Source: a virus
Direction: 5' to 3' (one strand)
DNA: 64,000 bases
Virus record (IMG/VR): IMGVR_UViG_3300022539_000610
Coordinates: 1-64,000 of that record
The notes under the pieces are model-generated. The model ran no database searches, had not been told where the DNA came from, and saw only the letters and a program-made list of their open reading frames with translations. The position numbers were made by a program, and so were the translations under genes. Below, one piece after another: positions 1-64,000 of the stretch. Position 1 is the stretch's first letter; every line of letters starts with the position of its first letter.

Positions 1-345
1 CCCCATACCCAAAAAATCAAAATCAAACTTTTGACTAAATCTAGACATAACCAAATCAATAAACAATTTATTCCTTCTCGGAATCAACAGACCACCATCA
101 GGACTAAATTCTTGTATAAAACCAGCGCCAACTTCAATCAATGGAAACAACTCAGCCACTGCCTTAGTGGCAATAAGAGGCCATAGAGTCTTCATGGCTC
201 TTCTCTCCCTTTCGGAATAGCTCCCAGGACGATGCACCAAATACACAGGCCAAATCTTATTGTTCGGCCCAAGTTGGGTAACCAACTGGGCTAATACAGC
301 CGTACTATCTACCCCACCACTCCATAAAACTAAAGTATTATCCAT
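1..345 (-). CDS. queC: 7-cyano-7-deazaguanine synthase QueC-like (5' part; runs off the window)
   Basis: Not in ORF track. Hand translation from ATG at 345 (RBS GAGGAGG): MDNTLVLWSGGVDSTAVL...LLIPRRNKLF, with PP-loop SGGxDS and a PxRN motif; lies near folE. Confidence 0.8.
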   Translation of the reverse strand, partial: MDNTLVLWSGGVDSTAVLAQLVTQLGPNNKIWPVYLVHRPGSYSERERRAMKTLWPLIATKAVAELFPLIEVGAGFIQEFSPDGGLLIPRRNKLFIDLVMSRFSQKFDFDFLGMG

Positions 346-359
346 TCAACCCTCCTCTC

Positions 360-1103
360 TCAATATTCAGACATCAACAACCAATCTGTAAAACCGGTAA
401 AACTCTTTTTTACCACAATCTTCGTTTTAGGATAAATCCTTCTAAGCTCATCAAATCTAACAGAAATAGGAATCCTACCAGACCCAAAACCAGAAATTAC
501 CAAAGAGACATGGAAATCTCTTAATGCCCTCATAATAGTCCTTACAAGAATCGGCTCATTGTCCTTCATAAATCTTAACCCTTTATCAGTAGCCTGGTTC
601 ATTGCTCCCAAACCACTGTATCTCTCAAAAAAGTAGGAATTGTCCTCAAGGAGGGTAGGTGATCCAAAATAAGCGACGTCACTCGGATGATTTTCAATGA
701 CTGAAAAAAACTCTCCCCATTGAACAGACCAGACAAATCGATTGGTATGCCTCTTGGACAAACTCCAATTTCCAGGAAAATACCACCCCTTAAACTCCCT
801 CTCATTAACTCGATCAATAATAGCTAACAACTCCGCACACTTGACAAAACCTTTTCCATCTACTAAAGTCTTTCCAATCTGAAACGAAATTTCTTGTTGG
901 TCAGAAGCCACAATGTCTCCCTTAAAGCCAGACCACCTGAGGTACCAAGGGAGTTCTTGTCCGGCAGCAAAAGGAATCAAAACAGAAGCCCCCCGAGGAA
1001 TACAAGAAATGATATCAGGTATCAATAATCGCTGCCCCCCCAAGTACGGAGACCTATACTCTGGACAAGACAATCTTTCGTAAATGGAGTAACTCATCAT
1101 CAC
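360..1103 (-). CDS. Dam/D12-class DNA methyltransferase-like protein with non-canonical catalytic motif
   Basis: SPYLGG..LIPDII..IP..VLIPFAAG and IVASD resemble the N-terminal and SAM-binding motifs of Dam; the DPPY position reads VAYFGSPT. Confidence 0.55.
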   Translation of the reverse strand: MMMSYSIYERLSCPEYRSPYLGGQRLLIPDIISCIPRGASVLIPFAAGQELPWYLRWSGFKGDIVASDQQEISFQIGKTLVDGKGFVKCAELLAIIDRVNEREFKGWYFPGNWSLSKRHTNRFVWSVQWGEFFSVIENHPSDVAYFGSPTLLEDNSYFFERYSGLGAMNQATDKGLRFMKDNEPILVRTIMRALRDFHVSLVISGFGSGRIPISVRFDELRRIYPKTKIVVKKSFTGFTDWLLMSEY

Positions 1104-1188
1104 TTAATCCTCGTAAGAACTTCAATAATCGTTCATTCCATTTAACTTTCCTTTGCTCCGTTTGAACTTCTCGTTTTACTTTATCCAT
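1054..1188 (-). CDS. small hypothetical protein
   Basis: Likely start MDKVKR after AGAGGAG RBS; fills the gap between genes. Confidence 0.4.
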   Translation of the reverse strand: MDKVKREVQTEQRKVKWNERLLKFLRGLSDDELLHLRKIVLSRV

Positions 1189-1260
1189 CTTTACTCCTCT
1201 GTATGTAAGCTGTAAATAAGTTTCAATCAAAGCTGGAAGAATCACCAATAATTAACACTT

Positions 1261-1851
1261 TCATAGTCCTTCTCTATTTATCAATGAAATCATCACAAGG
1301 GTCAAACCTTTCGATTCAAGTGAGGGCTCTTCACGAAAATTACCATATACTACAGAAGTGGTAAGTCCGGCACCCCCCACCTGTTTCACCCCCCTACATT
1401 TTACACAAGCATGTATAGCCCTCATAAGAATCATGGCTCCCAAAGGTTCTATAGCTTTAACAAACACTCGCATAGCCTCATGCCCAATATGCTCTTGCAG
1501 TTGTGGTCGAGCAGCATAGTGTTCAATCATCTTAGGCATCTTAGAAGCGCCCACCAACTTCTTATCCGGTATATAGAGCACCCAGGCATGCCCGGAAAAC
1601 GGGAGAAAATGATGTGCACACATAGAAGTAAAAAAGATCTTATCAGACATGATAATCTGATCATAACCATAAGCATTAGGGGATGATTGAAAATCAGTGA
1701 ACTCAACCCCTACATTCTTAAGAAATTCCTCACCATACATCTTAGCCATACGCTTAGGGGTATCTTTCAAGCTCGAATCAGTCAAATCTAATTTATACAC
1801 ATCAGACAAAAGTTGCTTAATAAGTAATTCAGCCCGGTCATATTCAATCAT
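1261..1851 (-). CDS. folE: GTP cyclohydrolase I
   Basis: DTPKRMAKMY, SMCAHHFLPFSG, RPQLQE, HACVKCRGV motifs. Confidence 0.95.
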   Translation of the reverse strand: MIEYDRAELLIKQLLSDVYKLDLTDSSLKDTPKRMAKMYGEEFLKNVGVEFTDFQSSPNAYGYDQIIMSDKIFFTSMCAHHFLPFSGHAWVLYIPDKKLVGASKMPKMIEHYAARPQLQEHIGHEAMRVFVKAIEPLGAMILMRAIHACVKCRGVKQVGGAGLTTSVVYGNFREEPSLESKGLTLVMISLINREGL

Positions 1852-1923
1852 TAGTTGTCCCCCGTTACTAACTTAACCATCCTTCTCCATTTAAACCTCT
1901 AACCACCTTATTTTTCCTAGTCA

Positions 1924-1952
1924 GACTCAGGCACAACAAACATGCCTGAGTC
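1924..1952. other. intergenic stem-loop (10-bp perfect stem)
   Basis: GACTCAGGCA-N9-TGCCTGAGTC just after the stop of 1970..2698; no U-tract follows. Confidence 0.5.
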
Positions 1953-1969
1953 CGCGCTAATGTTACAAC

Positions 1970-2698
1970 CTACTTTTTAACCCCAGCCGGAAAATCTTTA
2001 CCCTTCTTCCACTGGCATACCCAAAACCTAATAGTGGACAACTTTACTCTCTCATTAATAAAACTATGGAGGTCCTTGACTTCCTCGGTGCCTTTGGATT
2101 CCTCCCACTTGGTATATACCAGAAACTTATTACTCGGAGAACCCTTCTCCTTTACCTCTTTCCCCTTACCTTCGGAATTACCTTTCGTGACTACCTCTGC
2201 CTGAGCAACCTCTTTGGTAGGTTGCTCTTTTTTCTTGGTCTCCTTCTCTTTTCCTTTTTTAGGTTCTTTTTTCTTAGCCATGATTTCTCCTTCTTCTAAT
2301 TGTTGGTTAATAGATTCTTCCTCTTCCTTCACTTCTGTCTCAGACACCCCTTGAGTCTGAGTCATTTCCTTACACTTCTCAAACTCATTGGGATAATCTT
2401 CTTGACACTGCTTACATTCCTTCAACTTAGGATTCCACCCAGTGCCATACATCTCGCATTCATCTGTGGCTGCAGCAACTGTGACTTCATCAGATATCTC
2501 ATTGTATAAAGAAACCACAACATCAGGCAACTTTCCCTCCTTCTCAAATGGAACGGCCTCTGCTGCATCCACAAAATGAGCAAGTAACTTATTTGGATCA
2601 ACACCTTCATCCAAAGCAATCTGCTTCTCCGATAGCTCTGAATCATTTAATGCCTTTACTGCTTCTTCTAACCTCTCAAATTCAATTGTCTTTCCCAT
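1970..2698 (-). CDS. hypothetical protein with acidic N-terminus, Cys cluster and Lys-rich linker
   Basis: 242-aa ORF with RBS and upstream TATAAT; C..CxxC..C motif. Confidence 0.75.
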   Translation of the reverse strand: MGKTIEFERLEEAVKALNDSELSEKQIALDEGVDPNKLLAHFVDAAEAVPFEKEGKLPDVVVSLYNEISDEVTVAAATDECEMYGTGWNPKLKECKQCQEDYPNEFEKCKEMTQTQGVSETEVKEEEESINQQLEEGEIMAKKKEPKKGKEKETKKKEQPTKEVAQAEVVTKGNSEGKGKEVKEKGSPSNKFLVYTKWEESKGTEEVKDLHSFINERVKLSTIRFWVCQWKKGKDFPAGVKK

Positions 2699-2749
2699 CT
2701 CTTCTCTCCTCCTTTAATTATAATAATCTTTACTATGATTTATAAACAT

Positions 2750-3460
2750 TTACTCAATACTCTGTAATTCCATCAGTCCGTGTTCGCTAGTCATAGGGCC
2801 GAGCCATCCAATGCGTTTGACCATGCCAACACCTTCAGCATACCAAGCAACCCATTTGTAATTGCTAGTGGTACAATGAACTTTAATACATCCAGTAAAA
2901 GTCCCTGCGGGCACCGTGACATCTTCAATGGCTAATATGGAGAACATTTTCGTGTTAGTTTCACTATCAATACCACCAACGGATTTTGTAGCTATATAGC
3001 CGCCACCCCAGATTTTCCCTACTTCTTTAGGGCCAGCTAAGTCAACACCAAGCAACGGCGGGTCATATGTAAGATCCTTTATAAGTATACCAGAGGTATC
3101 ATACTCATTACGACCAATTTCCATAGTACCCTCTGGGCTATCGGCGGTCAAATATTCTACGCTTGACCCGTCTAAGTATGTCCATGTCTCCATGCCAGGT
3201 TCCGTGATTATGGAGACCAGGGTTGTTGGTGAGCCGGTGTGCTCGAAGGTTTTGGTGGTATTTGTCGGGGTGCCATAATCATACATTACTACCAGATTCT
3301 TATTCATGATATATTGGATGGCTTCAAACATCTCATTCATCTGATCTGCCTTGGCCACAGCACCTTTTTCAAAGACATGCGGCACCACCAGGGCCTCATC
3401 TGCTGCCCAGGCAAGTGAAAAGGACATGATAATGATACATGTTATTATTAGCTTTTTCAT
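2750..3460 (-). CDS. secreted protein (signal peptide; VTVPAGTF..WYAEGVGMVK C-terminal motif)
   Basis: Start MKKLIITC after GAGGAG; signal peptide ending AWA. Confidence 0.75.
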   Translation of the reverse strand: MKKLIITCIIIMSFSLAWAADEALVVPHVFEKGAVAKADQMNEMFEAIQYIMNKNLVVMYDYGTPTNTTKTFEHTGSPTTLVSIITEPGMETWTYLDGSSVEYLTADSPEGTMEIGRNEYDTSGILIKDLTYDPPLLGVDLAGPKEVGKIWGGGYIATKSVGGIDSETNTKMFSILAIEDVTVPAGTFTGCIKVHCTTSNYKWVAWYAEGVGMVKRIGWLGPMTSEHGLMELQSIE

Positions 3461-3482
3461 AATTTCTCCTCTTTCTAAATGT

Positions 3483-3758
3483 TTATTCCCAAGTTCCCTC
3501 GCCCCATTTGCTTTGTCCCCAGATGAAGGGAGCAGGGGTTGTGTCATCTTCTTCTGGTTCTTCATTTACTTCCTCATCTGGTTCTTCATTTACTTCCTCA
3601 TCTGGTTCTTCATTTGGCTGTGAAGGTTGCCCATTGATAACTGGATCTACCATTACGTCCCCATTCTGACCATCCCTATTACTTCCATCATTACAACCGA
3701 CCAATATTAAAACCAACACCAATACAAATAATATACTTATTCTTTTCATACTAATCAT
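3483..3758 (-). CDS. small acidic lipoprotein
   Basis: Hydrophobic N-terminus with LVGC lipobox, NEEPDEEV repeats, W-x4-W-x4-W C-terminus. Confidence 0.75.
   Translation of the reverse strand: MISMKRISILFVLVLVLILVGCNDGSNRDGQNGDVMVDPVINGQPSQPNEEPDEEVNEEPDEEVNEEPEEDDTTPAPFIWGQSKWGEGTWE
3554..3615. repeat. 24-bp in-frame tandem repeat (~2.6 copies)
   Basis: ctggttcttcatttacttcctcat x2 plus a partial copy; encodes NEEPDEEV. Confidence 0.9.
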
Positions 3759-3772
3759 TCCTCCTTTCGTAA

Positions 3773-4438
3773 TTATTTATCTTCTTTCAAACCAATGTAC
3801 TTATGGAGCTGCAAGTTTACAATAGCATCAAATTGCTCCAACTTCTCCAAATACTGAATCAAGTCTTTTGGATCTAACTCTCCATGAAGAGGTGAAAATG
3901 CAAATCTTGCTCCACATCCTTTCCTTTCCAACTCCTTACGAATCAGCACCGCTTCAATACAATCTGCTAAACTTCCTACCACAAACTTAACAAAATCTAA
4001 GCCTCGTAAATGTATGAAGGCTTCCTCATTCATCTTATCTCTCATCCCAGAATTCAACAACTTATAATCAACAACACAAGAACCAACATAATACTCCCTC
4101 CCAAACCCAAAACCTGGCAAAGGAGGATAACAACCATTAGTTTCAACAGAAATCAAAATCCCTTTTAATGTTAATGCTTTTATTAGCAAAAAGAAGTCTG
4201 ACTGGAGTAATGGCTCCCCTCCTGTAATTGTAACTTTTGGACACCTCAACTCCAATACCTTCTCTACAATCTCTTCAACACTCATTTCTTTACCTACACT
4301 GGGGTCTTGAGCATAAAGGGTGTCGCAGTACTTACATTTCAAGTTACAGCCAGCAGTCCGAATAAATGTGGTGAACACCCCCTGATGAAAGCGATCAACT
4401 TCACCTGAAATCGACCGAAAGATACTATATATCTGCAT
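3773..4438 (-). CDS. queE: 7-carboxy-7-deazaguanine synthase (radical SAM)
   Basis: IFRSISGE, FIRTAGCNLKCKYCDT, ITGGEPLLQ, VETNG, LQLHK. Confidence 0.93.
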   Translation of the reverse strand: MQIYSIFRSISGEVDRFHQGVFTTFIRTAGCNLKCKYCDTLYAQDPSVGKEMSVEEIVEKVLELRCPKVTITGGEPLLQSDFFLLIKALTLKGILISVETNGCYPPLPGFGFGREYYVGSCVVDYKLLNSGMRDKMNEEAFIHLRGLDFVKFVVGSLADCIEAVLIRKELERKGCGARFAFSPLHGELDPKDLIQYLEKLEQFDAIVNLQLHKYIGLKEDK

Positions 4439-4804
4439 TTAATCCCTCCTCCACTCGGCATAGGAGTCCTCTGTTTCATAAAGACGAATTCGAACAAGTG
4501 ACTCATTAAAATAGGGAAGCAACCAATCCCGAATCCACTCAACCAAATTCTCAGCAGTAGAAATGGCTACAATATCATTCAAATCACAATGGTCAACAAC
4601 AGAAAGAACTTCTTTTTTGACTATACGAGTTAGTTCTCTAAAATCAATCACCATTCCTGGGTAAGATTCCAAGCACTCATCTGTTCCCCCTCTGACTTCT
4701 ATAAAAAGTTTGTAAGAATGACCATGCCGGTCTGCGCAACTTCCAGGGTAGTCCGGCAATGAATGAGCTGCCTCAAAAGTAAATCTTTTACATACAGTTA
4801 ACAT
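4439..4804 (-). CDS. queD: 6-carboxy-5,6,7,8-tetrahydropterin synthase
   Basis: FEAAHSL..C...HGHSY, GMVIDF, DH..LN, TAENL, LYET. Confidence 0.95.
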   Translation of the reverse strand: MLTVCKRFTFEAAHSLPDYPGSCADRHGHSYKLFIEVRGGTDECLESYPGMVIDFRELTRIVKKEVLSVVDHCDLNDIVAISTAENLVEWIRDWLLPYFNESLVRIRLYETEDSYAEWRRD

Positions 4805-4806
4805 CC

Positions 4807-5163
4807 TTACTCCTCCCTCTTAGGCTTTCCACATGACTGACAAATATTAGTCTTCCTCCAATCAGTCAATAATGCCGGTCTATTCCCTTCCTCATAACAA
4901 ATGCAATACTCTCCCTCAACAACATTCCTTTCTTTCTCCTTTGGTTTGTGTACGACTTTCCCAAACTCTGACTTCGCATACTTCTTAAACCCAGTCAGTT
5001 CAAATTCTTCTGGTTCAACTTTGGTAACATAATGTTTCAAATTCTCAAATCCAACTGCCCGTACAACCTCAGCCCACGCCGACCCGTAATCGTACAAAGA
5101 AATACATTGTAGCGCTACACATATTCCACCATAGAATGCTTTGTCCTTATCGGTTAACCTCAC
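4807..5163 (-). CDS. hypothetical protein with C-terminal Zn-ribbon
   Basis: CxC...CxxC; coupled to neighbouring genes. Confidence 0.65.
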   Translation of the reverse strand: MRLTDKDKAFYGGICVALQCISLYDYGSAWAEVVRAVGFENLKHYVTKVEPEEFELTGFKKYAKSEFGKVVHKPKEKERNVVEGEYCICYEEGNRPALLTDWRKTNICQSCGKPKREE

Positions 5164-5390
5164 TTCTCCCCTTCCAGAACAATCCGATATTCAAAAAGCG
5201 TCAACCCTCCATGGCCTGTTAAAGTATGTATTGTTTCACCATGCTGCTCATAAGTCGATTTACCAGCACATAAAAGGTCTCGATCCTTTCTTATCTCCAG
5301 TTCAAGGTCCTCTAATGAGTCAACATCAAACGTTTTTTCACCATAACATCCTACAATACCTAAACGTGTTCCTCCTTCAACCGTAAACAT
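5160..5390 (-). CDS. hypothetical protein
   Basis: Strong RBS; overlaps next gene. Confidence 0.6.
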   Translation of the reverse strand: MFTVEGGTRLGIVGCYGEKTFDVDSLEDLELEIRKDRDLLCAGKSTYEQHGETIHTLTGHGGLTLFEYRIVLEGEK

Positions 5391-5409
5391 ATCCTTTCCT
5401 CCTTCCTCA

Positions 5410-5613
5410 CTAGGTACAAACTTCCTTTATCACAGCAGACAAGGTGAGCACTGCAATACGATACCGATCCACTGCATCAACAAGTTCAGGGTATTGTTTA
5501 CGTAATAAAGGTAATTTTTCCTTCCATTGAACCCACCTTGTCACATCCCCCTTTTCTTCCCAAAAATACCGTACCATATCCAAATCTTCATCTGTAATTT
5601 TTTCAGTCTCCAT
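5410..5613 (-). CDS. hypothetical protein
   Basis: Likely start METEK after purine-rich RBS. Confidence 0.55.
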   Translation of the reverse strand: METEKITDEDLDMVRYFWEEKGDVTRWVQWKEKLPLLRKQYPELVDAVDRYRIAVLTLSAVIKEVCT

Positions 5614-5755
5614 TTCTTCTTCCCATTTAACCATTAAAAACAATATCAAGTAACAAGGCTATAAGAGCCATAATACCCCAAAACCATCCAAAGTTGGCCC
5701 AAAAAGCCATTATAATTAATATCCCTAAAAATATTGTCATCTTACCTCCTTTCCC

Positions 5756-6004
5756 TCACTTAAGCCGCATCTCTTTCCCTGTCAATGCCATCACAATGTC
5801 TCTAACAGAATCTTCATGTTCTTTTACCATTCTCTTTTGATCCTTCTCAGCTACTTTAGCTTCTTCTTCAGAAGACGAGTGCGCCAGTTGTTGTATACCA
5901 CCTAAATTAGAAAACGCTTCATCTAAAATCTTATGTACCTCATAAGCTTCACCTAAACTCGTAAGACCTTGTCCCATAAAAATAATTTCATGTATCCGTC
6001 TCAT
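5756..6004 (-). CDS. hypothetical protein
   Basis: ORF with RBS. Confidence 0.6.
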   Translation of the reverse strand: MRRIHEIIFMGQGLTSLGEAYEVHKILDEAFSNLGGIQQLAHSSSEEEAKVAEKDQKRMVKEHEDSVRDIVMALTGKEMRLK

Positions 6005-6018
6005 TTTTCCTTTCCTCT

Positions 6019-6408
6019 TTACCGCTCATAGATACTTTGGTACTCTGGATTCCCAACTAAACGATCTCCAAAACTGTTTGAGAGCCCAAAGCCAGATAAC
6101 AGACCTACTCCATCACAACTCAACATGAGCCCATAAAATTTCTTAAGGAGGAGATCACGATCCTCTGGAACAAACTCAAAAAACCTTTTCATTCTTCTCC
6201 GGAACACTCCAAACTGGGCTTTCTGCTTCCTGTCAGAACATAACTCCTCCAGCTCCAGCACCATCTCAGAAAGACCAACAGCCAACTCTTTAATTGCTTC
6301 ATTAGACCAATATTTTAAGGTAGGAATTGCCTCCATCATTGTAAAAAATGACTTTCCTGGTTTTTGGTTATGAATCGAAAATTCATTAAACAAAATATAA
6401 TTCTCCAT
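6019..6408 (-). CDS. hypothetical protein
   Basis: Start MENYILF after TATAAT and GGGAGG. Confidence 0.65.
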   Translation of the reverse strand: MENYILFNEFSIHNQKPGKSFFTMMEAIPTLKYWSNEAIKELAVGLSEMVLELEELCSDRKQKAQFGVFRRRMKRFFEFVPEDRDLLLKKFYGLMLSCDGVGLLSGFGLSNSFGDRLVGNPEYQSIYER

Positions 6409-6529
6409 TTCTTCCTCCCTTCTCACTTTTATTATAATGATTTTTGAAGAAGTTAGAAAAACTTTAAAAAAATAAAGGTCACTGGGATGGGATTCTACCA
6501 TAGAAGATATTCCGGTAGGAATTACCCGC

Positions 6530-7207
6530 CTATATTACCTTCCTCCACCCCAGCGATTTATAATGTATAATTGGTACCACAAAACTATCCTCCAAAACTC
6601 GCTTTCCATATCTCCTAAAAACAGCCTCCTTTAGAATAGGTTCACCTGTAAAAGTGACATAAAAATTAACCCCCGCTTCTACTAAACAATCAAAGTTCCT
6701 CCATAATAAATCATAATTTACTGGAAAATCTTTCAAACTTACTACATGTAACCCCGGAAGATTCTCCAACCACTCTAATTCATACTCCTTTTCGATTAAC
6801 AAGAAATCACTATGAAACACTGGCGGTAATGAAGCTATCTCTTTCCAATTCTCTAAATACAAAGCCGGAGCACCTCCCATCAAATGGAACACACTTACAA
6901 AAGCTTTATCAAAAGAAGTGATTAATTCCTCCGTTGATTTATATATTGGTTTACCAAAAACCCCACTTTTTGTAACATAACAATAACTACAACTTAGAGG
7001 ACAACCATACAACTGTACTACAAATTGTACCGCATTGATTGTATATCCAAATCTTCGCTCAAAAATTACGGGAAATCTATCATAACCACCTCCTCCTTTA
7101 TACACATCACATAAACGATAGAGTCCATTCTCAAGAAGGTCATCTGGATTTACATCCAATAACTGATTACTACAAATTGGTACCACCGGCCACTTTCTCA
7201 CTACCAT
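6530..7207 (-). CDS. radical SAM protein (divergent)
   Basis: GCPLSCSYCYV (CxxxCxxC) and LMGGAP; overlaps the end of dnaB. Confidence 0.8.
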   Translation of the reverse strand: MVVRKWPVVPICSNQLLDVNPDDLLENGLYRLCDVYKGGGGYDRFPVIFERRFGYTINAVQFVVQLYGCPLSCSYCYVTKSGVFGKPIYKSTEELITSFDKAFVSVFHLMGGAPALYLENWKEIASLPPVFHSDFLLIEKEYELEWLENLPGLHVVSLKDFPVNYDLLWRNFDCLVEAGVNFYVTFTGEPILKEAVFRRYGKRVLEDSFVVPIIHYKSLGWRKVI

Positions 7208-8721
7208 TCCACCTCCTCCGAATCAATAAAAGGTTGACCTGCTTTGAGCTGTTGTAAAACCGTTACCTGCCTTAGCTCATTAAAATCTTGATCCCTCAAG
7301 ACAACACTTATCCTCATCACCCCTCTGGCCTTCTCACTCCCAGTTTGAGAAATGATAAACATCCCGTCAACATGAGCAAGCTTTCGATAATCCTCAGAAA
7401 CATCACCCGATTTCGTAGTCTTCTTGTCCCACGAAGCCTTGTTTGTCTGAGTAGCAGTGGCTACAAGACACCTCCTCTCTGCGGACAGACCACCAAGAGT
7501 TTTCCAGGTTTCATCTACCATCTCCCTCCCCTCTGTGCGTTCCTTCTCTGGCTTTAGAATATCAGCATAATCAACAACAATCACATCTGGTACAAATCCC
7601 TCTGAAAACTCAAGAATATCTAAATCATGCTTAATATCAGTGATGTTAGCCGAAAACCTCGGATAGGCAATTAACCTAAAGTTATTCAATAGTCCATAAG
7701 TAGAGGCCATTGCTTTGACTGACTTTCTAACTGTTGTGCGAGTGAACTTAGGCCGCTCTACCACAGTGAACCAAGTAGTAGGGATAAAATGCTCCTTATC
7801 TCTGGTCCGACACCACATACAAGGTCTATACTTGAGATTAGAATTATACTTGGGAGCATTGCCTTCTTCATCTAAAAGAGTGACAGTGTTTTGTCTGACC
7901 CTCCGCTGGCAAGAACCATCCTGATTGCTAAGACAATCGAAACAAGGGTAGACGACTGATCCCCCCTGCTCAACCGCAGAGGTGACCCGTTTATACAACC
8001 TCCTCTCAATCTTGACATCCCTCATCTCCAGAGAGATAAAGGCGACCTTAAACCTATACATTACCCCCAGGATAGCAAGCTCCTGGAGCCACCAAGATTT
8101 AGTCCTCTTCGTGGGGCCCATGAAACCAATGAAGTGACCTCTTTCAAAATCCTTAGCCATCTCCCCCAACTTCCCTGGAAAACGAAAGAGGATATCATCC
8201 TTCTGATAATCAAAAACCCGATTGATTTCCTTGGGTGAAAATGGACTTACCCACTTTGACGTCTGCTTAGCCACTTTTCTGTAGTTTGCTACCTGAGCTT
8301 CTGCTTCCTTTATCCTCCCAGTGTCAAGTAGAGAAGAGACATTTTTATCCAAAAGACGAAGCCCACGCTCTATACTATACTCCAACCCCTTGTCTACACA
8401 ATAGTCGGCATTAAAAGAGTCTTCCTCCTCATACTTCCCTGAGAGCTCAACTAAAAAATCCTCAACCACAGGTACTGCAGAGGGTTTAATCTTTGCCTTC
8501 TCCGCCTCAAATAAATCACGTAAATGAGCTCCTGGAGCCTTCTCATAGCTGGCATAGTAGGAACGAATCCACTTAAAAACAATCGCTGCATATTCACTCT
8601 GCAAATACTCAGGTTTGAGTGCAGGGATTAACTCCCTACATACTTTGTCCGAAACGGCAAGGCCAGTCAGAATCCGTTTCTCAACACTAATGTCAACTCT
8701 TCTGCGTCTTAATTCTGCCAT
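7201..8721 (-). CDS. dnaB: DnaB-like replicative helicase with inserted Cys-rich segment
   Basis: GPTKRTKS (variant Walker A), FISLEM, IVVDYADIL, ATQTNK. Confidence 0.85.
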   Translation of the reverse strand: MAELRRRRVDISVEKRILTGLAVSDKVCRELIPALKPEYLQSEYAAIVFKWIRSYYASYEKAPGAHLRDLFEAEKAKIKPSAVPVVEDFLVELSGKYEEEDSFNADYCVDKGLEYSIERGLRLLDKNVSSLLDTGRIKEAEAQVANYRKVAKQTSKWVSPFSPKEINRVFDYQKDDILFRFPGKLGEMAKDFERGHFIGFMGPTKRTKSWWLQELAILGVMYRFKVAFISLEMRDVKIERRLYKRVTSAVEQGGSVVYPCFDCLSNQDGSCQRRVRQNTVTLLDEEGNAPKYNSNLKYRPCMWCRTRDKEHFIPTTWFTVVERPKFTRTTVRKSVKAMASTYGLLNNFRLIAYPRFSANITDIKHDLDILEFSEGFVPDVIVVDYADILKPEKERTEGREMVDETWKTLGGLSAERRCLVATATQTNKASWDKKTTKSGDVSEDYRKLAHVDGMFIISQTGSEKARGVMRISVVLRDQDFNELRQVTVLQQLKAGQPFIDSEEVEW

Positions 8722-9007
8722 TTGTAGACGACTCCTTGATAGCTTTCATGTATCCTCTTATTTGTTTAGATCCTGTAGAACCTTGTCTTTTAGGTTTAGA
8801 TTTAGTTTTGCTATCCTTTCTCCTTCTCTTCTTTAGCATCCTAATATTTAATTTAGTCTTTCCAAGCATCCGCCCCTTCACAATTAGAAAAAGAAACTCA
8901 TCGGATACACCATAGAAATTACCCGTACGTTTCCTCATTACAACCTTTTGTTCGAGTTCCTTTAAAACGTCTTCATCAATAACTAATTCAACTTTATACT
9001 CACTCAT
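8693..9007 (-). CDS. basic hypothetical protein
   Basis: RBS plus TATAAT motif. Confidence 0.6.
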   Translation of the reverse strand: MSEYKVELVIDEDVLKELEQKVVMRKRTGNFYGVSDEFLFLIVKGRMLGKTKLNIRMLKKRRRKDSKTKSKPKRQGSTGSKQIRGYMKAIKESSTNGRIKTQKS

Positions 9008-9022
9008 TTTTCCTCCCGTGTA

Positions 9023-9505
9023 TTATAGCGCCTTATCTCCCCAAAACGCATTATCTCCCTTGTATGTATTATAATGAATACATAACTCCTTTCTTACTTT
9101 CATTAAAATCTTTCCTAAATGATTCTGTCCTACACCATTACAAACACCCCAAAACTTATCACCCCACCAGTTACCCTCAATCAACTCGGTGTCTCCAGTG
9201 GCTAAAAGTTTATCTCTCAGGGTTTTCCGGCGAAACTTACTCCTAACTAAAGTCTCCATTACAGTAAGTTTGATCTCTTCCCAGTCAGGTCGAAGAAAGA
9301 TAACTCTTCCAGCCCGCTTTGCTTCACCAGGCGTAGATAGATCCCTTATGCGCTCTTTGTCAGGCTCATAACGAGCTTTCGCCGCTTGATATGCATGCTC
9401 CACAGAAGGGTATATTAGACCTTCAAAATAAAGGTTGACAGCGTAAAAGTTTGAAAGAAATTTATATCTCCCACTAAACTTACTTATCTCACTCTGCTCA
9501 CTCAT
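9023..9505 (-). CDS. NADAR (YbiA-like) family protein
   Basis: FLSNFY, SVEHAYQAAK, RPDWE, LLATGD..LIEGN.WGD.FWG, N.LGKILM.VR. Confidence 0.92.
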   Translation of the reverse strand: MSEQSEISKFSGRYKFLSNFYAVNLYFEGLIYPSVEHAYQAAKARYEPDKERIRDLSTPGEAKRAGRVIFLRPDWEEIKLTVMETLVRSKFRRKTLRDKLLATGDTELIEGNWWGDKFWGVCNGVGQNHLGKILMKVRKELCIHYNTYKGDNAFWGDKAL

Positions 9506-9707
9506 TTTTCTCCTCCTTGTTGTTTTTATAATGCTTAAACAATTTGCATGTTTTTTCATTCAAATCTTTATCACGTTGCCAGTCTACTCGTTTGCGTTCC
9601 TTAAACTTATACTTCTTCTTTCGACAGTCTGGCTTTAATCCATTTCTTGTGATTATTATTCCTATAAATTCACAAATAGCACATTTATTATCCGTCTGCT
9701 TATTCAT
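9498..9707 (-). CDS. small Cys-containing hypothetical protein
   Basis: RBS GGGAGGAG; CxxC. Confidence 0.55.
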   Translation of the reverse strand: MNKQTDNKCAICEFIGIIITRNGLKPDCRKKKYKFKERKRVDWQRDKDLNEKTCKLFKHYKNNKEEKNE

Positions 9708-9720
9708 TTCTCTCCTCCCT

Positions 9721-9786
9721 ATACAAAGTATACCTTAACAAGAGATCTCTTAAGTAAGACGGTGTTTTACTAATCTGACGGGGTTT
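9721..9786 (+). repeat. dispersed ~65-bp repeat, copy A
   Basis: gagatctcttaagtaagacggtgttttactaatctgac core shared with 38455-38524 and, inverted, 25601-25670. Confidence 0.85.
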
Positions 9787-9873
9787 CAATGAGTTAATCT
9801 CTGCCTCAATTTCTCTTGGCCGCAGTCACGATACAATTTTTTGGATATACCACCCTTTCATTGAACATTGTTG

Positions 9874-10125
9874 TCACCACCCACCACTATCTAAATAACA
9901 ACCATGAGTATTTACAGGTTCGCCTTGATTACCATCCGCTCTATATTGAACATCACACACAGCTCCAAGTTCAAAAATTTGTTTTAGTTCATCAGCATCA
10001 TAAGCTAATAGATTGCCATCCATACCCACAAAACCAAGCCTTGCCTTTTTACAAATAGAAAATACACTTGATAGCTTTGTCAACGCTTTTGTTTGTTCCT
10101 TATTCATAATATCTCCCTTCATCAA
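9874..10125 (-). CDS. hypothetical protein
   Basis: ATGA-coupled to the initiator gene. Confidence 0.6.
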   Translation of the reverse strand: MMKGDIMNKEQTKALTKLSSVFSICKKARLGFVGMDGNLLAYDADELKQIFELGAVCDVQYRADGNQGEPVNTHGCYLDSGGW

Positions 10126-11513
10126 TACTCAGGCTCCCGCACCATGGCCTGGTCATTTAAGTATGCAGGCAAGGTTTTGGTATATAATGTATCATTACTA
10201 AACCACCCAGGAGTCACACGAGTAAAATTTCCATTAACCTGATTTTCTATAGCATCAAACACATAATCCACAAACCGCAATGGATTCCTCTCATCAGGGC
10301 CGAAGAGAAGGTTACCACGGTGGATTTTCAAAAAGGCAACCATCTTTAACGACGCCCGTCTAAAGCAGACTTCATCATGTGAGGTAAACTGTCCTTTTAG
10401 ACCCCCAAGCACCTTCTTGCTAAAAATGCGTTTGAACTTTAACGTCATTTTGGGATAAGTATCAGGGATGGTATGAGCTTCAGAGATATACTTCCCAACT
10501 GGGTCTTTATCAGGCAGGCATTCATCAAACCAACTTTTAATCTTCGATACTTCTGTTTGCTTCTTCATCCTATCTCGGGTAAAGGAGGAGAAGCCAAAAA
10601 GTTCATCTAACCCTACTACATGTCCTGGGATGCCAAAGTGGATGGAGGTAGTAGGAGAAGACAATAATTCATAATACTGTCTAATAGAGCATTTAATATC
10701 CTCCAAAGAATGAGAAGTAAGGTGCTTTTGGATTTGCTTTATTGCCCGCATCATAATTTTCGAGTTGGGGTCGTTGTGCTGGGTGAATGGCTTACCAAAG
10801 CTATTCCATAAGCGAACTATATCTTTTACCTCATCACTGGCAGAGTCTAGTAAGGAAGGTATTGCTCTATTAGCCTTCAAAGTTTTTTGCTTGTAAGAGG
10901 GTTCTTCTATTGCCTTTTGTTTTCTTCTATGGAGACGGCCAGAACTGGAAGTTGGTGGGGAAGAAGGCTTTGCCTTTTTAAACTCATTTCTTAATGAGTT
11001 TAAAACATTTTTATTATTGCTATTACTATTCTTATGCCTTAGTCTTTTTATGACCCGATTTTCCCCAATTGGGTTTTCCCCATCTAGGCTTTTACCATTG
11101 AGGCTTTCCATGGTTTTTGAATTACTAGTAAACAACTCTAATCCACGCTTATCAAGTTCAGCTAAGGTATCATCGATTTGAAAAAGTCCTTGAACATCTG
11201 TATATGCCCAGAATGAACCAACTAATTTTTTACCTTCCTTGTTCCTGTAACGCATTCTTCGTAAATAGTCAACTTGTTCTAATTCTTTAAGTCCGGCGCG
11301 AATAGAATCTTCACATTCTTTCATCATTTTCTTTATAGCCGATACATGACTAATCCACCCATCATGATTAGAAAGAAGTAAACATAATAAAGCCTTTGCT
11401 TTACCTGTAATATCTGGATTACGAAGTAGCTGATTAGGAACTTGTGTAAATTCCTTTGATATAGAAGCATTGATTGCATCTGGTAGCCGTTTTAACAAAT
11501 TATTCTTAAACAT
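10122..11513 (-). CDS. phage replication initiator-like protein (N-terminal winged HTH)
   Basis: FTQVPNQLLRNPDITGKAKALLCLLLS..W...IRAGLKELEQVDYL, typical of phage replisome-organiser HTH domains; lies among replication genes. Confidence 0.7.
   Translation of the reverse strand: MFKNNLLKRLPDAINASISKEFTQVPNQLLRNPDITGKAKALLCLLLSNHDGWISHVSAIKKMMKECEDSIRAGLKELEQVDYLRRMRYRNKEGKKLVGSFWAYTDVQGLFQIDDTLAELDKRGLELFTSNSKTMESLNGKSLDGENPIGENRVIKRLRHKNSNSNNKNVLNSLRNEFKKAKPSSPPTSSSGRLHRRKQKAIEEPSYKQKTLKANRAIPSLLDSASDEVKDIVRLWNSFGKPFTQHNDPNSKIMMRAIKQIQKHLTSHSLEDIKCSIRQYYELLSSPTTSIHFGIPGHVVGLDELFGFSSFTRDRMKKQTEVSKIKSWFDECLPDKDPVGKYISEAHTIPDTYPKMTLKFKRIFSKKVLGGLKGQFTSHDEVCFRRASLKMVAFLKIHRGNLLFGPDERNPLRFVDYVFDAIENQVNGNFTRVTPGWFSNDTLYTKTLPAYLNDQAMVREPEY
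11056..11115. repeat. four degenerate 15-bp direct repeats (candidate iterons)
   Basis: cgattttccccaatt / gggttttccccatct / aggcttttaccattg / aggctttccatggtt, next to an AT-rich tract. Confidence 0.55.
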
Positions 11514-11544
11514 TTATTTTTCCTCCTCTACCATATCTCCTTTC

Positions 11545-11967
11545 TTATTTATAGAATTTATAAACTTCCTTAGATCTAAAACCTTCCTCAACACCATAGA
11601 TATCTTCAGGTAGAGACTCTTCATTCCATTCATGTAAAATTAGAGAATCTCCGATAGGCTCTTCTGTAGCCTTATCCATTATGGTATCATAGGCAATTAA
11701 CCCTAAGTCTTCTAATCTATAGAGATATTCACGTACTTCTTGATTATCCATGTCAGTATAGGCGGCACAGGTTTCTACAAGATCATGAACACTATTTACT
11801 CCATTTTCCCTCATATCACTCTCAATTTCACAAACTGCCAAATAGGTATGATTTATCTTTCCATAGTCCTCTTTAGTGAAAACCATTCTAAAGAATTTAA
11901 GTATTCGTTTATCAACCCATAGATGGGCGACATTCCTATCCTGTCGAATTTTGTTTTTCCCAGTCAT
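11545..11967 (-). CDS. hypothetical protein, possible winged-helix
   Basis: V.EYLYRLEDLGLIAY motif; directly upstream of the initiator. Confidence 0.65.
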   Translation of the reverse strand: MTGKNKIRQDRNVAHLWVDKRILKFFRMVFTKEDYGKINHTYLAVCEIESDMRENGVNSVHDLVETCAAYTDMDNQEVREYLYRLEDLGLIAYDTIMDKATEEPIGDSLILHEWNEESLPEDIYGVEEGFRSKEVYKFYK

Positions 11968-12036
11968 CTACTTTTCCTCCTTGACCCAGGTTAATAGTTA
12001 ATTAAACCCTTGCCTGAATTACTCTTTCTCCGCTAT

Positions 12037-12142
12037 AAAAAAAATAGCCCGAGAGTAGTTAGAGTTGGTGGTAAACTCCCCCGTACCTCACGACACAGGG
12101 ACTCTCAGGCAATAAGTTCCTTACCACTATTCTAACTACTCT
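12037..12142 (-). promoter_or_regulatory. attenuator-like leader with alternative hairpins and U-tract terminator
   Basis: GCCUGAGAGU/ACUCUCGGGC plus U8 competes with AGAGUAGUUAGA/UCUAACUACUCU. Confidence 0.6.
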
Positions 12143-12143
12143 T

Positions 12144-12172
12144 GTTATATAATATTCGAAAGATAAAGTCAA
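12144..12172 (-). promoter_or_regulatory. sigma70-like promoter
   Basis: TTGACT-N17-TATAAC. Confidence 0.45.
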
Positions 12173-12189
12173 TATATTTTTACAGGTAG

Positions 12190-12444
12190 TTATTGTACCT
12201 GATTAAGAAACATTTGCCCTACTGGAGAACCAAGCCACTGTATAACAGTTGCTGCCACCATACGATCTCTGTCAGTGACTTCCCCACGTGGTTCATTTGG
12301 ATTCTCTGCAAGTATGTAATCAAGTATTCTTCCACCATTCAAATTTCCATGTTCATCGGTGTTTAATTCTTCCCACAGCTTAGCAAAATCCTTTTCGAGG
12401 GGATTTTGTTTAAACCTGTAAGTGCTTTTACCCTTATTCTTCAT
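12190..12444 (-). CDS. hypothetical protein
   Basis: RBS; VAATVIQWLGSPVG..FL motif. Confidence 0.65.
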   Translation of the reverse strand: MKNKGKSTYRFKQNPLEKDFAKLWEELNTDEHGNLNGGRILDYILAENPNEPRGEVTDRDRMVAATVIQWLGSPVGQMFLNQVQ

Positions 12445-12664
12445 TGTCCTCTCTCCTCTTTAAAAGTATTTCCTCTTTCTTCTTTTTTGCCTTCTCGTAA
12501 ACAGCCTTCCGGCTTTCTTCCCTGGTGAATTCTACAACTTTGTTCTCACATTCTCTACAACACCAGAAACCTTCACTTCCAATTATGTAGAGATTGATAT
12601 GCCTCACAGCTATCTGGGCTTTGAGGCACATCATACAAATTCCTTCACGGTATTCACTTTCCAT
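12434..12664 (-). CDS. Zn-finger hypothetical protein
   Basis: CxxC...CxxC. Confidence 0.6.
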   Translation of the reverse strand: MESEYREGICMMCLKAQIAVRHINLYIIGSEGFWCCRECENKVVEFTREESRKAVYEKAKKKKEEILLKRREDNEE

Positions 12665-12692
12665 TTTATACCTCAGTTTAAAAGTAAATCAA

Positions 12693-12962
12693 TTATAACA
12701 TAACAACAATTGAAATTATAATCCCAATTATTATAAGACCCCAACCAAACAATAATCTATAATATAATTTTTTCTTCCTCCTGCAAAGGTAATAACTTAT
12801 GAATTCATCCGATTCAACGGAGTTTAATAATTCTCTAATACTTTTTATACCAGTACCATCGATAATCTTTATTGCTGAATTCAAGGTTATCCCATAAGTA
12901 TTGGACATTGTTTTGACACTTGATAACCATATCTTATATCTACTTTTCTTATTTTTATTCAT
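12693..12962 (-). CDS. membrane-anchored hypothetical protein
   Basis: C-terminal transmembrane segment; RBS. Confidence 0.55.
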   Translation of the reverse strand: MNKNKKSRYKIWLSSVKTMSNTYGITLNSAIKIIDGTGIKSIRELLNSVESDEFISYYLCRRKKKLYYRLLFGWGLIIIGIIISIVVML

Positions 12963-12983
12963 AATGCCTCCTTTCTTTTTGTT

Positions 12984-13196
12984 TTATATTTTTTTATACC
13001 TGACGGCAATAAAGAAAGCTCCTCCTTCAGGTACTTGATCAGAATAGAAGGAGCCGGAATAGTACCCTTTGAAGAGACGAAGTGAATTAGGTATAAACTC
13101 CCCTTCCTTTCCTATATATACATGACTAAATCGATAGCATGCATCTTTTTCGTGAATGTGAGTAATTTTAATTTTTCTAGATTTCCCTGATCTCAT
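12984..13196 (-). CDS. hypothetical protein
   Basis: ORF with RBS. Confidence 0.55.
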   Translation of the reverse strand: MRSGKSRKIKITHIHEKDACYRFSHVYIGKEGEFIPNSLRLFKGYYSGSFYSDQVPEGGAFFIAVRYKKI

Positions 13197-13226
13197 TTTT
13201 ACTTCCCTCTTCTAATGTTAAAAAAG

Positions 13227-13378
13227 AGGCAATGGGAGGTGGGAGTTGAACCCACGGATGTAGTTTGACAGCCTCAGTACGACGATCTGGCTTGCCCCTT
13301 GACCCATCTTGTAGCCTCGCACGGCCCTGCACCTCAAGATGATTATGACCCCCAAAAGGTCAACTACTCCCATTGCCT
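13227..13378 (-). ncRNA. tRNA/tmRNA-like structured RNA (acceptor-like helix plus T-arm, no canonical anticodon arm)
   Basis: 12-bp terminal helix AGGCAAUGGGAG/CUCCCAUUGCCU, T-arm GUGGG-UUCAACU-CCCAC, inner helix GUAGUUGAC/GUCAAACUAC. Confidence 0.65.
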
Positions 13379-13603
13379 TTAGTTACTCGCTTCAGCAGTT
13401 GAATGTTTCCCCTCACAACTGCTACATGAATTCTCTCCATACTTTTCAGGATCAATTATACATCGCTCGTCACAGTCCCAATCCCATTTGCTGTAGTCAA
13501 CCATTTGTCCATGCCCATCATCCCAAATCTCTTCCTTAACAGGGTCAAACTTACCTATAATTTTCTCACATACTGCTTTTGCCATTTTTAATATCCTTTT
13601 CAT
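13379..13603 (-). CDS. hypothetical protein
   Basis: RBS GGAGGT; Cys-rich C-terminus. Confidence 0.55.
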   Translation of the reverse strand: MKRILKMAKAVCEKIIGKFDPVKEEIWDDGHGQMVDYSKWDWDCDERCIIDPEKYGENSCSSCEGKHSTAEASN

Positions 13604-14021
13604 TTGAGTTTTTTACCTCCTTTCCTTCTCTTTTTAAAGGTAAAATGGTTGGGTCAGGCTTACCAAGATCCATTATGACTTTCTCATCTTTAATAACTTC
13701 CGTCATTGCAAGGATGGATAAACATCTCCCAATTACTGCCCCGAAGAAAGTGTACTTGTTCCTTGAAAGCTTCCAATACTTATTAGGATCAAGATCAAAG
13801 ACAAACTCCTTAAATTCCCATAAAGTATTTATAAGAGGATAGGCCATGGATATTAACATCCTTGCTATATCCCCAGGAAGTATATATTTAGGGTCCATCC
13901 CATTTCGTTCAGCAAATATTTGTTGCAAATCCTTTATTGTATCTGTTTCTCGGTAATGACTTTTTGCGTAAAGATAAACATGCCTATCTGCTTGGTCTAT
14001 CATTTTGAATCCCCCTTTCAA
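13566..14021 (-). CDS. hypothetical protein
   Basis: 151-aa ORF in the operon. Confidence 0.65.
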   Translation of the reverse strand: MKGGFKMIDQADRHVYLYAKSHYRETDTIKDLQQIFAERNGMDPKYILPGDIARMLISMAYPLINTLWEFKEFVFDLDPNKYWKLSRNKYTFFGAVIGRCLSILAMTEVIKDEKVIMDLGKPDPTILPLKREGKEVKNSNEKDIKNGKSSM

Positions 14022-14220
14022 ACTGTTCTTCTTTTTTATATAGTTCTAAGAAAACTCTATAAACTCCAGCACCAAGAGATTTGCTCTTGATGTCCCACAG
14101 ATTTCCTTGACTTATCATCCTACCGTGAGTAAACAAAAGTAGTTCTTTTAAATCCTTCCTATCCATAACAGTATCAGCAAGGGAAGGTCTTTTCTGGAAA
14201 TCAAGTGGTAGTTCCTTCAC
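13984..14220 (-). CDS. hypothetical protein
   Basis: RBS; KSLGAGVYRV motif. Confidence 0.55.
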   Translation of the reverse strand: MKELPLDFQKRPSLADTVMDRKDLKELLLFTHGRMISQGNLWDIKSKSLGAGVYRVFLELYKKEEQFERGIQNDRPSR

Positions 14221-14680
14221 TTCACTCTCCTTTCAACAAAGTATGGAGATTCCTACACCTCTATGGACATTCCTAAAAGTCTTGAAGGCATAATATACCT
14301 TATTCCTGGCCCTCCTTCTTCCTCTGGATCATACCATTCTCTGACTACTTCAAAAGTTTCTCTCTTCATTCTCCACCTCCCTTCTTTTAAATTCCCATCT
14401 TCTTGCATAAATAGATATCATCTAAATCCCTTAACTCGTCCATTGTTGCAACATCTATGCAGGCAAGGTACATACGCTTTACAGATTCTCGCGTCCAGCC
14501 CATTTCATATTCAATTTTATGATTCCAACATACTTTGTCACACCAACCAGTCCACCTTGAATTTAAAAGTTCAGTCCAGTAAGGTCTACCAATAGCAGTC
14601 TTATTTCATAACCATCTACGCCATCGTGTTCTGAAGCATCTTATATGATCACTATCCATAATGAAAACACCTCCAATTCT

Positions 14681-15043
14681 TTAGCAAGTGATGATTTTAT
14701 CTTCTGGTACCATCCTTTTTAATTCATCTAAGGGATCTATTATATCATGTATGGTAGCAGGCAAAGGTTTTACCTCAAGGTATTCACTATACTTTTCTAC
14801 CTGTTCCTCCGTCCATCTTTTATAGTTATCAGGATTCACATCAGAAGCGTCTACATCATTTAACCAGGAAAATTGGGCCTTTAACCATGGTCTACATTCA
14901 TCTGCAGCTCGTGGAAGTTGATGGTCATATAGATTGTCTCCTGTCATGTAGTTAAGGATGTTACGTATCCCACCAATGTGACTAGGTGAAACTATCTTAC
15001 TTGTCGTAATTGATAAAATGTCACCAATGTGATATTTTTTCAT
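14681..15043 (-). CDS. hypothetical protein
   Basis: YHIGDILSITT..VSP, HQLPRAADEC; ATGA-coupled. Confidence 0.7.
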   Translation of the reverse strand: MKKYHIGDILSITTSKIVSPSHIGGIRNILNYMTGDNLYDHQLPRAADECRPWLKAQFSWLNDVDASDVNPDNYKRWTEEQVEKYSEYLEVKPLPATIHDIIDPLDELKRMVPEDKIITC

Positions 15044-15255
15044 CTTTCCTCCCTATATTTGAACCAATGAACTAAATTCCATAATCCCAGGAAATCCCAC
15101 TTCCACGTGCCTTGATCATGCTCAATATGAAAACCTGCAATCTGTCTATCCTTAATATCAAAATAAAGAAAACTAATCCACCAATGACGGTCATAGATTT
15201 TGACCTCCAATAAACAAAATTCCATTTTCTCCTCCTTCCTTCTCTTTCTAGTCAA
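15040..15255 (-). CDS. hypothetical protein
   Basis: Coupled ORF. Confidence 0.5.
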   Translation of the reverse strand: MTRKRRKEEKMEFCLLEVKIYDRHWWISFLYFDIKDRQIAGFHIEHDQGTWKWDFLGLWNLVHWFKYREER

Positions 15256-16180
15256 ACCCTAAATCTTTCCTTAACTCCCTAACTTCCTCATCTGACAAGT
15301 CATCTGGGTCACCAGATGGTAACTCCAACACCTCGACGTGGGGTATGAGGCTATTGAGGGTGCCTGCGAGTTTGTAGGCTTGTCGAAGTTCCTCCTCTCC
15401 AGTGTCAAACATAACAAAAGCTTTTTTCACTTTCTTCCTTGTTAGCAGGAGACCAACTTGATCTAGTGTATACTTAACACCAAACATCCCTACTGCCCCT
15501 TGACCCCATCGCCACACGTCGGCAGGACCCTCGACAATTAAGACCTTGTCTTCCACAGAGTCAAGATTGTAAAGACACTGCCGAGTTGGAATCACTGTGT
15601 TTTCATTAGGACAATTTCTGTATTTGTCTTCCTCAGCCTTCTTGCCTGTTACATCGAGGGCAGTATAGCTAACCATCTTTCCCTCAAGGTAGATGGGGAT
15701 AACGATCCTAAACTTAAACCCATACTCCCCAAGGTTATGGATTGCATAAAGATCATACCTTTCGATAAGAAAATCAGGATCAAACCTCCTACCCTTTAGA
15801 TAATTATAATGGATAGATGGGAAATCTTTAGAACTTCCCTTTGGTAGATGGAGAGTGGAATGTCGGGGCCTCAGTACTTCCTTCTTTAGTTCAGGGAAGG
15901 TTACGTCCTGAAACTCATCTATAATACCATTTACTTCTGCGAGCGAGCACCCGCCTTCTAGCTCCTGCATGAGAGTGGTGACAAACCCCTTCTCTCCACA
16001 CTTATAACAACTATAGAACTTAGTTTCTAAGTTGATTCCCATGTGCCAGCTTGGATCATCACACCAAGCATACGGACAAGTAATATTCACCCATCCTTGA
16101 GAGACGTTCTTTTCACCTGGATAGTGGACGTCATGGCCCCGATCTTCAAGGTAAGCAACTATGTCGAAGGTGTCAATCAT
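15248..16180 (-). CDS. DNA primase (Zn finger plus TOPRIM)
   Basis: CP..C.D...H......CYKCG; RIVIPI; LIVEGPADV; MFDTG; DPDD. Confidence 0.9.
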   Translation of the reverse strand: MIDTFDIVAYLEDRGHDVHYPGEKNVSQGWVNITCPYAWCDDPSWHMGINLETKFYSCYKCGEKGFVTTLMQELEGGCSLAEVNGIIDEFQDVTFPELKKEVLRPRHSTLHLPKGSSKDFPSIHYNYLKGRRFDPDFLIERYDLYAIHNLGEYGFKFRIVIPIYLEGKMVSYTALDVTGKKAEEDKYRNCPNENTVIPTRQCLYNLDSVEDKVLIVEGPADVWRWGQGAVGMFGVKYTLDQVGLLLTRKKVKKAFVMFDTGEEELRQAYKLAGTLNSLIPHVEVLELPSGDPDDLSDEEVRELRKDLGFD

Positions 16181-16410
16181 TCTAACTTGAATTTTAGTTC
16201 GGGAATCATAAACTTGATGTGTTTTGTATCAACAACTAATTTTATAAGTAGTTCCCGAATGTCTAATAGAACTTCAAGTTTTGCTTGTTCTCTTTTCCAT
16301 TCTTCCCCATCGGATGTTAAATGCCCAGGATAGACTTCATTGTTTATTTCCTCTCTCGATCTCATATCTCTGGCTTTATTTTTTCTTTCATGTTTGATTT
16401 CATTCTTCAT
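16177..16410 (-). CDS. hypothetical protein
   Basis: LEVLLDIRELL motif; coupled to primase. Confidence 0.55.
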   Translation of the reverse strand: MKNEIKHERKNKARDMRSREEINNEVYPGHLTSDGEEWKREQAKLEVLLDIRELLIKLVVDTKHIKFMIPELKFKLE

Positions 16411-16621
16411 CTTTACCTCCTATCTCCTTCGTCACCACAAATCTATCAGACTTCTTATTTTTACCTGTGAATACAATTACTTCATCCGTCCACGTCGTTA
16501 CATAGCAGTATTGAGTGTCATTTTGACTGATACGCCCCTGCCTAATAACATGACGGACATAAGATAAGACCTCACTCATAGGCAGATCAGTCTGGTTGTC
16601 AATTATAATACGTTCAGACAT
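16400..16621 (-). CDS. hypothetical protein
   Basis: RBS; GRIS...QYCY motif. Confidence 0.6.
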   Translation of the reverse strand: MSERIIIDNQTDLPMSEVLSYVRHVIRQGRISQNDTQYCYVTTWTDEVIVFTGKNKKSDRFVVTKEIGGKDEE

Positions 16622-16637
16622 ATCAATCCTCCCCTAT

Positions 16638-16859
16638 CTACTGAATGGGCACCCATATTTTGTTTTCAATTAAAAGCATAGCAGCCTTATACAGATTAGG
16701 ATCTTCCTCATGATCCCATAAGACAAGAGCCCATTTTCTATCTTTTATGAAAAAATTTCCAAAATATTCACCTTCCTGATTAGCCATGTCTGTACCCTCT
16801 TTCCCCTTACAACGCATGGTTTCATCATTACAGAAATCAAAATCAATTGGTAATGACAT
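16638..16859 (-). CDS. hypothetical protein
   Basis: ORF with RBS. Confidence 0.55.
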   Translation of the reverse strand: MSLPIDFDFCNDETMRCKGKEGTDMANQEGEYFGNFFIKDRKWALVLWDHEEDPNLYKAAMLLIENKIWVPIQ

Positions 16860-17017
16860 AATTACTTCCTCCTTTCCATTAATCTTTCTCTTTCCTTTCT
16901 ATATCTTCTTCAAGAGCTTCTATATTTGTTTCAATGATTTCTAAAAGCTCTTCCATTGAATCTTTTGTAGTTTGTAGATCCACAGAGGTATCACTAAAAA
17001 CTTTGTTAATAGCGACC

Positions 17018-19036
17018 TTAGCATTTAACATTAACTCTAAATGGTTCATCAGTATTCCTCCTTCTTTTTAACAACCATTCAATATTACCTATTTGAATTG
17101 TCCGTAAAGTTCTTTTAGTAAGGTAAATCTCAACATTGAAATTTATTTCTTTCCATGGATTTTCTACAACCCATTCCATTGGATCAACACGATCTAAAAT
17201 TGAATTGCCTGAATACTGGTCTTGTTTAACCCAATTTTGTAAGACATCTGGTAATTCTTGTCCTGTAAGTTCCTCTAAGGCCAAGTATGTTGTTGGCTCA
17301 AAAATAACTTGAATAGTTGCTCTTTGATTTGTAAAATAACAACAGTGCCTGTACTTATCTTTCCCCGACCCTTCTAATATTACAGTATGAAAACCAAAAT
17401 ATGGGAAAGAGTAATAACGTTTATCATTCCATTTTTCCCAAGAATATATTGACATTATATTTTGTTTTTCTTTACTTAATGTATCTCCAAATGACTTATG
17501 TGTGAGGCCAATAACTTTAAATTCTCGCTGCTGAATTGCTTTCAATAAAACTGGTAAATTAGCTGTCACCGCATCCCTATACCAGTTGGTGATTTCATCT
17601 TTTCTTTTCTCAAACTCCAAATCTGCTTCTCGTTGTATAAGTTGAGCAAAATTATATCTGGCAAACCACTTTTGATCACGAACCAACTCTTTTTGAGTAC
17701 CAAACTCTGTGGGGTCTAAAGCTTGTAGTTTATACTGATCCGTACTGCCATAATATCGAAGAAGCCGAGATTTCCCCGTCTGAGTTTCATCCTCGTGTCT
17801 AAGTATAAGAGTTTTCCTAGAAACCCACTGAATTTCTGTCGATGTGGAGCATAAATTCAATAGCCTATTTGGCACCTTATCCTTGTATCGATCTTCCAAC
17901 CATTTGTTTTTCTTTGTGGGTTTCCTCTTCCACTGATCTTTAACGTTCTCATGTAGGACATCCTCAACTTTTAATGCTGGGGCTTTTATTGATCTATATC
18001 TCTCAACTGCTAATGGTTGTGTTTCTGCAAAGTCTATAAGAGACCTATCCACCTTTACCATCTCACCTGTATAGGATAATTGTTTGGTTTTAAATTTGTT
18101 TTTCCAAAATTTCTCAGTGATTAGACTAAACATCATAAAGATCCAAATGACTTGCTGTGGTTCCAAATCTTGAATCCTTTTTAATTTTAAAGCTTCTTTT
18201 TGATAAGGGACTAAACCAGGAGTACCACTGTCAAGGACTCTTGCATTTCTTTTATGGTCAATCTCAATGTTTAGTAAATCATATGGAAAATGGTTTTTAT
18301 ACATACGTTCTGCAAGATGCCTCCCTGGTGATCTGGTCATCCTGTGCTGCAAGGGGTGGGTATATTTGTGTTTATCTGACAAAATAGATAGATTTGCACC
18401 ATTACGAACCGCAAAAGCAAAATAAGATCTAACCCCATCCTGACTTCTTATCAAGTTGAGTGAGATACCATTCTCTGAAAAGACACACATGTATTTTAGC
18501 AGAGAGTTTATATTCCAAAACTCATGTACGTCTTGTATATAAACTGGAGTTTTCTCATCAAATCCGCCTTGCAGAAATTGGAACACCTCAAATATATTAA
18601 TTGCTTTCAGAGCATCCCTCCATAGAAATACAAGAGAGTGTCTATCCGATATCAGTATATCAACATCCTTTCTCTTAACGTCATAGAATGACATGGCCTC
18701 TCTGATATGGTTCTGAAAGTCAAGTCTTACCACTTCAAGTTCTGGTTTTTTAAGAATCTCTAACAATTCATGGCATTTATTTAAGTACTCCTGGATGGAA
18801 CTGAAATCATCAATTGATTGTTGTACTGTAAATGAACGTTGGTCAAAGTAACAATATGCAAAATAATCAAGCATAAGAAGAGCAAGAGCATTTGTAGTAT
18901 CAAGTTCTAATCCTTCTTTAAGCGCTTTATTCATTTCATGGATATCCCAATCACCATACTTAAAGGAGGTGCTTTGTGGGTCGACGCCGGTGAGTTCGAT
19001 CCACAGTTCTAACGCTTTTTCTATTTCTGAATACAC
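17018..19036 (-). CDS. large hypothetical protein (~670 aa)
   Basis: Long ORF; likely GTG start after AAAGGAGGT. Confidence 0.8.
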   Translation of the reverse strand: MYSEIEKALELWIELTGVDPQSTSFKYGDWDIHEMNKALKEGLELDTTNALALLMLDYFAYCYFDQRSFTVQQSIDDFSSIQEYLNKCHELLEILKKPELEVVRLDFQNHIREAMSFYDVKRKDVDILISDRHSLVFLWRDALKAINIFEVFQFLQGGFDEKTPVYIQDVHEFWNINSLLKYMCVFSENGISLNLIRSQDGVRSYFAFAVRNGANLSILSDKHKYTHPLQHRMTRSPGRHLAERMYKNHFPYDLLNIEIDHKRNARVLDSGTPGLVPYQKEALKLKRIQDLEPQQVIWIFMMFSLITEKFWKNKFKTKQLSYTGEMVKVDRSLIDFAETQPLAVERYRSIKAPALKVEDVLHENVKDQWKRKPTKKNKWLEDRYKDKVPNRLLNLCSTSTEIQWVSRKTLILRHEDETQTGKSRLLRYYGSTDQYKLQALDPTEFGTQKELVRDQKWFARYNFAQLIQREADLEFEKRKDEITNWYRDAVTANLPVLLKAIQQREFKVIGLTHKSFGDTLSKEKQNIMSIYSWEKWNDKRYYSFPYFGFHTVILEGSGKDKYRHCCYFTNQRATIQVIFEPTTYLALEELTGQELPDVLQNWVKQDQYSGNSILDRVDPMEWVVENPWKEINFNVEIYLTKRTLRTIQIGNIEWLLKRRRNTDEPFRVNVKC

Positions 19037-19157
19037 TTTGCACCTCCTTTCTAAGATTCTCTTGGGCAGATGGTTAATAGGAATAAAATAAGAAAAAGCA
19101 AATGCAAATGCTGAAGAATCCACTCAAGGGTTAAAGCCATTTTATCCTCCTAAAATA

Positions 19158-19730
19158 TTACCAATGGTACCCAAATAACAGTCCGGCATGATTACCTCCA
19201 ATCTCAGTTTCTTCACCAAACAGAGTAGCCTCAGCCCGAGACGATCTACACTCAAGCCCTATACCAAAACTCTCGGATATAGTTAAGTACACTCCTCCTG
19301 TAGCCCAAAAACCTGGTACAGTATCACTATCAGAGATACCGATTCCCCATAAGCTTCCTGTGAGCTCAGCACTAATGAGTGCTATACCAATACCGATATA
19401 GGGACGTAAGTTTAAAGGACCACCCTCCCAGATCTTCTTCACACCTAAGCCCAACTCAGTGGTTTCAACCTTAACACTAGCATAGCCACCGATTGTCTCT
19501 TTGTAGGAAGAAGATAAGTAGCTAACTGCAACACTAAAAGGCCAACTCTCCTCTTTGTAGTCTAACAAAGCACCAAGTTCGCCTTGTTTCTCGCAAGGTT
19601 CCCACCAACCTCCAAGGTGTTTGGTACCTAACAAGAGATTAATATTCCCTGTTGACTCTTCACAGATTGCAAAGTTGGGAATTGAAAACAGGAAAACTAC
19701 CATAGCCAGTAATACAAATAATCTTTTCAT
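19158..19730 (-). CDS. outer-membrane beta-barrel protein
   Basis: Signal peptide, amphipathic strands, RPYIGIG, C-terminal GYHW. Confidence 0.8.
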   Translation of the reverse strand: MKRLFVLLAMVVFLFSIPNFAICEESTGNINLLLGTKHLGGWWEPCEKQGELGALLDYKEESWPFSVAVSYLSSSYKETIGGYASVKVETTELGLGVKKIWEGGPLNLRPYIGIGIALISAELTGSLWGIGISDSDTVPGFWATGGVYLTISESFGIGLECRSSRAEATLFGEETEIGGNHAGLLFGYHW

Positions 19731-19808
19731 ACTCTATCCTCCTGGTTAAATGTGTTTCCCCTGAGTGGATTCCTTAGCATTTACATTGTTTCCTTCACCA
19801 CACTACCT

Positions 19809-20105
19809 TCATTTCCTAATGTAAGTAAATCTGACACCATTTGTTGCTAAATGAGAAATCAAGTCCATGACAGACATTTTGCATAATTCATCTATTGACC
19901 AACCAGCTCCTCCTACCTCATCTACCGCCTTAAGTAATGATTTGAACATCTCTATACCACACATCGCAACATAAGACCTTGCTCCTTCATATGTTGAATC
20001 TGGATAGTGGTCTGATATTACTTCTATGATCTTTTCCAGTTCATACTCCGCCTTAAATAATTCAATTGCTTCTTTCATTATTGCAGTCCTTGTCTTGTCA
20101 TTCAT
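19809..20105 (-). CDS. hypothetical protein
   Basis: Start MNDKTR after RBS. Confidence 0.55.
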   Translation of the reverse strand: MNDKTRTAIMKEAIELFKAEYELEKIIEVISDHYPDSTYEGARSYVAMCGIEMFKSLLKAVDEVGGAGWSIDELCKMSVMDLISHLATNGVRFTYIRK

Positions 20106-20304
20106 TTTTCTCTCCTTTCCTTTCCTTTTGTTTACCCTCCCAAACCTCTTCAATAACATTCTTAAGGCCAAGCTCTTGAATATTATCTACTGCACGTGAA
20201 CAGTCTTTCATAACAAGAAGTAAAGAACAAACAAAACCTACAAGCACTATAAAGAAAATAATACTTATGATTAACTCTGTTATTGTATATCCTTTTTGAT
20301 TCAT
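20098..20304 (-). CDS. small prepilin-type (type IV pilin N-methylation motif) protein
   Basis: MNQKG|YTITELIISII...: class III signal peptide with Glu at +5 and a hydrophobic helix. Confidence 0.7.
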   Translation of the reverse strand: MNQKGYTITELIISIIFFIVLVGFVCSLLLVMKDCSRAVDNIQELGLKNVIEEVWEGKQKERKGEKNE

Positions 20305-20324
20305 TTTCCTTTCCTCCCTTCCTT

Positions 20325-21665
20325 TCAAAGCCATCCATTGTCCATGTATAAGCAAATTCTCTCACCGAAATGGTCTATGAGGAAATGGTGACTTGGATTG
20401 AAAAAGTCAACTATCGTTACATGTTTCTTTTCATCCGTTCTCCTTAGACCCCGACCGACTGCTTGAAGAGTCAAAAGTTCAGCCTTAGCCTCACAAGCAT
20501 TAATGACCACATCGAGGGATGGAACATCTAATCCCTCTCGGAAAACAGCAGATGCCACCACTCCCTTTACCTTTTTAGTTGAAAGAGAGAGTTGAATCTC
20601 ATCCCTCACCTCTTTGTCAATGTCTCCATAGACAAATTCTAAATCTACATTATACAAACGTTTCGCTGCAGCTACAATATTCCTTCCATGCTCAATCTGT
20701 ATGACAAGAATAAGAACAGTTTTTCCTTCTTTAATCGCCTGAACTGCTCTCTTAGCAACAAGACGGTTAAAGGACTTGCTGTTGACTACTCCCTGGTCAT
20801 AGACATCGGGGTACTTCCGAAGACCTTTAACTTTCGCATTAAAAGGCACTCGAATCCACTCAATCTTTGGAGTTGATAAAATTCCCATCTTTCCAGCCTC
20901 CTGAATAGTTAATTCTCCAATAACAGGACCAAGGTTTCCCTCCATAGTGAGTTGAGCTCTTTTCTCAGGAGGTAAAGTACCAGTGAACCCTAACCTAACA
21001 GGAGCAGAGGAGTGCTGTAAGACTCCTGCATACGACCCTTTTGGGTTACTCACGTGATGACACTCGTCGATAAAAACAATATCATACTTATTCCAATACT
21101 CCCTTGGGTCTTTGTGGAAAAAAGCTTGCACAGTAGCAACTTCAACCCTTTCCTCTTCTCCTATTTCCGCAACAGCCTTTGTGATCTGAGAAATAATTGT
21201 ATGAGTATGAGCAAGTATAAGCACTCGTGCCGTAGGATAAGCAAGAACAATACCCATCATAATGTTGGTTTTACCTACTCCGGTAGCTGCTTTTACAATA
21301 CCTCTCCCACAATCGATAGCTTTCTGAACTAAGCTCAGCTGAACTTGAAGCTGGTCATGGTCATACTTGTCCCAAAAGAACTTAGGATAATATGGTTGGC
21401 AGGTCTCTAACTTTTCTATCTCTCCACTAATAGTAACTTCAATGTCGTTACTTGCACAATAGTCGTTGATCTTGGGGAGAAAACCAGTCAGAAACCTGCC
21501 TTTCCTGCTTACAAAGTCTGCTTGGTATACCTTTCTTTCTCTCCTGTATCTGCCTGGTTTCCAAAAGACAGACTCATAAGAGAGACACGGACTTATGAGA
21601 GGTATAGACGCCTTGTCTACAGAGCACTCAACTGGATTTAAGATGTTGATTTTTAGTTTTATCAT
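20325..21665 (-). CDS. SF2 DNA helicase (UvsW/ResIII-like)
   Basis: ATGVGKT, IDECHH, GFTGT, REGLDVP, QAVGRGLR. Confidence 0.92.
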   Translation of the reverse strand: MIKLKINILNPVECSVDKASIPLISPCLSYESVFWKPGRYRRERKVYQADFVSRKGRFLTGFLPKINDYCASNDIEVTISGEIEKLETCQPYYPKFFWDKYDHDQLQVQLSLVQKAIDCGRGIVKAATGVGKTNIMMGIVLAYPTARVLILAHTHTIISQITKAVAEIGEEERVEVATVQAFFHKDPREYWNKYDIVFIDECHHVSNPKGSYAGVLQHSSAPVRLGFTGTLPPEKRAQLTMEGNLGPVIGELTIQEAGKMGILSTPKIEWIRVPFNAKVKGLRKYPDVYDQGVVNSKSFNRLVAKRAVQAIKEGKTVLILVIQIEHGRNIVAAAKRLYNVDLEFVYGDIDKEVRDEIQLSLSTKKVKGVVASAVFREGLDVPSLDVVINACEAKAELLTLQAVGRGLRRTDEKKHVTIVDFFNPSHHFLIDHFGERICLYMDNGWL

Positions 21666-22038
21666 TTGCTAACTTGGTTTCAAGGTAATTAACTACATTC
21701 TCTAAATACATAACTCTTTTTACTTTCTCATCATCACAAGAATGACATTCTTTTAATAGCCTTTCTACTCGTTCAACCTCTTCTATTTTCCAATCTAGTT
21801 CTTTCTTTAATTCCAGTTCCGCTGGTGTCGCAGTCACAAGGACTTGAGAAAGGTCAATACCTCGGTATTCTTTAGCATCATTTTCTGTAGTTGTTTTACT
21901 TTCGCGCTTCCACATTTCTACAATTACGCACCAATGCTCTCCTACTAAACTACACCATGTAGCAAGCCCAGTCTCCTTATCGGATAAAAGCTTACTTAGC
22001 CTATTGACATGAAATGATAATTTATTAAAATCCGGCAT
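21628..22038 (-). CDS. hypothetical protein
   Basis: RBS GGAGGT; coiled-coil C-terminus. Confidence 0.6.
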   Translation of the reverse strand: MPDFNKLSFHVNRLSKLLSDKETGLATWCSLVGEHWCVIVEMWKRESKTTTENDAKEYRGIDLSQVLVTATPAELELKKELDWKIEEVERVERLLKECHSCDDEKVKRVMYLENVVNYLETKLANDKTKNQHLKSS

Positions 22039-22242
22039 GTTTACCTCCTATTTATTAAGTTCTCTTTTGATTTCTTTGTATGTGTCTATTGCAAATGCAG
22101 CTATAATATTGTCAGGGCATTCTTTGAGTTGATCTTTAAACTCATCAATCATGTTATTTACATATCTTTTAATAGCCCTTAATTTGTGGCAGCTGTAATA
22201 ATCACAAATATCTCCTTCCATAATCTCCCTTCCTTTTTATTA

Positions 22243-22404
22243 TAAATGGGTTGGCCCATGAAAACGGGCCGGCTTTCATATGTATTCAGAAATGTCCATC
22301 CTTTTACAGTTTCTTTGCTCAAGCTTTGACACTCCGCTCCGCCGTAAAAGGATAAATAGCCATTTATCGCTACCTTTTCCTAGTTTTCACGTGCCACCCA
22401 TTTA
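22243..22404 (-). ncRNA. 6S-like structured RNA (closing stem, central bubble, apical stem)
   Basis: UAAAUGGGU-GGC-CGUGAAAAC pairs with GUUUUCAUG-GCC-ACCCAUUUA; UAUCCUUUUACGG pairs with CUGUAAAAGGAUG; G-U wobbles favour the minus strand. Confidence 0.55.
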
Positions 22405-22572
22405 ACTACTAAAAATTCCACCATAACCAAGCACATATTCTGGGATTACTTTTAAGTGTCAGTCTTTTCGGACGCCAGTAACGAAGTGCCCGATTTATAC
22501 TTCTTCTTGGTATTGCAAGAACCACTTTAACCTCCTTCCCTCTTTTTATTATAATGGTTTATGTCTGGATTC

Positions 22573-23262
22573 TTAAAAACTTGCCGTCACAGTTTTCAAC
22601 TCTCGAAAGGTCTCAGCTATAACCTTATGAGCCCAACCATCTCCCCTCAAGTAAGTAGCAAGGCTCCCTTTCGTAATATTTCCAGTAAGAGCGCTACATA
22701 CTTTTTCAGGGCTGGAAAAGATAAGTTGAACAACCCCTGCTGCTTCCTTGGATAAAGACTTTTTTAATTGCTCTTTCCGTAGAAGTACGTCTAATGGGGT
22801 CAACAGACTTACCAACTCATACTCATCTGCTGATGTTGATAAGTAAGAATGAACATTAGATGCGTCAAGAGCAGCATCGAGGGCGGTCAGGCCACTAGGT
22901 TTAATTCTTTTACCATTACCACCTTTGGAGGAGTTGGCGACCTTCGGATACTTCCTTGTTTTAATACAACCAGGAATTCTTTTTAACTTCTTCTCTTCTT
23001 TGAATTCTATGAGCTCTGCTACTATTAAGCATCTCTGCTTACAAGGCTTATGGAAGCAGAGCTGTTGTAGTGACACCCAATGTCTTGCTTCTTCACACCA
23101 GACATGCCGTGCAAGGACAAAACCGGGGCAGGAATTTGTGATACTATTAACAACTTTATTAACTTCAAAACATAGTCTTGAATGTTTAACTATCTCTCCT
23201 ACTTGTCTAACATACCTTTTTGTACTCGTGCGATAGTACTCGCAGTATGCACAACTTGTCAT
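22573..23262 (-). CDS. hypothetical protein; Cys-rich N-terminus, C-terminus possibly sigma-region-4/HTH-like
   Basis: LSKEAAGVVQLI...TKGSLATYLR..GW...IAETFRELK; function call is weak. Confidence 0.6.
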   Translation of the reverse strand: MTSCAYCEYYRTSTKRYVRQVGEIVKHSRLCFEVNKVVNSITNSCPGFVLARHVWCEEARHWVSLQQLCFHKPCKQRCLIVAELIEFKEEKKLKRIPGCIKTRKYPKVANSSKGGNGKRIKPSGLTALDAALDASNVHSYLSTSADEYELVSLLTPLDVLLRKEQLKKSLSKEAAGVVQLIFSSPEKVCSALTGNITKGSLATYLRGDGWAHKVIAETFRELKTVTASF

Positions 23263-23331
23263 GTTTTTACCTCTTCTCCATGTTTAACCTCCAAAAAACA
23301 AATTATCCTCCTCCTCACTACTAAGACTTTT

Positions 23332-23556
23332 TTAACGTTTTGCTACTTTATAAGCAATTCCTTTATGGTTCCTCCACTTACTTGCCTGCCTTGTACTTGG
23401 CTTGAAATTTTGATAACTGTTCATACTAGCTACCTTCTTACATGCTTCTAAAAACTCCTCATTTGTCTTAGCAAATTCTGCGTGTGTCATTCTATTCACC
23501 TCCTCTCTCATTGTTTTCTTTCTGGCTCCCACTCCACTAAATATTTTTGACTCCAC
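23332..23556 (-). CDS. hypothetical protein
   Basis: PSTRQASKWR..KGIAY motif. Confidence 0.6.
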   Translation of the reverse strand: MESKIFSGVGARKKTMREEVNRMTHAEFAKTNEEFLEACKKVASMNSYQNFKPSTRQASKWRNHKGIAYKVAKR

Positions 23557-23840
23557 CTATCTCGTAGTCGATCAACTTTTTCAACTAAAAGGGGACCTAA
23601 ACCAAATACAGATTCAACTTCATAATCTTCAGCCTTTACGATCTCTTTGATTTTATCTCGGATTAAGTCATAATCACAAATCGTTTGTTTTATCTTTATT
23701 GCTTCTTCCTCTGACAGTTCTAAATCAACTAAGTGAGAATCAATGGAATAAAACGTTTCTCCATTTACCTCCACACCTTCTTTGTAGGTAAGTACATTAA
23801 CCTTGGTTTTCATTGCTTTCTCCTTCCTATTACTTGTCAT
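23508..23840 (-). CDS. hypothetical protein
   Basis: ORF in the operon. Confidence 0.55.
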   Translation of the reverse strand: MTSNRKEKAMKTKVNVLTYKEGVEVNGETFYSIDSHLVDLELSEEEAIKIKQTICDYDLIRDKIKEIVKAEDYEVESVFGLGPLLVEKVDRLRDRWSQKYLVEWEPERKQ

Positions 23841-23852
23841 CTCTTTTTATCG

Positions 23853-24038
23853 CTAGCCATAAACTACCATGGCCCTCCTGTCTATAAGCTCTATTAAAGC
23901 TTCCCTTATTGTAGGTAGATGTACTGCTAGTTCCAGTGGGACTCTGTCAACACGGATTATGCTATTTTCTACCTGTTCTAAGGTAGCCTTCAACTCTCCG
24001 GTAGATCTGGGTTTACCACTCCTGTCTTCAAATTCCAT
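23853..24038 (-). CDS. hypothetical protein
   Basis: RBS AGGAGGTGA. Confidence 0.55.
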   Translation of the reverse strand: MEFEDRSGKPRSTGELKATLEQVENSIIRVDRVPLELAVHLPTIREALIELIDRRAMVVYG

Positions 24039-24056
24039 TATTAATCACCTCCTTTC

Positions 24057-24269
24057 TTAATAGTCACCACCCTGTAAAACCAATGCCTGAGCTACATCCA
24101 AAGATACCTCATCCAGAGTATACTCCTGCTCTGCACGAGGAAGTAAGCCTCGTACTACCAGCTCCTTATCCAACAGCTTCCGTGCTTGCCTCTTGTCTTT
24201 TGCCACTATTACAGAAGCCACACCGATAGGCCAATGCCCATCATGATCTGTACAAGTAAATACCTTCAT
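24057..24269 (-). CDS. hypothetical protein
   Basis: RBS; GHWPIGVASVIVA, GDY end. Confidence 0.6.
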   Translation of the reverse strand: MKVFTCTDHDGHWPIGVASVIVAKDKRQARKLLDKELVVRGLLPRAEQEYTLDEVSLDVAQALVLQGGDY

Positions 24270-24271
24270 CT

Positions 24272-24733
24272 CTAATCACCTCCTTTCTTCCTGTTCAAGA
24301 TCAAAACTCCATTTAAGTGATCAATCTCATGTTGTAAAACAATAGAAGTAATCTTCCTCCTTCCACAAAAAATGCAAATTAGTTTACCCCACTCGTCAAG
24401 AGCTGTCACTGTTACTTGTCTGGAGCGTTTAATGTCAAATCTTTGCCCTGGGAGACTCAAACAACCCTCTTGATGAGAGGTGATCTTACCCTTTCTTATT
24501 ATAACTGTGGGGTTGATTAAGATCAGCGGAGCATTACTATCGTCAAGAATAATAATAACTCTTCTGCTTACTCCAAGTTGGGGGGCAGCAAGACCCCTAC
24601 TACCACTATTGGTAACAATGTGGAGCATGTCATCGAAGAGTTTATTTTCTCGAAGTATAGATATCTCCTCCCGTGCAACTTCCTCAGCCTTGGTTGTTAG
24701 AATATCGTTTGGGTAAATCAATAGCTTTCGCAT
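24272..24733 (-). CDS. def: peptide deformylase
   Basis: GLAAPQLG, EGCLS, QHEIDHLNG. Confidence 0.95.
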   Translation of the reverse strand: MRKLLIYPNDILTTKAEEVAREEISILRENKLFDDMLHIVTNSGSRGLAAPQLGVSRRVIIILDDSNAPLILINPTVIIRKGKITSHQEGCLSLPGQRFDIKRSRQVTVTALDEWGKLICIFCGRRKITSIVLQHEIDHLNGVLILNRKKGGD

Positions 24734-24735
24734 GG

Positions 24736-24960
24736 TTAACCTCCTACCGATTTATGTAACTCAATTACAATATGAGGACCTGTGGCATCTCCTATTCCAG
24801 TGTCAGATTCTATATGGGTTATTGCAACAACACGCAAACTTCGACCACTACGAGCCCGGACTGACTCTCCAACCTGAGGGCATCTACAAAACTTCGTGGG
24901 CCATTGCTCATGGCAGTAATCATCTAAGTTTGTACGACAAATTCCTCTTACTTCATCCAT
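24736..24960 (-). CDS. hypothetical protein
   Basis: ORF with RBS. Confidence 0.55.
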   Translation of the reverse strand: MDEVRGICRTNLDDYCHEQWPTKFCRCPQVGESVRARSGRSLRVVAITHIESDTGIGDATGPHIVIELHKSVGG

Positions 24961-25183
24961 TTTTATTTACCCCCTTTCCAAAATCATCGCCTATTACAGT
25001 GACATCTTGTTGCCCTGGATACACATTACCCAAAGCTTTAAATCAAAAGATATTTGCCCCTTCCTCATTACACACCCACAAACGAACTTCTTTCTCAGAA
25101 ATAGTGACTTTTATATTTCCCTCGAACTCTCTTCTCTCAATTTTTTCCATTCCTAACCTCCTACCACTTTATACCGTTTGACT

Positions 25184-25540
25184 TCAATCTGATGAAACTT
25201 TTTCTAACTCATTAAGACCATCACAGAATTGTTGGGCAACTATTTTAGCCCATTCCCACCTTTCTTTAGTTACAACTGTGTCATCTTCAGTTCTGCCCAA
25301 TTCATTGTAACCATGACTGTGATTACATTGAAATAAAACAATTTTGTCATTTATACTACCAGACACATTGTCCCAACCCCAAGACCTGTGCCCGTGCACA
25401 TTCCCTTTACGTAGTACTGAAATTTCATACTCATAAATTCCATCTTCTATATTTAATTCCTCAAACTTACCTTCCTTATATCTTGAGCTTAAATGTACAG
25501 TTTTGATATCAACTTCCCACTTCATATCTTTTGATTTCAT
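25184..25540 (-). CDS. hypothetical protein
   Basis: ORF with RBS. Confidence 0.6.
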   Translation of the reverse strand: MKSKDMKWEVDIKTVHLSSRYKEGKFEELNIEDGIYEYEISVLRKGNVHGHRSWGWDNVSGSINDKIVLFQCNHSHGYNELGRTEDDTVVTKERWEWAKIVAQQFCDGLNELEKVSSD

Positions 25541-25600
25541 CTTTTTTATCTCCTTTCACTTTGCTTAAAGGATTATGAAATACCAGTCTTTCCTTATTAG

Positions 25601-25670
25601 CTAAAACCTTCTTAGATCAACAAAACACCGTCTATTTAAAGAGATCTCCCTTTAGGCTATACCTTTGTAT
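25601..25670 (-). repeat. dispersed ~65-bp repeat, copy C (inverted)
   Basis: Reverse complement atacaaaggtatagcctaaagggagatctctttaaatagacggtgttttgttgatctaagaaggttttag aligns with copies A and B. Confidence 0.8.
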
Positions 25671-25691
25671 AAACCTCTAAAAACGACCACC

Positions 25692-25877
25692 CTATTGAAC
25701 AGTTTTGATATCCTTTAACAACATTTCTTGCATCTCTGCTTTAATCATTTCCCAATCATCCGGGTGGAAACTAAGAGTTACACTATTAAGGTAGAAATCG
25801 ACAAAGATGTATTCTTTATCCTTCCAAACTCCTGTAAATCTACCTTGATAAATATTTTCAATATTATTTTTTTCCAT
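25692..25877 (-). CDS. hypothetical protein
   Basis: RBS AGGAGG. Confidence 0.55.
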   Translation of the reverse strand: MEKNNIENIYQGRFTGVWKDKEYIFVDFYLNSVTLSFHPDDWEMIKAEMQEMLLKDIKTVQ

Positions 25878-26045
25878 AATTCCTCCTTTTTCGTTTAGAT
25901 TGACTTGTTAGATTTTGTTCGTCTAATCTAGGATAACATCTAAGACAAATATACTCATCATTAGGTAACAATATTTGATAGGTATTCATTTTACAGATAA
26001 AACAGAAATGATATCTTTTTACTAATTTACCTTTGTTCATATACC

Positions 26046-26378
26046 TTATTCGTCCTCCAACCCACTAGGTTCAAGCTCATGTAGTTGATCTACCAGACTT
26101 TTGAACCTTGGGCCTTTATGTGCACTTATCATTGCTCTCCTGGACCCACAATCATTTAGAACGCTTATTTTCTTAAAATGTTCGCACATCCTCTTGTTTG
26201 TAACTTCTATATCATTATGCTCAACATATCCTAATGTATCCACTAAGTCGTTCAACTCGAACTCTTCACCTTCAACATCTACGTAGCGAGTAATTTCTAC
26301 AACCCTCCTCCGTTCTTCTCGTACCTTAATCACCACAGGATGACCTTGAAGATTCAGTTTCAGTTGTTTCTCTTCCAT
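26046..26378 (-). CDS. hypothetical protein
   Basis: Likely start MEEKQL after GGAAGGAG. Confidence 0.55.
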   Translation of the reverse strand: MEEKQLKLNLQGHPVVIKVREERRRVVEITRYVDVEGEEFELNDLVDTLGYVEHNDIEVTNKRMCEHFKKISVLNDCGSRRAMISAHKGPRFKSLVDQLHELEPSGLEDE

Positions 26379-26598
26379 TATAACTCCTTCCCTTTTGTTT
26401 TTTGAATTAAAATTCAATCCAGAACTCCCAAACACCTTTCCAGGACTGTTTGAAGCTAATGCTATCTTCTGGATCTGGGTGCATGAAATTCCAAACCAAA
26501 TAATCACAAATGACTACAAGTGGATATAGTGGAAAACCTATTATTTTTACTAACTGTTTGATTCTCATTGCTTTATCTCCTTCCTTTGTCTAATAGTT

Positions 26599-26850
26599 TT
26601 ACTTCTCCACTGGACGTTTTTTAACAGCTGCGCTATAAGTATGTTTCCAGGGATCTCCCCCTTCACATATTCCTAAGTTCTCCATAACAAGGGGCTGAAA
26701 AGTAGCTATGTAATTATAATTATCTAATTCTTTTCGATCAACAGCTTCAAGATGTCCATCAGCAAAAAGAGCCATAGTAGGAGGCATTTTCTTCATCAAA
26801 CTTCTTACTTTACTGCACCATGCTTGTTCTTCCTTTGTTGGTTTTCTCAC
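26599..26850 (-). CDS. hypothetical protein
   Basis: RBS; coupled to neighbours. Confidence 0.55.
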   Translation of the reverse strand: MRKPTKEEQAWCSKVRSLMKKMPPTMALFADGHLEAVDRKELDNYNYIATFQPLVMENLGICEGGDPWKHTYSAAVKKRPVEK

Positions 26851-26851
26851 T

Positions 26852-27175
26852 TTACCTCCTTCCTTCTACTTTAGCGAGGGCTTGTTTAGCTAACCAGTAT
26901 GGACATAGATCAGTATGGTTTGGTACATGAACACACGATGAGGCCGGTATAATTAAAGGCTCGTCCTCGTCTTCAAAGTCTCGTACAATAGCTTTACATG
27001 CCTCATACATTTCTTCAGCAGCATCTCTTTTAGCCATTATCCCCGTCAATACTTTTCCCTTATCCTCTTTAACAACCTGCATAATCCTATCAGTTGCAAC
27101 ATCAACAACATTAGGTTCATTGTGGCAAATACGAACAACTGTTATAATTTCTCTTACCTTATCTTTTAATTCCAT
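26852..27175 (-). CDS. hypothetical protein
   Basis: AAEEMYEACK...AKQALAKVEG motif. Confidence 0.6.
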   Translation of the reverse strand: MELKDKVREIITVVRICHNEPNVVDVATDRIMQVVKEDKGKVLTGIMAKRDAAEEMYEACKAIVRDFEDEDEPLIIPASSCVHVPNHTDLCPYWLAKQALAKVEGRR

Positions 27176-27178
27176 TAT

Positions 27179-29914
27179 CTACCTCCTTCCTTTGTCTAAT
27201 AGTTTCTTTGCTCCCTTCTGAATCCTGATTGCCATTGTTGGCTGGAAAAGTTTTGTAAGTTTCTTTTTGCTCTCAGGATCAGCTACATCTGCAACTGACT
27301 TAACCCCTGCATCCCAAAGCTTCCGAGCTCTCTTTCCTCCAATGCCAGGGATGGATACAAGTTCCATCATGTGCTCTGGTATCCCATAAGCAATCCTGAT
27401 GGGGATAACTTTAAACAGGTCTTTCCTTCCCCACTTTGCATAATTATAGTCAATAAGGTTGATGGCTTCGGTGATTCGTTCAATATCGAACTTCAATCCC
27501 CTCATTCCGGCCTTAACTGATGGTGCAGTATTTTCTCCTTCACCTCTCAAACACTCATAGGCAGCAAGGGTAGAGACCACGGCATTTGATGACAATAGCC
27601 CCTTATTCTTAAGGTGCCATTGGAGTTCCTGGCATTCCTTTTGTACATCTTTTGGAATATAACCCATGTCATTTGTTGGGATATCTGTCAAAGCCCATGC
27701 AAGTGCTAAGTCATCTTGTTCCAGTTTACCTTTAAACATTTGATTGTGATTGTTATACCAGGCATAGACGTCCCAAGGGCTGAAGTACAACCAACTCCCC
27801 ACTTTTCCTAAGCCAGTCAAGGTATAGATTCCACCCTTGTTAACAACCATCTCCATCCGCTCAAGATCGTCTAAAAGGCCCTGGGCATCCATAAGGTCCA
27901 ACTCATTATTTTGAACCTTTGCAAGACTACGTGAGTACCATGTAAGAAGAGACCTAGCATCTTTAATCACCCCATTATCAATCTCTGCCAAGACATGAAA
28001 TGCAAGGGTATGATGGTTATTGATCACTGAGGTGACTGAGCGTGGGTTCTTAATTCTTTCTTGCCAAATAGGTGTTGAGTTCTCAGGAATGACTAAATAT
28101 ACATCTCCGTGATCATCATAGCCGATTCTTCCAGCACGCCCCAGTTCTTGTACAATATCGAGTTCATCTACTTCATTAATACCCCTGTGGACTCCAACAA
28201 TAATAACATTCCTGGCTGGGAGGTTTCGACCATAAGCAGTGGTGCTGGTGGAGACCATAATCCTCAGGCCAGTCTCTCTGTTCATGAAGGAGTCTTCAAT
28301 CTCTTTTCGTTCTCTGAAGTCAAGGTCTGCATTGTGGAAATGAGCTTCCTGACCTGCGTTTTCAAACCTTTTGAGGAGGTCACGCCCAGTCCCTTTGTCA
28401 TGTACAAAGATGAGGAACTTCTCCTCCGGCTTGGACATAGCAATATCAACAGTCATAGAACGTTTTCGTTCCTGAGAAGCCCAATAGTCCTCCCTGCCCC
28501 AGGAGTTTCGAGTAGTAGGATACTCCATGTAGTGAATGTCTAACTTTACAGGTCTCCAGTGAGAGTTTATCACATCTGTTTTCTTTTTGTTTAATAAGGT
28601 GAGCCATCGTTGAAATTCCCCAACATTAGGCATTGTAGCGGAGAGGCACACAATCCTTGCTTTATCGTTGAGGGAGGAAAATCTCATTAAAGCACATTCT
28701 ATAATATCCCCACGTGAATCCAACGTTACGCAATGGGACTCGTCAACAATAACAAGCCCTACCCTTCCTAACCAATAGTATTTCTCAGTCAACATCTTTC
28801 TTGTAACTGAATCTAACAACTCCGATGTCATTATCACCACATCAGCAGTATTAGCCTCTCCCATCTGCCTGTCCCTCTCACGCTTGCTTGTGAGGGTATC
28901 ACCAGTGAGCATCAGAACTTTCTTATCAGAGAAAACCCCCTCTGTCCAGTCCATGAAGCGCTCAGTTGACAGGCTCTTAAGTGGTGACATGTATATAATT
29001 TTCTTACCCTCTTTTAAAATCTCAAACATGATAAGCTCAGCAGCAATAGTCTTCCCACTGGATGTGTTGGCTCCGACTACAACATTGGAGTCTTCAGCTC
29101 TGAAAGGAAACACAGCACTCTGAACCTTATTGAAATGAGAGAACTTATAAGGGTAATCGTTTGTTGAAATTAACTCCTCTGCTCCCTCCAGTACCAACCC
29201 CAAATTGCGTTCTGTCTGCGTCTCTCCAGACGGTTCCTCTGTTTGATCATTCGTTTCTGCAGTTTCTTCATTGGATGTTGTTCTTGGTCTTTCTTCATTT
29301 TTTCTATTTTTTTCATTCCTTTCCTCCTCTCTTTCTCCCCATGTAAGATAGTGGTCTTGAAGGTCTGGTAATTGCTTTTTTACCATCGCCTCAAAAGTTG
29401 CCCTGCCTTTAGGATTCATCTCTCCTAGTACATAGGCTAATTGCTTATCACTTAGGCTATCTCTCCGGCTGAGGTTATCCAGGAGAGACTGAGCAAATTC
29501 AGACCAGGAACAATTCTCAAGGATAAATCTTACATAGTTAAAATCTATAATCTCTTGAACTTTAGCAGATACAAGAAACTCTTCAATCCGCTCCTTAACC
29601 CGATCCTCGATGGTAGTAGCTTCCTCTACTCGGAGAATCTTTTTGCCTTTTCCTAGGGGTCTGTTATTTTTACTATCCCAGAAAACTACCCTGATCGCAT
29701 CTTTTCCTTTAGCTCGGGTTTTATTATAAAGGCTATCCACTGTGCTGTAAATGCGTACTCCTACTCCTTCCTTTTTTGTAGCAATCTGATAGATGATTTC
29801 AGTCCCATAAGTGTTCGCAATCTGCTCAAACTCCTCTGGGAGAATATCTTCAAATTGGTCTTTTGTTAAAGTTACAAATGACACTTTCTGCCTCCTTCCT
29901 TCCTTTTCTCTCAT
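27179..29914 (-). CDS. Ski2/Hel308-like DExH helicase with N-terminal extension and C-terminal HhH
   Basis: ANTSSGKT, SPLKSL, VDESH, LSATMPN, WRPVKL, STST..YGRNLPA, QELGRAGR.G.D, LVSIPGIGGKRARKL. Confidence 0.9.
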   Translation of the reverse strand: MREKEGRRQKVSFVTLTKDQFEDILPEEFEQIANTYGTEIIYQIATKKEGVGVRIYSTVDSLYNKTRAKGKDAIRVVFWDSKNNRPLGKGKKILRVEEATTIEDRVKERIEEFLVSAKVQEIIDFNYVRFILENCSWSEFAQSLLDNLSRRDSLSDKQLAYVLGEMNPKGRATFEAMVKKQLPDLQDHYLTWGEREEERNEKNRKNEERPRTTSNEETAETNDQTEEPSGETQTERNLGLVLEGAEELISTNDYPYKFSHFNKVQSAVFPFRAEDSNVVVGANTSSGKTIAAELIMFEILKEGKKIIYMSPLKSLSTERFMDWTEGVFSDKKVLMLTGDTLTSKRERDRQMGEANTADVVIMTSELLDSVTRKMLTEKYYWLGRVGLVIVDESHCVTLDSRGDIIECALMRFSSLNDKARIVCLSATMPNVGEFQRWLTLLNKKKTDVINSHWRPVKLDIHYMEYPTTRNSWGREDYWASQERKRSMTVDIAMSKPEEKFLIFVHDKGTGRDLLKRFENAGQEAHFHNADLDFRERKEIEDSFMNRETGLRIMVSTSTTAYGRNLPARNVIIVGVHRGINEVDELDIVQELGRAGRIGYDDHGDVYLVIPENSTPIWQERIKNPRSVTSVINNHHTLAFHVLAEIDNGVIKDARSLLTWYSRSLAKVQNNELDLMDAQGLLDDLERMEMVVNKGGIYTLTGLGKVGSWLYFSPWDVYAWYNNHNQMFKGKLEQDDLALAWALTDIPTNDMGYIPKDVQKECQELQWHLKNKGLLSSNAVVSTLAAYECLRGEGENTAPSVKAGMRGLKFDIERITEAINLIDYNYAKWGRKDLFKVIPIRIAYGIPEHMMELVSIPGIGGKRARKLWDAGVKSVADVADPESKKKLTKLFQPTMAIRIQKGAKKLLDKGRR

Positions 29915-30194
29915 TGAGCTGAATAATAAAGGAAAACATATTTTTACTTCTCAATATTTTCCATAACTTCATTCTTAGTAAAAAGGAAATCATATCAATA
30001 TCTGCTCCTGTACCAGTGTTAGCGCATTCTGCTTGCCAACAAATCCAGTTATAAAACATAATCGCTTCCTCCTTCCTCTACTCTTGATGAGCCATACTAA
30101 TTACCTTCCCTTTAGCTTTTGCTACCTTTGCCAATTGTTTGAACTTCTTCTCCAGCTTTGTATAGGATTTTGGTAGAATCTTTATAACGTCTAG

Positions 30195-30539
30195 TTAAGC
30201 AGGCGGCGGATCATCCATGTTAAGATCACATTGTGGACAAATACCTGTTTCAATTGTATTACCACAAGAAGCACAATCATCCGCCGCTCTGCTTCGACGA
30301 CTTGTTAGGTGACGCTTGTTCCATTCATTTATATGAAACATGACTGGCCCCCTAAGAGAACATTTGTAATTTGAACACCATACAAAATTGGCTACATTTA
30401 TGTGGGGTTTTGCACCACAAAACGGACATTCTTTCAATTCCATAAGGCACCTAACATCAGCATACTCTATATAAGTTATGCCTCCCACCTTTCTTTTGCT
30501 TTCAGAAACTCTTTTTATTTCAATCACTCTTTCTTCCAT
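30195..30539 (-). CDS. Lar-like (restriction alleviation) Zn-finger protein
   Basis: LKECPFCG...C..C....EWNKR plus a second Zn ribbon. Confidence 0.55.
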   Translation of the reverse strand: MEERVIEIKRVSESKRKVGGITYIEYADVRCLMELKECPFCGAKPHINVANFVWCSNYKCSLRGPVMFHINEWNKRHLTSRRSRAADDCASCGNTIETGICPQCDLNMDDPPPA

Positions 30540-30834
30540 TTGTACTTTTACCTCCTTTCCTCATATGCTTTGTTATATGCTTCATTTTTCTTGAAAAAAG
30601 TTTTCCAAATGCTATACAAATATCTTGACAAAAAAGTCTTATCCTAACTATTAGAGTTCTATTCTTCCCCAGGAATGAACATATTGGACAGTCCTCTCCC
30701 AGACAGGATATGTAAGAACTACTACCTTCAACTTTTATAGCAGCAAGATTGTGAGGAAAATGAATATGTCTTTCTTTAGGTTCCAAAAACCTGATCGTAT
30801 ATGATTTTGAATTATCAAATTTAAACATTTCCAT
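30520..30834 (-). CDS. hypothetical protein resembling a short gp32-type ssDNA-binding fragment
   Basis: TIRFL..., H, YISCLGEDCPIC; weak call. Confidence 0.45.
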   Translation of the reverse strand: MEMFKFDNSKSYTIRFLEPKERHIHFPHNLAAIKVEGSSSYISCLGEDCPICSFLGKNRTLIVRIRLFCQDICIAFGKLFSRKMKHITKHMRKGGKSTNGRKSD

Positions 30835-30852
30835 TCTTTTTCTCCTTCCAAG

Positions 30853-31221
30853 TTATGTATTTTTTATCTTCTCAAATAAGTCATAAAAACAACTCATCAA
30901 CTCCTTTTCCTTCATATCATTGATAGCTTCACCTTCTGTCGGATACTTTTTGAGGTAATAACTCTTTACTGCACCAATCGCCTTCTCCTTTGTCCAGTAT
31001 TCAACCAACCAGCCATCCAGGGAAATATTTCGTTCAATAAACCCTTCAGCACCATAGCTGTCAGGGTCCACAGCAACATAAAAAATCCCATGCTCAAATT
31101 CACCCTGCCATTCCTCATGACCTAATAAGGGACGAGGGGCATTGAAGATAAACCAGTTCTCTGGGATTGGATGAGGCCTCTCACCTATGATTGGTATCTT
31201 TTTGACGTCTTCTAATTTCAT
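30853..31221 (-). CDS. hypothetical protein
   Basis: ORF with RBS. Confidence 0.6.
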   Translation of the reverse strand: MKLEDVKKIPIIGERPHPIPENWFIFNAPRPLLGHEEWQGEFEHGIFYVAVDPDSYGAEGFIERNISLDGWLVEYWTKEKAIGAVKSYYLKKYPTEGEAINDMKEKELMSCFYDLFEKIKNT

Positions 31222-31239
31222 CTTTTTCTCCTTCCCTTT

Positions 31240-31470
31240 TCAAGATTCAACAGTTTTTATTATTCGATCCAAATCCTTCTCTGCCTCTGTTATCTCTTCT
31301 GGACTTGGCTCCCAACAAACTGGCTTCTTTTCGCTCCTGGAATCAAGAAGCTTTCTAAGGGCAACCTCATGAAACCTGACGTGGAATACGGCCTCCGGTT
31401 TGTCATAGCCAAACTCCACAGCCCTGTCGAAAAGTTCTTTTTGCTCTTTGTTCATCTTCTCTCCTTTCAT
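31240..31470 (-). CDS. hypothetical protein
   Basis: Coupled ORF. Confidence 0.55.
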   Translation of the reverse strand: MKGEKMNKEQKELFDRAVEFGYDKPEAVFHVRFHEVALRKLLDSRSEKKPVCWEPSPEEITEAEKDLDRIIKTVES

Positions 31471-32050
31471 TAAACAAGTATTGATCCTTTTCTAATTACT
31501 GGATTAAACGGGTTTACCTGTATCTTGCCCAACCCATTACACTTTGAGCAAGTAGCCAGTATTTTTGCTTCCTTAAATACATATCCAAAACCTCCACACG
31601 TTCGACACTTTACTCTTTTCCAAATCCCAGTGCCATTGCATACTCGACAATCTACTATTCTGCCATTACGCAGTTTAAATTTGCCGTTGTCGCAGTATTT
31701 ACACTTCAAAGTCTTTATCCCAGATGCTTTTACACCACCCATGAAAATAAATGGGTGAACTATGTAGTCTTTTGGCACTGGATCACAGTCTGGACAAGCT
31801 TCAGTGCGACTACTACCAAAATGTTTCACTTTTCCTAAACCATTGCATTCAGAGCAAGTATCCCAAATAGTAAATATGTCTTCATCCTCCTCAAAAATCT
31901 TCCTTGCTTCCTGTTCTTGTTTCTCATCAATAAAAGCAGTGATTGCTAAATTCTTAAGATGTTTGTACGCCTCAATGAGCTCCCTTGTAGTGTCTTTAGC
32001 AGTAGGGTTGTTATTATTTTTATCTGGATGATGAAGCTTAACAAGTCCAA
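31470..32050 (-). pseudogene. DnaJ-like (HPD plus CxxCxGxG zinc fingers) lacking the N-terminal part of the J domain
   Basis: LVKLHHPDK...LIEAYKHL and repeated CxxCxGxG; no helix-I sequence, and the RBS-led ATG (32125) is in another frame. Confidence 0.6.
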
Positions 32051-32143
32051 TGTCACAACAACTACAGCACATACCAAACCTAAACATACAGAAAACCCTA
32101 ATATTATTACTGCACACAACAGCATATCAACTACCTCCTTTCG

Positions 32144-32371
32144 TTACCATTTTAAACCCACTAGCTCCCCCTTCTCATTCTCTCTTTTCTTTCTAAAGCA
32201 AATAGCAGTTCTTGGAGAGAACATAGTACCCAATGAACTAGACGAGCTCTCTGCCAAGCCTTTTGAAACGAGTGATCTCAGTGTAGACAAACCCTCACGG
32301 AGTGAGTAAGCACTCTGATGTTTCTCAGTGAGTTTATCATACGCCCTTTGCTGGATTGATGATAATTTCAT
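32144..32371 (-). CDS. small winged-HTH-like protein
   Basis: SAYSLREGLSTLRSLVSKGL; strong RBS. Confidence 0.6.
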   Translation of the reverse strand: MKLSSIQQRAYDKLTEKHQSAYSLREGLSTLRSLVSKGLAESSSSSLGTMFSPRTAICFRKKRENEKGELVGLKW

Positions 32372-32443
32372 GGTGTCTTCTCCTTCCTTTCTTTTAGGTT
32401 AATTCCTCATTTAAGCCCCTCTCGAAAGGGGCTTAGTGAAGAA

Positions 32444-32743
32444 TTACAAGAATTTTAAATACCACGCAAATGTACTTCTAACCTTTCTGTCTTCACAGAG
32501 AACTCTGTATGCAGGATTACGATACGTTATATATGACCCCATATTAAGAGTAACATAAGATCGAACAACCACTCCTTTACCAGTAAATCTAAATCTAGGA
32601 TCGCGAAAGGTAACTTTGTCACCAATCCCAAACTTCCCTGGCTTTAGAAAAGAACCGTCTCCATAATCCTTATTCTCCTCTACTGCCTTTATGATCTCTA
32701 GTCTTGTCATTTCTACCGTCACTATGATCTCTCGTTCTGTCAT
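32444..32743 (-). CDS. hypothetical protein (SH3/KOW-like)
   Basis: FGIGDKVTF...GKGVVV; RBS. Confidence 0.6.
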   Translation of the reverse strand: MTEREIIVTVEMTRLEIIKAVEENKDYGDGSFLKPGKFGIGDKVTFRDPRFRFTGKGVVVRSYVTLNMGSYITYRNPAYRVLCEDRKVRSTFAWYLKFL

Positions 32744-32745
32744 TG

Positions 32746-32976
32746 TTATTTCTCCTTCCTCTTTAACGTTTTTAATGTCCTCTGTCCTTCTTTAAGGCCC
32801 AGAGTCGTGCCAGCTCCATGGTCCCTAATTATAAAATAGGCTACTCCCTCTGCAGTGCCTATATATACAACTCCTGCATTCTCACCTTCAATGTGAAAAT
32901 TAACTAAGCTACTTCGATACTTTTCAAGCAGCTTTCGTGACATGTCCTTAGGTTTAATTATTTGTCCGAGTTCCAT
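32746..32976 (-). CDS. hypothetical protein
   Basis: TATAAT plus GGAGG. Confidence 0.55.
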   Translation of the reverse strand: MELGQIIKPKDMSRKLLEKYRSSLVNFHIEGENAGVVYIGTAEGVAYFIIRDHGAGTTLGLKEGQRTLKTLKRKEK

Positions 32977-33138
32977 ATTCCCTCCATATTATAGAGTTTA
33001 TATTAACTCACACTACCTTCTATTTCTTCTTCTACTTGCCTTTGCCATTTTGCTTCTTTTACGATTCTTTGCCTTCATGTTAGCAAAATGTCTTGAGTCA
33101 TCTGAAATGATGAATTTCATTTTTTACCCCTTTTCCTT

Positions 33139-33540
33139 TTAAGAATTTCCAAGTGCCCGACCCCATCGAATAACTCCACTCCATTGCTCTTTTGGAACAG
33201 CATTGACAATCCTATCAATCAAACTGTCCAACTCAGATTTCTCCACACGATAAGAAGCAAGATAGAACTCAGCCCTTACAGGCATACAATGATGCGGAGC
33301 ATGTGGGGAGACCAAAAAAGCTACCATTCTCCACACATAAGCTGATCTTCCTCGTAACCGATCCTCCTCAGAGCTATACTTAAAATGATAATAAAGAATG
33401 CCTTCGCCATGTTTCACCTCTTCCAAATTAGGCTTCATTGGTGAGGAAGCCCTGAGATGACCTTTGACGCAAATCCTTTTTAAGATTTCTTCCTCTTCCT
33501 TAGTGGTGCCTTTGTAAGTAATTTCTGGCATTTCATTCAT
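33139..33540 (-). CDS. hypothetical protein
   Basis: GHLRAS.P, AYVWRMVAF.VSP..HHCMP, W.RALG; strong RBS. Confidence 0.7.
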   Translation of the reverse strand: MNEMPEITYKGTTKEEEEILKRICVKGHLRASSPMKPNLEEVKHGEGILYYHFKYSSEEDRLRGRSAYVWRMVAFLVSPHAPHHCMPVRAEFYLASYRVEKSELDSLIDRIVNAVPKEQWSGVIRWGRALGNS

Positions 33541-33569
33541 TTCTTTTACCTCCTTCCCTTAAGGTTACC

Positions 33570-33785
33570 CTACCAGTAAAAGCAAGGTTTGCGGTCTTTT
33601 ACGTCTACAACTTTGCCCCACTGTTCTGGGTTAGTAGCATTACAACCTGCAATAATGGTTTCATTAGTATCCTCTGGATTCTCATGCAAATTGCTGGTAA
33701 GCTCTTGACCATCATCAAAAACCATTGTAAAACTAACCCCAGTTTTCCTTTTAGCTATGTTATCCAAGTCTCCGTAAGTTATCAT
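33570..33785 (-). CDS. hypothetical protein
   Basis: Hairpin repeat plus RBS upstream. Confidence 0.65.
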   Translation of the reverse strand: MITYGDLDNIAKRKTGVSFTMVFDDGQELTSNLHENPEDTNETIIAGCNATNPEQWGKVVDVKDRKPCFYW

Positions 33786-33867
33786 CTTCTATTCTCCTTC
33801 CCTTAAAGTTAACATTAATCCCTCATTTCTGCCCTCCCCTCTTTTAACGAAAGGGCAGAATCAAGAA

Positions 33868-34035
33868 TTAACTCGCTTCAAGTTCTACTCGACATAGTTC
33901 ACCAAGCTCTTGACGGTCAGTTGAGACAAGCTCTTTCAACTCAGTAATCTCAACTTTCCGTCCATGCAAGCCTTCACTAAAGAACTTTCATATAGCCGCC
34001 ACGTCAGACAATTTTTCTTCTTTTACCTCTGCCAT
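33868..34035 (-). pseudogene. 55-codon small gene interrupted by an in-frame TGA
   Basis: RBS AGGAGGTGA; MAEVKEEKLSDVAAI*KFFSEGLHGRKVEITELKELVSTDRQELGELCRVELEAS; TGA at 33988-33990. Confidence 0.6.
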
Positions 34036-34095
34036 TATATATCACCTCCTTTCCTTCCTTTTTAAATGGTTAACCCTCTCATATCTGCCTATTCT

Positions 34096-34378
34096 CTTAG
34101 TTTTAAAGAACCTCTGGTTTCAGCTCAGGTGACTCGTTTCAGGCACGTTCGCAGGAGAAACCCACTTGCTTGGCTGATTGATTACAGCGCCCGTGGCGGC
34201 ATCCTGACCTCACAGAGCCCAATCCCGACCTAATTTCCCTACCCTTAACGAATAAGGGGCCAAAATAGCCTTGTGCGGCCTATGGCAACTTCTCAGTACT
34301 AATAGCATCCGCTGGGGTGCTCGTCCTGTTTTCCCATCACTTTCAGTTTACGTTTCCCAGAGGTCCCTTAAAACTAAG
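34096..34378 (-). ncRNA. ~283-nt multi-stem structured RNA closed by a 22-bp helix
   Basis: CUUAGUUUUAAGGGACCUCUGG/CCAGAGGUUCUUUAAAACUAAG, where both non-Watson-Crick positions are G-U on the minus strand; GC-rich, no RBS-led ORF. Confidence 0.7.
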
Positions 34379-34491
34379 TAACCCTCTCATATCTGCTCAC
34401 TTTAACCTTAGTCAAAATGAGCAGTATCAAAAGATTATCCCTGATTCTTATACGGATATCAACCACCAAGAAGTGATTGAGGTTAAAGGGT

Positions 34492-34662
34492 TTAATCACG
34501 AGCGGCCCCAGTCCAGTTATCAGAGTTGGTGAAGAAGGCATCAAGGTCACCTCCGGCAGCAAGGTTGTCGCAGATACCGTCAAAGAAAGAATTAGTGTAA
34601 TCGTTAACATCATAGGGGCCAGTTACGGCAATCAAATCACGAAAAAAGAAATAAGTTGTCAT
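34492..34662 (-). CDS. 56-aa acidic hypothetical protein (not in ORF track)
   Basis: RBS GAGGAG; MTTYFFFRDLIAVTGPYDVNDYTNSFFDGICDNLAAGGDLDAFFTNSDNWTGAARD. Confidence 0.6.
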   Translation of the reverse strand: MTTYFFFRDLIAVTGPYDVNDYTNSFFDGICDNLAAGGDLDAFFTNSDNWTGAARD

Positions 34663-34813
34663 CCTCTTTTCTCCTCATATTTAAATGGTTAATCGTCAAT
34701 CCCTCACTTCCACCCTCTCATTTGCCTTCTCTATAAAAGTCGCGAAGGTTATGTGAAAAACGTTCAACGAAAGAGCGGAATCAAGGATCGTCTTTCTCCT
34801 TCCTTGTTAATAA

Positions 34814-35110
34814 TTATGACAATAAAGATTCTAATCCCTTTGCTAAAGCGTTATCAGGATTAGTCCAGCATTCTGCTGACTCTGTTCCGTCAGGCAAAAT
34901 GTAAGAAAAATCTATGTTCTGATATCTGACTGTATCCCCTGCTCCATTTGTAGTAAGGACAAACTCTACATGCTTCCTATTGCTAATGCCCATTTTCACT
35001 GCTTCTTCTGCAATGGGCTCAACAATGCTATCCCAAATAGCTAATCTGTCTTTAAATGATATATGCTTCATACCAAAAACCCTGTCATGTTCTGTTCTTA
35101 AATCTATCAT
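34814..35110 (-). CDS. hypothetical protein
   Basis: AAGGAAGGAG RBS. Confidence 0.65.
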   Translation of the reverse strand: MIDLRTEHDRVFGMKHISFKDRLAIWDSIVEPIAEEAVKMGISNRKHVEFVLTTNGAGDTVRYQNIDFSYILPDGTESAECWTNPDNALAKGLESLLS

Positions 35111-35146
35111 CTTCTTTCTCCTTCCTTTGTTAGTGGTTAAAATTTA

Positions 35147-35338
35147 TTAGCCATCTATAACATTATCATGAGTAATAGTGGCATTGCATTTTTTACATTT
35201 TGTAGATTTAAGAATTATAAAACTCCAAGCTGCAAGATCGTTAAATTCCTCAATATGATTACAATTAGAGCATTTTACTTTAATTCTAGAATTGTTTTCC
35301 TTCCTATCCATTTTAATCTCTTTGTCTAGTTTATCCAT
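35147..35338 (-). CDS. Zn-ribbon protein
   Basis: CxxC...CxxC; repeat plus RBS upstream. Confidence 0.65.
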   Translation of the reverse strand: MDKLDKEIKMDRKENNSRIKVKCSNCNHIEEFNDLAAWSFIILKSTKCKKCNATITHDNVIDG

Positions 35339-35440
35339 AATTTCTCCTTCCCTTTAAATGGTTAACCTTCTCATATCTGCTCATTTAACTAAAAGCCAAA
35401 TGAGCAGTATCAAAAGATTACCTTCTGGTTCTATCACCTT

Positions 35441-35659
35441 CTATAGCTGAATCAAATCACTACTGTATTCATTGAAATAAGAGGTAAAATTGGCTTTCCT
35501 GGCTTTGGTAATTAATGCCTCCTTTGACTTACCACTTGCGGATCTAAACCCTGCTACGGTAGGACATTCATACCAAATCATCTGCCAAGCGCCTAATGTA
35601 TTTTTGTAAATCCTACAAATCCCATCTCCTACTACGATACCCGCGTTTATTGTTTCCAT
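35441..35659 (-). CDS. hypothetical protein
   Basis: Repeat plus RBS upstream. Confidence 0.65.
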   Translation of the reverse strand: METINAGIVVGDGICRIYKNTLGAWQMIWYECPTVAGFRSASGKSKEALITKARKANFTSYFNEYSSDLIQL

Positions 35660-35754
35660 CTTTTTTCTCCTTCCTTATTTATAGGTTAATCTACTATATA
35701 ATCCTCTCATAACCGTTTACCTTAACCTAAGCCAAAGTAAACAGTATCAAAAGA

Positions 35755-35943
35755 TTAGCTTTCTTGACTTTCCCAATTTTTCCCATTCCAAATCGCACCC
35801 CACTTATCTCCATTAGGAAATTTGATGGGAACAATAACTTCTCCCTCATCCTCATAAGGGTCATCATAGACCAAACATTCTATCCACTTCCCTGTCCGCC
35901 ATTCACGTACATCTAATTTATCGCCCTTTTTCACTTTTTTCAT
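35755..35943 (-). CDS. hypothetical protein (Tudor/SH3-like)
   Basis: VKKGDKLDVREW...W.EC; RBS. Confidence 0.65.
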   Translation of the reverse strand: MKKVKKGDKLDVREWRTGKWIECLVYDDPYEDEGEVIVPIKFPNGDKWGAIWNGKNWESQES

Positions 35944-36034
35944 CTTCTTTCTCCTTCCTTCCTTAAAGGTTAAATTAGTTATTCCTAAAACCCGTTACAT
36001 AATCCCCTCATATCTATTCTGGCCTTCTCCTTTG

Positions 36035-36313
36035 TCATGGTTTTATAATATTCTTTTTCAACATAGTATGTATTATCATTCCAGACATATTACCAAAACA
36101 ATGATCGTAAGTTGATCTGTGCTCTACTTTTAATTCTTCAGGGGTTCTTGTATCACCTCCATGGTAGTCAATAATATCACTCCAAAAGAATATATTATTC
36201 CACATTGCAGATTTTACCTTTTCCAGCCTCTTCTGAGTCATTCCATTAGCCCAAAACTGTTTATTAGCCATAAAGTGATTCCAGTATTCTTCTTTCTTCT
36301 CTTCTGTTGGCAT
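36035..36313 (-). CDS. hypothetical protein
   Basis: Repeat plus RBS upstream; first gene of the module. Confidence 0.65.
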   Translation of the reverse strand: MPTEEKKEEYWNHFMANKQFWANGMTQKRLEKVKSAMWNNIFFWSDIIDYHGGDTRTPEELKVEHRSTYDHCFGNMSGMIIHTMLKKNIIKP

Positions 36314-36399
36314 CTTTTTTCTCCTTCCTCGTTAAAGGTTAACCCTCTCATTCTGCTCATTTAACTAAAAGCCAAATGAGCAGTATCAAAAGATTATCC

Positions 36400-36710
36400 C
36401 TAATCTATTATCGTCTTAACCTGTTGTCATCTTCCGGTTTGCTGACTACCCTACCCGACTGGCCATCTTTACCGGCTCTCGGGAGCTCCTCACCGGCTTA
36501 ATTCACCGGCTGCTCGCAATTTATATCCCATTTCTGGCTGGGTATTATCCGCACCTTTGCGCTACTAACCTCTTCCGCCTGAGATGTTCTCAACTCAATC
36601 TGGATCCCACTGACCCATGAGGCTTTCGACCTAATTGTCTAAGAGCGTTTTGGAAACTTTGCATTTCCCTCGGATGAGACCTAATGCCTCCCCCGGATGT
36701 GCCTTTTTAC
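36400..36710 (-). ncRNA. GC-rich structured leader / candidate ncRNA
   Basis: Non-coding, many short hairpins, three AGCCGGU copies; lies between the promoter and the first repeat. Confidence 0.45.
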
Positions 36711-36746
36711 TACTATTTTTATATCTCTTTCTCATAATTTATTCTT

Positions 36747-36775
36747 ATTATAAAGGTTAGTTTTAAAAGGATCAA
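36747..36775 (-). promoter_or_regulatory. sigma70-type (early) promoter
   Basis: TTGATC-N17-TATAAT with AT-rich upstream region. Confidence 0.7.
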
Positions 36776-36915
36776 ATAGCATATGCCCGGAATTTTATTG
36801 GTTAGATTAGAGTAATGTTTGTTATAACTATTTAATTTCATTACATAATCCGTAGAAACCGTAAAGACCATTAATAATACCGAACTCAAAAATCCTTTAG
36901 ATTCCTTAGTTTCTC

Positions 36916-37200
36916 TTAGTTTATTAAAAAAACCCGGTTTTTTCCCCGTTTTTTTTTATTTTTTTTATTTTTTCTTAGGGTTTTAATATCTTGAACGTTT
37001 ACCATAAGCCTTTTCTCTTTTTCAAAGTAAATAACAGAGAGCTCATTGTTGAGGTATCGTAAGCGGACAAGCTGACCAGAAACACCAAACTTTCGGGAGG
37101 CTTCTTCGACAGTTATCCACTCACCATCGGGCAAGTGAGACAACGAGAGTGGGTGGGACCTGGATGCTAACCATCTATAACTAGCTGCCATCTCTCTCAC
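36916..37200 (-). CDS. HTH (excisionase/MerR-like) DNA-binding protein
   Basis: WITVEEASRKFGVSGQLVR; basic tail. Confidence 0.6.
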   Translation of the reverse strand: MREMAASYRWLASRSHPLSLSHLPDGEWITVEEASRKFGVSGQLVRLRYLNNELSVIYFEKEKRLMVNVQDIKTLRKNKKNKKKRGKNRVFLIN

Positions 37201-37340
37201 TCCTATATGGTAGGATATTCAGATTTATCAACAAAGGATTGTATATGAGGTAGGTCATGGTAGGTATGAGTGTGATTTGTTTCAATTCTTTTTCACTCTC
37301 CTTCCTTCACTTATATTATAATGGTTTTTAGAGGAAAACC

Positions 37341-37388
37341 AAAAAATCTCTCCACAAACCTGCTTGAGGTCATGTTGAAGAGATTTGA
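37341..37388 (-). terminator. possible intrinsic terminator
   Basis: AAUCUCUUCA...UGGAGAGAUU followed by a U-run, after 37421..38005. Confidence 0.4.
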
Positions 37389-37420
37389 TGAGTCAAGTTG
37401 AGGTTGTGTTTGGTGGGTGT

Positions 37421-38005
37421 TTAGTCAACATCCTCACTGGCAGTCTTGATCATATTTTTGTAGTACTTCTTCTCCAGATCAGTCCGTTTCGCGGGGGGTA
37501 ATCCTTTCTTCTGAATCTTCTCAACGTTGTCAGCCATGTGTTTTGCTGCTGCCTTGAGGGCATCCTTAGATTTCTCATCTAGGTCTTCTTCTCGAAGTTT
37601 CTTCTTCTCCTTTAAATAACCTCCACAATTCACACAGAGTTCTTCCTTCGTTGGAAGCCCCACATAACCACAGGCAGGACAAGGGATTTTTCCCAGGGAA
37701 CTTAAGCCTTGTTCTAGAATTTTTTGTGCTTTTGACATTTTATTCTCCTTTATTTTTGTTAAAAGTAGTTGTATAGAGGAAGCTCTAGATTCACTCTTCC
37801 AGCCCATTTTTTTCGCACATTCAGGCCCAACCATTTTCTTTAGAACACCAACTACATACTGGTAGAATCTATCTGAGTCCTCTTCAAAGCCTTTTTTCTT
37901 TGCTCCTGCTTTTGCTTCTTCCCACTTACCCTCTAATTCAGACATGGGAATACCACAGGAGTCAGCTATTTTGTTTAGTAATGCTACTGGCATTTTTTCT
38001 CCCAC
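37421..38005 (-). CDS. hypothetical protein, possibly virion-associated
   Basis: LE.KW.EAK..AKK...YQYVVGVLKKM motif and CxxC..CxxC. Confidence 0.65.
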   Translation of the reverse strand: MGEKMPVALLNKIADSCGIPMSELEGKWEEAKAGAKKKGFEEDSDRFYQYVVGVLKKMVGPECAKKMGWKSESRASSIQLLLTKIKENKMSKAQKILEQGLSSLGKIPCPACGYVGLPTKEELCVNCGGYLKEKKKLREEDLDEKSKDALKAAAKHMADNVEKIQKKGLPPAKRTDLEKKYYKNMIKTASEDVD

Positions 38006-38180
38006 TCCATTCTGTTTGGTTTTTTATTTCTTCTTCTACTCTTTTTGAGTATTCTTCCTCTGATTCATTATCATACCTATGAGGTGCGCCTGTATATGGA
38101 CTTAAAGCACCTCCTTCTACGATACCTTCTAACTCCTTTATCCTGGGAGTATCTAGAAAAGAAGTATCATTCTTTTTCAT
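37962..38180 (-). CDS. hypothetical protein
   Basis: Likely start MKKNDT, ATGA-coupled. Confidence 0.5.
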   Translation of the reverse strand: MKKNDTSFLDTPRIKELEGIVEGGALSPYTGAPHRYDNESEEEYSKRVEEEIKNQTEWSGRKNASSITKQNS

Positions 38181-38404
38181 TCGATCACTTTTTTGGGAAG
38201 ATTCACCAAAAACCACTTTCCATTTACCTCCCGTTCAACCTTCAGAATCACACTCCTCTTAATAGGGGTGTTCTGCCCATTCAGCCTCCTCACATGTAAC
38301 CACTTTCGCCCAGCAGAATATTCATCGATGTCTCCCACATCAACTATTCCAGCCTTGGTGTGTACTCGAAGATGTTTCCGAGCTATTTTCTCATCATTTT
38401 TCAT
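38177..38404 (-). CDS. hypothetical protein
   Basis: ORF with weak RBS. Confidence 0.5.
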   Translation of the reverse strand: MKNDEKIARKHLRVHTKAGIVDVGDIDEYSAGRKWLHVRRLNGQNTPIKRSVILKVEREVNGKWFLVNLPKKVIE

Positions 38405-38454
38405 CTGTGTGGTGGCTCCTATAAAATGGCTATTTTGGTTAGTTTTTCTTTAAG

Positions 38455-38524
38455 GCTATATGGTATAGCCTAATGGGAGATCTCTTAAGTAAGAGGGTGT
38501 TTTACTAATCTGACAAGGTATTAG
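38455..38524 (+). repeat. dispersed ~65-bp repeat, copy B
   Basis: gtatagcctaatgggagatctcttaagtaagagggtgttttactaatctgac, immediately after the actin-like gene stop. Confidence 0.85.
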
Positions 38525-38526
38525 AA

Positions 38527-39531
38527 TTAAATCTTTGACCAATACTCGTCAGGCATTTCTAAGGAAAGCTTAAGTGCCCCAACAGCACCTCCAAACTCAG
38601 GGTCCTGAGTGCACTCAACATTTCCACCTCCATAAGCCTCAAGGCCTTTTTCAACTGCCCGGTCTATGCCCCGGAGTCGTGAGCCCCCTCCAGCTATAAT
38701 GACATTATTACGTAGGTGCTCCTGAAAATCGGCATCAAATGAGCCTACCAGAGCCTGGACAGCTTTACAAATAGGATCGGTCATCTGGAGACAACAATCC
38801 TGCAAAAGTCCAGTAAGATCATAAGTTCCAGGTATTCCCTTCTCTGTTAACGTTACAATAACTTTTTCAGAAATTCCTACATAGCCATATTTCTCCTTGA
38901 GCCTTTGGATAATCTGAGGGGTTAACTGAACACCAGGATACAAGTTTAAAATAGCTTCGATAATTTTGCTGTCAAGGAAGTTCCCTGCAGTAGTGAGGGT
39001 AACTTGATCCCCCTCTTCTGGTAAGCTACCATGTATTCGACATGCATCCACTGTTCCTGCTCCCACATCAACCACCAGACACTCGTCAAACCTATCCATC
39101 CCATAGGCGACGGCAAAGGGCTCTGACACTATCAGAACCTTATCTACTAAGGAGCTACACAGGTCAACAAGAGCCTTTTTGTTATGTATACTTGCCTGAG
39201 CAGGTACTCCTATAGCAGCATAGATCTGGTCACCTTTCCTTTTGTCAGGAATAGCCTGGACAAGCATATCCCTTAAAATAAGGGTGGTTGCCTTGATAGA
39301 AGGTTCATCCTCCTTCATCACTCCATGCTCAAGGGGCCAGACCATGTTGAGAGCAAGCCGATTCTTTATTGCCTCCTGCCCCAGAAGGTAGTCTCCACCT
39401 TTAAGTCTTTTTCTTGATACTACATCCTTTGGGTATCCAATGCAACTCAGTGTTGTCAACCTTGCGCCTGTAGATGTTGCCAATGAAGTCCTGCTAGTCC
39501 CCAAGTCAAATCCGGTGTAAAAAATAGTCAT
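38527..39531 (-). CDS. MamK-like bacterial actin
   Basis: GFDLGTSRT, IGYPKDV, IGVPAQAS..NK, VSEPFAVAYG, VDVGAGTVD, DQVTL..AGN.LD, AGGGSR, LP.EYW are colinear with MamK rather than MreB/ParM (from recalled sequence). Confidence 0.85.
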   Translation of the reverse strand: MTIFYTGFDLGTSRTSLATSTGARLTTLSCIGYPKDVVSRKRLKGGDYLLGQEAIKNRLALNMVWPLEHGVMKEDEPSIKATTLILRDMLVQAIPDKRKGDQIYAAIGVPAQASIHNKKALVDLCSSLVDKVLIVSEPFAVAYGMDRFDECLVVDVGAGTVDACRIHGSLPEEGDQVTLTTAGNFLDSKIIEAILNLYPGVQLTPQIIQRLKEKYGYVGISEKVIVTLTEKGIPGTYDLTGLLQDCCLQMTDPICKAVQALVGSFDADFQEHLRNNVIIAGGGSRLRGIDRAVEKGLEAYGGGNVECTQDPEFGGAVGALKLSLEMPDEYWSKI

Positions 39532-39638
39532 TTTCTTTTTCCTCCTTTTTAAATTCTATTAGATTCAACTATCTGATTTTTCTTTTTTCTGTCACCTCTT
39601 GTGCCATAATATTAGGCTTGAGTAGCCAGTAAGGATTC

Positions 39639-40412
39639 TCATGCAATACTCGAACAGATACCAATACACTCAATTTCTTTTTCCTCTTTGCTGTCGTAAA
39701 AAGAGGACAATTCTTCACGTTCAATTCTTCCCCGAAATGCTTCTAGCGTTTCATCCTTAAAGAATGAAATGTCTTTACCTAAATATTGTCGCACTTCACG
39801 CTCTACACGCGCTCTGTCTGCATATACTTCTGGAAGTTTTTCATATAGAAGTTTCCAATGCTTCTTCCCTGCTCGAACACACCCACCGGAACAGTTGTTA
39901 TGTTTAAAGCCAAGTCTATACAATAGGGGTTCTTCTATCCCCACATTTCTTAAAAAGTCATTTATTTGTTCATTTGTTTTATTCTCTTGTATTAGGGGAA
40001 ATAAGAGTTCTGACTGTTTATCTTTTTTCATTGCCACCATTTGATAAACATCATCCAGTCTATTTGCTCTGTGGGTTTCACCAATTCCAATTCCAAAGAC
40101 TAAGGTGTCCCCATCTTTATAGAACCTCTGAAGCCTTTCTGCTTTTAGAATCCGTGAACAGAATGGCATACGATCGTTAGCTAAGGCATTATTATCATAA
40201 AACAACTCTTCTGGGCTTCTTCCATCTGAGTCTAAAGTTATCTTATGGTCAAAATAATTCTCTAAATCAGAGAGAAATCTATACAGATCAGGGTGTTCCC
40301 ATTTTGTATCGTTGAAATACAAAATGACATCTTCCTTCGGGTATTGTTTGAAAGTCCAATCAGCACACCATGCTGATGCCTTACCCCCGCTTATAGCTAC
40401 AATTACGCTCAT
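39639..40412 (-). CDS. PAPS-reductase/PP-loop family protein
   Basis: AISGGKAS, FNDTKWEHPDLYRFL, HNNCSGGCVRAG, C-terminal CxxxC. Confidence 0.75.
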   Translation of the reverse strand: MSVIVAISGGKASAWCADWTFKQYPKEDVILYFNDTKWEHPDLYRFLSDLENYFDHKITLDSDGRSPEELFYDNNALANDRMPFCSRILKAERLQRFYKDGDTLVFGIGIGETHRANRLDDVYQMVAMKKDKQSELLFPLIQENKTNEQINDFLRNVGIEEPLLYRLGFKHNNCSGGCVRAGKKHWKLLYEKLPEVYADRARVEREVRQYLGKDISFFKDETLEAFRGRIEREELSSFYDSKEEKEIECIGICSSIA

Positions 40413-40443
40413 CTTTCAGTGTCTTAACAAGTTTCTCACTTGA

Positions 40444-40638
40444 TTAATCCTTCGGAAGGAGCTCTCCAAATATTGTAGAACGAACACTTTGGAAAGCATC
40501 TATATAACATGCAGCCATAGTCATTAATTTTTCTTCTCCCCCATCTAATGCAATCTTCTTCTTGCTTCTCCAATGTTTGATACTCCTGTCAAGGTACTCC
40601 ATAATAGTTTCTTTGTCAAAAGGAATTGTGTTACTCAT
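40444..40638 (-). CDS. hypothetical protein
   Basis: Likely start MSNTIP; YIDAFQSVRS..FGELL. Confidence 0.55.
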   Translation of the reverse strand: MSNTIPFDKETIMEYLDRSIKHWRSKKKIALDGGEEKLMTMAACYIDAFQSVRSTIFGELLPKD

Positions 40639-40691
40639 TTTTACCGCCTCTCTAACAGGCGGTGGGTGTGGTGATGCCATTTTATTACTCC

Positions 40692-41177
40692 TTAAACATC
40701 CAGTAGGTTAACTAAAAGTTTACATGCCTCAATCTCATCCTTTACCCAAGTGTGAACAGTAGCCTGTACAAAAGGATGCTGGCATCGGAGATCATTCCTA
40801 TGATCTTCATGTATTCCAATTACCATTTTCGCAGGATCGTCAAAGTACCAAGCCAACTCATAGATTGTCCCAATGGATGGCTCTTCAGGTGAGTAAATGT
40901 TCATGTTTGCAAGAGCAATAGTTGACCTCCTCACATGCTGCCTATCCTTATGAGGAAGGAGCCCCCAGACCTTCTGATTAAGAGCAATACTTAACCCGTT
41001 CTTTGAAATTCGACCATTTGTCAACACTTTCTGGTTCCATGCACTCTGACATGGATCAATGATAGTTAGATGACTATTAAACTTAGGTTCGTAATTAAAA
41101 AACTCTCTCACTCGCTTTCTCCACCTGTATGTTTCAGGATTTGTTGAAATCTGACCTGCTAAGTATACTATATACAT
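40692..41177 (-). CDS. nucleoside 2-deoxyribosyltransferase-like protein
   Basis: VYLAGQI..WR..IIDP...D...SIGTIYELAW. Confidence 0.7.
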   Translation of the reverse strand: MYIVYLAGQISTNPETYRWRKRVREFFNYEPKFNSHLTIIDPCQSAWNQKVLTNGRISKNGLSIALNQKVWGLLPHKDRQHVRRSTIALANMNIYSPEEPSIGTIYELAWYFDDPAKMVIGIHEDHRNDLRCQHPFVQATVHTWVKDEIEACKLLVNLLDV

Positions 41178-41207
41178 ACCTCCTCCTACAGTTTAGATTC
41201 TGATTTT

Positions 41208-41600
41208 TCAAACTTCCCTGATTCTTAAATTCTCCTCAATCAAAGCCTGAAAAATAGCTAGTTTCCCTTTATCGTCTACCCTTCCTATGGCTATGTTCAA
41301 AAGTTCACTTATGTTTTTTGAAAGACCTCCAAGCACCCCACCTTGTCGTATGGCATCTAATTCTTTTTGAAGCTGAGTGACTTTGGCTTTCAAAACCCTA
41401 TTCTTCTCAACTACTTTAAGGAACGAATCATATGGTACAGCCTTATGAAAGTAGATCCTCGGATCAGCCTTCAACTGCTTAAAATACTTTGGATTCGCCC
41501 CCGTACTGACAGACGTCTTGGGGTAGATACTAAGTAAAGTTTTAGCTGATATTCTTACCCGTACATTATAAGTATTAGGATTGTATATTGTTAAATACAT
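41208..41600 (-). CDS. hypothetical protein
   Basis: ORF with coiled coil. Confidence 0.55.
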   Translation of the reverse strand: MYLTIYNPNTYNVRVRISAKTLLSIYPKTSVSTGANPKYFKQLKADPRIYFHKAVPYDSFLKVVEKNRVLKAKVTQLQKELDAIRQGGVLGGLSKNISELLNIAIGRVDDKGKLAIFQALIEENLRIREV

Positions 41601-41611
41601 TTCAGCTCTAT

Positions 41612-41812
41612 TTACTTGTTAGAGTTTTTACCAGTACCTGTACACTGTTGTCGTGTTTTTACCCATCCTCTTGTCTCTCTTCTACGTGGTCCATATGTAT
41701 GCAATCCAAGTTCACGAGCATTACTTCGATAGCCACGCCATCCATGTCGTGGAATTAAACCATTCTTTGTAAGCGTTACAGGCATCCAACAATCAGGACA
41801 TAGTATAATCAT
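41612..41812 (-). CDS. small Zn-binding hypothetical protein
   Basis: CPDC...RHG...C.GTG. Confidence 0.55.
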   Translation of the reverse strand: MIILCPDCWMPVTLTKNGLIPRHGWRGYRSNARELGLHTYGPRRRETRGWVKTRQQCTGTGKNSNK

Positions 41813-41820
41813 CTAAGAGT

Positions 41821-41988
41821 TCACTCTCTTCTACCTGAGTTAATACCATACTTCTTCTGGTAATAATATACTGGAGACAAGCCTATGTTTAGTCTTTGAG
41901 CAATAATACTTGGTGTTAACCCTTCCTTTGTTAACTTCCTAATACGTTCTATCTTTACCTCTGACAATTTACCAGATCGACCTGCCAT
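41821..41988 (-). CDS. 55-aa HTH protein (not in ORF track)
   Basis: LSEVKIERIRKLTKEGLTPSIIAQRLNIGLSPVYYY. Confidence 0.55.
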   Translation of the reverse strand: MAGRSGKLSEVKIERIRKLTKEGLTPSIIAQRLNIGLSPVYYYQKKYGINSGRRE

Positions 41989-42007
41989 ATCCATCTCCAA
42001 CGAATGT

Positions 42008-42745
42008 TTAAACTAATAAGGTTTTTTGTTTTTTCAAACTATCCCACATCTCATTTCCTTCCTGGGTACGAAAAGTAAGTTTGTTTGATTGAATAAAACG
42101 AGCCCTATCTACAATCTTACCAACAGGACGAGGTTTCTTAACTCCCAAAACACTGGCAAATTTCTCAGGGGTCACGATAATGTCTTTCCCTTCAATATAG
42201 TGAAACACATACTGAGGGTTGCTCTTATGTGCCTCATTAAACAACATAACTGAACGGTTGTAGTTTATCCAAATCTGCTCCAGGCATGTATAAGGATGAC
42301 CTTGTTTCCCTATCCACTGAATGTCTCTCTTCATCTTCCTTCGATAGAAAGATTGGATTATCTCAACAGGGTTTCTAAAAATTAAAACTATAGTGACTTT
42401 TTCCTTCGTATACTGTGAAAGCAAAGGGAGCCATGCCCATATACACAGAGAGTTAATAGGGGCCTTCCAGCCCCAGTTGGTAAAACAAGTTAGAGAGTTC
42501 TGAAGTTGAGCTTGCATTTCTTTCTTCACACTTGATGAAGGAGAGATGTCAGTGTGGTCAAATTTCAATCCATATCTATGCACACCACTGGAGCGAAGGA
42601 TCTTGTGAGAGATAGGTCTGTACTTCCTATTCTCACCCAGGAAGTCAATGGGAACACCTCCACTCATATCCACTCCACAATGGTGAAGGTATCGAGAAGC
42701 CAAAGATGTACCGCTTCCATGCATCCCGCAAAGGTAAAAAATCAT
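42008..42745 (-). CDS. sulfotransferase family protein
   Basis: GMHGSGTS PAPS-binding loop, WGWKAP, IFRNP..S; likely start MIFYLCG, 5 nt after the iscB stop. Confidence 0.85.
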   Translation of the reverse strand: MIFYLCGMHGSGTSLASRYLHHCGVDMSGGVPIDFLGENRKYRPISHKILRSSGVHRYGLKFDHTDISPSSSVKKEMQAQLQNSLTCFTNWGWKAPINSLCIWAWLPLLSQYTKEKVTIVLIFRNPVEIIQSFYRRKMKRDIQWIGKQGHPYTCLEQIWINYNRSVMLFNEAHKSNPQYVFHYIEGKDIIVTPEKFASVLGVKKPRPVGKIVDRARFIQSNKLTFRTQEGNEMWDSLKKQKTLLV

Positions 42746-42750
42746 TGCTT

Positions 42751-43932
42751 TTATACCCACACCAAAGTTCTGGAATGAAAAATCCAACTATCCAACTTTC
42801 CTACCACCCTATCAAAACCCCTTCCTGTAGAATCCTTTAAGCCGACAGAACTACCCCCATGCCATACTTCATAAATGCTATCAACTAATTTAATTAAATC
42901 CTTCGGTTGGTGAAAGTATCGTTGTTTTCTGATATTAATTCCATCTCTTCTCTGGATTTGCAATCGCCGATTATTCTTTCTTCTTTGGATTACACTGAAT
43001 GGTTTAGATCTAGTTTGCTTCGTTCCACTCGCTATAACGAAGGCATCATTTATATGTGACTTTTCCAAACCTAGATTCACTCTGTTTACTTTCGTTAAGT
43101 AGCCATACGTTCTTTCGATTTCGGGATACCATTTAGTGAATATACTTCTAATGATATTCATAAAAGAGGATTCTTTGTATTGTCTGGCCTTCTTCAACCT
43201 ATGTTCTAAATGTTGCTTATGCAACTTATCATGGCAACTCACATGAAGAAGGGCTCTGTTCTTGGGTCTATCTGTTCCCCCTTTACTTCTAGGTATGATA
43301 TGATGTAATTTCCATGGATCACTTTTCCTATATAGTTTACTACAGAGTTGACATCTACTTTTCTCTCTGGCTAAAACATACTCCTTTATGTTTTGGTATC
43401 CATACAAGTCCCCTTGCTGATACCCAGTGCCTTCGATGTCTGGATTTTCAAGTTTTTGGATATCAAAATTACCTAATTCAACAATTGTTTTAGATATAGG
43501 GAGAAAATCTTTTAACTTTTCTATGACTCTGAAATGGGTTCTAGTTCTCCTTTCTACTGAAGGGGGTAGCCAACCTTCTTTCCTTCTTCTATTGTTGAAT
43601 CTTGGTTCCCGATGTCTTAGTTTACCCCTACGATGCACTCGGTACATTCTACGATCGTCAAGTCGTCTTTTCGTATTACTGTCTACTCTCACCTCACCAC
43701 TAATTAGTTCTTCTTTCTTGGATACACAGGAAAAACCAATGTATTCATAGCCAGAGTCGATGCCGCAGGAAACATCCTGGGTATATTCCTTAGAATCATA
43801 AAGGAGCTGAATAGTGAAAGGTTTTCTCTTTACAACCTTTGCTTTGTCTTCTTTCAACAACAATCTGGCCACAACAGACCATGTTGGCATCAAAGGCTTT
43901 CCAGATTTTGATAAAACAAATACTTCTTTCAA
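42751..43932 (-). CDS. iscB: RNA-guided endonuclease IscB
   Basis: GKPLMPT (PLMP), GIDSG (RuvC-I), Arg-rich RRxRR helix, WLPPS, IVELG (RuvC-II), CxxC..HHIIPRSKGG..N..CHDKLH (HNH), SHINDA (RuvC-III); likely TTG start after GGAGG. Confidence 0.95.
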   Translation of the reverse strand: MKEVFVLSKSGKPLMPTWSVVARLLLKEDKAKVVKRKPFTIQLLYDSKEYTQDVSCGIDSGYEYIGFSCVSKKEELISGEVRVDSNTKRRLDDRRMYRVHRRGKLRHREPRFNNRRRKEGWLPPSVERRTRTHFRVIEKLKDFLPISKTIVELGNFDIQKLENPDIEGTGYQQGDLYGYQNIKEYVLAREKSRCQLCSKLYRKSDPWKLHHIIPRSKGGTDRPKNRALLHVSCHDKLHKQHLEHRLKKARQYKESSFMNIIRSIFTKWYPEIERTYGYLTKVNRVNLGLEKSHINDAFVIASGTKQTRSKPFSVIQRRKNNRRLQIQRRDGINIRKQRYFHQPKDLIKLVDSIYEVWHGGSSVGLKDSTGRGFDRVVGKLDSWIFHSRTLVWV

Positions 43933-43949
43933 ACTGTCCTCCAATTATA

Positions 43950-44197
43950 TACTCTACTTCTAAGAGTAGGTTGATTCCCTTCGTCAATGTTATCTTATGG
44001 TTTTTATTTACTACACTAAGACTTTCATCTTTATTTAATAGTAAATCGCAGAGTTCGGAACTAGGGAGGCATTCCGAAGTGCCTATATCATTCACAAGTA
44101 ACGTAGTACACGAAGTACTTAGACTAACCACCTCTTACGACATACATCACTGTATGTGCCTAAACCCCTGAGTTTATTAGGGTTTAGGTAGGTGGCT
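43950..44197 (-). ncRNA. omegaRNA (HEARO family)
   Basis: AGCCACC/GGUGGUU first helix, AGUCUAAG..CUACGUU, AUAGGCACUUCGGAAUGC..CUAGUUCCGAACUCUGCG, AACAUUGACGAAGGG; directly upstream of iscB. Confidence 0.88.
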
Positions 44198-44227
44198 CCC
44201 ATGCATGCCACAAAGATAGAGGATCAT
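44195..44227 (-). pseudogene. orphaned sulfotransferase 5' end (MILYLCGMHGS), in the predicted omegaRNA guide position
   Basis: ATGA-coupled to the upstream gene stop; peptide matches 42713-42745 at 10 of 11 residues. Confidence 0.8.
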
Positions 44228-44469
44228 TTTACAAATGCTGGATGAATTGGATGTACTGCCTTTTCCCAATATAAATCTAAAGCTGCTACAAACAAGGAGT
44301 GCACTTTTTGAACCTCTTCTTCAGTCTTGTATGAAAAGAACTCAAACACTCCAGAACAATACTTAAATCCCCAAGTCCAATAAAATTTCTCTTCTTCAAC
44401 TGAGTACACATTCTGCACATGAGGAAGAACAGCATGATACCGATTGTCAATTTGAAATGTTGATTTCAT
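44224..44469 (-). CDS. hypothetical protein
   Basis: RBS AAAGGAG. Confidence 0.6.
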   Translation of the reverse strand: MKSTFQIDNRYHAVLPHVQNVYSVEEEKFYWTWGFKYCSGVFEFFSYKTEEEVQKVHSLFVAALDLYWEKAVHPIHPAFVK

Positions 44470-44490
44470 TTTTATCTCCTTTCTAATAGG

Positions 44491-44574
44491 TGGTGGGTGA
44501 GAGAGGAATCGAACCTCTATGCTTTCGCAACGACTTTACAGGCCATGGGACTCACCACACTGTCCAACTCACCC
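44491..44574 (-). tRNA. tRNA-Tyr(GUA)
   Basis: GGGUGAG/CUCACCC acceptor, anticodon loop CUGUAAA, long variable arm, GGUUCGAUUCC, encoded CCA. Confidence 0.92.
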
Positions 44575-44751
44575 GTTAGATTTGTTTTTGTCTTAGCAAC
44601 CATCTAAGAGGCTCTAATAATCTCCATAATATTCTGTATGCCCTTCCTCTAATCTTAATGTAGCCATATGTTTCTCCTGGTAACGGTTCCATTTTCGTTG
44701 CCATTCCCATTATTATCCTCCTTTCTCACCTTTTATTATAATGATTTTGAC

Positions 44752-45348
44752 TTAGATTTCTAATCCCATTTTTCTGCCTACTTTTTCAAGATAGGAGATT
44801 ATTTTATTTACTGATTCCTCAATGGTTTCTTTATCAGTCGTAACTGTTATTTCAGGGTCTTGTGGTTCTTCGTATGGAGCAGAGATACCAGTGAATTCTA
44901 GGATCTCCCCGGCCCTTGCCTTTTTATAAAGACCTTTCATATCCCTCTCTTCACAGGCCACTAAGGTACATTTGCAAAAGATCTCTATAAATTCACTTTT
45001 ATTAGCCAGATCTCTTGCCTTTTTTCTATCTACCCTGTATGGTGATATAAATGCTGTCATGTTGATGACTCCAGCCTGACTAAAGAGATGAGCCACTTCA
45101 CCGATTCTCCTAATGTTTTCCTCCCGATCCTTGGGTGAAAATCCTAGGTCTCTGTTCAGACCATGCCTGATATTATCCCCATCTAAGACAAAGGTGATGT
45201 GTCCGGCCTCATAAAGCCTCTTTTCTACTTCAACAGCCAGGGTGGATTTACCTGAACAAGAAAGACCCGTAAACCACAGGGTAACTCCTTTTTCCCTATT
45301 GACTATAGGGTCATGCCATGTGATGTTTTGACTTTTTGGATTATCCAT
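44752..45348 (-). CDS. cysC: adenylyl-sulfate (APS) kinase
   Basis: [53 protein letters not shown]. Confidence 0.96.
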
Positions 45349-45399
45349 TTCTTCTGGTAGCGGTTTGATATTGTCCTCCTTTCTTTATTATAGTAGTTT

Positions 45400-46266
45400 T
45401 CAAGTAAAATCTCTTAATTTTTCCCCTAATTCAATAGATGGGCGGACATCATCAATACCAAACCCTTTTCCATCTAAAATCCCTTGGTAAATCTCAGTGT
45501 GAAGATCCTTAAATGATCTATCAAGAGCAACTTTTTTTCCATCAATTATCATTTGACGAAAAGGTTGGAACCCCTCTGCACCATCTTCCTCGTTAATAGA
45601 GAGGAACAAATCTACTGCTGTCCTCTCTAATTGAAGGAGGCACTGGAGACTTCTATCTGTCCGTTTCTCAATACTAAATTCCTGCACAGGCCCAAACAAC
45701 CAGAGCAGTAAATCTAGAATGTGAGCTCCAATGTTCAATGCTAAACCTCCAGATTTCTTGATGTCCCCCTTCCAAGAAAAATCATACCATGGGCCACGAG
45801 GAGTAACATACTTCACAGTAACTAAACGAGGATAGAAATTATCTATTTGTCGCAATCTTTGTACATCTGGATGAAGCCGAAGTTGTAAAACTGAGTAAAC
45901 TCGTTGTCCAGTCTCCTGCTCCAACTGAGCTAAATAATCAAGATTCTCTGGGTTAATAGAAAGAGGCTTCTCACAGATCACATCACACCCCAGTTTCATA
46001 CCAAACCGACTGTGGGCCTCATGTAAGTAGTTAGGTGAGCAGACCGAAACATAATCGATCTGCTGTTTTGTACCCCTCAGTTTATTAACATATCTATCAA
46101 AAGCATCAAACTGAGTAAAGAAATTACATTTAGGAAAATAGCTATCAAGGATACCAACAGAGTCGTTAGGGTCAATAGCAGTAACTAACACGTTTCCTGT
46201 GTCCCGGATAGCCTTCATGTGTTTGGGCGCTATGAAACCGGCAGCTCCTATTAGAGCAAAATTCAT
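45400..46266 (-). CDS. Gfo/Idh/MocA oxidoreductase, WbpB/WlbA-like
   Basis: FALIGAAGFIAPKH..AI, DPNDSVGILDSYFP, SPNYLH, CEKP, LQLRLH, SWKGD..KSGG. Confidence 0.9.
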   Translation of the reverse strand: MNFALIGAAGFIAPKHMKAIRDTGNVLVTAIDPNDSVGILDSYFPKCNFFTQFDAFDRYVNKLRGTKQQIDYVSVCSPNYLHEAHSRFGMKLGCDVICEKPLSINPENLDYLAQLEQETGQRVYSVLQLRLHPDVQRLRQIDNFYPRLVTVKYVTPRGPWYDFSWKGDIKKSGGLALNIGAHILDLLLWLFGPVQEFSIEKRTDRSLQCLLQLERTAVDLFLSINEEDGAEGFQPFRQMIIDGKKVALDRSFKDLHTEIYQGILDGKGFGIDDVRPSIELGEKLRDFT

Positions 46267-46360
46267 CTTACTCCTCCTATACCACCGACAGCTTGTTGTG
46301 GGTTTGCTTCTACACGCACATTAGTTGCTTTCGCATATGCTCTCAGATAATCACTACTTT

Positions 46361-47272
46361 TCATAACCTGCCCAGAATTTCTTGGAATTGCTCTACTCTA
46401 TTTAAGTCACTATGCCGTTTGCGTACAATAGCCATAGCTTTTACCCTCATTTCCATATAACCTTCTGGGTCGGACAAAACATTCCTTATCTGACTGAATA
46501 CATTGGCTTTTGTGATTGGAACATAGTGGACACCAGCCTCAAGTCCCATCACACCTAATTCTGAAAGTTCCTCCGCTAACATCAATACCCCAGCCGCCGG
46601 AATTTCAAAATATTTTGATACAGGAGCATCTTCAACTCCCTGTAGTCGTATATCATCTCGATAACTCCCACCTGTTGCAATAGCACAATAATATTTGTTG
46701 AGTAATTCAGGATACTTTTTAAATGGAACTCTTGGGAGCATAATTTCTAGTTGCGAAGTTTTGTGATTTTTAATATGCTCCCTTAAAGGGTAATATCTAT
46801 TTATAGAACCAAGCATTAAACACTTCATTATAGGATTGGGAAGAATTTGTAGTTTTGCGTATTTCTCATACGGAAAAAAGAAATAAGGAAAATGTATATA
46901 CTTAGAAACATATTGAGGATAGCCCTTCTTAAATGCTTCAATGCCTGCACCTATAATTACATCAAATCTATCAAACAATATATCCTTATTCTTTTGGCAT
47001 TCTTCACTTGCCCAACAATGTAAATCTTCAAAATAACCAATGAGCTTAACCTTCGAATCAAGTAAGCCTGGGGGTATTCCAGGTCTATTATGGTATGGTA
47101 CCGCATAGATAATTGCTACATCGAGACCATCCAAGTTAGGGGCATCTGTGTACACAATCGGAAACTTATACTGTTTGACCATTCTACTAAACAAGAATTT
47201 ACCCCTCTGGGATTGGACCCCTTTTTCATGGCGTCTCTTATAAAACGTGGGTATTATAATCGCTCCCTTCAT
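46361..47272 (-). CDS. glycosyltransferase (GT-B, CgeB-like)
   Basis: YPLRE, KYFEIPAAG. Confidence 0.75.
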   Translation of the reverse strand: MKGAIIIPTFYKRRHEKGVQSQRGKFLFSRMVKQYKFPIVYTDAPNLDGLDVAIIYAVPYHNRPGIPPGLLDSKVKLIGYFEDLHCWASEECQKNKDILFDRFDVIIGAGIEAFKKGYPQYVSKYIHFPYFFFPYEKYAKLQILPNPIMKCLMLGSINRYYPLREHIKNHKTSQLEIMLPRVPFKKYPELLNKYYCAIATGGSYRDDIRLQGVEDAPVSKYFEIPAAGVLMLAEELSELGVMGLEAGVHYVPITKANVFSQIRNVLSDPEGYMEMRVKAMAIVRKRHSDLNRVEQFQEILGRL

Positions 47273-47988
47273 GGTTTCCTTGCCTTTATTCTCATATAAT
47301 ACCTGGGGGTCTTCAGTCCCATTGTTTCTAACAGCATTAGTACTTTCGTAAATGTATCAGGCAAAGAAGGATGGTGGCCCTCTACTTGAATGTCTTTAAA
47401 CCCAATTGTAGCTAAAACATATTTGATTGCTCTAGCTTCAAGACCCCTCGAATGGTGATACTCACTAAGTTTTTCAAGTGCCCTTTCACTGGTAGATAAA
47501 GTCTTTTTTCTTCTACCAAGAAAAGCCCGTCGAAACTTGAGCCACCAACCAAACCAAGAGTGAAACCGAGCATTTGAATCATTATCAGTAATTAACCAAC
47601 CACCAGGGGCAAGAACTCGATACGCTTCTTGAAGCCCTTGATCCCACCTATACAAATGGTGAAGGACAGAATAAGCAGTCACCACCCCAAATGTATCACC
47701 TGCAAAAGGAAGTTGAAAGCAAGATGCTTGAAGAACCTGTGAGTACCTATGAGCTAAATCAAGCATACCAAAGGAAATATCAACTCCTATCGCCTCTTGG
47801 TAGTGTGAGTGGACTAAATTAAGAATCTTTCCAGTCCCTGTTCCTATATCTAATAGACGAATATTCTTAGGTGCCAATCCATACAGGCACTGTAAAAATC
47901 CTTCATCTATTGGAGCAGTGGTATCATCGTATCGGCCGGCTATCTGGTCATGAAACTCCCGATTAGCCTGTTCAATGCCTTTACGCAA
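47269..47988 (-). CDS. class I SAM-dependent methyltransferase
   Basis: LLDIGTGTG, GVDIS..ML, SVLHHL, RVLAPGG. Confidence 0.9.
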   Translation of the reverse strand: MRKGIEQANREFHDQIAGRYDDTTAPIDEGFLQCLYGLAPKNIRLLDIGTGTGKILNLVHSHYQEAIGVDISFGMLDLAHRYSQVLQASCFQLPFAGDTFGVVTAYSVLHHLYRWDQGLQEAYRVLAPGGWLITDNDSNARFHSWFGWWLKFRRAFLGRRKKTLSTSERALEKLSEYHHSRGLEARAIKYVLATIGFKDIQVEGHHPSLPDTFTKVLMLLETMGLKTPRYYMRIKARKP

Positions 47989-48661
47989 ATTGGCACCTGG
48001 TGTTAAACATTAAGTCTACCATCGAAAGATTCTCTACAAACTCCCCTCCCCATAACTGCAGATAGATTGGGTGGACAAAATCCTGATACTGCAACTGTAT
48101 CCCTGCCTTTTTGAAAACTTCCTCATCCATATAACGTTGTGAGCCCTTACCCGTCCCAGTAAGGTAAGTGTCAGCTTTTACCTCCTTAACTATTTGCATT
48201 ATCTTATCTAAGCCAGATCTCTCTATTCCATCACTCAGTTTGGAGGAGAAAACTAATTCTGCTCTTATATCTAACACCTTATTCATAACTCTAATTATCT
48301 CACAATTCAGATCCACTAACTTAGTCCACTCCTTTGCATAGATTTCTCTAAATACATCAATATACTCTGAGTAATATTTTGCCTTCCTATAAGCAAAGTC
48401 AATCGACTTTAAATGCTTCTTCCTCCAATTATCTGTAGTGACAATTTCAACCTCATTAATATTCTTAAAATCACCCTTGCCCAAAACAGGAACAGTTAAC
48501 CATGTTGTTCCATTTGGTGTTTTTATTCTCGTTCTGGTAACGTAACTCTTACCTCGCACAAGCTGAACATCGTCAAAAATAACAAAAACATCTGATAAGG
48601 CCATTTTGTGAAAAAGGCCTACCCAAGGAAGATAATTAGGTTGATGAACGGAAACAATCAT
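47981..48661 (-). CDS. WbqC family protein
   Basis: HQPNYLPW.G.F.K, WLTVPV, YLTG.G...Y, HP.Y.Q, LS..D..FN. Confidence 0.93.
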   Translation of the reverse strand: MIVSVHQPNYLPWVGLFHKMALSDVFVIFDDVQLVRGKSYVTRTRIKTPNGTTWLTVPVLGKGDFKNINEVEIVTTDNWRKKHLKSIDFAYRKAKYYSEYIDVFREIYAKEWTKLVDLNCEIIRVMNKVLDIRAELVFSSKLSDGIERSGLDKIMQIVKEVKADTYLTGTGKGSQRYMDEEVFKKAGIQLQYQDFVHPIYLQLWGGEFVENLSMVDLMFNTRCQFA

Positions 48662-49263
48662 TTATAAATAAAAACCGTAAAATCGTTAACTCTATAATCA
48701 TGCCGAAGCACAACCTTGGAACTGAGTACAAAAGCCATATCTAAAACTCGTGAAGGAGCTGCATAATACACACCAGGCATGCGACTTTTACTGGTACGGC
48801 TTAAAAAATTTACCCCCATACCTACTTTACAGACCTCAAACATCTTAGTCAATATAGTCCTTACATAAGAGTGCCAATCCGGGAATTCTAAACCGAACAA
48901 GCCTGAAGCAATCACATAGTCGTACTGTTTCACAGAAAAGCTGAAGATGTCAGAAACTTGAAATTCAAAATCTGGGTACCTTACACTCGCCTCTCTTACC
49001 ATACCTTCAACGATGTCAATTCCAATATACCTTTTAGGCTTTATTTCTTCTCTGTATATATAGCCTGCAAAATCTCCAAATCCACATCCTACGTCCAACA
49101 AAGCACAATTATTTAAATCTCCAATAGATCCTAAAACTTCAAATCTCACAGATTGTGATTCCTTATCACCATAATGTATGGCTTTCAACGTGGGACCATA
49201 AGTTGCAAGGGCTCTCTCAAAAACTTTACGGCGAAATTTCATATTTTCATCTAAAGTATTCAT
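48658..49263 (-). CDS. class I SAM-dependent methyltransferase
   Basis: Q..RF, LLDVGCGFGD, YIGIDI, DYVIASG.F, RHDY. Confidence 0.9.
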   Translation of the reverse strand: MNTLDENMKFRRKVFERALATYGPTLKAIHYGDKESQSVRFEVLGSIGDLNNCALLDVGCGFGDFAGYIYREEIKPKRYIGIDIVEGMVREASVRYPDFEFQVSDIFSFSVKQYDYVIASGLFGLEFPDWHSYVRTILTKMFEVCKVGMGVNFLSRTSKSRMPGVYYAAPSRVLDMAFVLSSKVVLRHDYRVNDFTVFIYK

Positions 49264-50300
49264 AACTCCTCTAACACACTATTAGCAACATACTCAACTT
49301 CACTCAATTTCAATGTCGGGTATATCGGAAGTGAAACCACCTCTCTCATAAGAGCTTCAGTTGATGGAAAGTTCCGACTGTTCAAATCTAACAATCTATG
49401 TAGAGGTTGGTAAACACCATTACCACATTCAATTCCTTTCTTTTTCATTCGATCTTTAAATTTATTAATATCTCCTTTTATCCTTATAGCAAACCTATAG
49501 TAAGCAGGTTGTGCCACATCATCATAAACAGGAAGCAATATTCTTGACTCATTTTTCAACAATTCAACATACCTATTAAAACGAATTCTTCTTGCTGCAA
49601 CAAAGTCATCTAATTTCGTAAGCTGGATAATTCCCATAGCTGCTGCCATATCCGTCATTTGATAACTATAATACATCCTGGTAATCAATTGTCTAATTCT
49701 ATGTATGGTTTCTTTGTCATCAGATGACACCATTCCACCCGTACCAGTTGTTAACATTTTAGTGGCATAAAATGAAAAAATAGACACCTTGCCAAAAGAC
49801 CCCAGTTTCAATCCTCTATACCTACCACCAATACTTGCTGCACAATCTTCTATAACAGCAACCCCAAACTCTGAAAACTTGTCTATTTCCAGCACAGGAT
49901 AACCAAACATGTGGGGAACGATAATAGCTTTACTTTTCTTCGTAATAGCATCTTTAAAACATTCTAAAGAGATATTCATAGTAGAATAGTCCACATCAAC
50001 TACCACCGGTCGTGCTCCCACAAGCATAATGGCATGCAACAAAGAAATACATGTATAGCTAGGCACAATCACATCAAATCTCTCATCTACACCGAGTGCA
50101 ATTAATGAAAGATGTAATGCAGACATTCCAGTATTCACAGCAACAGCGTACTTCCGACTAACATAGCTACACATCTCGTATTCAAATTGGCGAACCTTAC
50201 TGCCCCATCCAAGATATTCACTTTGAATAACAGCCTCAACTGATTCCATTTCAGCTTGGGCTAAAGTAGGACGTGAATGGGGTATTATTTTATCACCCAT
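49260..50300 (-). CDS. DegT/DnrJ/EryC1/StrS aminotransferase
   Basis: IEDCAAS.G, FSFYATK, SLPIYP. Confidence 0.93.
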   Translation of the reverse strand: MGDKIIPHSRPTLAQAEMESVEAVIQSEYLGWGSKVRQFEYEMCSYVSRKYAVAVNTGMSALHLSLIALGVDERFDVIVPSYTCISLLHAIMLVGARPVVVDVDYSTMNISLECFKDAITKKSKAIIVPHMFGYPVLEIDKFSEFGVAVIEDCAASIGGRYRGLKLGSFGKVSIFSFYATKMLTTGTGGMVSSDDKETIHRIRQLITRMYYSYQMTDMAAAMGIIQLTKLDDFVAARRIRFNRYVELLKNESRILLPVYDDVAQPAYYRFAIRIKGDINKFKDRMKKKGIECGNGVYQPLHRLLDLNSRNFPSTEALMREVVSLPIYPTLKLSEVEYVANSVLEEL

Positions 50301-50884
50301 CTAACCACCTCGAAAGCTTCGGCATATCTAATTCCAATTTGCATTCCTCTATTAATTGCTAAACTTCTTATACACTCTTCTGATAAATATCGCTTTCCTT
50401 GCTGAGAACTATAACACAATACGGCCTCTACCTTTTTTACAAGATGCCGTTCCTCAATAGGCACAAATGCTCCAGCATTGAATATATAATTATTGTAAGG
50501 AACCTCATATCCTAAAATGCTCGCTTTTTTAAAGGCCCTAAAACCCTCCTGAGAAACTACTTGATGATCTTGATGTGTATCATAAGTAGATGGTAAGAGA
50601 ACTAAATCTGGCTTGATGTCCTCTTCCAACTTAGTCATATTATCCAATATCTTTTGACGATGAATGGGGAAGTTTCTTACTTCGTATGTAAACAAAATCA
50701 AGTCAGCCCCTAAAACTTTCATAGCCTTCTTTACTTCCTCTCTCAAAATATAATGCGGGGAGCCAGCAGGGAATGAAAACCCCACATAGGTAACTTGGTC
50801 ATTTCTTTCCATAAATTTAAAGATTGTCCCTCCACAGCTAATTTCTCCATCATCAGTATGTGGGGCTAAAACAAGTACCTTCAT
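50285..50884 (-). CDS. PIG-L family de-N-acetylase
   Basis: APHTDDGE..CGG, DTHQDH, YAEAFE. Confidence 0.92.
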   Translation of the reverse strand: MKVLVLAPHTDDGEISCGGTIFKFMERNDQVTYVGFSFPAGSPHYILREEVKKAMKVLGADLILFTYEVRNFPIHRQKILDNMTKLEEDIKPDLVLLPSTYDTHQDHQVVSQEGFRAFKKASILGYEVPYNNYIFNAGAFVPIEERHLVKKVEAVLCYSSQQGKRYLSEECIRSLAINRGMQIGIRYAEAFEVVRWVIK

Positions 50885-51432
50885 TTTCTCACTCCATATC
50901 CCAGCCAAAAACAAGAAGATTTTTGTCGGGGAATCTTAATAACTTTATCAAAAGCCACTACTGTTCTATAACGTCGAATGACATCCTTAACTGTTTTGAA
51001 CTTCCTAACATGTCCTCTTCCTCCCGCATTGGGTACAGATAATATAACTAATTTCCCTACTGGTATTGCATTAAGTATAGCAATATCCTGTATGAGATGT
51101 TCAAGAACTTCTAAGATAACAAAAGCATCATATTTAATAAATTCCTTTTGTACCCTCTTATCATAAAGACTTCCCACAGTAAATGTAAATTCAGGAACTG
51201 CCTTTTTAGCTATTCCTACAAGAACTCCAGCAAAATCTATTCCCCAGTAGGTCTTATATTTCTTCGCATGTAAAATTCTAGCCATATGTCCAGGGCCACA
51301 ACCTAAGTCTGCTATAGCAGCACTTGATGGAAGAAGACTTGCCACCATATCATACATCTTTCTCCAGTAAGGATTGAGGGTTAAGTCTTTCGGTATATCA
51401 GCATTATAGTATCCTGGTCCTTCTTCTTTCAT
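50881..51432 (-). CDS. class I SAM-dependent methyltransferase
   Basis: ADLGCGPG, GIDF, LEVLEHL, SVPN. Confidence 0.88.
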   Translation of the reverse strand: MKEEGPGYYNADIPKDLTLNPYWRKMYDMVASLLPSSAAIADLGCGPGHMARILHAKKYKTYWGIDFAGVLVGIAKKAVPEFTFTVGSLYDKRVQKEFIKYDAFVILEVLEHLIQDIAILNAIPVGKLVILSVPNAGGRGHVRKFKTVKDVIRRYRTVVAFDKVIKIPRQKSSCFWLGYGVRK

Positions 51433-51455
51433 TTCTTATTCGCCTTTGTAAACAT

Positions 51456-52076
51456 TTACCATACGTACCCAAACTTTTCAAGTTCTTCACCCATCCACTT
51501 TTTAGCTATATCAACTTGGTTTTCATCCCATTCTGTCCAGTGAGGAAACCAGAGGTTCTTTGTTAGATGATCATGGGGTAAAGTTATTTCGTTGTACTTC
51601 AGTCCCAACTTTTCTACAAACCAACCAATAGGCCCTTTGATCAAATCTTCGAGCCTAACTATCTCAGAAGGGCATTTAGATATCGTTCTTTGCCCCAGTG
51701 CCCATAGCTTACAAATCTCTGAAAACTGATTTTTGTCTTTCTTGAACCATGGTCTTCCCATTCCAGACCTTACATAGTCTCGTCCATCCCTAACAAGATG
51801 CACTATGGTACAATCAGGATAATCCTCAGTCAAATCTTCTAAATGACAACGAGTACAAACAGAGCACTCGACATAGTGATAGCCTGCGTCTAAGGTAGCT
51901 GTTATCAAATTCAAGCGCCTCTTCTTTACTTCTTTTAAACTTTCAAGATACTTTTTACATATATAATTTTCCTCATGCATATCATGGAAGGCTTGCACTT
52001 CAAACACCTCTCCTAAAGCCGTAGCTAATGATTGTGATCCAGACCTTCCTGAAGAAGCAATGAATATAATTTTCAT
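51456..52076 (-). CDS. sulfotransferase family protein
   Basis: SGRSGSQSL, HLVRDGRD..RS, RLEDL. Confidence 0.85.
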   Translation of the reverse strand: MKIIFIASSGRSGSQSLATALGEVFEVQAFHDMHEENYICKKYLESLKEVKKRRLNLITATLDAGYHYVECSVCTRCHLEDLTEDYPDCTIVHLVRDGRDYVRSGMGRPWFKKDKNQFSEICKLWALGQRTISKCPSEIVRLEDLIKGPIGWFVEKLGLKYNEITLPHDHLTKNLWFPHWTEWDENQVDIAKKWMGEELEKFGYVW

Positions 52077-52080
52077 ATTT

Positions 52081-53013
52081 CTATTTTCTCCCCCCTTTCT
52101 TCTTTTGTCCTTCTGGCCCTATCTTCTCCATCCTATTCCACTCCACTTGGCCCTCCTCAGAAGCTAAGGCATTTTTGTAATGTTCTTTTATCTCGTAGCC
52201 TGATCCATGGTAGTATTCATCAGGATGTCTAGTATAACCTCCTCGCATTCTCAAACTTTCAAATTTACTTATCTTTGCATACGCACCATCATTCCTTCCT
52301 CGTCTACCTCGACCACTAAGTACCTGCTTGTAGTACTCCTCATATTCGGGATTTGCAAATTCAGCGTCTTGTTCTAAAATACAAGGTTTCCCTAGCTCCA
52401 CATACTTCAAACCTAATTTGCGCAGCCTAATACAGAGGTATGAGTAAATACTTCCTACTTTCTTCCCTGTACCTATACTCCAGGGACTACGATGACCAGT
52501 CAAAAATTGAATATTATACTCATCAACAAGTTCTTTCTTAATAGCTAGGCCCCCACCAAATGGGATGTTCTTTCTCCATTTCTTTTCTACCAGTACACAA
52601 CCACCTCTTTCTGTCTCTAAAGAATTTTCCTTCACAAAGCCCGGCATGCGAAGGACACAAAAAATATAATCAGGACAAACCTCACTACTAACTACGAGCT
52701 TGAAGTTATCGAACCAGCCTTCCATACAGAAATGATCATTACTAAGCACTAACAACCAATTTGCTTTAGGATTCGCCAACTTCCAAGCATCGTTGATAGC
52801 AAGCCCTAAATTATTATAGTGATCTAACACAAGATGATCGACAACATTTGCTGCACGATATTCTTTTAACATTTCGACTGTGCCATCAGTGGAGCCATTA
52901 TCAACCACAATAAACTCATGTTCCCCTCTCGGAGCCCCCTCATGAACAGAGTCAATACAAAATTTAGAAAACTTTTTCCTGTTATAAGTTGTTAAACTTA
53001 TGGATACGAACAT
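52081..53013 (-). CDS. glycosyltransferase family 2
   Basis: SISLTTYNR, VVDNGSTDGT. Confidence 0.85.
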   Translation of the reverse strand: MFVSISLTTYNRKKFSKFCIDSVHEGAPRGEHEFIVVDNGSTDGTVEMLKEYRAANVVDHLVLDHYNNLGLAINDAWKLANPKANWLLVLSNDHFCMEGWFDNFKLVVSSEVCPDYIFCVLRMPGFVKENSLETERGGCVLVEKKWRKNIPFGGGLAIKKELVDEYNIQFLTGHRSPWSIGTGKKVGSIYSYLCIRLRKLGLKYVELGKPCILEQDAEFANPEYEEYYKQVLSGRGRRGRNDGAYAKISKFESLRMRGGYTRHPDEYYHGSGYEIKEHYKNALASEEGQVEWNRMEKIGPEGQKKKGGRK

Positions 53014-53053
53014 AGCAGCCCCTTACCTCCATCATTGCATCTTTAAATCCCAG

Positions 53054-53671
53054 TCATGGCATTTCAGCCCTCTTAAGAATCTTAGGCCACAAATCCCCTG
53101 CTTTGCCGCACCGACTTCCCAACCAAGTCTTTTGACCTTTTGCAGATTGATCAAGGGTACCAAACTTTTCAACTCTCCAATTATCATGACCAGGTTTCTC
53201 TATTTTCCAATCCTTACCATAATGTGTTTCCATATATTCCTCAAGATGGTTGGGCATTGGATACACGCTACCCAGAAACTTCACTAGTTGAGGTTCCTCA
53301 TACCATCTAACCCTCTCTACAAATTTCAGTCCAGGAGTCGAGCGTGGGAAGGATTCATAATACTCACCATTCTTGCGAAAAAACCACATATTAAGTTTAG
53401 AAAGCCTTCTCCCCCATGCAAAATAACTCCCGGGTCTCTTTATTTTAAAACCACATGTTCGTAAGGATTCATAAAGTTGTATCCGTCGTTTAGCAGAAAC
53501 CTCAATGAAAATCCCCATGTCCACATCTGTATCCCACGGCACAATTGCCTTATTTCTAACATAACCTAGTACAATACCATCTATGACCACCCAGGGAATT
53601 CCAACATTATCAAAAGCAGTTTTACAAGCCGCTAAATCTAATGCTATATTTTGAGACCTCGACTTTTTCAC
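53054..53671 (-). CDS. LicD family nucleotidyltransferase-fold protein
   Basis: G..LG.VR....PWDTDVD.G, P...E.Y...HYG.DW. Confidence 0.88.
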   Translation of the reverse strand: MKKSRSQNIALDLAACKTAFDNVGIPWVVIDGIVLGYVRNKAIVPWDTDVDMGIFIEVSAKRRIQLYESLRTCGFKIKRPGSYFAWGRRLSKLNMWFFRKNGEYYESFPRSTPGLKFVERVRWYEEPQLVKFLGSVYPMPNHLEEYMETHYGKDWKIEKPGHDNWRVEKFGTLDQSAKGQKTWLGSRCGKAGDLWPKILKRAEMP

Positions 53672-54627
53672 AACCCGAACACCTCCTTTAATCGAAGACC
53701 TACAGCCTTTAACCCATGTGTAGTTGCTGCCCAGTCTCTCGTGAGATGTTTTAATTCGATCAAGTTATTCTTAGACATAGATAATAATTTGTCCATAACT
53801 TTAACAAGCTCTTCTTCAGTATTTGCCACTTGTAAGGAGTGACCCCCATATACTTGTTTATATCGTTCCTCACCAAACTTGAAATTGGTTATCACAATAT
53901 CACCTAACGCTGCTGCTTCCAATGCAGCGATACTCCAATCATGCTTATTTACACTGATAGAGGCATTATTTAACGATTCTATGTAAATATCACATTCGTT
54001 CACCCTCTTCAGATTCTCAACCCATCCAACCCCATCTTTAGAAAACCTATATTGCACCTTATTCTTATATCTTTTCATGACCTTGTTTATTATGTATGAA
54101 CCTTTAAGCGTAAGATCTTTCCCACTGCCTCCACTCAAGTCGACCACCTCTTTCCCATGGGCATCTGGAGCACTGGGAAAGTGCCCCACTATCACTTTGC
54201 TGCCCACCGAAAAATCAGGTTCCATATCTCCTATATAAGCAGCCGGAAGCATCCATACCTCATTTCTAGCACCTAATCCAAGCATCTCTGCTGTTTGAAT
54301 AAGAGAAACGCTCATATATCTAAACGCTTTATTTGCCTTTCCAGAGTGCAAACGATACCTAGTTCCCCCATGAAACACCACTCTTTTCTTCCCTGAAAGA
54401 CTAATAGTTAATGGTATTTGCTTTGAATGCATCCACACTATCACATCAGCCCGTTCTACCATTCTCTCAAGTTCTCTACGATTTTTGTATATAATTGCCC
54501 GGCAAGAAGGACTGTACGAGGTAGGCCTTTTAGAAACTGCTTGGGCTTCTACTCCTACTTCATTTAAACACTTAGCAAAGATTGCTCCTACAGCTGCATA
54601 ATCACGAACACTTAAAAATAGCACCAT
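53668..54627 (-). CDS. glycosyltransferase (GT-B)-like
   Basis: HFPS, KGS..I, CDIYIE, ALEAAALG. Confidence 0.65.
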   Translation of the reverse strand: MVLFLSVRDYAAVGAIFAKCLNEVGVEAQAVSKRPTSYSPSCRAIIYKNRRELERMVERADVIVWMHSKQIPLTISLSGKKRVVFHGGTRYRLHSGKANKAFRYMSVSLIQTAEMLGLGARNEVWMLPAAYIGDMEPDFSVGSKVIVGHFPSAPDAHGKEVVDLSGGSGKDLTLKGSYIINKVMKRYKNKVQYRFSKDGVGWVENLKRVNECDIYIESLNNASISVNKHDWSIAALEAAALGDIVITNFKFGEERYKQVYGGHSLQVANTEEELVKVMDKLLSMSKNNLIELKHLTRDWAATTHGLKAVGLRLKEVFGL

Positions 54628-54648
54628 AGTTGATTCCCTTTAGTCTAT

Positions 54649-55806
54649 TCACACGCTTATTTTAACCTCACTTTTAACCAAATGTTCGCAAATGGCCGCT
54701 TTAACATATTCACACATTGAATTACAGCACCCACTAATTATGTAATGCTTTTTTGTAGGGACGGGCATACGTTTAAACGTCTTAGCCCACCATGAAACCT
54801 TAACCTTATGTGTTATATTTTCTGTAACGGCACCACTAACTCTGAAGAACTCCCCTGGCCGACCAGAGTGCCTCCCAAGTTTTAATAGTCCAGGATCTAT
54901 AAGTTCCATTAGTTGTACTTTAAGACGACCTTTCCCTTTTTTACTCATAACAAAATTCATCATTGTATCCATTACATCAAGTGAAGTAAACGGGACGATT
55001 ATTGCCCCAAACTCATTTTTGATGTCTAAAGAACCAGAAAAATAATTACGAAGCAAATTCCCCACACTCCAATTCCTAAGAAAAGTTTCATCAAAGCGAG
55101 TAGCAGTCACAAATTGGATGTCACTAAGTTTCAATCTCAGATTTTTAACTATATTTTCGATTGTTGCATAGATTAACATCTCACTTACAATACATCGACT
55201 CACTTCACTCCAATGTGCTCCTATGTAATCAAAATCTAATACATCAGCAAAATAATCCCTAGGCCTATCTTGCACACTTACTATACTTTTCTTAGACCAA
55301 TCCATGTAATCTGCAATTTTTAAAAACTCATCGACTTCTGGCTCGATACAAATATAGTAAATTTCTCCCTTTAAACCAAGCTTTTTTATAATACCTGAAA
55401 TAACTCTACTATCATATCCAGAACTATGAGGCATCACATGGACTTTAGAATCATCCCAATATTCCACCAAATAATTACAAATATCCTTGTAGACTCGCCC
55501 GGCCAAAGAGCCCCCGGGCTTAGGGCAGGAAGGGGATTCAAGCATAGTATAAAGCCTAGGATGTAGCTCCGGCAGTACAGCACTGATTTCATTAAACATT
55601 GTAGCTTGGGAATAAGTTTCTACAGAATTTTGATCTAAAGAGCCTTCGAGTACATTTCTTTTAGGCCACCCCGTCCAATTTCTCGAAATGTAGGTTTTAT
55701 TAATTGAGACTTCACCTATACTTTTAGCTGCTTCTTGAATCGACTTAAATACTTCCTGCCCAGCCTTGTAGTGAGCCATTGCATATGGTATCTGAGGTAA
55801 TATCAC
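54649..55806 (-). CDS. PP-loop (asparagine-synthase-like) protein
   Basis: HSSGYDSRVI motif only. Confidence 0.5.
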   Translation of the reverse strand: MILPQIPYAMAHYKAGQEVFKSIQEAAKSIGEVSINKTYISRNWTGWPKRNVLEGSLDQNSVETYSQATMFNEISAVLPELHPRLYTMLESPSCPKPGGSLAGRVYKDICNYLVEYWDDSKVHVMPHSSGYDSRVISGIIKKLGLKGEIYYICIEPEVDEFLKIADYMDWSKKSIVSVQDRPRDYFADVLDFDYIGAHWSEVSRCIVSEMLIYATIENIVKNLRLKLSDIQFVTATRFDETFLRNWSVGNLLRNYFSGSLDIKNEFGAIIVPFTSLDVMDTMMNFVMSKKGKGRLKVQLMELIDPGLLKLGRHSGRPGEFFRVSGAVTENITHKVKVSWWAKTFKRMPVPTKKHYIISGCCNSMCEYVKAAICEHLVKSEVKISV

Positions 55807-56342
55807 TTCAACTCCTTTACAACGAGTTCTCCTGCTCCCCCACTATCGTAGATATCATAGTTTAATTTTGCCTGCTGAAAAACCTCATTTGGAGAATTTC
55901 CAGTAACGTTACATCTTTTTTCTAATTGAGACTTGATTTCATCTGCATCAAGTCTCAAACCAATATCTTTAGCTGGGTTCCCTACGACAACATGAAACGG
56001 TTCTACATTCTTAACAACAACTGCTCCCATACCCACTATAGCAAAGTCCCCTATAGTCACTCCACCCTTAATCAAAGCCCACCAACCAATCCAAACATTG
56101 TCACAAATAACAATGGGCTTTGTTCTTTCATCACAAGCACTACCTATAAGTTTGCTACCATATTTAGTTTGAAGACAAACTCTATAGCTGATCCGACAAT
56201 GTTTACCAATTGTGATGTTCGCTCCAACTGCTCGAAGCCATGAATCAGGGTTTATATAAGTACCAGTTCCAACTCTCACTTTACCACCGTGACGCTCGAA
56301 AATGTACGCTTCAATTGATTTCGGGAATCTACTTTTTCCCAT
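55803..56342 (-). CDS. hexapeptide-repeat acyltransferase
   Basis: ITIGKHC.I, I.DNVWIG, GVTIGD.AIVG.GAVV, GNPAK. Confidence 0.9.
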   Translation of the reverse strand: MGKSRFPKSIEAYIFERHGGKVRVGTGTYINPDSWLRAVGANITIGKHCRISYRVCLQTKYGSKLIGSACDERTKPIVICDNVWIGWWALIKGGVTIGDFAIVGMGAVVVKNVEPFHVVVGNPAKDIGLRLDADEIKSQLEKRCNVTGNSPNEVFQQAKLNYDIYDSGGAGELVVKELK

Positions 56343-56343
56343 A

Positions 56344-57561
56344 TCAAAACCTTGCTAAATAATCGTTAGGGTTATCAGACTTTTTGCTATGCATCTTAAG
56401 TATTGATCCCCTATGATATGACTTGATACCTTTTGATCCAATCAAATCATTCTTAACACAATAATCATACATACCCGTCCCAGGGAATGGATAAAACCAT
56501 GTCACTTGCCGAATCCCTGGGGATATTATCCGATTTATCTCCACTGTAGATTTGCAAAGCTCATCGTCATTAACAAAAGGCCACCCTATCACGTTGAATG
56601 AAGTAGTTGAAATCCCCGCAGCCCTCAACAACTTGAATGCATTTATAATCTGCTCATTCGTCATACTTCGCCTAAGATGTTTCTTTCTAAAGTTTTCATC
56701 CCCACATTCTATCCCCAGCGCTACGTATCTACAATCAGTGCTCTTCATAAAGTTCACAAGATCAGCATTAATATATTCAACTCGTCCCATACAACCATAA
56801 GGCCTGCCTACTTCTTCCTTTATAGCAGAAAATAACCTTTTCACATAATCCAAATCCGTAAACATCATATCATCGCCAAAATAAAACAATTTGAATTCAA
56901 ACTTGGTTTTCAAATATTTAAGTTCTTCGATAACCTGATTGACCGGCCTACTTCTAACATAGCCACTCTTATATAGCTTCAAATACACTCCATTGCAGCA
57001 ATATGGACAGTTAAATGGACAGCCTCGGGTAGCATTTACATAGATGTACTTTCCGGCAACCTTGTAAGGAAAAATACCCCATGGAAATCTAGGAAGTGTA
57101 GATAAATCCTCTGGAGGTCTGATCGGATTTGTATACACCTTTCCATCACTACGATAAATTAAGTTAGGTACTTCAAACAAAGAATCTTTTCCATAACTTA
57201 CCAAAAACTCCTTGACGAACGATTCACCTTCTCCCACACAAACATAATCAATATATGGAAACTGCTCTAAAATTTGCAACTTCATTATTGTAGGATGAAC
57301 TCCCCCAACCAAAACAGGAATATCACAACTAGCTTTAACTCCCTTAATAATACTAATCGCCTGAGACCAAAGAGTAGTCATACTTGATACCATTAAGATG
57401 TCAAAACTCCCCCCAACAATTTTTCTGATCACCGCAGCTGGTTTAATACCTCTAGTATCGTAAAACTTTACTCTATGCTCTTTAGGGATCGAAGACACAA
57501 TATAACCCGCCCCTCTACCAATATTCTTAGCTGTACTTGTATGCACAAAAGCTATATTCAT
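56344..57561 (-). CDS. B12-binding radical SAM protein
   Basis: GGVHPT, GEGE, TRGCPFNCPYC, GIECG, PFPGT. Confidence 0.9.
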   Translation of the reverse strand: MNIAFVHTSTAKNIGRGAGYIVSSIPKEHRVKFYDTRGIKPAAVIRKIVGGSFDILMVSSMTTLWSQAISIIKGVKASCDIPVLVGGVHPTIMKLQILEQFPYIDYVCVGEGESFVKEFLVSYGKDSLFEVPNLIYRSDGKVYTNPIRPPEDLSTLPRFPWGIFPYKVAGKYIYVNATRGCPFNCPYCCNGVYLKLYKSGYVRSRPVNQVIEELKYLKTKFEFKLFYFGDDMMFTDLDYVKRLFSAIKEEVGRPYGCMGRVEYINADLVNFMKSTDCRYVALGIECGDENFRKKHLRRSMTNEQIINAFKLLRAAGISTTSFNVIGWPFVNDDELCKSTVEINRIISPGIRQVTWFYPFPGTGMYDYCVKNDLIGSKGIKSYHRGSILKMHSKKSDNPNDYLARF

Positions 57562-57562
57562 C

Positions 57563-58702
57563 TTATTCCCCTTGTTGTATCCGTAAAGTATACATTAATA
57601 AAACTATCATTAGAGAACAACCTGCCCATGCTCCGAATACTACTCCCCAACTGATGTCAATAAGTGTTGGCATGATTACCCCAGTCAACATAGCACCGAT
57701 ATACCCTACTCCATCTATAAACCCTGTTGCTGATGCTACTGTCTGTTTCTCTATATTTCTACCTGGGACTGTGGTTACTAAAAATACATGTGGCCCATAC
57801 AAAAAGAATCCACTCATTACAAGCAATGCGGTTAAAGTAATCCCTTTCGAAACCGAACATAACAGAATAATAATCGCAAGAATCACCATATAGATAGAAG
57901 TCAAAGTCTCACGGGCAAAACGATCTGAGAGCCAATTATAGACTAAAGTTCCTAAACAACCTGCTATAGGGATTAGAAAGATCTTCAACCCAACTTTATC
58001 AATCGACTGACTATGAATTTGGTATAGATATACTGGAATCCATACTATTACGCCATAACGTACAAAATTAAGGATTCCTAAAGCTACTCCTGACACAATA
58101 GTATTCCTAGTTAATGTCCCCTTTATTTGTCCTAAAGGACTACGCGATGATACGCTTATATAAGGTCTACTAATTATTAAAGTAATACCTCTTACTGCCA
58201 TTATAATAGCAGCACCCCAAAAACCCCACTCCCAACCAAAATTGTGAATTACAAAACCAGTCACAAGCCAAGCTACTGAATTGCCAACCTGGTATGATGT
58301 GCCCAAAATACAAGTGGCATTATCTGATTTATGCAGAGCAGCAGTAGCCCGTACACAAGAGGACCATCCCATTGATTGGAAAAAACCATCAAATACCTCT
58401 CCAAGAAATAGTAAAAAGAAGAACCCTCCAGCAAAACCAAGAAAAGTATTCATAACTGCTGAGAGAATTAAACCCACACCTATGTAGGTAAAAGGGTTAA
58501 ATCTTTCAGAATAATGGCCGTGAATAAATTGCCCTGCTGCGTATGCTAATAGGAATCCACTTACTACACCTCCAAGTTGTCCTTTTGTCATACCCATTGT
58601 TGCTATAAGAATTGGTATGATTAAAGATAAATTCACTTTTCCAAAATAAGACAGTGCATAAGATGTCCATAAATTTATGAACTGCTTGTTAAAAATTTTC
58701 AT
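57563..58702 (-). CDS. MFS transporter, GlpT/UhpC (organophosphate antiporter)-like
   Basis: ~12 transmembrane segments; YFGKVNLS, AYAAGQFI.G, QSMGW, FLYGP, ATGFIDG.GY.GA. Confidence 0.88.
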   Translation of the reverse strand: MKIFNKQFINLWTSYALSYFGKVNLSLIIPILIATMGMTKGQLGGVVSGFLLAYAAGQFIHGHYSERFNPFTYIGVGLILSAVMNTFLGFAGGFFFLLFLGEVFDGFFQSMGWSSCVRATAALHKSDNATCILGTSYQVGNSVAWLVTGFVIHNFGWEWGFWGAAIIMAVRGITLIISRPYISVSSRSPLGQIKGTLTRNTIVSGVALGILNFVRYGVIVWIPVYLYQIHSQSIDKVGLKIFLIPIAGCLGTLVYNWLSDRFARETLTSIYMVILAIIILLCSVSKGITLTALLVMSGFFLYGPHVFLVTTVPGRNIEKQTVASATGFIDGVGYIGAMLTGVIMPTLIDISWGVVFGAWAGCSLMIVLLMYTLRIQQGE

Positions 58703-59099
58703 GTTTAATCTCCTCTTTAATTTTGGTTGAAGATTGTCCCTGGTAGTATGGCATTACTACCATCCGTCCACCTAGGGCTTTCATTAACGATTTACCATGA
58801 GCACGAAGTTTTTCGCTGTGGCTCGTACTCTCCATTAAAATATCTGCACCTACCATCTTAATATTATCATGTGGTGCATACTTCTCCTGTGGGATAGCCA
58901 AATCAACGCACTCTAACGCACTAATCAATGCTAATCGTTCCGTAAAGGGAATAACAGGACGGGGTTTCTTTTCCATCACTGCCTCGTCCGTGAGAACCCC
59001 AACAATTAACTTATCGCCTAATGCTTTAGCATTAAGCAGATGCCTTAAATGTCCGTAGTGCAGAATATCCCCAACTATATAAGCGTAGACAATAATCAT
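58689..59099 (-). CDS. cytidylyltransferase (TagD/HxGH family)
   Basis: GDILHYGHL, LIVGVLTDE, ERL, SSTKIK. Confidence 0.9.
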   Translation of the reverse strand: MIIVYAYIVGDILHYGHLRHLLNAKALGDKLIVGVLTDEAVMEKKPRPVIPFTERLALISALECVDLAIPQEKYAPHDNIKMVGADILMESTSHSEKLRAHGKSLMKALGGRMVVMPYYQGQSSTKIKEEIKHENF

Positions 59100-59136
59100 A
59101 TCAATATGCCTCCTCTCTCTTGCCATTCCTTAATCT

Positions 59137-59925
59137 TCACTTTTTCCCTATTCCTCGTTTATGTTCTGGAAGATATTTCTTCAATGCAGCTACTCGGTCC
59201 AAAATCTCCGATGGTATATTGGCTTTCCAATCAAATGGGACATCTCTCCATTTATTGTGGCCATCTCGTATCCATCCCGTCCTTGCTAAGGTGCAGTTGT
59301 TGAAACCATCAGTATTAAATGCATGCTTCCAATTCTCATGATCAACATGCTCAACAAGCGGATGTCCTAGTACCCGAACATATGATTTTAAAAACCATTG
59401 ATCACAAACTCGTCTTCGCCCTCCACCATCTTGAACCTGCCGAGCAACACTTAATTTAACACCTCGACCAGAGCCCTTCGTCCCATTAAGAGCCATCTTT
59501 GCAATCCCGGAACCAATCTCATAAAATATAGTACGAGGCCTACATGTAAACCAATCAATCTTAGGATCTTGAAAAGCTTTGTGTTGATCCCTTAGTATAA
59601 ATGGAGATGAGTAATAATCCGCCGATTGAAACATAACTACCTTAGATTCCTCACTACAATTGTTAATCAATAAAACCATCTTGTCTGCAAGAGGAATCCA
59701 ATTCTCAACAGGTACATAGGTGATTTTAACGCAGCCCACTTGCTTTAATCGATCAGCATAATGCATAGCGGCATCTTGACCAAACATCTCAGGGTCATCC
59801 TGCTCTTCAGCACATACCAACTCCCATTCAAAATCAATCCCTTGCTGTCTACAAAGAGATTCAAGGGCTAACCAAGCAATATACTTTGCCCGAAATAATG
59901 GCATTCGAACGCTATGTTCAATCAT
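59137..59925 (-). CDS. divergent GT-A-like protein
   Basis: SV.MP.F, ESL..Q, WELVC, ADYYS. Confidence 0.55.
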   Translation of the reverse strand: MIEHSVRMPLFRAKYIAWLALESLCRQQGIDFEWELVCAEEQDDPEMFGQDAAMHYADRLKQVGCVKITYVPVENWIPLADKMVLLINNCSEESKVVMFQSADYYSSPFILRDQHKAFQDPKIDWFTCRPRTIFYEIGSGIAKMALNGTKGSGRGVKLSVARQVQDGGGRRRVCDQWFLKSYVRVLGHPLVEHVDHENWKHAFNTDGFNNCTLARTGWIRDGHNKWRDVPFDWKANIPSEILDRVAALKKYLPEHKRGIGKK

Positions 59926-59926
59926 C

Positions 59927-60958
59927 CTAAACCTTTCCTGTAATCAATTTCATAATGGTATCAAACTTCTCCGCAAAGACCTTATTGTCCCAGGCATTAA
60001 CTAAAGTAGTAAAAGCCTGATTAGTAATATGATGATATTCCTTGTAATTAGTAACTACTTCTATGAGGGTGGATTCTAAATCACCCCAATCCCACTTAAC
60101 AGGAACGTATGTCTTCCATGGTTGATAAATGTCAGGCCAAGTCTCCAGATGTGACATATCTGGTTTAACAAGAATTGCTCCTTGTGAAATTGCTTCGAAG
60201 TCACGAAAAGAAATTTCTCCTAAACCCCAAGGACTCAAACAAACCTTTGAACGTGACATCTTCTCATGGTAGTCTGAACCACGGCACTTTCCAGAGACAG
60301 TGAAATTGTTCCTTTGTACAATCTCATCTAAAATAGTCTCACAGGAGGCACGATGAAAGGCATAATGATCATCTATCTTTCCTAAGTTCTCGCGCTCAAC
60401 TTTCGTTGAGTGCTTCGTCTTAATACTAAAATGAATGTCAATGTCACGAGCCTTCTTCCGGTCAGACTTAGTTCGGATGTCAACCCCTTCTCGTTCCATC
60501 AAACCAAGATTCCACCCCAGATGAACTTTACTCAATACTTGATCATCTACATTATGATCTACTTCAGTAGTATTAGCCAACTGAGGACTCAACTTACTCA
60601 ATTGAAAATAGTGCCATCGTGACCTTGGATACTTTGTCTTATAAAGATTTCTATCGATTAGGAGTTGCTTCTTAACATAACCAATAATTTTTTCAGGGTA
60701 CTGCTTCACAAGCCGCATTTTAGCCGTTCCAGTACTGGCCGCATCGTCAAAAAAAACAATAGGTTTACCCAATTCTAAAAACCAATCAAAATCGATCTCC
60801 TTCTTAATACCAGTCATCTGAATGAAAATATAGTCAGCACTATCTGGAGTTTGTATAAACTCATATCCCAACTGCTTGAGTTCCTTAGAGGCTCGGTAAA
60901 TGGGATGTATCTGCCCTCTCGCAATCTTTCTAGAACACGCTGCAATATATATCTTCAT
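59927..60958 (-). CDS. glycosyltransferase (GT-B)-like
   Basis: SKVCLSPWG.GE...RDFEA...GAILVKPDMSHLET.P. Confidence 0.75.
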   Translation of the reverse strand: MKIYIAACSRKIARGQIHPIYRASKELKQLGYEFIQTPDSADYIFIQMTGIKKEIDFDWFLELGKPIVFFDDAASTGTAKMRLVKQYPEKIIGYVKKQLLIDRNLYKTKYPRSRWHYFQLSKLSPQLANTTEVDHNVDDQVLSKVHLGWNLGLMEREGVDIRTKSDRKKARDIDIHFSIKTKHSTKVERENLGKIDDHYAFHRASCETILDEIVQRNNFTVSGKCRGSDYHEKMSRSKVCLSPWGLGEISFRDFEAISQGAILVKPDMSHLETWPDIYQPWKTYVPVKWDWGDLESTLIEVVTNYKEYHHITNQAFTTLVNAWDNKVFAEKFDTIMKLITGKV

Positions 60959-61605
60959 CTTTTCACCATAAATCCAAAGTTAGAAACCTTAAGCCAAACA
61001 GCAAACTCTGATTTCTCAAAATCTGTCAGCCCCTTGTCATCCATTCTATACTTAGATGCAACAAAGTCTAAGAAGGAAGTATTATAATCCACATCATGCG
61101 AACACAGCACCCCACCTTTATTAAGTTTAGACCAAAATGTTTCAAACTCCCACAACTGATGGCCGCGTCTATGTGTCGAATCATGTAAGAAAAGATCAAG
61201 TTTTAGTCTCTTAAACTCATCAGACTCAATATAGTCCTGTATCGATATGTGCATTTGACGACACCATTTCCTGAGATGCTTTGGAATTAAATCCCCTGTT
61301 TTCTTATTGTCACGCTCAATTGTAATTAATAATGGTGGAGCATTATCATTAGCTTGGACATTCTTTGATAATGCCTCTAAAATGAAACTAGAGGATTTCC
61401 CCAGCCCGGTACCAGTTTCTAAGCAAACTTGAGGCTTGAAGAATCTCACTACAGCATAAAGCATAAAGCAATCATCACTCCCCATCAAACCTTTGGGATC
61501 TTCTATCCTTGTTGAAAGATCTTGAAAAAACCCACTCCCTTTTACTTCCTGCATATAATCATAAAGTTCTTGCCACTTTATCCTAATTCTGCCTAACGCA
61601 CCCAT
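60955..61605 (-). CDS. class I SAM-dependent methyltransferase (Methyltransf_24-like)
   Basis: LETGT..G.SS, DLFLHDSTH, GGVLCSHD. Confidence 0.88.
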   Translation of the reverse strand: MGALGRIRIKWQELYDYMQEVKGSGFFQDLSTRIEDPKGLMGSDDCFMLYAVVRFFKPQVCLETGTGLGKSSSFILEALSKNVQANDNAPPLLITIERDNKKTGDLIPKHLRKWCRQMHISIQDYIESDEFKRLKLDLFLHDSTHRRGHQLWEFETFWSKLNKGGVLCSHDVDYNTSFLDFVASKYRMDDKGLTDFEKSEFAVWLKVSNFGFMVKR

Positions 61606-62485
61606 TTGCCCTTCCCCCTTGTGTTAGATAGACAGTAAACAAAACATGTAACTCCGCACTATGAAAAGTATAAGAATCAAGGAAATCTTTCAACTCATTA
61701 AGAATAACAGAGATTTCAAGTTGAGTCAGTTTCTTTTTCCATAAATTTACAGATTCAACATATATACCTTCTTTAGATTCTAATTCTTGATATGAAGTAT
61801 AAGGACTACTGATCTCCTCCAACATTCCAGAAACTACTTCCTTACTACTATCAACCTTCAACTTCCTGAGAATAACCTTTAAGGTCGCCATAGGATGGGT
61901 AACAAGCTCTTCATAAGAGACGATACCTACTGTACTATCTGCAGAGCTTTCTACATCTATTATTTGTAAGGATTGAAAGAATCGACGAAGCAGTTGACTA
62001 ACATAAGCGGCTGTCTTCTCTAACTGTTGTAACCTAATATTTTCCTCTATACTTACCCATGCATCTCCCACATTACTCCAGTATTTTCTAGAAGCACATA
62101 CAGCAAAAGGATTCCTCATCATATAAATAAATCTACCACTTAACTCCTGATCATCGTAAGGAAAAGCCAATTTGTATAATTTAAGATCATGTTCACCTTT
62201 AGGAGTCTTATGAAGTCTAACAACGCACTCACTATCTTCAAAATGGGAAAGAATAGCCTGTCTGACAACCATAGAATTGGAACAATCCTTATGTCCAATC
62301 TTTTCCCAGAAGCTATCTACCTTCCACTCCATAAATTTTTTGATTTGCTTTATATCATACTTTCCATGAATAATACGCATAAGATCAAAATCATTAGGGG
62401 TAACATCTATCTCCGGATGAGCTCCGAGTAACCTCTGAAGTAGAGTTGTACCTGTTCTCTGTTCACCAAAAATAAAAACGTTCAT
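61583..62485 (-). CDS. sulfotransferase family protein
   Basis: FIFG.QRTGTTLL, KTP, RNP..VCAS, SYEELV. Confidence 0.88.
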   Translation of the reverse strand: MNVFIFGEQRTGTTLLQRLLGAHPEIDVTPNDFDLMRIIHGKYDIKQIKKFMEWKVDSFWEKIGHKDCSNSMVVRQAILSHFEDSECVVRLHKTPKGEHDLKLYKLAFPYDDQELSGRFIYMMRNPFAVCASRKYWSNVGDAWVSIEENIRLQQLEKTAAYVSQLLRRFFQSLQIIDVESSADSTVGIVSYEELVTHPMATLKVILRKLKVDSSKEVVSGMLEEISSPYTSYQELESKEGIYVESVNLWKKKLTQLEISVILNELKDFLDSYTFHSAELHVLFTVYLTQGGRANGCVRQN

Positions 62486-63453
62486 ATCACACCCTCGATC
62501 CACTTATACCAGTAAGGAACTACATTATCCCATGAGAAGTCTTCCACTATTTCTCTACATCTTCGTTTCATCTTTAAAAGGAGATCAGGATGTCTATTTA
62601 AAAAGTCGATAGCATCTACCAACGCAGGCACTGTCCGGTCAATAATGAGTCCGTTGTAATTGTGTACAACAAGCTCATTGATGGCTCCGCAATCTGTACT
62701 CACAATAGCACATCCACTCGCCATTGCTTCAAGTACAGAACGACAGCTTCCTTCTTCACGCGAAAGGCACAAATATGAGTCAATTCCTTTATAGAACTCA
62801 GGCATCTGTTCATAATGTCTATACGTTCTGCCCCTTGTTCCTGTTTTTCTTTCTAATCTGAAATCACACAAAGCTTGCACCAAAGTGACTTTGTTTACCC
62901 TTTTCAATGCCTGTTCAATAATACTCCTATTTCCCTTCTTCTGATCAGTATCTCTTCCAGCATATCCACAGACCAACGCTCCATCAGTAATTTGTGCATA
63001 GTTAGGAGTGAATAAATCAATAGGTACAGCATTAGGTGTATAAGCAACATGGCTAAGCCCACATGCTCGAAATAGGAGCTGAAGGCGATAAGAGACAGCA
63101 CTCACACCTCTAAACTGTTTTAGGTAGGTAATTGTTTCTTTATTAGGCTTGACTTGATTGGTGGGGGTTGTTTCTAAGTTATCCCAACTTTCATGGCTGG
63201 CGATGGAGACAAGTGTTTTGGCAGGATCTACACCATAACGTTTATGGCAATGGTTGAAGGTTTGAAAACCAAGGAAAAGATACAGATCACACTGTTCAAA
63301 CAAAGGAGCAACCTGTTTAGGGTCCTCTTTTCCTCCTATAATCTCAAAGGAAAGGAGTCTCCCTTTATACTTGTTTGCTATTTGGGTTGCTTTCGTTTCA
63401 TATGCCCATCCCCTCCTATCAAGGACAAGAAGGACTTTCACAGGAGTATTCAA
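62482..63453 (-). CDS. glycosyltransferase family 4
   Basis: PNAV, KKG, S..EG....LEAMASG..IVSTDCG. Confidence 0.9.
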   Translation of the reverse strand: MNTPVKVLLVLDRRGWAYETKATQIANKYKGRLLSFEIIGGKEDPKQVAPLFEQCDLYLFLGFQTFNHCHKRYGVDPAKTLVSIASHESWDNLETTPTNQVKPNKETITYLKQFRGVSAVSYRLQLLFRACGLSHVAYTPNAVPIDLFTPNYAQITDGALVCGYAGRDTDQKKGNRSIIEQALKRVNKVTLVQALCDFRLERKTGTRGRTYRHYEQMPEFYKGIDSYLCLSREEGSCRSVLEAMASGCAIVSTDCGAINELVVHNYNGLIIDRTVPALVDAIDFLNRHPDLLLKMKRRCREIVEDFSWDNVVPYWYKWIEGVI

Positions 63454-63497
63454 TCGTTTAAACCTCTTTTAGTTTTATCATTCAACTAAATACATGG

Positions 63498-64000
63498 TCA
63501 TATCGACACTTTGGCAATCTTCCTTACCAGACCAACCTTCGGGTATTGACGTACAATATTAATTGCCTTCTGTCGTTTTAAATGAGTATGGAAAATCTTT
63601 ATCAATGGTAATATCCTGCTCAACTCTTCCGGACAGGCGTGGAAGTCTAATAATAGGTCAACCCGAAAATTCCAATAATAGGACAATGGGTAAATCCCTA
63701 CATCATCAAACTTACTTAGAAGTCGTGAAAAAACAAAACGAGTAGGACCTTGAGAATCTTTTGAGCAAACTGTCTTATACCACCGGGAGAATAATTTTAA
63801 CGTTTTCTCAGTTTTTCTAACAAACATCACACCGTTTTGAAAATGAGAAATAACATTTCCTTTAATTTCTATTTCCTGTCGTGGGGCAAAAGACAGAGCT
63901 ATCTGACGTTGGCCCCTTATAAAATCAAACCCTCTAAGTACATTCCCAACCGGCAAGGTGTCATTGTCGAGTATCAAAGTATGTTCATAAGGTGAGTAAG
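63498..64000 (-). CDS. GT-A (GT8-like) transferase, 5' end outside the window
   Basis: SPYEHTLILDNDT, NGVMF, L...WN.R, IFH. Confidence 0.7.
   Translation of the reverse strand, partial: YSPYEHTLILDNDTLPVGNVLRGFDFIRGQRQIALSFAPRQEIEIKGNVISHFQNGVMFVRKTEKTLKLFSRWYKTVCSKDSQGPTRFVFSRLLSKFDDVGIYPLSYYWNFRVDLLLDFHACPEELSRILPLIKIFHTHLKRQKAINIVRQYPKVGLVRKIAKVSI

Follow-up and report, generated by a model that had tools for sequence, protein, structure and literature searches.

Phage cytoskeletons known so far comprise the tubulins PhuZ and TubZ and actins of the Alp/ParM type. Among the latter, the prophage actin AlpC works together with the adaptor AlpA (PMC5539076). Adaptor genes are also found for the magnetosome actin MamK, where mamJ and mg-1g50 are located immediately upstream of mamK (PMC10653835). 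MamK-related actins have also been described outside magnetotactic bacteria. BeeR is a three-stranded tubular actin of Verrucomicrobiota (PDB 8R2N, PMC11929497), while the MamK-like actin Bbp ("big bacteria protein") occurs in giant and filamentous bacteria and received its name in 2023, as a gene that might underlie very large bacterial cells (Geelhoed et al. 2023, Microbiol Spectr, PMC10580974). Bbp forms a separate clade, present in non-magnetotactic giant or filamentous sulfur-cycle bacteria, and its authors inferred that it passed repeatedly by horizontal transfer between Gammaproteobacteria and Desulfobacterota (PMC10580974). The word "phage" is absent from the Bbp paper (PMC10580974), and no phage-encoded MamK- or Bbp-type actin was described in the literature and collections that we searched. 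Here, we analyze such a gene, found in a 64,000-nucleotide stretch of an IMG/VR virus record (IMGVR_UViG_3300022539_000610), referred to below as the window.

A MamK-family actin in a large phage genome

The source assembly of the virus record is a single contig of 114,031 bp, on which all long ORFs lie on one strand. An original prediction, made from the DNA alone, had proposed a MamK-like actin in a phage-like genome, and the gene content of the contig bears out the description of the genome. Beyond the window, PHROG matches were found for a tail sheath (E 5e-70), a baseplate wedge, a head maturation protease, and a tail fibre; genes within the window encode a DnaB-type helicase, a replication initiator, further helicases, and an HNH/RRXRR protein. 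The sole sequencing run with DNA of this phage was a metagenome of marine sediment, possibly the source sample itself, and no RNA run with this DNA was listed.

The actin gene (Table 1) is an intact ORF, reading from ATG through stop, and is preceded by a strong ribosome-binding site (AAAGGAGG) 8–9 nt 5' of the ATG. Colinearity with MamK over the full length of the protein, as had been proposed, was recovered by several methods. A phmmer search of solved structures aligned residues 5–333 with MamK (PDB 5LJW/5JYG, E 5e-72; 5LJV was also matched), and the NCBIfam MamK model gave 354.2 bits (E 6e-106). An AlphaFold model, built from 33 relatives (pLDDT 83.6), had the MamK filament subunit 5LJV as its best Foldseek match (TM 0.85/0.87, 37% identity). 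Of the motifs listed in the original prediction, IGYPKD, IGVPAQASIHNK, SEPFAVAYG, and DQVTLTTAGN were present, while the expected LP..YW actually reads MPDEYW.

Other actin families were more distant. In the same phmmer search, BeeR was matched with an E-value of 3e-34 and MreB with 1e-6; on the NCBIfam models, the protein scored 177 bits for BeeR (cut-off 530) and stayed below the cut-offs for MreB (41 bits versus 293, and 38 versus 366). The Foldseek ranking ran from MamK to BeeR (E 4e-30), followed by MreB and eukaryotic actins, and ParM was absent among the listed matches. Pfam returned superfamily-level matches only, to Actin and to MreB_Mbl (51 bits), the latter of which reflects the shared superfamily and nothing closer. 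ParM_N was reached with an E-value of 0.085, and the PHROG family phrog_691 ("partition protein") gave a weak match of 27 bits (E 4e-6).

The ATPase motifs of the phage actin are intact, and consist of the phosphate-binding DLGTS, the Glu of SEPF, the Asp of VDVGAGT, and GGGS. The Glu and the Asp correspond to the catalytic Glu143 and Asp161 of MamK. With homology over the full length, a fold nearest to that of MamK, and intact ATPase residues, the protein belongs to the MamK family as broadly defined. One position of interest is the equivalent of MamK Ala278, which is the residue replaced in the non-polymerising crystal mutant A278D. This position is Glu in the phage actin, and Glu or Asp in all aligned Bbp-clade actins. 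As an acidic residue is also present here in family members that score above the MamK cut-off, it suggests at most a longitudinal contact that differs in detail. Comparison with the actin of the sister phage L103 (87% identity) gave a dN of 0.078 and a dS of about 1.9, a dN/dS of about 0.04, which shows that the actin is under purifying selection.

Placement of the phage actin in the Bbp clade

The protein proved to be a MamK-family actin, in line with the original prediction, although it is not the magnetosome protein itself. The score of 354.2 bits is below the cut-off of 400 bits of the NCBIfam MamK model (NF040964), and was the lowest among the Bbp-clade members scanned; cellular Bbp proteins scored 389–399 bits, and true MamK-type proteins 450–508. 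The neighbourhood pointed the same way. As the original prediction had noted, there were no other mam genes among the neighbours and the large ORFs scanned, which encode phage replication and structural proteins instead, whereas the mamK of a control locus from Desulfobacterales (L168) was flanked by MamM/B-, MamN-, and MamE/P-type genes.

Searches of large protein collections placed the phage actin in a narrow group. Among 1.84 billion cluster representatives at 50% identity, one representative was matched with 451 bits (60% identity) and all others with at most 291 bits and at most 45% identity, a drop that suggests a tight clade, well set off from other family members. In a collection of 5.8 billion proteins, the best matches after a relative of 88% identity (P0002) showed 60–70% identity, and those with names belonged to Desulfonema limicola, D. 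magnum, Desulfococcaceae, Ca. Parabeggiatoa, Thiothrix, Ca. Electrothrix, and Thiotrichales. P0003 and P0013 were the nearest metagenomic relatives. When one genome per species was searched, identities of 56–66% were also found in Thioploca, Thiomargarita, Beggiatoa, Ca. Marithrix, Chromatiaceae, Zetaproteobacteria/Mariprofundus, and Riflebacteria, falling to 39–47% in Planctomycetota and others. Overall, the phage actin is 60–66% identical to the proteins of Desulfonema, Beggiatoaceae, and Thiomargarita, with the nearest sequenced cellular homolog at 66%, and about 37% identical to true MamK. The same difference was seen within a single Desulfobacterales genome carrying both paralogs (G048), where the phage actin was 64% identical to the Bbp and 37% to the MamK-type protein.

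Phylogeny, which had been put forward as a check, showed no clustering with MreB or ParM. In two trees, the phage actin fell into a clade with an SH-aLRT support of 100, together with proteins from Desulfonema, Beggiatoaceae, Thiomargarita, Thiothrix, Thiohalocapsa, Zetaproteobacteria, and Riflebacteria. The protein used as a stand-in for true MamK (P0136; 463 bits to the crystal-structure MamK and 508 on the MamK model) was placed in a separate clade (support 97). The list of taxa agrees with that in PMC10580974, and the clade, equated by organism names, appears to be Bbp. Given the score below the MamK cut-off, the position in this clade, and the absence of surrounding magnetosome genes, the phage protein is not a magnetosome MamK and better filed under Bbp. 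It is set apart from the Bbp proteins of large-celled, filamentous, or clustered bacteria by being encoded on a virus record.

A tail-bearing partner gene precedes Bbp-type actins

Clustering the neighbours of 66 Bbp-clade loci brought out a recurrent ORF of about 100–190 aa, close to the 5' side of the actin gene and on the same strand. This tail-bearing partner of Bbp-type actins was previously undescribed and is defined here. The cellular partners consist of an N-terminal part, a coiled coil, an AFMN-like motif, and a conserved C-terminal tail, e.g., KLAMFKRIIEDNVKLR. The N-terminal part varies: it is a hydrophobic membrane helix in 31 of 47 partners, and a response-regulator receiver domain in some from Desulfobacterales. 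No Pfam family was matched, which also holds for the phage partner. A constant tail combined with a varying N-terminus is the pattern expected if the tail contacts an actin that is itself constant.

For an unbiased search, a profile was built from 28 cellular Bbp-partner tails only, with no phage sequence included. Among 8,756 ORFs of the other loci, it gave 47 matches with E <0.01, all of which were on the strand of the actin and ended between −60 and +500 nt from the actin start, a position shared by 3% of ORFs in the background. After one iteration of the profile, all 56 matches had this position, including those in the phage locus L005, three more Bbp loci, and ten more distant family members; the L005 tail had an E-value of 3.8 with the unbiased profile and 0.007 after the iteration. 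A related tail was also seen in MamK-type loci that were retrieved separately. The ORF directly 5' of a true mamK (L168; 507 bits, in a magnetosome cluster) was matched by the unbiased profile (E about 1e-3), and an ORF 5' of a MamK-type gene (L171) was matched after the iteration (E 0.003).

The phage module and its intervening genes

The resemblance of a phage gene to these partners was first seen by eye, hence the blind test with the cellular-tail profile. Among 634 six-frame ORFs of the phage, the partner gene in Table 1 was the single match (E 1.9e-5; next best 4.6). Like the genes of the cellular partners, it carries the tail, shares the strand of the actin gene, and lies upstream of it, at a distance of 1,677 nt versus at most 500 nt in all 47 other loci. 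The encoded protein has a beta-rich N-terminal part, a coiled coil, an ELLN motif, and a conserved C-terminal helix. It has no hydrophobic segment and no membrane anchor, and its N-terminal domain showed no recognisable fold or family. A helix is predicted at residues 110–129, in an AlphaFold model of low confidence (pLDDT 48, 4 sequences). Across the aligned phage and cellular tails, Asn124 and Arg128 are invariant and Lys113 nearly so; the phage tail reads KLAIFQALIEENL, versus KLAIFQRLIDDNV in Parabeggiatoa-type partners.

Table 1. Features of the actin module in the window
Feature	Position	Strand	Basis or remark
Small protein, 75 aa, directly downstream of the actin	38177..38404	-	Positional homologs in L096, L106, L119
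Actin-like ATPase, Bbp-type (MamK-family), 334 aa	38527..39531	-	ORF, homology, fold, clade
Three intervening genes between partner and actin	39639..41177	-	Pfam; none between in L106
Adaptor-like partner, 130 aa	41208..41600	-	Tail-profile match, hhalign, BLASTP
C-terminal tail helix of the partner, residues 110–130, KGKLAIFQALIEENLRIREV	41211..41273	-	Candidate filament-docking motif

Only three close relatives of the phage partner were present among 5.8 billion proteins, and KGKLAIFQALIEENL in the tail is invariant in all four of these phage-type partners. One relative (P0286) and the 88%-identical actin P0002 are both on contigs recorded at 9,873 bp, and judging by this identical length they would lie on one contig. 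The partner encoded by the metagenome contig L106 was matched by hhalign over the coiled coil, motif, and tail (probability 96.4%, E 1e-9), as well as by BLASTP (E 4e-9), in a colinear context. Homology of the beta-rich N-terminal parts between the window and L096 or L106 looked plausible by eye, was unrecovered by hhalign, and is not claimed here.

Directly downstream of the actin is a third, small gene, for which homologs are encoded directly 3' of the actin in L096, L106, and L119 (30–34% identity, E 1e-6 to 1e-10). In the sister phage L103, a homolog with 78% identity follows after the actin and one inserted gene. The small gene is under purifying selection (pN 0.15 versus pS 0.90), matched no Pfam family, and was not found in cellular Bbp loci. 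In the protein atlas, all matches to the partner and to the small protein stayed below threshold (<0.9 by features; for the partner, TM <0.5).

In L106 and L096, the partner, actin, and small gene adjoin in this order, while the partner and actin are found in L004, and the actin and small gene in L119. The L106 genes overlap end to end (9513–9989, 9989–10993, and 10971–11243, with a partner/actin overlap of one base), and are preceded by homologs of the window genes at 45400–46266 and 42008–42787. The overlap and the colinear preceding genes suggest that the contiguous trio is ancestral. The genes between partner and actin in the window encode a 257-aa PAPS-reductase-like protein (PAPS_reduct, E 3e-9), a 78-aa protein, and a 161-aa nucleoside 2-deoxyribosyltransferase-like protein (weak match to Nuc_deoxyri_tr2). 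Judged by their sequences and placement, they are probably insertions and not members of the module, and the window phage probably gained an IscB-type element and the three genes between partner and actin at a later point. A scan for promoters and terminators around the module gave no meaningful signals, and a repeat scan found no iterated centromere-like repeats near its genes; two repeats near the module (D1 and D2) turned out to be merely similar ribosome-binding regions.

Related phages and phage-like contigs

No homolog of the actin was detected by tblastn in 50,697 GenBank phage records and 72,556 plasmids, and the closest match in a viral structure library was Gp506 of Bacillus phage G (TM about 0.6, 16% identity). 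In IMG/VR, an alignment-based scan found two further contigs, L004 and L005, while a single-protein pattern scan found none. L004 is a contig of 273.6 kb, with an actin 60% identical to that of the window and a large helicase in common with the window phage (39% over 917 aa). The metagenome contigs L096, L106, and L119 encode actins of 65–67% identity and carry phage-type replication and nucleotide-metabolism genes. Backbone proteins of L096, L106, L004, and L119 are 33–48% identical to those of the window, and the GC content of module-bearing contigs ranges from 31 to 48%.

In the clade tree, the actins of the window and P0002 formed one group (support 100) and those of L096, L106, L004, and L119 another (support 99), both at the unresolved base. 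The phage actins branched outside the cellular group (support 85 here; in the first tree, 98). A constraint that joined the six phage-module actins in one clade was not rejected (lnL +4.16, p-AU 0.62); with this p-value and the slightly better likelihood, the data are compatible with a single phage lineage.

L005, a 49.8-kb phage, encodes an actin that is also of the MamK family but belongs to another subclade (45% identity), where its sister group is a cluster from Verrucomicrobiota. Here, the actin and partner genes lie between those for the major head protein and the large terminase. L005 is a second, independent case of a phage MamK-family actin.

Possible functions of the module

The original prediction had suggested a filament for positioning phage DNA or capsids, or for disturbing a host system, and the adaptor-like partner gene and the conserved three-gene module lend these ideas indirect support. 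As actin and tail stay constant while the N-termini are interchangeable, we propose a modular adaptor, whose tail would dock on the filament. Together with the precedents of ParR–ParM and AlpA–AlpC, this pattern points to a filament and adaptor owned by the phage. A lineage of large marine-sediment myoviruses would keep a Bbp-clade actin within its own three-gene cytoskeletal module, consisting of an adaptor, a functional actin-like ATPase, and a small phage-specific protein. The conserved C-terminal amphipathic helix of the adaptor would dock on the actin, while its N-terminus would contribute a phage-specific soluble domain where cellular partners have their membrane anchor. Filaments driven by ATP, and coupled to a cargo through the adaptor, would then position or move this cargo inside the host, probably a large or filamentous sulfur-cycle bacterium that uses Bbp itself and in which diffusion would be limiting. 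The cargo may be replicating DNA, a replication or assembly site, or capsids. As the module is located among replication genes in the window and beside head and terminase genes in L005, replicating DNA and capsids are the obvious candidates, although DNA is not directly supported, given the lack of iterated centromere-like repeats near the genes. Polymerisation, binding of the tail to the actin, the cargo, and the host are what we infer from these patterns, and we give a phage-owned filament with a soluble adaptor that positions phage cargo about an even chance of being correct.

The host may lie among Bbp-bearing bacteria, but prediction by spacer matches, as proposed originally, did not succeed: no spacer or prophage match was present in five candidate genomes. 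Comparison of 20 kb of phage DNA with these five Bbp-bearing genomes gave only bbp itself (63–66%), one unrelated match of 63%, and a 38-nt low-complexity match over a hairpin.

Should such a host use Bbp, the phage proteins could instead act on the filaments of the host. The phage actin might co-polymerise with, cap, or poison host Bbp filaments, and its identity of 60–66% to cellular Bbp makes mixed filaments conceivable. At the same time, the soluble phage adaptor might compete with the membrane-anchored host partner via the common tail, and thereby detach or redirect host filaments, in line with the specific loss of the membrane anchor and with a phage tail very close to the cellular tails (the KLAIFQALIEENL and KLAIFQRLIDDNV compared above). 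We regard such a takeover of the host cytoskeleton as unlikely. For a decoy, an adaptor or a capping fragment alone would be enough, whereas the phages keep a complete set under purifying selection, stable across deeply diverged phages, which fits a self-sufficient machine better. Moreover, the phage actins form basal groups of their own, and do not track host lineages as a mimic would.

A second alternative is a partition system similar to ParMRC or AlpAC, which would segregate a plasmid-like or pseudolysogenic phage genome in dividing filaments, with the adaptor binding a phage centromere. The adaptor gene beside the actin gene is reminiscent of type II partition systems, as is the weak phrog_691 match in its annotation, and in L103 a 131-aa protein encoded just after the small gene shows a ParB-like GRHR-type motif, seen by eye only. 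However, the features of segregation actins of the ParM/Alp group were largely missing: the ParM_N and phrog_691 scores given above are low, no iterons or iterated centromere candidates were found near the genes, and neither the plasmids nor the GenBank phages searched by tblastn held a homolog. In addition, the genome resembles that of a T4-type lytic myovirus, with no integrase or repressor among the proteins scanned, and the L005 pair, between head and terminase genes, has a late-gene packaging context. We therefore consider partition of an episome quite improbable. Although phages of this size carry many host-derived genes, a chance-acquired, inert passenger without a role in the phage life cycle is hardly credible, given the purifying selection (omega about 0.04) and the conservation of the module, whose cognate partner and phage-specific third gene are maintained alongside the actin in colinear context in several distantly related phage-like contigs, and with the closest sequenced cellular homolog at just 66% identity.

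If the preferred reading of a phage-owned filament and adaptor is true, a MamK/Bbp-type actin would join the known phage cytoskeletons, which would thereby be linked to host cell size. Among the leads that are new here, the conserved partner with its tail is the most useful one. The phage version offers a defined 20-residue peptide as a candidate filament-docking element. If the tail motif holds, it would also mark candidate MamK interactors that have so far gone unrecognised, both in magnetotactic Desulfobacterales and among many Planctomycetota. Bbp hosts are uncultured or hard to manipulate, while the compact phage version consists of three small genes that could be expressed and tested in Escherichia coli. 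A bbp gene carried by phages would further be a concrete means by which its inferred horizontal transfers could have happened. In its widest form, the proposal would be that phages of giant sulfur-cycle bacteria carry a self-contained transport kit of Bbp actin, soluble adaptor, and small protein, that the adaptor helix is a docking motif across the MamK family, including magnetosome MamK, and that bbp spread repeatedly between Gammaproteobacteria and Desulfobacterota with such phages as its vehicles, or that cellular Bbp even came from them. Taken as a whole, this wider proposal is rather unlikely in our view.

Comparison with known systems

Of the described systems, Bbp (PMC10580974) is the closest. 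The phage actin belongs to the same clade, has the same length (334–338 aa), keeps the ATPase motifs, and is 60–66% identical to the cellular proteins, including that of Thiothrix; MamK is the nearest solved structure, and both have the tail-bearing partner gene described here. Unlike Bbp, it is virus-encoded and branches outside the cellular crown, its partner lacks the anchor and has a phage-specific N-terminus, and an extra small gene is present.

With MamK (5LJV, 5LJW, 5JYG), the phage actin shares the family, the fold (TM 0.85–0.87), full-length colinearity, and the equivalents of Glu143 and Asp161, and a Desulfobacterales mamK (L168) is likewise preceded by an ORF with a related tail at its end. 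It differs in its identity of about 37%, its score below the cut-off, the lack of magnetosome genes nearby, its different clade, and the Glu at the equivalent of Ala278. BeeR is a MamK-related actin of non-magnetotactic bacteria, and was the second-best structural match after MamK (E 4e-30 by Foldseek, E 3e-34 by sequence), but the phage actin reaches 177 bits against a cut-off of 530, is 28% identical, and is without the disordered N-terminal extension of BeeR.

For AlpC/AlpA of the Corynebacterium prophage CGP3 (PMC5539076) and ParM/ParR of plasmids, kinship in sequence beyond the actin fold is undetectable, the adaptor is unrelated, and centromere-like repeats were not found near the phage genes. 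These systems likewise pair an actin on a mobile element with an adaptor gene, and they serve as the proposed working analogy for the module described here, in which a filament and an adaptor would move cargo belonging to the element.

A second phage with a MamK-family actin

A MamK-family actin was also found in a second phage, L005, which is unrelated to the phage of the window. With 45% identity, its actin belongs to another MamK-family subclade and has a Verrucomicrobiota cluster as its sister group. Directly upstream lies an ORF bearing the conserved C-terminal tail, and the pair has the major head protein gene on one side and the large terminase gene on the other.

Neighbors of the phage module

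The sister phage L103 carries an additional gene within the module, and downstream of its small gene are proteins that begin with an MSRAR-type leader. The module-carrying contigs have a large helicase in common (39-48% identity), which could be a marker for this group of phages.

Upstream of the window module, the genes flanking the IscB-like gene are direct neighbors in the colinear contig L106, an arrangement that fits a mobile-element insertion. The PAPS-reductase-like and nucleoside 2-deoxyribosyltransferase-like genes between partner and actin may be nucleotide or DNA-modification genes; upstream of its module, at a distance of a few kb, L106 gave a weak PAPS-reductase-like match as well. 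A tRNA gene was found in the window as well.

Coordinates of the features described in this section
Feature	Location	Strand	Remarks
Inserted 196-aa protein	L103:849-1439	+	hydrophobic segments; between actin and small gene
MamK-family actin and upstream tail-bearing ORF	L005:9098-11029		IMG/VR contig, 49.8 kb
Large helicase	window 27179-29914	-	phrog_6819; N-terminal part phrog_28038
Helicase homologue	L004:1240-3924
Helicase homologue	L096:3567-6098
PAPS-reductase-like and nucleoside 2-deoxyribosyltransferase-like genes	window 39639-41177	-	between partner and actin
IscB-like protein, 397 aa	window 42751-43944	-	RRXRR and HNH domains
tRNA-Tyr (GTA)	window 44491-44574	-
Bbp partner, ~335-390 aa	L006:5137-6213		some Desulfobacterales
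Bbp partner, ~335-390 aa	L009:4917-6095		some Desulfobacterales; receiver domain confirmed
Bbp partner, ~335-390 aa	L088:1678-2685		some Desulfobacterales; receiver domain confirmed
Tandem MamK-family genes	L172:7777-8862 and 8880-9962		genome G083
ORF immediately upstream of true-MamK-type gene	L168:9382-9843	+	Desulfobacterales; tail related to Bbp-partner tail
ORF immediately upstream of true-MamK-type gene	L171:7532-7978	-	as L168
ORF immediately upstream of true-MamK-type gene	L170:8132-8758	+	as L168

Partners and candidate adaptors in cellular genomes

In the long Bbp partners of some Desulfobacterales, a response-regulator receiver domain is fused to a coiled coil and the tail, which suggests that the filament system of these bacteria is under two-component control.

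Other architectures were also observed. A MamK-family domain with ~40% identity to the phage actin occupies the C-terminal extreme of many cluster representatives (P0125, P0127, P0129, P0130, P0137, and P0138, among others); at 700-1,230 aa, these are long fusion proteins. The tandem genes of G083 scored 359 and 406 bits against the MamK model.

Related tails also occur beside true-MamK-type genes. The upstream ORFs of L168, L171, and L170 end in …ILRMLVNENKQLRK, …LLDLIVEENKELRK, and …LLHAIVEENKLLAE, respectively, and the L168 locus lies inside a magnetosome cluster. These three ORFs may encode unrecognized MamK adaptors.

What the first reader, a model, noticed from the sequence alone, without database searches (positions are those of the whole stretch)
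42713..44227. IscB/omegaRNA inserted into a gene and followed by a recoded replacement 5' end: a candidate RNA-guided homing drive with built-in self-immunity
Seen: the 33 nt at the 5' edge of the omegaRNA read ATG ATC CTC TAT CTT TGT GGC ATG CAT GGG AGC (MILYLCGMHGS, 44227-44195) and are ATGA-coupled to the upstream gene. Five nt after the iscB stop the sulfotransferase restarts with ATG ATT TTT TAC CTT TGC GGG ATG CAT GGA AGC GGT ACA (MIFYLCGMHGSGT, from 42745). The two copies differ at 7 of 33 nt; 6 differences are third-position and 5 codon changes are synonymous. IscB RuvC (D, E, D) and HNH residues look intact, and no TnpA is nearby. Established: the omegaRNA guide is the flank 5' of the scaffold, and IscB cuts target + 3' TAM, i.e. 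the element-free allele. Inference: the orphaned native gene start is the guide. The recoded copy restores the interrupted gene without splicing and avoids cleavage, with mismatches about 1, 10 and 13 nt from the predicted TAM (~AGCGG). This would let the element home into related co-infecting phages by cut-and-repair, like homing endonucleases that carry a recoded host-gene fragment, but RNA-guided. I do not know of this arrangement being described for IscB.
Basis: partly seen in the sequence, partly recalled or inferred. Interest (0 to 1): 0.92.

Follow-up and report, generated by a model that had tools for sequence, protein, structure and literature searches.

The report
Phage IscB cassette with spare gene start
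An intact RNA-guided nuclease (IscB with its guide RNA) sits 31-33 bases inside a phage sulfotransferase gene and is followed by a second, diverged copy of the gene's start that keeps the gene whole, so it could be a natural RNA-guided "cut the rival allele, carry your own resistant copy" element, but its cutting and spreading are not shown.

Summary
On the minus strand lie orf81, an orphan sulfotransferase start (ATGA-coupled), a full HEARO/omegaRNA, an intact 393-397 aa IscB, 5 nt, then a complete sulfotransferase-like gene. The two 33-nt gene starts match at 26/33; 6 of the 7 differences are at third codon positions.

New here:
- The copies differ as much as orthologues from different phages do (5-9/33), and 4 of 7 differences lie outside a 16-nt guide. 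The in-use start is therefore more likely a divergent natural allele brought in by recombination than an in-situ recoding.
- The cassette lacks the TnpA-type far-end hairpin tail that many phage IscB elements have. There is no TnpA in the 114-kb record.
- Among 76 phage IscB loci, only this one has such a host-gene duplication.
- Element-free alleles exist in relatives. Two of them (L004, L005) are about 99.7% identical from gene nt 34 onward but differ at 8/33 before it, a mosaic junction at the same nucleotide.
- By OgeuIscB rules (NNRR TAM; mismatches at positions 1-14 block cutting), a resident-type allele is cuttable and the in-use copy is immune.

Homing remains unproven, and no close sister phage could be fetched. 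The scan has noted IscB cassettes flanked by scraps of a host gene in another phage (unchecked).

The parts
44224..44469 (-). orf81, the upstream gene. Its TGA stop overlaps the orphan ATG (ATGA coupling).
   Evidence: No Pfam or PHROG match.
44197..44227 (-). Orphaned resident gene start, sulfotransferase nt 1-31 (MILYLCGMHG-). With read-through into the scaffold it gives only a 16-aa ORF.
   Evidence: MILY- starts occur naturally in distant homologues L011-L015.
44197..44212 (-). Predicted 16-nt omegaRNA guide, TGTGGCATGCATGGGA (gene nt 16-31).
   Evidence: This is the position directly 5' of HEARO model position 1. Guide length of 16-17 nt is from PMC9640706. Mismatch table. The 5' end of the RNA has not been mapped.
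43970..44196 (-). omegaRNA scaffold (HEARO, RF02033), full length.
   Evidence: The 5' boundary coincides with the element boundary seen in pairs of related elements.
42751..43944 (-). iscB, intact, stop codon included. The likely start is TTG at 43932 behind a GGAGG, giving the 393-aa protein P0018.
42746..42750 (-). 5-nt spacer AAGCA between the iscB stop and the in-use ATG. No TnpA-type hairpin tail is present here.
42713..42745 (-). In-use copy of gene nt 1-33 (MIFYLCGMHGS). It carries three mismatches to the guide.
   Evidence: This N-terminus is identical to that of the five closest homologues.
42008..42745 (-). Complete sulfotransferase-like gene, 245 aa.
   Evidence: 17 homologues with all invariant columns kept. 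The family profile hits CurM sulfotransferase 4gbm at 1e-7. 8 of 17 members hit PF13469.
41612..42000 (-). Two extra small genes, hth59 (HTH_7-like) and orf66, between the sulfotransferase and orf130. They are absent in relatives L003 and L005 and may belong to the imported block.

Best explanation
This is a TnpA-independent, 'tail-less' IscB-omegaRNA cassette lodged 31-33 nt inside the phage's resident sulfotransferase gene.

Shown:
- The resident gene start survives as an orphan that is still translationally coupled to orf81.
- That orphan now occupies the guide position of the omegaRNA.
- Directly after iscB, a complete gene begins with a start that differs from the orphan at orthologue level.

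Inferred origin: the cassette arrived by recombination between two divergent phage lineages, together with (or was rescued by) a foreign allele of the gene. This is how protein homing-endonuclease genes carry a piece of the donor's host gene. It is not an in-place duplication that was later recoded.

Inferred function: IscB, loaded with the orphan-derived guide, cuts sulfotransferase gene starts of the resident type in co-infecting relatives (target gene nt 16-31, then GYGG). The genome's own in-use copy escapes through mismatches at guide positions 2, 11 and 14. The orphan itself escapes because scaffold sequence, not a TAM, follows it. Repair of the cut rival from the cassette-bearing genome would either copy the cassette (homing) or overwrite the rival's flanking markers (marker exclusion). 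The sulfotransferase stays functional throughout and is probably translated by coupling to iscB.
For: Anatomy.

Origin of the two copies:
- 6 of the 7 differences are at codon position 3. Under unconstrained decay this has P about 0.007 (my calculation), so both copies diverged while they were coding.
- The orphan-to-in-use distance (7/33) lies inside the 5-9/33 range seen among orphan, in-use, L003, L004 and L005. Over the whole gene, 37-43% of same-residue codons differ between the divergent pairs.
- The five nearest homologues begin MIFYLCGMHGS, like the in-use copy.

State of the cassette:
- It lacks the far-end tail (hairpin, then GGGTTTYCTT, then ATAAA or ATGAA) that about 20 phage IscB elements carry, although its C-terminus (..IFHSRTLVWV) is homologous to theirs. 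No far-end hairpin is predicted.
- There is no TnpA and only a single copy in the record.
- IscB and the omegaRNA are intact.

Targeting logic:
- The OgeuIscB rules come from PMC9640706: NNRR TAM, and mismatches at positions 1-14 abolish cutting.

Population evidence:
- Element-free alleles exist.
- L004 and L005 show 2 differences in about 700 nt from gene nt 34 onward, 8/33 differences before it, and unrelated upstream genes. This is an independent junction at the same nucleotide as the window's orphan/scaffold junction.

Literature context:
- The omegaRNA guide lies outside the transposon end, and the TAM abuts the other end (bioRxiv 10.1101/2023.03.14.532601).
- TnpA-independent 'non-restorative' homing among co-infecting phages is proposed in theory (PMC13565253).
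- Nuclease genes sit at the boundaries of genetic exchange between phages (PMC10448857).
Against: - This is a single locus. No sister phage with the same upstream gene could be fetched, so neither a filled/empty polymorphism nor usable homing arms are shown.
- The three natural alleles available have 1-2 guide mismatches at positions 2, 5 or 11. By the same OgeuIscB rule they would not be cut either.
- The TAM of this IscB is unknown. Its TAM-interacting C-terminus does not align with OgeuIscB. Tail-bearing relatives lie next to ATAAA/ATGAA, a motif that also occurs across the window's iscB stop (GTATAAAAG). This allows an ordinary insertion next to a scar that was already there.
- 0 of 75 other phage IscB loci show a host-gene duplication.
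- The closest IscB (72% identity) lies on a contig whose length matches none of the sulfotransferase contigs.
- No promoter stands out for the omegaRNA.
- The L004/L005 junction could be ordinary recombination, or a metagenome-assembly join.
Confidence: 0.45

Rival explanations
1. Passenger in a pre-existing scar. A module exchange between phages left a 33-nt scrap of one sulfotransferase allele just upstream of another complete allele. An ordinary IS200/IS605-type IscB element later landed in the short non-coding gap next to an ATAAA-type TAM and then lost its far-end tail. On this reading the guide equals the scrap only because the guide is always the flank, and IscB at most defends its own site.
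For: - Tail-bearing relatives end next to ATAAA or ATGAA.
- The window has ATAAA across the iscB stop, as in L022/L023, where the TAM supplies the stop codon.
- The gene start is a synteny break among relatives, and nt 33|34 is a junction even without any IscB.
- About half of the phage IscB loci are tail-less, with the next gene starting within 5-20 nt.
Against: - It needs the element to have hit exactly the 9-nt gap beside the scrap, among many possible AT-rich intergenic sites.
- The ATAAA may simply be a stop codon plus an A-rich leader.
- It gives no reason why the tail was removed flush with the stop codon.
- It does not explain why the junction recurs at nt 33.
Confidence: 0.25
2. Competitor-killing nuclease without homing. 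The cassette is fixed in this phage lineage and serves the phage by cutting the genomes of co-infecting relatives that carry the resident-type allele. The element itself is not copied into them.
For: - IscB and the omegaRNA are intact although transposon function is lost.
- Known relatives have unrelated upstream genes, which would leave little left-hand homology for homing.
- Phage intron endonucleases are known to act in competition between co-infecting viruses (PMC11620839, title and abstract).
Against: - It shares the unknowns of the main reading: the TAM, and the absence of a perfectly matching target in hand.
- A sulfotransferase is an odd choice of target for killing, unless any double-strand break is enough.
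Confidence: 0.15
3. The gene start was duplicated in place and then recoded under selection for mismatches to the guide.
For: The differences are synonymous-biased and three fall in the 16-nt protospacer.
Against: - Four of the seven differences lie outside the protospacer.
- Divergence is already at orthologue and near-saturation level (6 of 9 variable third positions), far more than immunity needs.
- IS200/IS605 insertion makes no target duplication (PMC13565253).
Confidence: 0.08
4. Assembly artefact or chance similarity.
For: The record is a metagenome-derived viral contig, and read-level checks were not possible.
Against: - The repeat is imperfect, so it cannot have misled an assembler.
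- The same sulfotransferase protein is recorded on two contigs of about 114 kb.
- Chance is excluded, at about 3e-10.
Confidence: 0.03

Closest known systems
IscB-omegaRNA (OMEGA) elements of the IS200/IS605 family: OgeuIscB (PDB 7xht, 7utn) and ISGst5 of Geobacillus stearothermophilus
   Same: - An RRXRR/PLMP-RuvC-HNH protein with intact catalytic residues.
- A full HEARO omegaRNA directly upstream on the same strand.
- The guide is the DNA flanking the scaffold's 5' end.
- It has the same expected job: cut the element-free allele so that repair restores or copies the element.
   Different: - There is no far-end hairpin tail and no TnpA, and the element is single copy.
- It sits inside a gene rather than at a TAM in a tolerated site.
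- It is followed by a second copy of the interrupted gene's start.
- The protein is about 100 aa shorter than OgeuIscB, with a TAM-interacting end that does not align to it.
Free-standing homing-endonuclease genes that carry or create a partial duplicate of the host gene. Examples are the C-terminal atp6 and cob duplications with LAGLIDADG ORFs between gene and scrap in fungal mitochondria (PMC6279837). The atp6 hybrid gene of Allomyces is cited from my own knowledge (Paquin, Laforest & Lang 1994).
   Same: - A nuclease gene lies between an intact gene and an orphaned fragment of the same gene.
- The replacement piece is a divergent allele that keeps the gene working and is expected to resist the nuclease.
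   Different: - Here the nuclease is RNA-guided, and its specificity is written by the orphan fragment itself.
- The duplicated piece is the 5' end rather than the 3' end.
- The host is a phage, not an organelle.
Intronless homing and marker exclusion by T4 Seg/Mob endonucleases, and 'HEG islands' (PMC13565253; PMC10448857)
   Same: - A nuclease in one phage cuts a slightly different allele in a co-infecting relative.
- Self and non-self are told apart by a few substitutions in a conserved gene.
- Nucleases sit at the boundaries of genetic exchange.
   Different: Those systems recognise their targets by protein and involve no gene interruption or duplication.
Synthetic cleave-and-rescue / home-and-rescue gene drives (Cas9, guides to a gene, and a recoded rescue copy; my own knowledge)
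   Same: The logic is the same: an RNA-guided cut of the wild-type allele, linked to a cleavage-resistant working copy.
   Different: - This arrangement is natural and sits in a phage.
- The rescue piece is only the first 33 nt, and is probably a natural allele.
- The target gene is not known to be essential.
- Drive is unproven.

Membership tests
IscB-omegaRNA (OMEGA) system | IscB protein with an RRXRR/PLMP N-terminus, a split RuvC and an inserted HNH, with catalytic residues present | tested here: met
   Pfam RRXRR 6.8e-59 and HNH 8.4e-12. D59, E152, H210/H211 and D296 are invariant among the 13 nearest IscBs. OgeuIscB-type PDB chains match at about 1e-48.
IscB-omegaRNA (OMEGA) system | A cognate omegaRNA (HEARO) directly upstream on the same strand | tested here: met
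   RF02033 at 112.7 bits against a gathering score of 83, model positions 1-211, ending 26 nt before the iscB ORF as listed.
IscB-omegaRNA (OMEGA) system | RNA-guided, TAM-dependent DNA cleavage | not testable with these tools
   Only inferred from intact motifs. The TAM is unknown.
Mobile IS200/IS605-family (ISC) transposon | Both transposon ends with subterminal hairpins: the scaffold end, plus a far-end tail next to a TAM | tested here: not met
   The scaffold end is present. The far-end tail seen in L021, L028, L030, L033, L042, L056, L063 and others is absent: the stop codon is followed by AAGCA and then ATG. No hairpin is predicted.
Mobile IS200/IS605-family (ISC) transposon | TnpA (Y1 HUH transposase) in the element or the genome, and more than one copy | tested here: not met
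   No PF01797 match and only one IscB/HEARO in the 114-kb record. The record is only about 53% complete.
Homing element (nuclease gene that spreads by cut-and-repair) | Element-free alleles of the same site exist in related genomes | tested here: met
   In L003, L004 and L005 the gene is uninterrupted and there is no IscB on the contig. These relatives are only 74-76% identical in protein.
Homing element (nuclease gene that spreads by cut-and-repair) | The nuclease's target equals the element-free allele, and the carrier is immune | tested here: inconclusive
   The guide has 0 mismatches only to the orphan. The in-use copy has 3 mismatches (positions 2, 11, 14). The natural alleles in hand have 1-2. 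GYGG fits OgeuIscB's NNRR TAM. No perfectly matching natural allele was found.
Homing element (nuclease gene that spreads by cut-and-repair) | Presence/absence polymorphism among close relatives, with homology on both sides | not testable with these tools
IMG/VR holds no other family member.
Sulfotransferase (PF13469-like) | Sequence membership and a conserved N-terminal PAPS-loop-like motif (GMHGSGTS) | tested here: met
   The family profile matches CurM sulfotransferase 4gbm at 1.1e-7. 8 of 17 members hit PF13469. The motif columns are invariant. The window's protein alone is below Pfam thresholds.

The most novel reading that the evidence does not exclude
This is a natural RNA-guided cleave-and-rescue homing element. 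An IscB cassette has lost transposase dependence. Its guide is the orphaned start of the gene it interrupts, and it carries a cleavage-resistant replacement gene start. It therefore spreads between co-infecting phages, or excludes their markers, without harming its carrier. The mosaic junction at nt 33|34 in element-free relatives would then be its footprint in the population.
Probability: 0.3. Interest if true: 0.88.

Novelty: new variant of a known kind. Interest (0 to 1): 0.66.

Why it matters
IscB and TnpB are known to protect their own transposon by cutting the emptied donor site. Spread between co-infecting phages without a transposase has so far only been proposed in theory (PMC13565253).

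This locus has every part needed to test that idea directly:
- an intact nuclease and guide RNA;
- a readable 16-nt guide;
- a natural candidate target (the resident-type gene start);
- a natural resistant allele in the same genome.

If it works, it would be the RNA-guided counterpart of homing-endonuclease genes that carry a piece of their host gene, and a natural precedent for synthetic cleave-and-rescue drives. It would also show how easily such nucleases are re-aimed, because any recombination that changes the flank rewrites the target.

If it does not work, the locus still documents how tail-less IscB cassettes become fixed in phage genes without destroying them.

Tried and rejected
I could not see the contigs of the closest sulfotransferases (P0002-P0004) or the closest IscBs (P0019-P0025).

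Searches that found nothing useful:
- The phage GenBank collection has no DNA match.
- IMG/VR has no other member of this sulfotransferase family. A degenerate search for the YLCGMHG-coding DNA gave only unrelated hits.
- An omegaRNA motif search found only L002's contig.
- Cellular genomes hold IscBs no closer than 47% identity, so the TAM of the nearest clade could not be read.

Ideas tested and dropped:
- Flank duplication as a general feature of phage IscB loci was rejected. None of 75 other loci shows it, and the high scorers there are just the two transposon-end hairpins.
- A hidden far-end hairpin, either in the iscB 3' end or in the in-use copy, was rejected.
- A dedicated omegaRNA promoter was not found; promoter-like sites are no more frequent than in shuffled sequence.
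- A compositional sign of recent import was not found. GC and GC3 are similar across the region.
- Splicing (an IStron or intron) was considered and rejected. The only structured RNA is HEARO, and the gene has its own start.
Full report
**1. What is there**

The window is the first 64 kb of a 114-kb IMG/VR virus record that is estimated to be about 53% complete. Everything in this region is read on the minus strand. In order:

- An 81-aa ORF (44469-44224).
- A 33-nt open start, ATGATCCTC...GGGAGC (44227-44195), whose ATG overlaps the ORF's TGA stop.
- A full-length HEARO/omegaRNA (Rfam RF02033, 44196-43970, 112.7 bits, model positions 1-211).
- iscB (43944-42751; Pfam RRXRR 6.8e-59 and HNH 8.4e-12).
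- The five bases AAGCA.
- A 245-aa gene starting at 42745.

That gene belongs to a small family of uncultured-phage proteins (17 members).
- The family profile matches the CurM sulfotransferase (4gbm, 1e-7).
- Half of the members hit Pfam Sulfotransfer_3.
- An APS kinase lies just upstream, so the sulfation context fits.

**2. The repeat is real**

- The repeat finder reports 42713-42746 against 44195-44228, 27 of 34 matches. It is the longest repeat in the region.
- The chance of such a match at a fixed place is about 3e-10.
- Seven of 33 coding positions differ, six of them at codon position 3. Five of the six changed codons are synonymous.
- If an orphan had decayed freely, at least 6 of 7 changes at third positions would have P about 0.007 (my calculation). 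Both copies therefore diverged while they were working gene starts.
- The first helix of the omegaRNA uses G44196 and C44195. Strictly, gene nt 1-31 are orphan flank and the last GC is common to both copies.

**3. The nuclease system looks functional but is no longer a transposon**

- The 12 closest IscBs (56-72% identity) align end to end with the catalytic columns invariant. OgeuIscB-type structures are the best PDB match.
- Only one IscB/HEARO and no Y1 transposase are present in the record.

I fetched 80 IscB loci from viral contigs and located their omegaRNAs in the first 40 of those loci. Pairs of related elements in different contexts define the element's borders.
- The 5' border is HEARO position 1.
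- In many elements the 3' border is a 55-65-nt tail after the stop codon. The tail has a hairpin like the 5' one, then GGGTTTYCTT, then a conserved ATAAA or ATGAA.
- That conserved motif is the TAM next to the transposase-defined left end (orientation as in bioRxiv 10.1101/2023.03.14.532601).

The window's IscB ends at the homologous residue (..IFHSRTLVWV against ..IYRQGSLVWN), but the tail is missing and no hairpin is predicted. About half of the phage loci are tail-less in the same way, with the next gene starting 5-20 nt after the stop.

**4. The duplication is peculiar to this locus**

- I compared the 60 nt before each scaffold with the 300 nt after each iscB stop. I then repeated this with wider windows for 75 loci.
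- The window ranks first (z = 5.6 and 8.8). The only other strong signals are the two transposon-end hairpins.
- Flank duplication is therefore not a family habit.
- Earlier notes of this scan describe a rumen-phage IscB cassette flanked by 34-bp scraps of a wrecked gene (e1-5778101 and e1-5778097). I did not check these.

**5. Element-free alleles and where the copies come from**

- A metagenome scan with the family alignment returned three contigs (L003, L004, L005) whose proteins are 74-76% identical to the window's.
- In these contigs the gene is uninterrupted, begins ATGATCTTY..., and there is no IscB on the contig.
- Downstream synteny is kept (orf130, orf161, orf78), but the upstream gene differs in each. 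In L004 it is also ATGA-coupled.
- Among the orphan, the in-use start and these three alleles, all pairwise distances over the first 33 nt are 5-9. Over the whole gene, 37-43% of identical-residue codons differ between the divergent lineages.
- The orphan and the in-use copy (7 differences, 6 of 9 variable third positions) are therefore as far apart as orthologues from different phages.
- Four of the seven differences lie outside a 16-nt guide.
- The five closest homologues start MIFYLCGMHGS, like the in-use copy. MILY- starts occur in more distant members.
- I conclude that the in-use start is a natural allele from another lineage, brought next to the cassette by recombination. It is not an in-place copy recoded for immunity.

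**6. An independent junction at the same nucleotide**

- L004 and L005 differ at only 2 positions in about 700 nt from gene nt 34 onward.
- They differ at 8 of the first 33 nt, the last difference being at nt 33.
- Upstream of the gene they are unrelated.
- In element-free phages, therefore, a recombination joint lies at nt 33|34, within two bases of the window's orphan/scaffold joint.
- If joints fell evenly over the shared roughly 950 nt, a hit this close would be expected about once in a hundred tries.
- This is what a site-specific break near nt 30 would leave if it were repaired from a resistant allele, with little homology on the left.
- Ordinary recombination or an assembly join cannot be excluded.

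**7. Would the guide work?**

The rules below are taken from OgeuIscB (PMC9640706):
- 16-17 nt of guide.
- An NNRR TAM read through main-chain contacts.
- Loss of cleavage with mismatches at positions 1-14.

Applied to this locus:
- The predicted guide is TGTGGCATGCATGGGA.
- The orphan DNA is followed by GCCA, which is not RR, so it is protected.
- The in-use copy has a permissive GCGG but carries mismatches at positions 2, 11 and 14, so it is protected.
- A resident-type allele followed by GYGG would be cut.

Cautions:
- L003, L004 and L005 carry 1-2 mismatches each, so none of them is a demonstrated target.
- The TAM-interacting end of this IscB does not align with OgeuIscB.
- Tail-bearing relatives are found beside ATAAA/ATGAA. 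An ATAAA also spans the window's iscB stop. This keeps alive an ordinary 'insertion next to an older scar' history.

**8. Reading**

Best-supported explanation (0.45 as a whole; the structural and origin part alone about 0.75):
- A tail-less IscB cassette entered the resident gene's 5' end by recombination between divergent phages.
- The gene is kept whole by a foreign allele's start.
- The orphan now programs the nuclease against resident-type alleles, giving homing or marker exclusion in co-infections.

Rivals:
- A passenger element in a pre-existing scar (0.25).
- A fixed competitor-killing nuclease without homing (0.15).
- An artefact (0.03).

**9. Comparison with what is known**

- It is a member of the IscB-omegaRNA family by protein and RNA.
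- It fails the tests for a mobile IS200/IS605 transposon: no far-end tail, no TnpA, single copy.
- It works most like free-standing homing-endonuclease genes that sit between a gene and an orphaned duplicate of part of that gene (fungal mitochondrial atp6 and cob; PMC6279837).
- It also resembles T4-type intronless homing, where a few substitutions separate self from target (PMC13565253).
- TnpA-independent homing of OMEGA elements among phages has been proposed in theory. I found no description of an IscB cassette with a spare host-gene start.
- I rate it a new variant of a known kind.

**10. Limits**

- No close sister phage, no reads and no RNA data could be obtained.
- The record is incomplete.
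- The key steps, namely the guide's 5' end, the TAM, cleavage and copying, are all inferred.

Noticed in passing
L004:780-812 and L005:126-158 (metagenome contigs Ga0315533_1036842 and Ga0315549_1109291): Two element-free relatives are about 99.7% identical from sulfotransferase nt 34 to about nt 750. They differ at 8 of the first 33 nt and are unrelated upstream. This is a sharp mosaic joint at nt 33|34. A second small patch of 6 differences in 12 nt lies early in the next gene (about offset 755-765).
   Followed up: partly
window 41612-42000 (minus strand): Two small genes sit between the sulfotransferase and orf130: a 59-aa HTH_7/invertase-like DNA-binding protein and a 66-aa Cys-rich ORF. 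Relatives L003 and L005 have these two neighbours directly adjacent. The sulfotransferase is therefore flanked by insertions on both sides.
   Followed up: partly
L018-L097 (IMG/VR IscB loci): Phage-borne IscB elements fall into two classes. One has a TnpA-type far-end tail (hairpin, GGGTTTYCTT, then ATAAA or ATGAA). The other is tail-less, with the next gene starting 5-20 nt after the iscB stop. Roughly half of the loci inspected are tail-less.
   Followed up: partly
L022:4185-4225 and L023:4185-4225: Two 99%-identical IscB elements sit in different contexts. Their reading frame runs through the far-end tail, and the stop codon is supplied by the flanking ATAAA motif, that is, by the TAM.
   Followed up: no
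L055:1529-1777 and 2711-2971: Two HEARO omegaRNAs lie about 1.2 kb apart with a tRNA gene (2454-2527) between them, upstream of a single iscB. The first looks like a stand-alone omegaRNA.
   Followed up: no
L020:4302-4818: Five tRNA genes follow an IscB element, beginning about 100 nt after its stop codon, in a 55-kb viral contig.
   Followed up: no
window 44491-44574 (minus strand): A tRNA-Tyr (GTA) with a long variable arm lies between a 44-aa ORF and orf81. It sits inside the block (APS kinase to orf81) that separates the Gfo/Idh/MocA gene from the sulfotransferase. In distant relatives (L006-L015) those two genes are adjacent.
   Followed up: partly
L002:3097-3774 and 5424-5470: In the contig with the closest viral IscB (55% identity), the start of the gene upstream of the element (MTIARDI...) recurs as a short frameshifted fragment about 240 nt after iscB. 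The contig has several paralogues with similar N-termini, so this may be family repetition rather than a flank duplication.
   Followed up: no
proteins P0021 and P0024: Two different IscBs (61-62% identical to the window's) are recorded on one 11,583-nt JGI contig, so close relatives can occur in two copies near each other. The DNA could not be fetched.
   Followed up: no
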